A DNA stretch of 61,727 bases, filler included, from Bonamia ostreae (Eukaryota), in the NCBI GenBank assembly GCA_040357525.1. It is 14 parts of 14 records of this genome, joined end to end, with 100 filler letters (N's around TTAATTAATTAA, not from the genome) between each part and the next. Parts side by side here need not be neighbours in the genome. Positions count along the whole stretch, not along the records: positions 31,066 to 35,371 come from JBDODL010000329.1; 13 more parts are not named here. One strand, written 5' to 3'. Under the pieces are notes generated by a model. It was given only the letters and a program-made list of their open reading frames with translations, ran no database searches and was not told the DNA's origin. The position numbers and the translations under genes are program-made. Position 1 is the first letter of the stretch; the number at the start of each line of letters is the position of its first letter. Of this stretch, positions 1 to 61,727 are shown one piece after another.

Positions 1-26
1 TTGCAGAAAATAAACTGAAAAAAAAG

Positions 27-376
27 GATTCCCTTCGACCGTAATCCACGGCGGAATGGACCAAACAAAACGTCTCCAAACTTACAACGACTTCAAATCG
101 TACGCGCGTCGCGTCCTCGTCAGCACAGACCTGTTCGGCCGCGGAGTGGACATCGAAAGAGTCAACGTAGTCATCAACTACGACATGGCCCCGGATGACG
201 ACACATATTTGCACCGCGTTGGACGCGCCGGCCGCTTCGGAACAAAAGGATTGACGATCAGTTTTGTGTCGAGTGCCGACGATATGGCTTGTCTCGACAA
301 AGTCAAAAAACGTTTTTCGGTCGATATGGACACTTTGCCGGAGACTATCCCAAAAGAAACTTATAGTTTGCAATAA
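27..376 (+). CDS. SUB2: DEAD-box helicase UAP56/SUB2, last exon (partial)
   Basis: [10 protein letters not shown]...[22 protein letters not shown]...[16 protein letters not shown]; exon starts after an AAAAG acceptor at 26. Confidence 0.92.
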
Positions 377-1029
377 AATTTAGCTTTTATATTAAAATCT
401 GATATTTAGCTTTTATATTAAAATGTTTGGGATTTTTGTTTTTGCGATTTTTAAAAATTATTTTCAATAAAGTGACAACGTCGTAACTGAAAGAATAAAT
501 GAAAAAAAGCAATTTCGTTTGAGATTTTTTTTTCGTCATTTCATTAAATTTTGTGTTTTGGAAAGTTTTGGAATGATTTATTTCTGAAAAGTTTTAATGA
601 ACGGAATAAAGAATATAAATTTTGAATTTTTTTTATTTGCGATTGTTAAAAATTTTTAACAATAATCTTTTATCGATTAAAATTTTTGTTTTAATGAGCA
701 AAAATCCAAAATATATAAATCTTCGAAAACGAAGCGTCGGTTTTGGGCTCCAGTTCCTTGGTCTCACAGTTTCCTGTTTTGGAAATTTTGTACAGTTCGT
801 ACATCTTTTCTGTTTTGAAAAACGTTGTCTGATGGCTGAAATCTCAGTCACATTTCGAAGATAGTTACAAAATCTTATGCACAACATTTTGTATTTTTAT
901 CAAATTTTTATTGACTAAAAATGGCTAAAACGAAGCGTCATGACAAAATGGAAAATGGAGAGATTTGATCAAATCTTTATTAACTAAAAATGGCAAAAAT
1001 CTTCGAAAACGAAGCATCGTTTAGTTCAC

Positions 1030-2276
1030 AAGGACGAAATATTTAATTTTATCCGAAAAGCGATGAGGAAGAAGTTAAAAAGAATTTTTGTAAATTAATG
1101 AGAAAAAGACATAATCGATTTTACCTGGACACTCTCCTTTGTTTTTTTCTTTAATAAGATTTTCCAAATGGGGAGAATTTTTGTACGAATTTTCGGTCGA
1201 ATTTTTGGTCGAATTTCCGATAGTTTTTCCGGGCGGTTTTTGGGCTCTTTCAGAGAAACTTTCTTTAACCGCTTTTATGTTTTGACTAAAGAGATGATAA
1301 TGTTGTCCAGCGACAAAGGATGGTGGCGCTATTGAAACGAATTTTCTGAATCCACTTTTTTCTGAAAAAATGTTTTGGTTAAATTTAATCGATTTTTAGA
1401 AAAATTTGTTAAAAATGGCAAACAGAAAAACTAAAAAGTAGTAATGACGCCGTAAGAGAAAATAGATAAGTGAATCCGACGTTTTTTAACGTCAATTTTA
1501 GATTATTTTCCAGTTCTTGTTCGATTATTTTTTCGCTGCTCGTTTTTGGCATTTTTAAATGTTTTGTAACGGAAATTTAGTTAAACGATTTACTTTGTCT
1601 AAAAACAGCAAATATATTTAACCAATGTATAAATATTTGCTAAAATATATTAACTAAAATCGGTATAATTTTATAATCATCGAAGCTTATTTTTTGAAAA
1701 TTTTTAACAACCTCCGATAAAGTTAGCTTTCTGATGATAAAATTCAAACGACTAATTTTCAAAAATTTTTAAGTAGCGCAATTTTTAAATAGATTTAAAT
1801 TTTTTTGTGTAAATTTGTCAATAAAATAGATTTTTGAATTTTTGTAGTCTTTTGATTATTTTTCATAAATTTGAAAAGACATAAAAATCTTGTAAATTTA
1901 AATTGGATAAGATTTTTAATAAAAGCGATATTCAAGTTCAGTAGTAGTACATATTTTTATTCGAATTGACTTTTTCTCCGGGAAGAAGATTTTTGACATT
2001 TTTGAGAGTTGTTTTTAACTTCGATTTGAAATTTAACTCGTTATTTTGGCTCGAATATAAATCAGAAAATAACTTTGCAAATTTTGGGTCATTTTTTTGA
2101 TCTTTTAATTTAGAAGGAATTAAAAGTAAGGATCAACTCTTCAAAATAATTTTTTCCTGAATTTAATTTTTTGATTATTTTTGATATCGTGTTTATTAAT
2201 TTATTCTTTGTAATTTTTTATCAAATAATGATTTCATTGTTGTTTTAACTTCCCGCAAAATGCAAACAGAGTTCAT
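1030..2276 (-). CDS. Probable multi-exon single-pass membrane protein, exon structure unresolved
   Basis: Open segments ...LKNVGFTYLFSLTASLLLFSFS (hydrophobic, about 1425-1555) and RKKWIQKIVSIAPP...GESVQ (about 1125-1365) bounded by GT donors; ends uncertain. Confidence 0.4.
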
Positions 2277-2375
2277 TTCAGAAACTTTTTTTCTAGTTTT
2301 TTTTATATATTACAGTAAAAATAGATGTTGAATAATATTATTTATTTTGATTTAAGTTGTGAAAACAGTTTTTAA

Positions 2376-3014
2376 TCAGTAAAAAATGTGATATCTGTCA
2401 TTTCCTGTCATTTCACAAAACATCCATTCGTTGGTGTATCCACATTTCACGTCACAATGATCATTCTGATTTTTATTTTCTTTAAATCCAGATTTCTGAG
2501 CAACTTCGATAAAATAATCAACGCAACACATCAATTTGTTCAATATCTCTCCGAAAAGAAAACTGTCGAACGTTTCGCTCAATTTTAAAATCATATCGTG
2601 TAGACCATCCAAAGGATCGCTATCGATAACAGACAGATCCTCCTCGAAACAATAAATGTCACTGCTGGCATCAAAAGTCATCAAGATGCTGTTACCGTCT
2701 TCGCAATTAAGCACGCAAAAAGAATATTTTAAATTCTTCTTTGCGACGTGCTTTAAAAAATCGATGCAAAAGACAAATTTCGTGTAGTCGTCGACACATC
2801 TTTTTATTTCTTTCTTGAACTTTTTCATTAATTTTTTGGCAAATTTGAGCGTTTTGTAGCCATCTTCAACTTTTTTTGTTCTGCCGTCTTTTAACTTGAC
2901 TAGCTCACTTTTCATTTCTTTCAGTATTTTTACACATTTTTCTTCCCGAGAGAGATTTTTAAAATTTTTGTCGTCGTTGGAGTTTTTAATGTATTTAAGT
3001 TCAGTTTCTTCCAT
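2376..3014 (-). CDS. Hypothetical protein, 212 aa, intronless
   Basis: Long ATG-initiated ORF in AT-rich DNA; no family recognised. Confidence 0.7.
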   Translation of the reverse strand: MEETELKYIKNSNDDKNFKNLSREEKCVKILKEMKSELVKLKDGRTKKVEDGYKTLKFAKKLMKKFKKEIKRCVDDYTKFVFCIDFLKHVAKKNLKYSFCVLNCEDGNSILMTFDASSDIYCFEEDLSVIDSDPLDGLHDMILKLSETFDSFLFGEILNKLMCCVDYFIEVAQKSGFKENKNQNDHCDVKCGYTNEWMFCEMTGNDRYHIFY

Positions 3015-3132
3015 TTTTGTTTATTGCCGATTATTTGTTACCAATAATAAATCGCCAAGCATTGAAGATTATAAATTCCAAGTACATTTATTGACATGGA
3101 ATTTTTGTAATCACTGATGACATAACAAAACG

Positions 3133-3486
3133 TTATCGATTTTTTTTATTTTTTGTTATTACTAAAAATGAATGAGAACGAAAAATTTTTTTATTTTCAG
3201 TAAATTTTATTATTTCCTTGAAAAGGTCGTTTTCCTTTAAATCGGTCGGAGGCTCTTCCTTCTTTAGAATGAACGACAACAAATCGATGCTTTCATATCC
3301 GTTCATCAAATTTTCCATTTTGAACAATTTTTGTTTGTCCAAATTCGCGTTTTTTATATAATTCATCAAAATCAAATCGAGTTCTCTTAGTCCTCTTTGC
3401 GAAGCCTTAAAAAGAATAATTTTTCGATACTTTTCTAAACTGAATTTAGGGACTTTGTTTAAAAGTTTAATCGTTTTGTTGTTCAT
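3133..3486 (-). CDS. SDHAF2: Succinate dehydrogenase assembly factor 2 (Sdh5/SdhE)
   Basis: KIILFKASQRGLRELDLIL contains the RGxxE motif; DLLSFIL..P C-terminal pattern. Confidence 0.88.
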   Translation of the reverse strand: MNNKTIKLLNKVPKFSLEKYRKIILFKASQRGLRELDLILMNYIKNANLDKQKLFKMENLMNGYESIDLLSFILKKEEPPTDLKENDLFKEIIKFTENKKIFRSHSFLVITKNKKNR

Positions 3487-3959
3487 TTTTTAAAGCTAAT
3501 TTAAATGAATTGTTATTATATTTGTTTTATTAAGTTTTTAGATTTAGACAAAAATTTATTTTGCGTCGAATGATTTGAGATTTTTGTAAAGCGTTGCGGA
3601 TTCCTTCACCCGTCCGTAATTTGCACAAAGAGCTTTTAACTTAAAAAATAAAAATGGTTGAAATTTTGCTTTTTTGTTAAAAAGGCAAAATAATTAATTT
3701 TGGTAAAAAATTAGCCAAAACCTCGATAATAATTTCTTTTCTGTGATTATTTTTGTCCTTCAAAATTTCTTCCATAAAAATACAGAATTCTCGCACGAAA
3801 GAAAGCGCTTTGGGGTTTAAGTAGCAATGGCGAGTTCCTTCTGTCACAAGAACGTTTATAACGTTTTCAGAAAGATTAGTTTTGTTTTTTATTTGTCTTA
3901 AAAATCGCAACGTCGAAACTGACAATTGTGTTTTTATTAAAGCGCTTAAAAGTCTTTTT

Positions 3960-4358
3960 TTATTAATATTTTTTTCGATTTTCGAAACTTTTTTTTTAAT
4001 TTTTTCCGATTTTCGTTTTTTTTTTGGTAATTTACCAATTTTTTTACCGATTTTTTTTAGTTTTTTAATATTTTTAAAAATTTTTTTACCAATTTTTTTT
4101 AGTTTTTCGATAATTTTTGTGCGTTTTTTATCAATTTTTTTTTATAATTTTTGTGCGTTTTTTACCGATTTTTTTCGTTTTTTGGTATTTGTCCAATTTT
4201 TTACCGATTTTTTAGTTTTTTAATATTTTTAAAATTTTTTTACCAATTTTTTTTTAGTTTTTCGATAATTTTTGTGCGTTTTTTTATCAATTTTTTTAAT
4301 TTTTTTTAATATTTTTATGCGATTTTTAACGATTTTTTTTAGTTTTTTAATACCTTTC
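3960..4358. repeat. T-rich degenerate tandem repeat, probably intronic
   Basis: Block of about 100 nt repeated at about 4043 and about 4199; runs into contig end. Confidence 0.7.
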
Positions 4359-4359
4359 C

Positions 4360-4459
4360 NNNNNNNNNNNNNNNNNNNNNNNNNNNNNNNNNNNNNNNNN
4401 NNNTTAATTAATTAANNNNNNNNNNNNNNNNNNNNNNNNNNNNNNNNNNNNNNNNNNNN
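4360..4459. other. Artificial contig linker N44-TTAATTAATTAA-N44 (recurs at about 8817, 13266, 17707, 22134, 26560, 30966, 35371, 39775, 44175, 48568, 52961, 57353)
   Basis: Identical six-frame stop 12-mer inside N runs; intervening contigs shrink steadily (4357, 4349, 4341, 4327, 4326, 4306 nt...). Confidence 0.97.
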
Positions 4460-5403
4460 AAATAATAACACCAAAAATAAAAAACAACAATAAAATAAAA
4501 CAACAATGATTAATTTCAAAATTTTTTGTATTAAAACTTTTGAGTGATCAAAATTCGACCAATTTGGATTACGCTGGAAAATATCGATCCAACGAGAATC
4601 TTCTTTTGCAAAAGCAATTTTTTTAATTTCAAAATTTTGCGGTTTTTCAAAATTTTGCAAATTTTTGGTAATTTTTAACATAATTGTAAATTTTCCGCAT
4701 CGCAAATTTTGAAGTTTTTCGAATCTGATTTGATCTAATTCCGTCAAAAAGTTCTCATCGTCAGAACACTTTGAATTCGAAAAGCCATTTTCACCGGATA
4801 AACGTCCAACCAAAAAAGCCTTCGCCCCAGAAGTCGAATATTTTTCTTTCGAATCGTCAGAGAGGCCATTTAAATTGATCAATTTGTCGACGCAATGTTG
4901 AACAAACAAATTCAAGTTCGAGAGATTTGTGTTTTCGCTCAAAACAATATCAATTTTTGCGTTTTTGTTTTCGGATAAAAATACTTTTATCAAAATTTCC
5001 GGCGAAAATTTTCGAAAATTTTCGCCATTTTTGTTTAAATTTGTTGTAACAGGTTTGAGTGTTTTTTGGTGTTTTATTAATGTTTCTTGATTCTTTTCGA
5101 TCTTAGTCGATGTTGTTTCCTTGTTACCGGTTTCTTTATACGCATTTGGGATGTATTGGTTTTCCAAATATTTGCAAAGTTGCGATTTATTTCTGTAAAG
5201 TTGAATTGCTTTTAGCAAAGCAGTTTTTGGGGAAATTTTGTTGTTAGTTTCTGTATTTTTAAGTTTAAGTAAACAGTACCTTTTTTGTGGTGTATTGAAG
5301 ACACACAACTTGGGTTGGTACATCCATTGTTACCGCAACCAGTCGTTATTTGTTTGAAATAACGCATTATCATTTGTTTTGAGTTGAATTGTTTTTCGTC
5401 CAT
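4460..5403 (-). CDS. AZUL-domain protein, likely UBE3A-like HECT E3 ligase (5' part)
   Basis: RYFKQITTGCGNNGCTNPSCVS...TALLKAIQL after removing a 29-nt intron 5251-5279; truncated by contig end, HECT domain not seen. Confidence 0.8.
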
Positions 5404-5519
5404 TTTTTAAAGCTGTTTATTATTAAATATATCGAAATTTGCTAGTAAACTAAACAATTTATAATATTATATTGAAATCGCTTAATAAATAATCGATCAG
5501 AGCTTAAAATTTGCAGAAA

Positions 5520-5761
5520 ATGGAGAAAATGGAATGTTCAAGTTTTGAGAAAATTAATTAGATACAAACATAAACGAAAAAGAAGTCCCATTTACTGGAA
5601 TCATTAAAGAATGTTCCGAATATTCAAAATCCGAAAGAGATTCGAATGCGAAGTTTAATGAGAACATGAAGAAAAACGACAAACTTAAAGACAATAATTT
5701 TAGTTCAGAAGACATCGAAAAGATGTCGATTTTCAAAAGACGATTTTTGGGATTTGAATAA
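5520..5761 (+). CDS. Small hypothetical protein (73 aa), one 20-nt intron
   Basis: ATG 5520, intron GTTTTG...TTAG 5542-5561 joins to an open frame ending TAA 5761; not in ORF track. Confidence 0.55.
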
Positions 5762-5814
5762 ATTTAGAAGTCAAAAACATTAAAATCACAAATTACAAAA
5801 ATGGCAAAATATAT

Positions 5815-7414
5815 TTATTTGGAAGAATTATCGTTGTGACCGATCGAAGCAGCATAATTGAGGGGGTTCATGGACGGATATGAAAAGTTATCGTCGCCTG
5901 GAATCGATATTCCCTGAGGCGGATTTGGCATATTCACTTTTCGCTTTTCGATCGGGTCATAATAAGATTTCGGCAAACTTTTCATTCCTGGCGGCATTGC
6001 AACTTTTTTTTTAATTATTTTTTAATTTGGACTTCTTTTTATAAAATTTGTAATTAAAATTTAGCTTTTAAAAACAATTGTAAGTTGGTTCAATGTTTTG
6101 ATTATTAGTAGTTTTCGACCAGTTGATTTTATATTTTGTGTCGCCGATGATCAACTGGCCATTTAACTTTTCAATCGCTTCTTCAGCATCTTCTCTGTTA
6201 CCAAAAGTTACAAATCCGCATCCTTTGTCAGGTTTCAGTGCGATTTTTGTTATCTCGCCGTATTTTTTCAGCATTTTGCTATCAATTTATTAAGATTTTT
6301 TGTTCAATTTTTCGTTCAATCGACAACAAAATCACAAAAAAAGTCAATTTTACGATTTTTGGCTCAATCGACAAAATAAAATAAAAAGTCAATTTTGCAA
6401 TTTTTCGTTCAAAATCTAAAAAAAAATCAATTTTACGATTTTTCGTTCAAAATAAAAAAAAATCAATTTTACGATTTTTCGTTCAAAATAAAAAAAATCA
6501 ATTTTAGGATTTTTGGCTCAATCGACAAAATAAAAAAAAGTCAATTTTGCAACTTTTCGTTCAAAATCACAAAAATCAAACCTCAAATCATTTTCTTCAG
6601 TGCTCCCATCGACCCCGCCAACAAAAATGGTCGTTATGTTTTTATCCGTCGGCGGCTCAATGTCACTTCTCTCGTTGTCGTCTCCTCTGCGAGCCCGCAA
6701 CAACTTCTTCGCCACCGGATCGTCTACGCCGTAAAATCTGTTTTTTATGTTTTGATTTCTCAGCTCTTCCGGATATTCATCTCTTTCATGTCTTTTTATT
6801 TGCAATTTATTTTAGCACTAATTCCTAAAAATTGCAATTGCCGAAACCGATAAGGGCAATCGCTCCCTCTTTTGCACTCTCCTTTTTGGAAGAAAGAACA
6901 CAAATGCGGCAGATTGCGCGTGTAATAAGGCCGTTTTCTCGATAAACTGGAAAGAAAGGCCGAAGCTTTCGAATATGGATTCGATCCTTCCGGAAGTCCC
7001 AGAGCAGCGGCAGCTCCTCCGGCTTCCATTTTGCTCTCGAGATTTTCGAACTGGAAATCTCTGTTTGGGACGTTTACGGGAATGTCGATTTTCGCTGTTT
7101 CCGCCATCGCTTTGTCTCTGACCTGGACGGGCAAGCCTTAAAACTCGAAAAAAATAACCGAACTGAAGATCGAGAACACAAGTTTGGCAGACATTTTTGA
7201 GCTGTGCGCATGTTCTACAAATTTGTGTCTTTTTGAATCGGGCTTTGACGCCCGGTCGCCAGCGATAAATTGTAAACGGCCGATCGCATATTTTACATGA
7301 TTGTCCAAAGTCCGTGCGAGTCTTTAGTTTGAGCTTTAAAACCATCCGCAGAAACGGATTGTCGCCCAGACATGTTTCGCAGAGTATTGGGAAGTCGATT
7401 TTGTCGTCGCCCAT
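5815..7414 (-). CDS. RBM22: Pre-mRNA splicing factor RBM22/Slt11, 6 exons
   Basis: FPILCETCLGDNPFLRM/TRTDFGQSCKIC, CVLDLQFGLPVQVRD, CCCH finger [20 protein letters not shown], RRM; introns of 21, 22, about 56, 303 and about 70 nt. Confidence 0.95.
6295..6580. repeat. Intronic tandem repeat (units of about 33-45 nt) in RBM22
   Basis: Recurring aaaatcaattttacgatttttcgttcaaaat. Confidence 0.85.
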
Positions 7415-7518
7415 TATGTTTAGGATATTGTATATATGAGAATAAGATAATAAGATTTAGCAAACATATTTAGCTTTTTTCGTAAACTGTTTTATCGAGA
7501 AATCAAATTATTTTGAAA

Positions 7519-8755
7519 ATGGCGTCCAACTTTGACGAACCTCTTTCTGGACTGACAGAAGCACTTTATGAAGAGTCGGACGTGAAGGGGTTGGACAAAC
7601 GACTATTGAACTTGAACAGGGAAAAACTCAAAAATGACTTAAAAGAAGAAAAAACCAAAAATCAAACTTTTGTCACGCCCAAATTTAGATCTTTGATGAC
7701 GAAACAAATTTATTCAATTTTGGTCCCAAAAACCGAAGCGATTTTTCGGAGAAGAAAAACGGTCATAGAATTCGACACTTCGCACGACTTTTTTGATAGA
7801 AAGTACAAAGAACCAATTCCGAAAAACGTTCTGGGGCGCAAAGACGATCGAGCCGAAGAGAAGGTCCCCATTTAATTTGTTACTTAAAAATAATCAAAAT
7901 AGGCGAAAACAGTCACAGTGGTCGATTCCGACAACATTATCGAAAAAATTAAACTATCTCTCCAAAACTTCAAATCTTCAAATAAAAAAATGGCCAATAT
8001 CGCCAAAAAACAGAATTCAAAGTTGTCGGACAGCGCCAAAAATAATATCACAAAAGTAAAAAAATTCAGCAAAATCGATAGTAGTGAAAGCGAAGAGTTT
8101 TTAAATCAACATAAAAAGCATTTTTGAAAATGTCGGAGCTTACAAATTCAAACCAATGGCAGATTTTGATTTAGAACACGACAAATCCGAAAAAACAAAA
8201 CATAAAATGGACAGAGAAAAAAACAAATTACGGCGCTACAAAACAAACAAAATTCCGGCGTCACAAAACAAAATGTTAAAAGAAAAACCACAAAAACCGC
8301 GCTACAAAAAGCGCAAAAATAATGATTGCGCAAAAGAATCTGAGCACAAAACAGGAAAATCTCCCAAACGATTCTTAAATAGCAGAACCGAAGCTCTCCC
8401 GGCGTCGAAATTGGCTAAAGAAGTCAGAAAGAACTTAGCTCCGCGGAATCGAAAATCGATTTATAGCCGCATCGAAGCAGAGATTAAAGATGAATCGGGA
8501 GCGGCGAAGGAGGAAATAGAAAATGTGGGCTTTAAAGGTGTTTTTAGAGATACAGTCGATCCCTACGATATTTATCCGAACACTGATTTTAATGCCAATT
8601 TGAATGCCGAAAGTGATAGCGAAAAAATGAAAAACAAGCTTAAAAAACCAAATCCCAAATCAAAAAGCTTTAAATCCGGTAAAAAAGTAAAACAAGGAAT
8701 TAAAAAACATGAAAAACAGTGGGAAAAAATCAAACAGAAATTAAAGCAAAATTAA
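7519..8755 (+). CDS. IK: Spliceosomal protein RED/IK, 3 exons (joins three ORF-track ORFs)
   Basis: VKGLDKRLL, FRSLMTKQIY, IPKNVLGRKDD, DIFENVGAY (restored by a 22-nt intron near 8097-8118), C-terminal EKQWEKI. Confidence 0.8.
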
Positions 8756-8989
8756 ATTTTTCGTTAAGAAGATTTGTTAATGGAGCGATTTTTTGTATCC
8801 CTTCCAGCAATTAATANNNNNNNNNNNNNNNNNNNNNNNNNNNNNNNNNNNNNNNNNNNNTTAATTAATTAANNNNNNNNNNNNNNNNNNNNNNNNNNNN
8901 NNNNNNNNNNNNNNNNGAAAGAACAAAAAAAATTGTTTTTTACAAAGAAAAATCGAAAAAAAACAAAAAATTAGTCTTTTATGTAAAAA

Positions 8990-9725
8990 CGGGGATGTCT
9001 AAAGCCGTGATCCAGAACGAGTCCATCGACAAGAACTGAATCAAGAACGCTTTTGTGTTCCATTGTGACCACTTCGACCATGAAAAGATCTGTTTCTCGA
9101 CCTTCTCGGCGAATGGACATAACCGAGTCGACGACGATTCCGGTCAAATGATCCGCTTCCGCGCGCGGCAATTTTGTGCGCAATGAACTGCTCGCGACGG
9201 CGCATATAAATTCTCTGTCCTTTACCAAATCTTCGGAAACGTCTTTCGCGAAGTGTTCTAGAAAGCGCAGAGCGTCTTTTCTGCCCAGTTCTATCCCGTC
9301 GCTAATGTTTCGGGGATGCACGCCATCTGCAACGAGTTGGGCGGATTTTTGCAGAAGCTCCCCGATAAATAAGACGAGCGACGTTGAGCCGTCGCCGCTT
9401 ATTTGATCTTGAGCTGCGGCGTTGCGGGCTATGACGCACGCCGTCGGATGTTCTATTTGCTGTTTTTGCAAATTTTTTGTTTTAAAAGGGCAAAGTTTTT
9501 CGGAAATGTTTTGAAGGACAAATCGGAAACCATTTGCTTTAACAGCACGGCGCCGTCTTTTGTCAAAGTAAGGTCGCCGGCGCCGCTAACAAGCATTTTG
9601 AGCTTTCCTTTAGGTCCGAGGTTTGTTTTTAAAAGCTCTTTAAGTGAAATGGCGGCGCGAACGTTGATTTCCAATGCGTCGACGGAAATTGAGTTCGCGT
9701 TAGGATTAACCATTTGAAGCGACAT
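8990..9725 (-). CDS. CCT6: Chaperonin CCT zeta subunit (5' part)
   Basis: KTNLGPKG..KMLVSGAGD..LTKDG, QIEHPTA, DGSTS, GLVLDHG.RHP; intron 9460-9530. Confidence 0.95.
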
Positions 9726-9779
9726 TTCTAAGTTTTAGTCGATTAGTAATTGTTTTATAACGAATTTGTAATCGAATTG

Positions 9780-22233: not shown

Positions 22234-24181
22234 TGTTTTGTCATCGATCACGACACTGTTCGAGTTGCCACAAATCGCTTTCCACACTTCTTGGTCGTTA
22301 TCGAGATCTTCTCTGGTCTGGGAAAAGTACCCCAAACGCACTTCTTTCCCGATCCGGATCACCCCTCTCTCCGGCTGGAGCTCCCTTGTCATTAGCCGGA
22401 AAAGAGTCGTTTTGCCCGACCCGTTCTCCCCGACCACACCTTTTGTTGAACTGAGTCGAACCGAAAACGGCGTCTTTTGTGAGCGAAAAGCTGGCGCCTC
22501 TGAACACCGCTTTGTCTTCGAACGAGAAATGGAGGTCTTCGACATCGATCACCGTTTTGCCGAGCAACGGGCTCTTCGGGATCAAGAGTTTTTCCAGCGA
22601 ACTGGTGGATATCTTGTGTTTGCTCAGTCCATCCTTCCTTTTCTCGAGCGTTTTCAGCTTCTTTTTCTGCTGCGTCGTTTTCCTTGGCGCGGAGTGAAGG
22701 CTCTCTAGTTCCTTCTCTACTTTTTTCGTTTTGCTGGCGAGAAGTCTAATTTGCGAATCAAAACCTCTTCTCATCCGCGACCCGATTTCGCTTCGATCGC
22801 GCCCAGTCGCTAAAATTGCCTCGGAAGAACAACGCCTTCCCTGCGTCGATTTCGACGATCCATTCCGACACGGCGTCGACGAAATTGCGGTCGTGCGAGA
22901 CGAAGAAGACCTTTTAATTTAATTGCTGGCTGAAACAGTTCCGGTGTACTTTCGCAGATATCGCTCGAGCCACTCGATCGCCCAAATGTCCAAGTGGTTC
23001 GTCGGCTCGTCCAAGAAGAGGATGTCCGGCCTTGATAGCAGCACTCCGCAGAAAGCGACTTTGTGGCGTTGCCCCTTTAAGTGGATTTTTAAACGCCGGA
23101 CAGATTCTTCATTTTGGTGTCTTTGTGCGGGCATTTCAGCTTTTTGAGGATGTCGTCGATATCGAATTCCAGTTTCCAGCAGCCCAACAGATCAATCTGC
23201 TTTCCTATCGTTTCTTGTCGTTGCATGAGAGACTCCACGTCTGTGTTTTCCGTAGCGAATTCCAAGGTCGTTTCTTTGTATTCTCTTAATAGATCGAATT
23301 GCCTTTTCAGAACTAAAATTTTTAGAACTTAAACAGATCGCAAATTTCAATTTTTCAAATTGAAAGAATTTCGATTTGGATCAAATAAAAAGTTTTACTC
23401 TACTGGGAGACAATTTTTATAAATCAACTACAAAGAATTATCGACAAACCCTCCAACGCATTGTAGCCACTTTGGTTTGCGCCTGGAAGCGCAGACATTC
23501 AAAGGCGTATGCGTAAATGGTAATTTTTAAACTTAAGGGAGCATTGCGAATGGCAGAGTTAGCACTCAATCTTAAGCTTCGCAAGTTTTATCAATTATAC
23601 GGTTATTTGGTAAAGTTTGTTTTTGCAATGTTTGTTTCATTTATTAAAAGGTCGATCCGAAAAAATAATTAACGGTCGCTGAAACAAATGTCTGAAGCTA
23701 ATTTTGATCGACTTTTAGAAACTTGTTTTCAGATAATCTAAAATCGTCTCCTTTTCATCAAACACGATTTCTTGAGAATGGTGCGCCACAGTCGTAGAGG
23801 GGTCTCCGAATTTGAGGGTCCCTTCAAAATTTTTGTCCTTTTTCGCCAAAATCCGCATCAACGTCGACTTGCCAGATCCGTTCACTCCCGTGATCGCCAC
23901 TTTGCTGCCTAAAATTTTCCTACGATGATTTTACCTCTGACGCACCTGAAAGACACGTCTTTCAGAATGTAGAAAGTTTCTTCGTCTTCGAATTTTTTCG
24001 AAATCGATTCTGCTTTCAGGACAAAGTCACTCTCCTTAAATTGCATTGCGCTCCTTTTGGCCATTCCCTCCGGAGCAAGCGTCGCGACGGGCCTAAAAAA
24101 ACGCAACAAGCACTTCGCTCTCGCATGTCCGAAAAGTTTCCTTGGCACCGAAACTACAAACCTCGTAGCCGACATTGCCAT
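22234..24181 (-). CDS. ABC-F ATPase, EttA-like, with N-terminal presequence (5' part)
   Basis: GVNGSGKST, LSGGQ, LDEPTNHLD, SHDR, second Walker A GENGSGKTT, YFSQTREDL; introns of 19-26 nt plus one of 410 nt. Confidence 0.88.
23450..23582. ncRNA. Candidate structured intronic RNA (two hairpins; possibly H/ACA snoRNA)
   Basis: GC-richer island in intron 23313-23722; stems ACGCAT/ATGCGT, GTTTGCGC/GCGCAGAC, CTTAAG/CTTAAG. Confidence 0.4.
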
Positions 24182-24266
24182 AAACTAACTAAAATAGAGC
24201 TTTCTGCTATATCGCCGATAAATATATAGAGCAAAGCTTAACAAAAGTCCAAAACAACATCACGCC

Positions 24267-26484
24267 ATGGCTTTCAAAGTTGTCAGAGAAGCGAAACGGA
24301 CCATCCCACCGCTCCCCAAAACAGGTAACAGCCCTTTTCACCCAAAGCGCGTGGCTTCGGGATCCACATAGACGGCACCACCGCGGGCGGAAAGAGACTG
24401 GTTTCGGACCAACAATGTGCTAGATCTACACCAACGGCCGGTTCGTCGTGATCAGAAGCCTCGAAGACCAGTTCGAAGCGACCGTCTTCGGCGGCCACCA
24501 ATGCAACGTCAACGTCGCCAAGTTCAGCCCGAACGGCGAGTGGGTCGCCTCGGGCGACTGCCAGGGCAACGTCATCGTCTGGGGCGCGCGCACACAGACG
24601 GCCAAGAACCAGTTGCGCGCCAACAACAGGTTTCCTCGCCGCCAACCAAAGCGTCCTGGACATCTCGTGGGGCGCGGACAACAGCCAGATCATCGCCGCG
24701 GGAGACGGCGGCGACGGCTACTTCGCGAAAGTGTTCAGAATCGACTCCTCGAACTCCATCGGCGAGATCTCCGGCCACTCGAAGAAGATCCTCTCCTGCG
24801 CCGTAAAGCCCTCGAAGCCCCACTTCATCGCGACCGCGTCGGAGGACTTCAGCGTCAACACCTACAAAGGCGTCCCCTACCGTCACCAGAAGACGCAGCG
24901 GCTCTTCAAGAACTACCCGAACTGCGTCCGCTACAACAGAGCGGGCGACGCCTTCGCGGCGGTGGGCAGCGACAGAAGGATTTGCCTCTTTGGGGGCGAA
25001 GGAGAGCTGCTGAAGCAAGTCGACGCGAAGGCGGAGGGCGCGCACAAGGGCTCCATCTACTCGTGCTGCTTCAGCCCGGACGGCGCGAAGCTGCTCACCT
25101 CGAGCGGCGACAAGACGCTCAAAGTGTGGGACGCGGCGTCCCTCTCGTGCGAGCACACCTTCAGCGCGGGCGGCCGCGTCGAGGACATGCAGGTTTCGTG
25201 TCTGTGGCTGGAAGGCTTCATCGTCTCCGTCTCGCTGTCCGGCGCCATCAACTTCTTCGAGGAAGGAGAAGGCGCGCCGAGCAGGACTTGGAACGTTTCG
25301 CTTTTTACAAAAGGGCCACCAAGACGCGATCAGGAGCATCGCGGTGCACCCGTCGGGGAAGAGGCTGTTCTCGGCGGGGATCGATGGGAAGATTGTGGGA
25401 TGGGACTTGGAGCGCTCTGTCTCGACGTTTTTCAGCGGCGGCCACGACGGAAAGCCGATCGTAGCGATGGACGTTTCTTCGGATGGAGACAAAATCGTAA
25501 TTTTGCAAGATTTTAGTTTTCGGTCGGGTTCGACGACAACTTTTGTGTGTCCGATGTCGAAGACAAGAAAACTGAGTAAAATTTATTTTTTAAAACAAAA
25601 TAAAAATTTTAGTAAAAATTTAACGAATTAAGAACTTTTAAAAAAATTTAAAGTCGATTTAAAGATTTTAACGAACAAAAATTTTAGTAAAAATTTAACG
25701 AATTAAGAACTTTTAAAAAAATTTAAAGTCGATTTAAAGATTTTAACGAACAAAAATTTATTAAAAATTTAATGAAATAAAAACTTCAATAAAGATTTCT
25801 GTCAAATTTGGATGGACAACCGACTTGCATCGCGAGCAGCAAAACAAGCCCAACCATTCTTGCAGCCGCGACAGTCAAAAACACGCTTTTCTATACGACA
25901 AACGGAAGCTCTTTCAAATCCGAAAAACTGGAAAGCAGAACAAACACAATCGCGTTTTCGCCCAAAAAGAACGATCTGGCCGTCGGCGGAGAAGACAAAA
26001 AAGTCCGCATTTATTTTGTCAGCGAAACCGGATTGGATTTAAAGCTAACTATCGATAAGCACATTTCGGAGATAACTTTTGTCGGATATTCCGAAAATGG
26101 CGACTACTTGATAACTGCTGGCAAACAAGGGAAGATCTTTGTCTGGGACACGTCTTCGGACTTTTCCAAGCCGCTCAACAGCAGAGGATGGAAGTTCCAC
26201 AACAGCGTCGTCACGAGCGCGGCGTGCAAGCCCGGTTTCGAAGTGGTCGCCACCGGTTCTAAAGACGAGCAGATAATCAAATGGTCTAATCCGACCAAAG
26301 GAAACCAGGCCAAGAGAGCGTTCGTAAACCGTTTTTAGTGTTCTTTTGCAAACTTTTCATTGTTTGTGCTAATATTTTTTAAAAAGCTGCGCATTTATCC
26401 GGTGTGAATATCTTGAAAACGTTGGATGAATCGACCTTTGTCTCGGCCGGCGAAGACAAATGCATCAGAATCTGGGAGTTCTAA
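24267..26484 (+). CDS. WDR1: Actin-interacting protein 1 (WD repeat), 8 exons
   Basis: VAKFSPNGEWVASGD..G.V.VW, GEISGHSK.I, ATASEDF, AHKGSIY, SGDKTLKVWD, WKFHNS. Confidence 0.93.
25604..25770. repeat. Intronic tandem duplication (about 75 nt x2) in WDR1
   Basis: aaaattttagtaaaaatttaacgaattaagaac... seen twice. Confidence 0.9.
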
Positions 26485-26721
26485 TGTGTAAATATGCCTT
26501 GTCACTTTTTTATCTTTTTTTCAAATTTTAGATTAGAGTGTTTTTGTTGCATTCATATTNNNNNNNNNNNNNNNNNNNNNNNNNNNNNNNNNNNNNNNNN
26601 NNNTTAATTAATTAANNNNNNNNNNNNNNNNNNNNNNNNNNNNNNNNNNNNNNNNNNNNCAAAACAAAAACAACAACAAAAACAATAATATCTAAAATAA
26701 AGTCGCAATATTTTACAGCGA

Positions 26722-27705
26722 TCAAAGCATCCGACTTTTGGCGTCCACATAACACTTTTTAAACTCGTCGAACAACGCCAAAACTGCTGCTCCCGCGACT
26801 CCCCTCAAAATGTTGGCCGTCGCTCCCTTCATAAAAGCGGTCGCCCCCTCGTTCCTCCAAATCTTCCTGGCGCAGTCGATCGAACTGCTGTAGTTCACTC
26901 CGGTCCCCGAAGTCATCATCATCCTCCTCCTGATCGTGTCCACTGGATACGACAACAACCCCGCCGTCATCGTCACGACGTAACCGAGTCTTGAAATCAC
27001 AAAAGTTACAGGAAATTGAAGAGCAGATTCGAATTGTCGCCGAGCAGCATCGGCTTCAGCGTGTCATAGAGACCGAAGTAGAACCCGCGGTAGATCATTA
27101 TCCCCGTGATCGAAATGGCGAAGCCGCGGTACAGCCCAACAATGCCGTCGGACGCCATCGTCTTTCTGTAGACGTCGAACAGCCCGTTGAACTGCCGCGC
27201 GCCGCCTTTTTTGGAGCTCTTGGCGTCGTTGGCGAGGCGCGTCCGGGCGTAGTCGAGGGAATAGACGAAGCAAAGCGAAATGGAGCCTGCCAATCCGCCG
27301 GAGAGAATGTTTTTGGAGAACTTGACATAATAATTGTCATCTTTCGCGGACTTTAAGAGGAGCTTAATTTTGTCTTTAAAGGCGAAATTGAGCGCTTGCG
27401 TAGGAAAGTAGCGGATGACGTTGGCGGAATTGCCTCTCCAGAAGGAAACGAGTCCTTCGGATTGGAAAGTGCGTCTGAAGCAATCGAATGAGTTCTAAAC
27501 AGGAAGGAATGGCAACTTTGTAAGGCTTTGAAATAATGTTGTTCTTCAACATTTCGCCTTGGTTTTGTACCATCAATTTGACTCGTTCGATTGGCGCTGC
27601 GATCGTTTTCGAGATGATCGCAGCTGCTCCGCTCAGACAAAAATTCTCGGCCATGCTTAATTTGACCTCTTTTTTGGAACTCTCGGGAGCGGGTTTCGCG
27701 GACAT
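26722..27705 (-). CDS. AAC: Mitochondrial ADP/ATP carrier, 3 exons
   Basis: [36 protein letters not shown] signature; introns of 22 and 21 nt. Confidence 0.97.
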
Positions 27706-27875
27706 GACTTACTATAATTTAGCTTTGGTTGTTATATAAAATAGGGGCTTAATGGTTAGGTTTGGTAACAAGGAATTGATCGATTATAGGATTGGCTTAT
27801 TAATCGTCGATCAATTGCGTTTTTCGAATTAGCCAAAAACAAAAAATTAGTAAATTTTAAAATTTGCAGTTTTTA

Positions 27876-28600
27876 ATGTCGGGCGATTTGAAGAAAGAGT
27901 TTATGAAGCGTAAAGAGAAGGTTTTGTTGGGGATCCAGAAAGGGGTGGACAAATCAATGAAGGGATCAATAGATAAGCCGGTCATGTCGTTGATAAGTCT
28001 AATTAACAAAAACCCGGATATGTGTTCCTTAAGCTCTTGTTCCGGCAGAATTTGCGTGGTCGAGCATTTTTTGCCCAAATCTAAATACAATAACAAATTT
28101 CTCGTCAATTCGTATATTTTCAAAATTTGATCGAAAATTTTTGTTCGAAAATAGACATTAAAAGCAATTTTGGAATCCAATTCAAAAATAGACACGAAAA
28201 CGTTTCGTTTGAACACATAAACAAAACAATTAAAAACTCGGTCAGAAAATCGCCTAAAAAAGAAGAAAAAGAAATTTATTTTAAAGTAGAACCGTTTATT
28301 TTAGCACTTGAAACTTTAAATCTCAAAACAGCTGTGGACTTGGTAAACTTGGCAAAGACAGTTGGATTCAAAAACAGTGGACTTAATATAAAACTCGACA
28401 AAAACGAAATAATAAAAAAAATTGTGGTCACTCTGAGAGGTTCGAATCATCTCGAAATTCCGATTTGGATGTCAAGTTTGGACGATTATGTTTCGGACGA
28501 TTATGTCCAATTTGTCGTAGAGAAAGCAAACGCTCTTCTCAGCGATAATTTTACGAAAATTGTCAAATTTGAAAATCTAGTAAATTGCCATTTTTTCTAG
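27876..28600 (+). CDS. TYW3: tRNA wybutosine methyltransferase TYW3
   Basis: DKSMKGSID, SSCSGRI, FKVEPFIL, GFKNSG, LEIPI. Confidence 0.92.
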
Positions 28601-29537
28601 TTTTGTAAATATTTTAAAAATTGCGATTTTGTGATTTTAGAAAAAATGTCGCTTTGTAAAACGAAAAAATGTGATTTTAAAAGCAAAAAATTTTCCAAAC
28701 GGAAACAGTTTCTATAAACAATTTACAAATTTTTAAAATTCTGGAAGATATTTTTTCTGAAAACCAACGATCTCCCTTTTCTCTTAATTGCAGAACTTAT
28801 TAGACAAAAATATCACGTTTTCGCGTAAATTTGAAAAATTTCTCTGTTTATTTTGTTTCACTAAAAAAACTTATTTTTCCAATTCTGCAAACTTTAATTT
28901 TTTAAACTAAAATCAAGATTCGGTTACTTTAAATTATGTGCACTTGTTTTTTAACAAAATTCAAGTCAAATATCTAAAACTCAATTTTATATTATTATCA
29001 GTTATAAAATAAGCGGATTTAAATAAGTTAATCGATATAATTTTATTACCGTATTTTATATCTTAAAATCAAAAAATAGAAAAATCTAACTTTAACCTAT
29101 CCTTAATAACAATTCAAAGGTTTACAAAAAATGTCAATTGCATAATCACAAGCTTTAAAAATAATCAAAATCAGTAATTTAGAGCACATTTTTTATTTAT
29201 CAAAATTGAAATTAATGTCGTTGGTTTAATTAAATAGAACAAAATCAGATGAGAACTCAGAGCATTGATTCAGAAAGTTTTTAAAATTTGCACATTATCG
29301 ATTTTTAACCGATTTGACCACAAATTTTATCGATTTTAATTTAATTCTATCAAATTAGACCACAAATTTTGTGATTTTATTAATAAAATTTGAACACAAA
29401 ATTTATTATCAAATTTGATAAGAAAATTTGTGATTTTATTAATAAAATTTGAACACAAAATTTATCGATTATAAAATTAATCAAATTTGGCCACAAAATT
29501 TATCGATTTAATTAATCAGGTTTGACTACAAAATTTT

Positions 29538-30880
29538 GTGGTCAAGTTGTTAAAAACAAACAAAACATTTAAAATCAATTCTTTACAAATAGATAAAAGA
29601 TCGTCATCGCTTGAAAGCCCCGAAATAATTCCGGGAGAAAAGATAGCAGAAACGGCGAAATTCTTAAACCAAAATTCTTTAACAAAAATAACAGAAAAAT
29701 CAATTCGAAAAACAAACTTTTGCCAACAAAAAGACAAAAGTTTCTGCAGACGAATGGTAAAACCAGACGAAAGAGAAAACACATCAAACGACAATAAAAA
29801 AACCGATCATAAAAACAATACAGAGAATCTTTTAAGCTCGAAACAAAAAGCTTCAAATACGAAAAAATCGGACAAAAATCCTCTCATAACAGGAAATTTT
29901 GAAACTAGAAGAAACATTTTGTCGAATTTCAGAGAACGCAAAAATAAAATCAATTATTTGATCAAAACAGTTTCTAAAATTTTCGCAAAACGAATTCTAG
30001 AAATTTTCCAAAAATATTTGCAAACCAAAATTATCAAGTAACATTAAATTAAACAAAACATACCAAAATTATTATATCGATAAAGCTTTACAACGGGTCA
30101 AACCGAAAATAAGTAAAACTTTTGTACAAACCAATTTTAAAATTTTAAATCGATGATTCTATACAAACAAATAAACTAAAAACTATTTTTATGATTTTGA
30201 AGGAAAATGAAGAGAGCTCTAAAAACTCGGAAAGTTTTAAAAAAAAATTTAGAACGAAGCGAGCAAATCGAAAATACGCCTTGGTTCATCATCTCCGATC
30301 CAAGCGCCGAGAGACCGTATTTTTACAATGCGAAAAAAGCAGATACCTTCTGGAAATTGCCAGACGAAATCAAAAAGAAATATAAAGCGGAAATTTTGGA
30401 CATCTACAATAAACTCAGTCGAAACAAAGGAAAGGAAGTGGTGTCACCGGAAAATGTAATAAAAGAAGACGAATCATTGGGGGAAGAGCGACATCCAAAG
30501 GAAGCAAACTCCGAAGCGAATGGAGAGTTACCGTTGAAAAAGAGTCGTCAAATAGGCAGCTACGAATGGTGGGAGATCGACGACCCCAATTCGAAGTATT
30601 TGTATTTCTTCAATGCGCTTAAGAGCAAGACTTATTGGGATGTCCCACTGGAGGTGTACCGCATGTACCAATCCATGGAACTTTCACATGTTTTGATACA
30701 AAATTTGTTATAGAAACCGACTCTAAATATGCCGCCGGTGCTAAAAAAAGCAAAACATGTGCAGAACAATATGAACATACACCAAAACTCTAAAAATGTA
30801 TTTTCGAAAGACTTTAATGAATATAATCCGTCGTGGAGGAAGTCTTTTAGAAAGAACAAGGAAGAGATTAAAAAGGTTTT
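29538..30880 (+). CDS. Protein with two WW domains, boundaries uncertain
   Basis: W...DP..RPYFYN....TFWKLP and WWEIDDP...YFFN....TYWDVP. Confidence 0.7.
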
Positions 30881-31094
30881 TTTTGCAAAATTGTTTACTA
30901 AAAGTAATTTGTTTATCAATAACACTTTTGGTGATTTTATTTTTTGCGATTTATTTTTACTGATTNNNNNNNNNNNNNNNNNNNNNNNNNNNNNNNNNNN
31001 NNNNNNNNNTTAATTAATTAANNNNNNNNNNNNNNNNNNNNNNNNNNNNNNNNNNNNNNNNNNNNTTTTTATAAAAAATGGAAAAATTCAGTTG

Positions 31095-31710
31095 TTATAT
31101 CAAAACCGCTGACAAAGGTTGTCCATTAGCTTTGATCGAATCGATGACCGATTTCGCGTTTTCGATTTCTTTCGCGTTGCAAAGCGCCCTGACCAAATAA
31201 TAATAATGTTTCTGATTTGGGTTGAAGCCGTTTATCCCCAAAAAGTAAATAAAGTCTCGCACGAGAGCAAACTTGTTTTCGTTTGCGGCTTTATTTAAGA
31301 ATTCGTTCACTTTTTCGGCGTCCAAAAGCTTGTCTTCAGAGAGCAATTGCTTGAAGCTGTCGAGCATTTCCGGCAAACTTTTTTTCTCGAAAGACGCTTT
31401 GTTTTTAGTTTGCGACAGAGGCTTGTCGAGATCGAGCCCCGAGAGCAGAAATCTGAACGCCATCTTCAACGAAAATGAAAATGCCAAAATGAACTTTGTT
31501 CGCCGTTTTCGTGTTCAGAGTTAAAGGGATGTCTTCGATTTTGGAGATGGAAGTTGACGGAAGAGAAATGTCTACCGTTTCCGGGCTAAATTTTAAAGTT
31601 TCAAACTTTATTTTCTTCCGAGTGAAATCGTTCTTGGCGAGTTTGCAGAACAATCTGTTCTGCTTCGTTTTCACAAACACATATGCCATGTTTTTTAATG
31701 TGGACGCCAT
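31095..31710 (-). CDS. Pentatricopeptide-repeat protein, probable mitochondrial (5' part)
   Basis: GFNPNQKHYYYLVRALCNAKEIENAKSVIDSIKANG PPR motif; basic N-terminus. Confidence 0.75.
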
Positions 31711-32162
31711 TTTACAAATTCGGTTTTTAGCTTTAAGCTAATTAATATATTTTTTCGTTAATCTTTATTGACTAAAAATGCCGTTTTTGTTGTTATTTTA
31801 ATTTTTGGCGAATGCAACATTTTTTTAACAAAATTTGAATTTTCAAAATTTATTTTCGGTTAAAATTTCAACGAACAAAAGGTCAATGCAATAACAATAT
31901 TTCTTTTAATTTCCAATTTACAATTTTGGGAATAACAATCTTTCAATTTCCAATTTGGGAATTTTCTGTGCTTCGTTTTCGAAGATATGGCATTTTTTCA
32001 TTTTATCCATTATAGAAAAACTCAGCTTTTGAATAATTTTACAATTATTTAAATTTTTCGAAAATTCAAAATTTAGTTTTGAAACAAATTTAACTCGAAA
32101 TTTTTAAAATTTAGTTTTTGAATTAACTTAATTGGCATAATCGCTCTTTCAAAATTTTGCAA

Positions 32163-33294
32163 ATGTTTAATGATTCAGGATTTTATGAAAATAAACTGAT
32201 CAAAACTGTACTTGTTGTCAGACCCATTCCTCCAAGCTGTAACGAAATTTTGCTGAACGCATTATTTAGAAAATTTAAAGCTGTAAATGTGCAGAAATTA
32301 AACCCAAAATCGAGAATGGTCAATAAATATTTTTTAAAATTAATTACGCAACAAATTTAGAGGTCAAAAGTTTTTGTGACGTTCAAAAACGCGCTCGACG
32401 CCGAAACAGCCAAAATGCACTTTAACGGATTATTCATTTTCAACCGAAAACTGACCGCATTTTTTTACAAAAAAAGAATTAAACTGTGTAGCGATATTTC
32501 GGTCGAGGATTATTTGCGTTCAGAGTGGTTTACCAAATTGTTTTAAATAGCAAAGACGACTCTGTGAAACTGAAACCGCCGCCACTGACAGATGAAATCC
32601 TGCTGCGCATTCAAAACGTGTTAAAGGCAAACCGAGTTATTTACAAAAAAGTGGCAAAACTCTTTTTTGAACACAAAATCAGTTTTGTTCCTCCTCGAGC
32701 GCCTCCCCCGCTATTGCCCCCGCTCACCGAGAATCAACTAGACCAAATGAGGGAGAAAATTGACAGGGACATGTCATCAGACGAAAGTGAAATGGGAGAC
32801 GGGGACGCAATCGACGACAAACAAAAGTCCAAAAAGATCAAAATCAGAAAACTCGGCGTTAGAAAAAGCAATATTAGGAAGAGAAAGCTTTCCGAACTAG
32901 TCGAAAATTTTGACTATATTTCCGAAAAGGAAATTTGGGAAGACAAGAAGCTCTACAAAATTTTTCTGAAGCAGAAGGATTACGGCATCGAAGACGAACT
33001 TAGTCTAGCCACAAAGACGCTTTATGTCAGCAACGTTTCCGAGACGACGACGGAAAAGCATTTGCAGAAAATTATAGAAAAATTGTTCTCCAAAAAAGCT
33101 CTTGTGAAAATCGACATTTTCAAGGAAGGCTTTTTAAAGGGCGTTGCTTTTATCGCGTTTGCCGAGAAGCACTTTGCGATGCTCGCTCGCCGCTTTTTGA
33201 ACCGGATGGTTCTAAACGGCCAAGCCATTTTTGTTGTTTATTTGAGAACTTTTAGGACTTTAAGAAAGCCGAACAGCTTCAAGCGCTAAAATAA
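32163..33294 (+). CDS. RNPC3: U11/U12 snRNP 65K protein-like, 4 exons
   Basis: N-terminal RRM, PPP..EILLRIQNVL..YKKV helix, Pro-rich stretch, SSDESE, C-terminal RRM TLYVSNV...IFKEGFLKGVAFIAF...VLNGQAIFVDF. Confidence 0.75.
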
Positions 33295-33337
33295 ATTTTG
33301 TATGTTTAATTTTTGTGGAAAGTTGAAACACGGAAAT

Positions 33338-33766
33338 TTATTTGTCGCTTAAAAAAATTGATTTGGGCAAAAGTTTGTTTACGGGAACATAAATTTCCAA
33401 GTTTTCTCTTTTCATCAGACTTTCGGATTTAATGCCGTCGGAAAGAGTGACAGAGAACAAACAGTTTTTGGTGGTCCCAAAAACATCGTCGACTTTCCCG
33501 ACCAGAGACTTTTTGTCCATATAGACCGGGGCGTTGAAATAAGGCACTTTTTCGTTCGTCAGTTTGCACACTAGCGAGCCCTCGCAGTCATGGACTACTG
33601 TTCCAAGTTGGATTTTCGGCGCGTTTTCGTCAAAATTCCTTCTGTTGTTCCGTCCTCGAAACGACCCCCGTCCGCGGCCGCGCTTGAAATTGGATCCGCC
33701 TCTTCCTCTCGCGGAGCGGCCACTTCCTCTGTTCGAATACCCCCTGTTGTTATTATATATCGCCAT
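33338..33766 (-). CDS. GAR1: H/ACA snoRNP protein GAR1
   Basis: RGG N-terminus; H.CEG.LVCK, KVPYFNAPVY, GKVDDVFG, KLLP. Confidence 0.95.
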   Translation of the reverse strand: MAIYNNNRGYSNRGSGRSARGRGGSNFKRGRGRGSFRGRNNRRNFDENAPKIQLGTVVHDCEGSLVCKLTNEKVPYFNAPVYMDKKSLVGKVDDVFGTTKNCLFSVTLSDGIKSESLMKRENLEIYVPVNKLLPKSIFLSDK

Positions 33767-33821
33767 CGAAATTTCACTTTTTGTCTAAATTTTTTAATCT
33801 GAAGAGTCTGCGATATATCGC

Positions 33822-35032
33822 ATGTTCTTAAAAAGGCTATTTCCGCCAAAGTGTTCCTTTCATTTCTCAAAAATGGATCCCAGCAAAAAGACAAACTCTG
33901 AAGCCCTTCTCAAGAAACTCGAAAACCTAAAAATTTCTTTCAATCTGGTAAACCACGAACCGGTGACTTCTTGCAAAGAGCATTCCGATGCTCTGAACAA
34001 CACAAATCTCGCTTTCTGCAAAAATTTGCTAATTCTGAACAAAAAATCGAAAAAGCTTTCTCTGCTCGTTCTTCCCGCCGCTTCAAACTTTTCGTTCAAG
34101 CAAATCGGCTCCGTCTTGGTTTTCCTCTTTTACCTTCTCGCTGAACAAAGGGAGTCAACGGGAACCATCTCCGACTCGCAAACGACGCCTTGTTAGAAGA
34201 AACGCTGAAGGTGGCACGAGGCGCCCTGAACCCGTTTTCTGTAATGTTCGATTCCGACGACAGAGTCGAACTGATCATCGACAAAGTTTTTCCAACTCAA
34301 AAAAGCCCATCGCGAAAGAAAAGCGCCTTCTGGCCATTCACCCGATGCACAACGACGCATCGATACTCGTAAAGTTCGGCGACCTGAAAACGTTCTTGGA
34401 AGATTTGAAGTTTTTTTGTAAACGAAAGCAAACCGTTCACCGAAATCTCTTTTGGAGATAAAATCGCTTCCGAGACAAAACTGGAAAATTTGAAAAAGAC
34501 GAAGAACAGAAAGGCTTTGGCCGAAAACGACAAGAAAGGAATCTCGTGTCGGAAAACGGAAAACTTTTCTCAGTGGTATTCCGAGTTGGTGACAAAATCG
34601 TTTCATCGAAAACTTTAGTGAGATGGTCGACTACTACGACGTCAGCGGTTGCTACATCCTCAGACCAAACAGCTGCTTCATCTGGAACCGAATAAAGAGT
34701 TTCTTCGACGAAGAGCTGTCCACCCGAGGCGTCGAAGAAGCCTACTTCCCCGTAACTTTTAGAAACATAAAGATGTTCGTCACCAAAACAGCTTTGGAGG
34801 CCGAGGAATCCCATATCGAAGGCTTCAAACCTGAAGTGGCGTGGGTCACCCGCAGCGGAGAAAGCGAACTGAGCGTTCCGCTGGCGATCCGACCGACCTC
34901 CGAAACGATAATGTATCCGTCTTTCAAAAACTGGGTTCGCTCGCACCGGGACCTCCCTCTTCGAATCGTTTGATCTTCATAAAATAGAACCAATGGTCCA
35001 ACGTGGTCCGCTGGGAATTCAAAAATCCCACC
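33822..35032 (+). CDS. ProRS: Prolyl-tRNA synthetase with N-terminal YbaK/ProXp editing domain (5' part, at least 7 exons)
   Basis: CKNL, GALNPF, HPMHN editing domain; [41 protein letters not shown]. Confidence 0.95.
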
Positions 35033-46473: not shown

Positions 46474-47663
46474 ATGGAAATCTCAACCGATCATTCAGAA
46501 GAAATAGTTTAATTTTATGACATTTAGAACGACGCTCAATTTGATTATTACGGCAAAGCCATCGCAACTGCTTCATCTGACAAATCTGTCAAAATTTACC
46601 AAGTTGGGGATAACAACATCAATCTTTTGACAACTCTGACAGGGCATTTTTCATAAAATATTTGTTAAATTTAACACAAAACACGTTCAATATCGTCAAA
46701 AAAATTGCAAAATGGACAATTTTTAAATTTAGTCACAATGGCCCAGTTTGGAGAGTTTCATGGTCATATCCCAAATTTGGCAAAATAATCGCATCTTGTG
46801 GTTACGCACGCCAAATAATGGTTTGGAACGAATCAAGTCCCGGAAAATGGGATTTGATTTTAAGAGACACTTCATTCGAAGATCCAGTTAACGACATCAA
46901 ATTCGCTCCGGTCACCGATAACATTTTTATCGCAGCCGTTTCTTCTGGCGGCGATTTATTTTCTTATAATTACGACCGTTTTCCAAAAATTAAATTATTT
47001 TTCGACTAAAAACGTAAATCGATAAAATCCAAAAAACGACAAATCTTCGAAAACAAAACTTTCCACGTTGTAAAAACGTGGAAAGTTTATACAATTTTGC
47101 GTTCCTCCCTCACGCCGTTTCTCATCAAGAGACGGCGAATTCCCAAAAAAGCGACTAAATTTTATATAAAATGTCGAAAATCCCAAAAACAAAAAGCGAC
47201 AGAAAACAAATGGAACAAAAAAGCGTTTCCAATCCATTGTTTGGCCGCAAACGCAATATCTTTTTCGCCTGAAAACGGTGAGAAAGGACCGCGTGTTGTA
47301 ACGGGGGGAAGCGACGGAATCGTCAAATTTTGGGAATTCGATAAAACAGAAAATTTAATCGAGGGAAAACATACTCCTCGGAATGAGCATTCGGGCAGTG
47401 TCACTGACGTTGCTTGGTCTCCTTCTACTTGTGGTAACAAAGGAACAGTTGCATCGTGTTCAGAAGATAGGACTGTGAAGATCTGGCAAAACGACAGCGA
47501 ATGGGCTGTTTCTGCGACAGTCGAACTTAATCTTCCGGTCTGCTCGGTTTCTTGGTCGCCGCTCGGAGATCTTTTGGCGGCGACTTTAACGAATGGAGAA
47601 GTGAAAATGGTTCAACAAACCGATAACGGGGAATGGAATGTGAAAAGTTCCAAAGAAGAATAA
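46474..47663 (+). CDS. SEC13: COPII/nuclear pore WD40 protein SEC13, 4 exons
   Basis: DAQFDYYGK.IATASSDKSVKI, GHNGPVWRVSW.YPKFG, DVAWSP, ASCSEDRTVKIW. Confidence 0.93.
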
Positions 47664-48044
47664 ATTGACTTTTCATTTTTGTCGCCATTTTTGGAATTTT
47701 AAGTGTTTTCGTGTTGATTAACAATTTTCAGATAAAAATATTCGTAACAAAAATTGTAACGGCGCATAAAGAAAATTGATCTTTTTTTTGGTTTTTGTGC
47801 TTGCGCCCAACTGACGAAATTTTATTAACACAGCAGAAAATTTTATTTTCTTCAACAGAAAAAATTATCCGCTCTAACGACAATATTAAAATTAATTTGA
47901 AAAATAACGAAAAGTGCTCAGATAAAATTTATAAATATAATAATCACAAAAATCTTCATTTACAAAATTTTTAAAGATCATTGGCTAATTTAATTTGTTG
48001 CGGTTTTAATATAAGAACAAATCCATAACTTGCTAAATTTTCGA

Positions 48045-48567
48045 TGGAGCTTGAGCTTTATAATCAAAGTGAAAATGAGAACAGAACAAAATCGTCAACA
48101 TCACTTGGAGTTGAATCAGTTGTTTTGGCTGGTCACAAAGGAGCGGTCTATAGCGGCAAATTCCATCCTGACGGCAATCTGATTGCTACAGGAGGACATG
48201 ACAGCTTAATCTGTCTAAATTTTAAAATTTGCTAATCAGTAATCAGAATTTAGCATTCTAAAATTAAAAATTTAGTCGTTTGGCCAAATATTTCTATTAG
48301 CCATTTTGCTAAATTTTAAAAAAATTTAGTTATTTGGGATGTAAACAATAAATGCAAAAACGTCGGTCTTTTAAAAGCTCATAAAAATGCGGTTTTGCAA
48401 GTTGACTGGTCTCGTAATGGCGATTATCTATTTTCTTGTAGCGCTGATAATTTTGCGTCTGTTTTTGATTCAAAAACATTTCGGAAAATTAGAAAAGTCA
48501 AAGGACACAAATCGTTTTTATTCCAAATTTTAAGAATAATAAATTCGATTTCTCCGTGTAGAAAAAG
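48045..48567 (+). CDS. SNRNP40: U5 snRNP 40 kDa WD40 protein (5' part)
   Basis: LAGHKGAVY..KFHPDG, HKNAVLQVDW, SCSAD, RKVKGH..IINS. Confidence 0.85.
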
Positions 48568-48697
48568 NNNNNNNNNNNNNNNNNNNNNNNNNNNNNNNNN
48601 NNNNNNNNNNNTTAATTAATTAANNNNNNNNNNNNNNNNNNNNNNNNNNNNNNNNNNNNNNNNNNNNTAATCAAACAGCAAAAAAATTTTATTAAAA

Positions 48698-49361
48698 CTT
48701 CCGGATCTTTTCTTAGAATCGCTTTACGATCTTTTTCTTTTTGCAAAAAATCGAAAACAGGGCGGAAATCGACGTCTTCAAGATTTTTGATCGGCGATTT
48801 TTTTCCAAGCAACTTTTTCCAATCTTTAAAAAAGTTTTTTCTGAAGATTGGATTTTTCCCGTGATCGGTTTCGATTAAGGCTGCAAACCAAGTTGCGACT
48901 TCTTCTTGTTCGGGGGTCAAATCAATTGGTTTTCCTCCATATAAAAGTTTTATTCCGTGAGGGACATAAGATGGAGGGAATAGAACTCCGTTATGTTTTA
49001 AAGTTGACCATCTTATATTTTGTTCTTTAATTGTTAGAGAATCGTTGTTTTTGACTATTTTCTTCATTGTTTTGATGATTTTATTTGAGTCGACATTCGA
49101 TTTTTTTAATTTTTTATTGTATCTTTTTGACTTTTTTTTAGATTTTTTGTGCTTTTTTGTTCGATTTTTTTTGGTTTTATCAAATTTCTTTACTTTCCTA
49201 TCGATTTTTTCATTTTTGATCAAATTTTTGTCTTTTGTGATAATTTTTGGACTTTTTTTTGCAATTTTTGTAAAAATTTTCCTTTTTGTGCTCAATATTT
49301 TCAAATTTTCTTTTTGGTCTTTTATAACACCATTTTCAAGTTTTGTTAATTCTACAACCAT
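48698..49361 (-). CDS. TOP1: DNA topoisomerase I (5' part)
   Basis: WSTLKHNGVLFPP.Y, EQEEVATWFA, FRKNFFKDW. Confidence 0.95.
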
Positions 49362-49744
49362 TTTTCAAAATTGGCGAAATTAGACAAATATAACTTTAAG
49401 ATTTTGCATAACAATTTATGTGTGCACATCTAAATAGCTTTGCCATAGTTATTTATAAAAGTAAAAATTGTTTTTACAAATTTATAAACTAAAAAAATCA
49501 ATATTTTTTTGTTTGGACTATTTAAAATTTGTTTATCGGAAAATCACTTTATTTAGAAATGGATAAAATGCTAAAACGACATATTGTCAAAAAAGAAGCG
49601 TTGATATACCCGCAAATAACAAAATGGAAAGTAAAGATAGTCTAAAAAACTTTATTGTCTAAAAACTTTGAATACTAAATATTATCAAAAGCTAAATAGA
49701 TATTATAAAAATAACATATAATAACTAAAGCTGATTTTAGATAA

Positions 49745-50176
49745 ATGTCTGGCGTTTGGAAAGCGACTATATTAAATAACAAGGGAGGTAGAATAGTCGA
49801 GAAGAACGGCAAAAAATATTTGAAAACAAAAATGCTCTGGTTTCTTGAAGACGGAATGCCTCCAGTTTTTATACCAAATTTTGAAATTTAGCCAAGAAAA
49901 ATCGCGTATCCTATCCATTCTGATTTCAAAGTGAACAAAAACGGCTATAGAGCGTGTTGGAAAAATACACCGATCGGCGAATGGAATGGCCGTTCGTTAT
50001 TTAAAAAAGACTCCGTTATGCAAAGAATTAATTATTGGGGACTTCGTTGTCATTTTCTCGTATATGCGACATTCGATTATGCCATTGCTTTCTTTGTTTT
50101 GTTAGTTGCTATGCTTAGCGGTCTTCAAAGGATATCGTATTTGCACAAAGAACACAAAACATCGAAATATCAATAA
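49745..50176 (+). CDS. Hypothetical small membrane protein, 2 exons
   Basis: ATG 49745, 27-nt intron, C-terminal hydrophobic segment YAIAFFVLLVAML. Confidence 0.6.
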
Positions 50177-50353
50177 ATTTTTTGGGCAATTTTTTTGTTG
50201 AAATTTTTCTACTTTCGTATCAAAAATAATTTTTTTGGAAAACGTTGTAAATTATTTTGGCTAAAACTATTAATTTTTGAATTATTTTATCGATTGATAA
50301 AAACGATAAAAGTTTACAATTTATAAAATAATTAATCCAAGCATCACAATTAA

Positions 50354-51083
50354 ATGGCTGATAAAAATGACGAAAAAAGAAATAGTATTTTGTTTTTATT
50401 ATAAAATCTCGTTTTCAAAATGATTTATTTCTTATTTGTTTTGATAAATGTGAAGCAAATAAAAATTGATAAATTAATCCAAAATGGCAAATTTATAAAA
50501 ATTTGAACTAATTAGAAAAGCGATAAAATTGGCTGAAAACGAAAAAAAGGAACAAATCGAAGAAAGATTAGAAACAAAACGAGAGAACGAAAAAATTTTC
50601 GAGGAAAACAAGAAAAAAGCAATTGCAATGGAAGAAAAAGAAAAAAATGAAAGAATCAAAGAAATCGCTAAGATGTGTAATAATAACGAAGAAGAAGAAA
50701 TTAGACAAAAAAGAGAATCTATTCGAATCGCTATTTCATTATCTGTTTTTATAATGTTTGGCCAAAATTTACAAAAATCGGTCAAAATTTTGCAAATTAC
50801 AAGAAATTTAAAAATTTAGAGCCAAGAACAAAACAGATTAATAAAAGAGAAAGCAGAAGAGGTTCTAGAAAACAAAAGAATGAGCGAGATTAACAGAAAA
50901 AAAAGCATTGCAAAGGCAATTGAATTGGCCGAAGAAGAAAGAAGTCGAAGAATAAGTGAAATCGAGAATGCAAAAAGAGAATCAAAATTTTACAGTGATT
51001 TTAGCTCAAGAGTAACTGATTTGAAAGAAGAAATCGCAAGAAAAGAGAAAACTGAAAATAAAATGGATTCATTGACAGATTAA
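50354..51083 (+). CDS. Charged coiled-coil protein, about 3 exons
   Basis: E/K/R-rich exons with recurring KAI.(L/M)(A/E)E motif. Confidence 0.6.
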
Positions 51084-51245
51084 ATGTTATGACTTCTTAA
51101 ATTTGCATTTTATTGTTGTTTCAAATTTTGTCGCTTTTTTTTGCAAAATTCTGATATTTTTAAACAAAATTTTGCCGTTTTTAATAATTTTTTATATTTT
51201 TAAACAAAATTTTGCCGTTTTTAATAAATTTATATTTTTTAAAAA

Positions 51246-52870
51246 TTATTTTAATTTTCGTAATTTTCTTCCTTCAATTTTGCGTTCTTTCTTTTGTTTA
51301 ATAAATTCTTTTCTCTTTTCCATTTTCTCTTCTCTTCTTTCTCTTTTTGTCTTTTTACTTTCTTTCTTTAAAATTTCATTAAATTTCGTTTTGTTATTTA
51401 TTTTTGGACTTTTTTTATTTATCAATTTCGTTTTGTTATTTATTTTTGGACTTTTTTTATTTATCAATTTCGTTTTGTNNNNNNNNNNNNNNNNNNNNNN
51501 NNNNNNNNNNNNNNNNNNNNNNNNNNNNNNNNNNNNNNNNNNNNNNNNNNNNNNNNNNNNNNNNNNNNNNNNNNNNNNTTGTAAATTTCTTTTTGTTATT
51601 ATTAATCGAATTGCTATTTTTTGACTTTTCAATTTTCATTTTGTGAAGTCGAATTTTCCTAAAATTGTTTTTTAAAACCTCGCGTCTTCAACAGAAAATT
51701 CAACTTGCAACGAATATTTTGGATCATTAGAAATGTCTCTTATCGCATTCAACGAATCTTTGTGTTCTTCAAATTCGACAAATCCGAATCTTTTTGTCAA
51801 AAAATTTTATAAAATTTACTAAAAAACTAAATTTGAATAAAAAAATTTTCATCAAAATTGCTAAAAAAACTAAATTTGAATAAAAAAATTTTATAAAATT
51901 TGCAAAAAAAAACTAAATTTGAATAAAAAAATTTTATAAAAATTACAAAAAAAAAGCTAAATTTGAATAAAAAAATTTTCATCAAATTTGCTAAAAAGAA
52001 CTAAATTTGAATAAAAAAATTTTATAAAAATTACAAAAAAAACTAAATTTGAATAAAAAAATTTTATAAAAATTACAAAAAAAAACTAAATTTGAATAAA
52101 AAAATTTTCACCAAAATTGATAAAAAACTAAATTTGAATAAAAATATTTTCATCAAAATTGCTAAAAAAACTAAATTTGAATAAAAAAATTTTCACCAAA
52201 ATTGATAAAAAAACTAAATTTGAATAAAAATATTTTCATCAAAATTGCTAAAAAACAAAATTTGAATAAAAAAATTTTCATCAAAATTGCAAAAAAAATT
52301 AAATTTGAATAAAAAATTTTCATCAAAATTGCTAAAAATCTGAACCTTTTCGATCTAAACTTTCCAGACGAATTCAATCGCTTTCGATCTCTTACAATTT
52401 TTACTTGTTTCAAAATCGGTTTTTTGTTTACAAAATTTTCGTTTTCCTGAATAAAGTTAATATTTAGTTTTTAAATTTTTACATTTTTACTTAAAAAACA
52501 TTTCTTAATTTTTTAGCCGAATTTAAGAAAATCTGTTTTAGATCAGTTTCAGTTAATTGGACTGGAATGTTTTGGACGGAAATTCTTTTTTCTGAAATTG
52601 AAAAGTTTGGATTTTTCAGTTTTTGCATTTTCTCAACAAACGAATTTTTTCTTCTCGTCGCTATTTCCTTTTCCATTCTCTCATCAAATTGGACTAATTT
52701 TTGTTAAAATTTAGTTTTATTTGAATTGCCGTTATTCTAATTTTTAATAAAAATTTGCAAATTTTAAAGTTTGTTTTTATGAAAGACGTCCTTCTTTTGC
52801 CAAAAATAATCTTTTTTTGTCGATTTTTTGATTTTCGGTGTTTTTGCTAATTTCAAGTTCCTCTTTAGAC
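51246..52870 (-). CDS. RBM28: Nucleolar RRM protein NOP4/RBM28 (3' part)
   Basis: LFLAKEG, KLKNPNFSISEKRISVQNIP, RSKRFGFVEFEEH, VEFSVED. Confidence 0.88.
51795..52340. repeat. Intronic tandem repeat, about 43-nt unit x about 12
   Basis: ctaaatttgaataaaaaaatttt recurring at about 43-nt period. Confidence 0.95.
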
Positions 52871-53298
52871 AACGCCAAAGAAATTTTACAAAATTTGTCT
52901 CCGATCAGAAATTTTACATAATTTTGGTTTTCCTCTTTTTCTTTTAATATTTTGTTTACTNNNNNNNNNNNNNNNNNNNNNNNNNNNNNNNNNNNNNNNN
53001 NNNNTTAATTAATTAANNNNNNNNNNNNNNNNNNNNNNNNNNNNNNNNNNNNNNNNNNNNGGCAACTATTTCACAGTCTTTGCTCTACCACTCATTTCTC
53101 TTATGTCCAAATATTCTTTTACTTTTTGGGAATGCAGACTGGATTCTCTTTAATTAGCCTTTTTCTCTTTCGAGACATATTTTTTGTAACTGTAATTTAC
53201 GTGAAGAATTGAATTGGTTTTCCAATTTTGGAAGCCGCAATTTGTACCGAAAATTTTTATATTTTGAAAATTTTGAAAATTTATTTAGAAAATGAGCA

Positions 53299-54909
53299 CT
53301 AAAGTTTATTGATCCGAAAAGCAAAGGAATCCGCGATTGAAGAACCGGTCCTCATTTTTGCTTCAAGATAGTTTCCCCGTGCGCCAGAATTGTTAGCTAA
53401 ATGGCCTGGATAAACAATTGCAGATAACTTGTCCTCGAATACCTTTTAACTCACAAAACAAACAAAGCAGTTCGCCAATCTGTTCGAGATTTTTGTCGAA
53501 GGGGAAGTCCAGATCAGAACATTCGGCTCTGAATCGTCCGCGATTTTCAATTTTGAGTAGTTTTCAAAATCGATTTTTTCGTTTTTCGGAGGATAAATTG
53601 GGTAAAGCCATTTCTGCCGCAACAAGTGCGACGACAAGTTCTCCCATCGTTCGCCGTTTTTCGTTGTTTTTTCGCCATTCGCTCTAAAAATAATCGAGTG
53701 AACAATCGCAGATCAGATTGGAGAATGTCGAAAACAGTATCCGCCGCCGTGACACAGAATTTGCACCCGTTTATCGAGAAACTGGCTGGATTTGTCAGGA
53801 AGTGCAGATTCTCGTTAATGGTCAAGTTCTTAAAACTCGGTTGAGGATAAAATGGAGTTGCATTGACATCTTTTTTTTGCCAAATTTAACCTTTTGTGGA
53901 AGGAATCACCAGAACTTTGAAGCTTTTAACTTGGAAAAGCGTTTCGATGTCTTCAAAAAAGCTCTTCATCAGATCAGAAAAAGTCTCTGAAAAAGTTTTA
54001 TTGAGATTTGGCAACATTGGAAAATCTTCCGAAACAAATGGCCCCGTCTTTGTTGAGTTTCACAATCGAATAAATTTTTATTTTGGCAAAAATTTTTTAT
54101 AAAAAGCGTTGTTACAACCATTATCAAAACAGACGGCGCTTTTTCCTTCAAAATCTCTGCGAACTTTGGCAAAAAAGATTTTTCATATTTGACGTTGTCC
54201 GGTCCAAAATAAGGTCCACTGACGAACACAAAATCGAATGCATTTTCTATCGAAAAGTTTTCCGGTTTTTTTGAATAAAAATCGTCAAAAATTTCGGTCG
54301 CCATTAGTTCTCTCCGCGGCTCTTCGATAACCGAGCCTTTGACGACTAAAACCTGTCCCGGGAACAGAGAAATCGATTTTTTGATCGCGTCCAAGTTCAA
54401 ACTGATTTTTTCGCCGTTTGAAATTGATTGACAGCCCTGGAGATAAATGTTTTTCTTGTTTAGACGGCTCTCGCCGTCTTTTGCAACAAAACCGATAACA
54501 AAGTTTTGTACGCTTTCGGACAAAGCCGAAACTGCCGTAAATTCAAAGTTATCGATTTTCTGAAGTTTTTTAAATCGATTTGCAATAAAGTCAATTCTTT
54601 TCTGGAGAGCTAAAAACAATAACAAACGTAATGAAATTTTTGCAACTCAAAACCTTCGTGGCGTCTTTCTAAAACAGGTTCTACAAATCTAAAATGATTT
54701 GAAGAATTTTTTAAGTCAATGTTCAGTTTTTCTCGATTTTTATTTGCTATAAAATCTTCAAAACGATTCAAATTTAAGCCGTTTTGGTCTGTTTTCGTTT
54801 TTTTTGCGTTTTGTTCGATTTTTGCAGTTTGTCTTTTTTCTTTGTTTCGGTTATTAGTGGTTTTTATTGAAAATGATTGCGCTTCGCTCAAATAGTTTTG
54901 ATCAGCCAT
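53299..54909 (-). CDS. POLA2: DNA polymerase alpha subunit B
   Basis: SLFPGQVLVVKG, SGPY, PSVLIM.GPFV, NPASFSING, YPIYPP, PNVLI. Confidence 0.9.
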
Positions 54910-54989
54910 TTTTATAACAGAAACTTAATAAATCTGCAAACAGAAATTTTCCAAACTTTACAGTGCGCAGAAATTAACTTTAATTGGCA

Positions 54990-55719
54990 AATGGCGTCTT
55001 TTGATTTTTTGCTAAAAATTTTTGCGTTTTTGATATCATTTGAAGAAAGCAATTATTCTCCATTACGAATTTGTGTCGAAACGAAGATTTTGGACCCGCA
55101 GAACACTTTAAAGTTCTTAAAAACGAGGAACTTGAAATTAAACATTACAGATTTTGCGTCGGCTCAAAATATTTTTAACGAAACGATCTTTTGTCCTTTC
55201 GTTTACAATGTTTCGAATTCCCGTCGATACGAAGAAATTTTGAGCGCTATTTCAGATAAAATACTCAAATCAAAATTAAATAAAAATGATTGGCAAATGA
55301 AAATATTTCGTTCGTATTCAAACAAACAAAACGTTAAAGAGAAAAGAGAGCTCGTTTTTAAGGGGAACATCCCCGATCTGACCAAAATTTGTGCCTTTTT
55401 CGCCACAAAAAACAAAACATTTTTAAAAAACAATGTTTACAAAGAAACATCAACAAATCTAGATTTTGACGAGGAGCCGTCAAATGTAAGTTGTTTGGTA
55501 ATAACATCATTGCAACACAAAACAAAACAGTTTGTGATGTACATGACAGCATTCTTTATAGTTTCAATGTTACTTTTGAATATGTTGTTATATTGTTTGG
55601 CGCGTTTCATCCTGAAACACAATAAGAAACTGAGTTTGAAAACGATAAATCAACCAAGTTACCGAAAAGAAATAACATCTCATCTCAAAATTGACGACGT
55701 ACAAATAAAAATACTTTGA
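54990..55719 (+). CDS. Hypothetical type I membrane protein
   Basis: Hydrophobic N-terminus MASFDFLLKIFAFLI and C-terminal TM FVMYMTAFFIVSMLLLNMLLYCL. Confidence 0.65.
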
Positions 55720-55907
55720 AATTTTTACGATTATAAATCGATCTGATTCCAAAAAACAAAAATTGACAACAAAATAATTATTTGTGATAACAAAAGTTTG
55801 ATAAAATCGAATTGTAACAATAAAGACGTAATTATTTAATAGACATAATTTTTTGAATGCGCTCTTCCAGTGATTTGTTTATTTTTTGTACATTTTCGAT
55901 CAATTTC

Positions 55908-56264
55908 TCATTCTGTTTGAGATTGTGTGTGTAGATGCTTTTGTCGCAATAACTTTAAAAACTGTCGAAGGTAATTGGTTTCGTTGACGATCATTTCAAG
56001 TTGTTCTTTCAAATTGTGATTTTTCTCTCGACGCGAATTTATTTTCTGGCGGTATTTGCGAATGTCGCGTTGACGCTTTTCTTTAAATCGTTTCGCCGCC
56101 AATTTGAATTTTTTCCTTTATTCAAATATAAAAAATCGTTTCATAAATGCTTTTTGCCGTTTCAAATACGCACTATGTTATCGCGTTAATAATTGCGAGT
56201 CAACTTCAATTAAAAACCGTTTCGCATCAACTGTCATTTTTTTGTCGTTGTTCTCGAATTGCAT
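55908..56264 (-). CDS. Small bZIP transcription factor, 2 exons
   Basis: One intron of about 100 nt gives DAKRKKFKLAAKRFKEKRQ basic region followed by N..LKEQL...L zipper. Confidence 0.7.
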
Positions 56265-56966
56265 CTTGTTTTGATGTTTGTTTTTATTCGTTTTTATAAA
56301 GTTTATATGATATTTTTGTAATACTCAAAATTTGACGCAAATTTAAAAAAAAAGAGATGGCAATCCAATGGATTCAATTTTCAGAATGTTCATTTCCTCG
56401 CTTAAACTAAACAATTAATTTTAAAAATTGTTCAATAATTAATTTTATAGCGTGTTTAAAAACTGACATAAAATTTTCTATGAAAAATTTACTAAATTTG
56501 GCACCAATTAAACTTCAATTAAACATTAATAACAAAATCTAAAAATAATAACAAAATTTGCTTAAAAATAGACAAAAATGTAAAAATTAATAAACAAAAT
56601 GACATAAAAGCACAAAGAAAATGGGACAACAAGACATGTAGACGCAATCTTTTAAGAATAGGAAAACTAAAAAAAACTAAAAAGCGATTCACAGAAATTA
56701 AACGAATTCAATTTCATTTAGTTTCAAATAACCGAATCGATAAAATCCCAAAAAGCAAAATTATCAGAAGAGTTTCAAAAATGCGAAAGTATTATTATAC
56801 TCGAGCGCTCTAATCGAATCTATAAAAACATTGCACACTAAACAAAAAGAAATCAAAACAAACCGTTTTTATAGAAAAACAAAAGCAATGTTTCATAATT
56901 ATTACACCGTTTCCAGTATTAAAAACGCATCGACTTTATAATTTAAACAACCGAAATAAACAAAAA

Positions 56967-57352
56967 ATGGAACAGTCCAAACGACAGGAAATTTTGGAAT
57001 ATGAACGGGAGAACTGGGCGCTGCTCGAACACATGTTCCGCCATTTGAACTACAACAGAGGAAATCTCCCCATCGACGAGGCCGATTACAAAAAAATGTT
57101 CCTGTGCTTATTCAACTTGTACGAGCACTGCAAGAAAGACAGATTTGGGGAAAAACTCGAAAAAGCGCTGGAAGACGAATCTGCGTTCAGAGCGGTGGCC
57201 GATTCGATGTATGGCGCGATGTCTTTGCTTCGATTGTATGCGCTTGATTTCGAGAATGCGTTTTTGACTACGATCGAGAAAATATCGGAAAACGGTGTTT
57301 TTGCGAATATGGTCTTCGCGCATTACAGAATTAAAAACTTTGATCTTTTGTA
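56967..57352 (+). CDS. Hypothetical helical protein (5' part)
   Basis: ATG-initiated ORF with coding-like composition running to contig end. Confidence 0.6.
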
Positions 57353-57510
57353 NNNNNNNNNNNNNNNNNNNNNNNNNNNNNNNNNNNNNNNNNNNNTTAA
57401 TTAATTAANNNNNNNNNNNNNNNNNNNNNNNNNNNNNNNNNNNNNNNNNNNNGAAGTTCTATTTTAAAAGAGCCATTTATTAACAGCTTTTTTTTAATAA
57501 CAAACAATAT

Positions 57511-58731
57511 ATGAAGAGCTTAAAAAAATGGAAATTGGATTATTATATCCGATTGTACATTGAAAGTCAAAACAAAATCGTCCGCAGAGAACAAAAACGA
57601 GCCTGGGACATTGTCACAGAAGCTCATAGAGACAATAAGAACGCTTTCATATTTAGCACAGAAGCATTGTCGTCTCTTTATGTTCCACCAATTTTAAGCT
57701 CAATATGTCACGAAAAACCAGATTCTAGAAAAACGTTAATATTAGCGTCTTCATCGCAAGCCGCTTTTTCTGTTTACCGCAAAATAAACAGAATATCGTC
57801 AAAATTGGACATATCGGTCGGACTGATCGCTCCGGTTGAAGATTTCTACAAGAGCAAGTTGATGTTAGTACGCCTCGATCCCCGGTTAAGGCAGTTTTCA
57901 GGTGAAAAGGATATTGTCATAACTTCGGTAAGCGCAATTGAAAAAGACAACGAATTTCAATTCGATCGAATTTCGACCGTCGTTTTAGAAAAAAGCGGTC
58001 TATTTGACAAATCGGAATTCTTGAACCTTTTGGCAAAATTTCCCGATTCCGCAAAATTCATTGTCGCGAACTCCGTCACCGTCAAAAAAGATTTCAGAGG
58101 AAATAATGTTTTCGCATTCGTAAAACCCGCAGAATACTCTAAAGTTTTCAAAGTTGATAAAAACGTGTAAGACCATTCAAAAGATTGCTTTCTGTAAGAA
58201 ACACGAAAAAGTGCGCAGAATTGTTGAAATTCTTAAAAACGCGACTCATTTGGCGAAATCTGGCGTTCTAATCGTTTGTGATAACAAGGAGAATGGCAAA
58301 AATCTTGCAAATGTTTTTTAACAAAATTCAGAAACTCGAAAAAATCGGATTAAGACAGTTGGAATTAGTCGTAGACGAAGACAAAACTTATAAGCTTATA
58401 AAAAGCCTTGAAAGGCTTCAAAAAAAATTCTTTAAGATACGTAATTACGACGGTATCGACATTGAATTCAGTCGATAAGTCGGTCAATGCCGGAAACAGA
58501 ATAGTCGTCGCTTATGACTATCCGAAGACAACAGAGAAATTTTGGTTTCTGGATAAAATCGCGTCGAGCTCCGAGACGAAATCAAACAAGAAAAAATATT
58601 TCATTTCGATTTTCGATGAAGACGAATTGGAATTGGCTTCTTTCGGATTCGCATTGTCAAAATTGTGCAAGAACGAAAGTATGAACGGATTGTTAAATCT
58701 GAAGAAACTTCTTTTTAAAAAGATCAATTAA
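57511..58731 (+). CDS. Degenerate DEAD-box-fold protein (probable pseudo-helicase)
   Basis: Motif order kept (TLILASS, DIVIT, VVLEKSG, VLIVCD, YVITT, VVAYDYP) but catalytic residues missing. Confidence 0.6.
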
Positions 58732-58951
58732 ATTTCATNNNNNNNNNNNNNNNNNNNNNNNNNNNNNNNNNNNNNNNNNNNNNNNNNNNNNNNNNNNNNN
58801 NNNNNNNNNNNNNNNNNNNNNNNNNNNNNNNNNNNNNNAGAGTTCTAAACACATATAATTATAACACATTCAAAAAAAGGTTAACCATTTTTTAAGCTTA
58901 AACCTATTATATCATATTAAGGAAATAAATATAATATTAATTTTATCCAAA

Positions 58952-61727: not shown

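Follow-up and report, generated by a model that had tools for sequence, protein, structure and literature searches.

A divergent U11/U12-65K (RNPC3)-like gene interrupted by micro-introns in Bonamia ostreae

In other eukaryotes, the 65K protein forms the link between the U11 and U12 snRNPs within the minor spliceosome. U12-type introns are marked by an [AG]TATCCTT donor and by a TCCTTAAC-like branch site that lies 10-15 nt from their 3' end. RNPC3, the 65K protein, is among the minor-specific proteins inferred for LECA in the portion of PMC9887622 available to us. According to the available text of PMC11039992, the N-terminal part of 65K binds 59K, while its C-terminal RRM (C-RRM) binds the 3' stem-loops of U12 and U6atac; structures of the human C-RRM are known (3EGN, 5OBN).

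Several RRM proteins resemble 65K closely enough to be confused with it. RBM41 (PDB 2CPX; 9XU3, chain y) is its paralogue, placed as the sister of RNPC3 in the same portion of PMC9887622, and the two proteins share no sequence at their N-termini in the account given by the accessible part of PMC11039992. RBM41 has neither an N-terminal RRM nor the 65K middle motif. The U1A/U2B''/SNF proteins belong to the same RRM subtype by fold, and in the SNF type the triad-bearing RRM is N-terminal (PMC11039992, available text). U11/U12-35K (SNRNP35) shares its snRNP with 65K and carries an RRM at residues ~50-130, with a long tail after it.

Minor-spliceosome components were not identified in Rhizaria by a 2024 survey, as reported in the accessible part of PMC11347168. 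Among the matches listed for Bonamia together with the spliceosome, only a comparative genomics study of Ascetosporea (PMC11069148) treats the parasite's genome. Neither U12 nor minor splicing appears in the text of that study or in its text-form supplements, and the text-form supplements of PMC11069148, PMC11039992 and PMC10639083 hold nothing on Rhizaria minor-splicing genes.

Here we describe a transcribed and spliced RNPC3-like gene at 32163-33294 on the plus strand of a 4306-base contig of the oyster parasite Bonamia ostreae. It is very probably a divergent, fast-evolving orthologue of U11/U12-65K. The encoded protein has the block order of 65K, with the C-RRM at the very end, and retains the Tyr of RNP2 and the Phe of RNP1. 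It differs from 65K in its length (348-356 aa, against 402-625 aa for most of the 65K orthologues seen) and in the 20-42-nt micro-introns that interrupt its gene.

Gene structure and transcript

The window, that is, the whole stretch of DNA analysed, comprises 61,727 bases. It is a chain of ~14 separate contigs whose lengths fall slowly along the stretch, with N runs every ~4.4 kb that each consist of 44 N, TTAATTAATTAA and a further 44 N. The gene's own contig is the N-free piece 31066-35371, and only the genes on this piece are its true neighbours. The start ATG at 32163 and the stop codon at 33292-33294 claimed in the original prediction are both present in the sequence, and the model built on them, with introns at 32319-32360, 32528-32550 and 33236-33255 and a stop ending at 33294, yields an open frame of 348 aa.

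In this model, all on the plus strand, exon 1 (32163..32318) encodes the first half of the N-terminal RRM (N-RRM), within which a 42-nt GT..AG intron (32319..32360) is placed. Exon 2 (32361..32527), backed by Pfam and by an RNA contig, supplies the second half of this domain and a linker, and is followed by a 23-nt GT..AG micro-intron (32528..32550) that is also spliced in the public protein model of this gene (P0001). Exon 3 (32551..33235) encodes the middle region and most of the C-RRM. A predicted 20-nt GT..AG micro-intron (33236..33255) then leads, in the spliced reading, to the last exon with the stop codon (33256..33294).

Transcript evidence comes from a contig of run X1; a second run, X2, yielded none. 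This run is labelled only 'RNA? (a guess)', and its RNA origin is deduced from its joints: the GT..AG and CT..AC joints in the contig indicate an RNA-derived sequence and a gene that undergoes transcription and splicing. The contig skips exactly 32319-32360 (42 nt) and 32528-32550 (23 nt), confirming two of the predicted introns, and it also skips two minus-strand CT..AC introns of 21 and 31 nt in the divergent upstream gene. The contig also joins 31722 to 32179, which defines an isoform of 356 aa whose start codon is the in-frame ATG at 31683 and not the one at 32163. Its alternative 5' coding exon (31683..31722, plus strand) overlaps the divergent gene on the minus strand, in antisense orientation, at the 5' end of that gene. 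The 456-nt GT..AG intron behind it (31723..32178, plus strand) contains ATG 32163 and has the donor GTTTTT, which is not U12-like, and exon 1 begins at 32179 in this isoform. The two isoforms differ only in their first few residues, ahead of the N-RRM.

The 20-nt intron, which the predicted stop at 33294 requires, is spliced in P0001 but retained in the X1 contig, the sole RNA contig that covers it; assembled RNA contigs can omit less common transcript forms. Both readings stay open, the unspliced one until a stop at 33289. Splicing of 33236-33255 produces the C-terminus I-F-x-D-F-K, which is invariant with the relative P0003, a protein from an unnamed Logan contig. On the strength of this match we regard the intron as probably genuine.

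The earlier description of a micro-intron genome agrees with the RNA-supported introns of the contig, which measure 21, 23, 31, 42 and 456 nt. The accompanying remark that no RTATCCTT donor had been seen also stands, with a U12-like donor in none of the six introns of the contig (five RNA-supported, one predicted).

The 65K blocks and their conservation

All four parts of 65K are present in the Bonamia protein, and in the same order: the N-RRM, a PPP-helix and Pro-rich motif, SSDESE, and a C-RRM with KEG..KG.AF. Their coordinates, all on the plus strand, are derived from residue numbers of the 348-aa model. The N-RRM (residues 14-93; 32202..32483), split by the 42-nt intron, aligns to positions 6-84 of a 65K orthologue HMM. 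Residues 117-165 (32576..32722) hold a PPP motif, two predicted helices and a Pro-rich stretch, and form a divergent version of the 65K-specific middle motif. The acidic-serine motif SSDESE (residues 183-188; 32774..32791) aligns with SS.ESEL of the orthologues. Ahead of the C-RRM, its helical N-terminal expansion (residues ~230-261; 32915..33010) aligns with P0003 and, in the orthologues, with the FIS..EL... block; the C-RRM itself (residues 262-343; 33011..33276) spans the predicted 20-nt intron.

The two-RRM layout of the original prediction is borne out both by Pfam RRM_1, which matches exons 1, 2 and 3 (C-RRM, E 1e-6; N-RRM halves, E 0.069 and 0.0046), and by HMM blocks at residues 14-93 and 262-343. 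RRM_1 is the sole Pfam match, and a 65K-specific family was not found in Pfam. The PPP-helix, Pro-rich and SSDESE features of the original prediction all align with the 65K consensus. An AlphaFold2 model of the public protein, made from a 16-row alignment, has a mean pLDDT of 70.9. It gives the C-RRM a pLDDT above 90, predicts helices ahead of this domain (residues 163-190 of P0001), and renders the middle motif as a putative two-helix unit (helices 52-64 and 66-78 of P0001, block pLDDT 77-87).

Sequence searches place the protein with 65K through the combination of these blocks. An exhaustive phmmer search with the public protein against 1.84 billion representatives returned 58 matches at E<=1e-3. 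Collinearity in both the middle region and the C-RRM was found for 13 of the 57 non-self matches, eight of which also match the N-RRM; the remainder are multi-RRM proteins that are similar through their RRMs only. A profile of the collinear matches, run against the PDB, recovered the C-RRM of human RBM40 (RNPC3) at 2.4e-54, RBM41 at 2.8e-36 and U1A at 8e-20, and in a word-indexed search the same profile retrieved the 'U11/U12 small nuclear ribonucleoprotein 65 kDa protein' of Vicia and Vitis. The top three ESM Atlas clusters are all named 'RNA-binding region-containing protein 3' (RNPC3), with scores of 0.92, 0.90 and 0.90 on a scale where shuffled proteins attain 0.9 in 4-10 of 100 cases.

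A 65K HMM was built from 18 orthologues, with Bonamia and P0003 excluded. It scores the Bonamia model at 118.2 bits in three ordered blocks (N-RRM 39.4, middle 33.6 and C-RRM 52.7), a match that is partly circular because searches with the Bonamia protein had brought in 14 of the 18 orthologues. With an HMM of the middle motif alone, the Bonamia protein reaches 37.5 bits. The best-scoring of 5000 shuffled versions of these residues attains 12.6 bits, and no other of the 318 scored decoys (non-orthologue RRM matches and window ORFs) exceeds 5 bits. Divergence is nevertheless considerable: identity to other 65K proteins is ~25%, and substitutions are numerous in the best-conserved core of the middle motif. 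Identity to P0003 amounts to 43% across the expansion and the C-RRM, a sign of constraint. As queries, the exon-3 protein retrieved only itself in a homologue search, and a profile of Bonamia and P0003 retrieved only those two.

Phylogenies agree with this assignment for the N-RRM and for the RRMs as a group. In a tree of 157 RRMs, one clade (SH-aLRT 82) unites 18/18 65K C-RRMs, 15/15 65K N-RRMs, both Bonamia RRMs and P0003 with only 1 of the 121 other RRMs. The Bonamia N-RRM stands beside the 65K N-RRMs in this tree with a support of only 74 and on a long branch (~2.0). In a 66-row tree, which keeps 30 of the 121 other RRMs (two from P0032 and 28 chosen at random), it joins 14 of the 15 65K N-RRMs in one set (SH-aLRT 97). 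Across the profiles, the HMM and the N-RRM tree, the protein did not group with U1A/U2B'' or with another RRM family, the outcome named beforehand as speaking against a 65K-like gene.

The RNP1 glutamine and minor splicing in Bonamia

A further departure from 65K lies in the C-RRM. The KEG.xKG.AF signature of the original prediction is present there as KEG.LKG.AF, although with Val where 65K has Gln. RNP2 falls at 33020-33037 and RNP1 at 33137-33160 (plus strand), and the altered codon for residue 306, at 33143-33145, is position 3 of RNP1: Gln in 18/18 orthologues, Val in Bonamia and Thr in P0003, with the Tyr and Phe of the motif kept. These residues correspond to the YQF triad described for the RRMs of 65K, RBM41 and SNF in the available text of PMC11039992, where the Q352A substitution in RBM41 leads to a dramatic loss of U12, U4atac and U6atac association. 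The change from Gln to Val suggests that the RNA contact of the Bonamia C-RRM is probably either altered or co-evolved with its snRNA. A broader version of this idea is that Ascetosporea keep a working minor spliceosome with a 65K that lacks the RNP1 Gln, through a co-evolved 3' loop of U12/U6atac or a re-targeted RRM; we regard it as speculative.

The same substitution, at a position invariant in all 18 orthologues and replaced in both Bonamia and P0003, is also what one might expect if the gene were a true 65K orthologue in a lineage that has lost its minor spliceosome or kept little of it, and the protein had been repurposed, for example to bind other RNA or to serve the major spliceosome. 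The many changes in the best-conserved part of the middle motif would fit such a history, as would the loss of splicing genes on other ascetosporean branches (available part of PMC11069148) and the Rhizaria result of the 2024 survey, within the same portion of PMC11347168. We nonetheless hold repurposing, the chief competing reading, to be unlikely. The four 65K blocks are all retained in order, the gene is expressed, spliced and conserved with P0003, and the available text of PMC11039992 mentions 65K in no role other than minor splicing.

Repurposing would further agree with the contents of the window, in which neither a minor snRNA nor a U12-type intron came to light. Rfam models of U11, U12, U4atac and U6atac have no match in the 61.7-kb window, either at gathering scores or at E<=10; across all of Rfam, the window gives two weak, irrelevant matches at E<=10 and none at gathering scores. 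The string RTATCCTT occurs four times in the window against 3.1 expected, and every occurrence is coding, antisense or non-genic, with none in an intron context. A combined scan of the window for donor, branch site and 3' site returned no strict candidate (0.275 expected) and five relaxed ones (18.6 expected). The most U12-like element, at 57874-57914 on the minus strand, is antisense to a 228-aa open frame without a Pfam match and was taken as a chance occurrence. These absences say little about the genome as a whole, because the window makes up only ~0.5% of the 12.24-Mb assembly (size from Table 1 of PMC11069148), and they are no evidence that minor-splicing components are missing genome-wide.

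A retained, working minor spliceosome in Bonamia is the most likely reading, and one that we hold with moderate confidence, since no role of 65K beyond this machinery is mentioned in the accessible part of PMC11039992. The N-terminal half of the Bonamia protein would contact a U11-59K-like partner, and the C-RRM would bind the 3' stem-loop of U12 snRNA, and perhaps that of U6atac. Elsewhere in the genome, a small number of U12-type introns may still be removed by this spliceosome. Taken together, a 65K orthologue making these putative 59K and U12 contacts within a retained minor spliceosome is the explanation we consider best, and we think it reasonably probable.

Related RRM proteins and the public record

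Could the protein belong to another family altogether, as the RBM41 paralogue or as a different two-RRM protein (SNF/U1A-like or 35K-like) whose resemblance to 65K arose by chance? The C-RRM, taken alone, leaves some room for this. A profile of the two ascetosporean-type C-RRMs, from Bonamia and P0003, gives 34.7 and 34.3 bits for RBM41 and 32.5 and 32.3 bits for RBM40, an advantage of 2 bits for RBM41, so that the C-RRM of this paralogue is about equally close to that of Bonamia. Likewise, the Bonamia C-RRM falls outside the 65K C-RRM clade in the unconstrained trees of 157 and 66 rows (SH-aLRT 95 and 97), where it pairs with P0003 (97), together with one unrelated RRM, P0032. Forcing it into the 65K C-RRM clade costs 1.76 in lnL and is not rejected (p-AU 0.467) in the 66-row set, which contains no labelled RBM41 or SNF sequences. 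A single-sequence search of the PDB did not single out RBM40.

The remainder of the protein argues for 65K and against RBM41. Full-length RBM41 (chain 9xu3_y) shares a single stretch with the 65K profile, its C-terminal RRM, and the N-termini of RBM41 and 65K are unrelated (PMC11039992, available text). The N-RRM and the middle motif, which are what sets 65K apart from RBM41, are both carried by Bonamia.

Structural comparison favours the SNF proteins at first sight. U1A/U2B''/SNF RRMs come first in Foldseek (~2e-6) and 65K (5obn) appears at rank 49 (2e-5), although its alignment, at 110 columns, is the longest among the matches listed; the fold alone, as modelled, is not sufficient to separate these sister RRM types. 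By sequence, the SNF proteins score 11-14 bits below RBM40/41 (U1A ~17-24 and U2B'' 21.5 bits, against 32-35), and ZCRB1, at 21.3 bits, scores close to U2B''. A non-aromatic residue at position 3 of RNP1 is likewise found in the SNF family (PMC11039992, accessible text). The triad-bearing RRM of SNF-type proteins is N-terminal, in contrast to the matching C-terminal RRM of Bonamia, and no SNF-type protein among the scored decoys matched the middle-only HMM.

Identity with 35K is what the public record proposes. A 278-aa public B. ostreae protein, named 'small nuclear ribonucleoprotein 35kDa (U11 U12), variant 2', matches the exon-3 protein at 100% identity, and the true 35K orthologues P0021 and P0041 are among the weak matches of the Bonamia protein. 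The suffix 'variant 2' hints at a further record under the 35K name. These matches involve the RRM only, whereas P0041 and P0021 match human 35K at 2e-92 and 7e-70; the public name is therefore an apparent mislabel that rests on an RRM. The Bonamia protein itself matches human 35K at E 0.0077 and 19.8 bits, again in the RRM only, below the 32-35 bits of RBM40/41, and its RRM lies at the C-terminal end rather than at residues ~50-130. 35K is accordingly a very improbable identity for this gene. The public model is also truncated at its N-terminus, with the first half of the N-RRM missing, so that both the subunit name and the truncated model look wrong. Overall, membership in a family other than 65K is very improbable.

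The least credible alternative, and a very improbable one, is that the gene is a decaying relic, or that its contig came with some other small eukaryote of the infected oyster, in which case it would tell nothing of splicing in Bonamia. In its favour, identity to other 65K proteins is only ~25%, the RNA contig retains the 20-nt intron, and the assembly was made from infected tissue and decontaminated by computation (available text of PMC11069148). Against it, both readings have an open frame, two micro-introns are spliced, the 21- and 31-nt introns of neighbouring genes on the contig are similar in style, and GC is ~32-40% here against 33.3% for the assembly (PMC11069148).

With the gene read as a 65K orthologue, it corrects the public record in both the subunit name and the missing first half of the N-RRM. 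More generally, it provides an entry point to the question of whether the second spliceosome persists in a reduced parasite whose introns measure 20-40 nt, and it opens further questions on the minimum size of a U12-type intron and on how far 65K tolerates the loss of a triad residue. Because 65K belongs exclusively to the minor spliceosome, a copy that is intact and expressed points to a lineage in which U12-type splicing probably persists.

Public model of the 65K protein and placement of its C-terminal RRM

The public B. ostreae protein for the U11/U12-65K (RNPC3) orthologue candidate, P0001, begins at an internal methionine and so is without the first ~70 residues, equivalent to the first half of the N-terminal RRM, when compared with window positions 32163-32400. 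It is also named after another subunit (35K). In the 157-row RRM tree, the first RRM (residues 84-166) of P0032, an unrelated protein of 278 aa with two RRMs, clusters with the C-terminal RRMs of Bonamia and of its close relative P0003 (SH-aLRT 95). The strings TLYV.N...TTTE and AFIAF are common to all of these domains. This grouping could be an effect of chance or composition.

Matches to a U12-type donor

Of all elements in the window, the one closest to the U12 type is a 41-nt stretch at 57874-57914 (-), which begins ATATCCTT and carries CCTTAAC ~12 nt ahead of AG. It lies antisense to an open frame of 228 aa (57484-58170, +), which has no match in Pfam, and we take the U12-type intron reading of this element to be a chance resemblance. 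A further ATATCCTT match falls within an open reading frame at 13827-13944 (-) and is part of coding sequence rather than an intron donor; judged by eye, the surrounding frame resembles glutamine-fructose-6-phosphate aminotransferase.

Neighbours of the 65K gene on its contig

The window is composed of ~14 separate contigs of ~4.3-4.4 kb apiece, whose lengths decrease along the chain, and synteny past a single piece carries no meaning. The N runs between contigs span window positions 4360-58838 (for example, 30966-31065), with two more 100-N gaps at 51479 and 58739; the linking spacers consist of 44 N, TTAATTAATTAA and 44 N.

Upstream of the 65K gene lies a divergent gene (31095-31722, -; ATG near 31710) with RNA-supported introns of 21 nt (31586-31606) and 31 nt (31464-31494), whose 139-aa exon matches no family in Pfam. 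Its 5' end is antisense to, and overlaps, the 65K gene's alternative 5' exon (31683-31722, +). Downstream, an open frame reaching the contig end (34593-35371, +) resembles, on inspection by eye, a class II aminoacyl-tRNA synthetase of the prolyl type; a 126-aa piece of it gave no Pfam match at E<=0.001.

The convergent neighbour (33338-33784, -) encodes the H/ACA snoRNP protein Gar1, which matches the Pfam family of that name at E 7.6e-20 and is RG-rich in its N-terminal part. The RNA contig from sequencing run X1 continues from the 65K gene into the Gar1 gene, and the 3' ends of the two genes thus abut or overlap.
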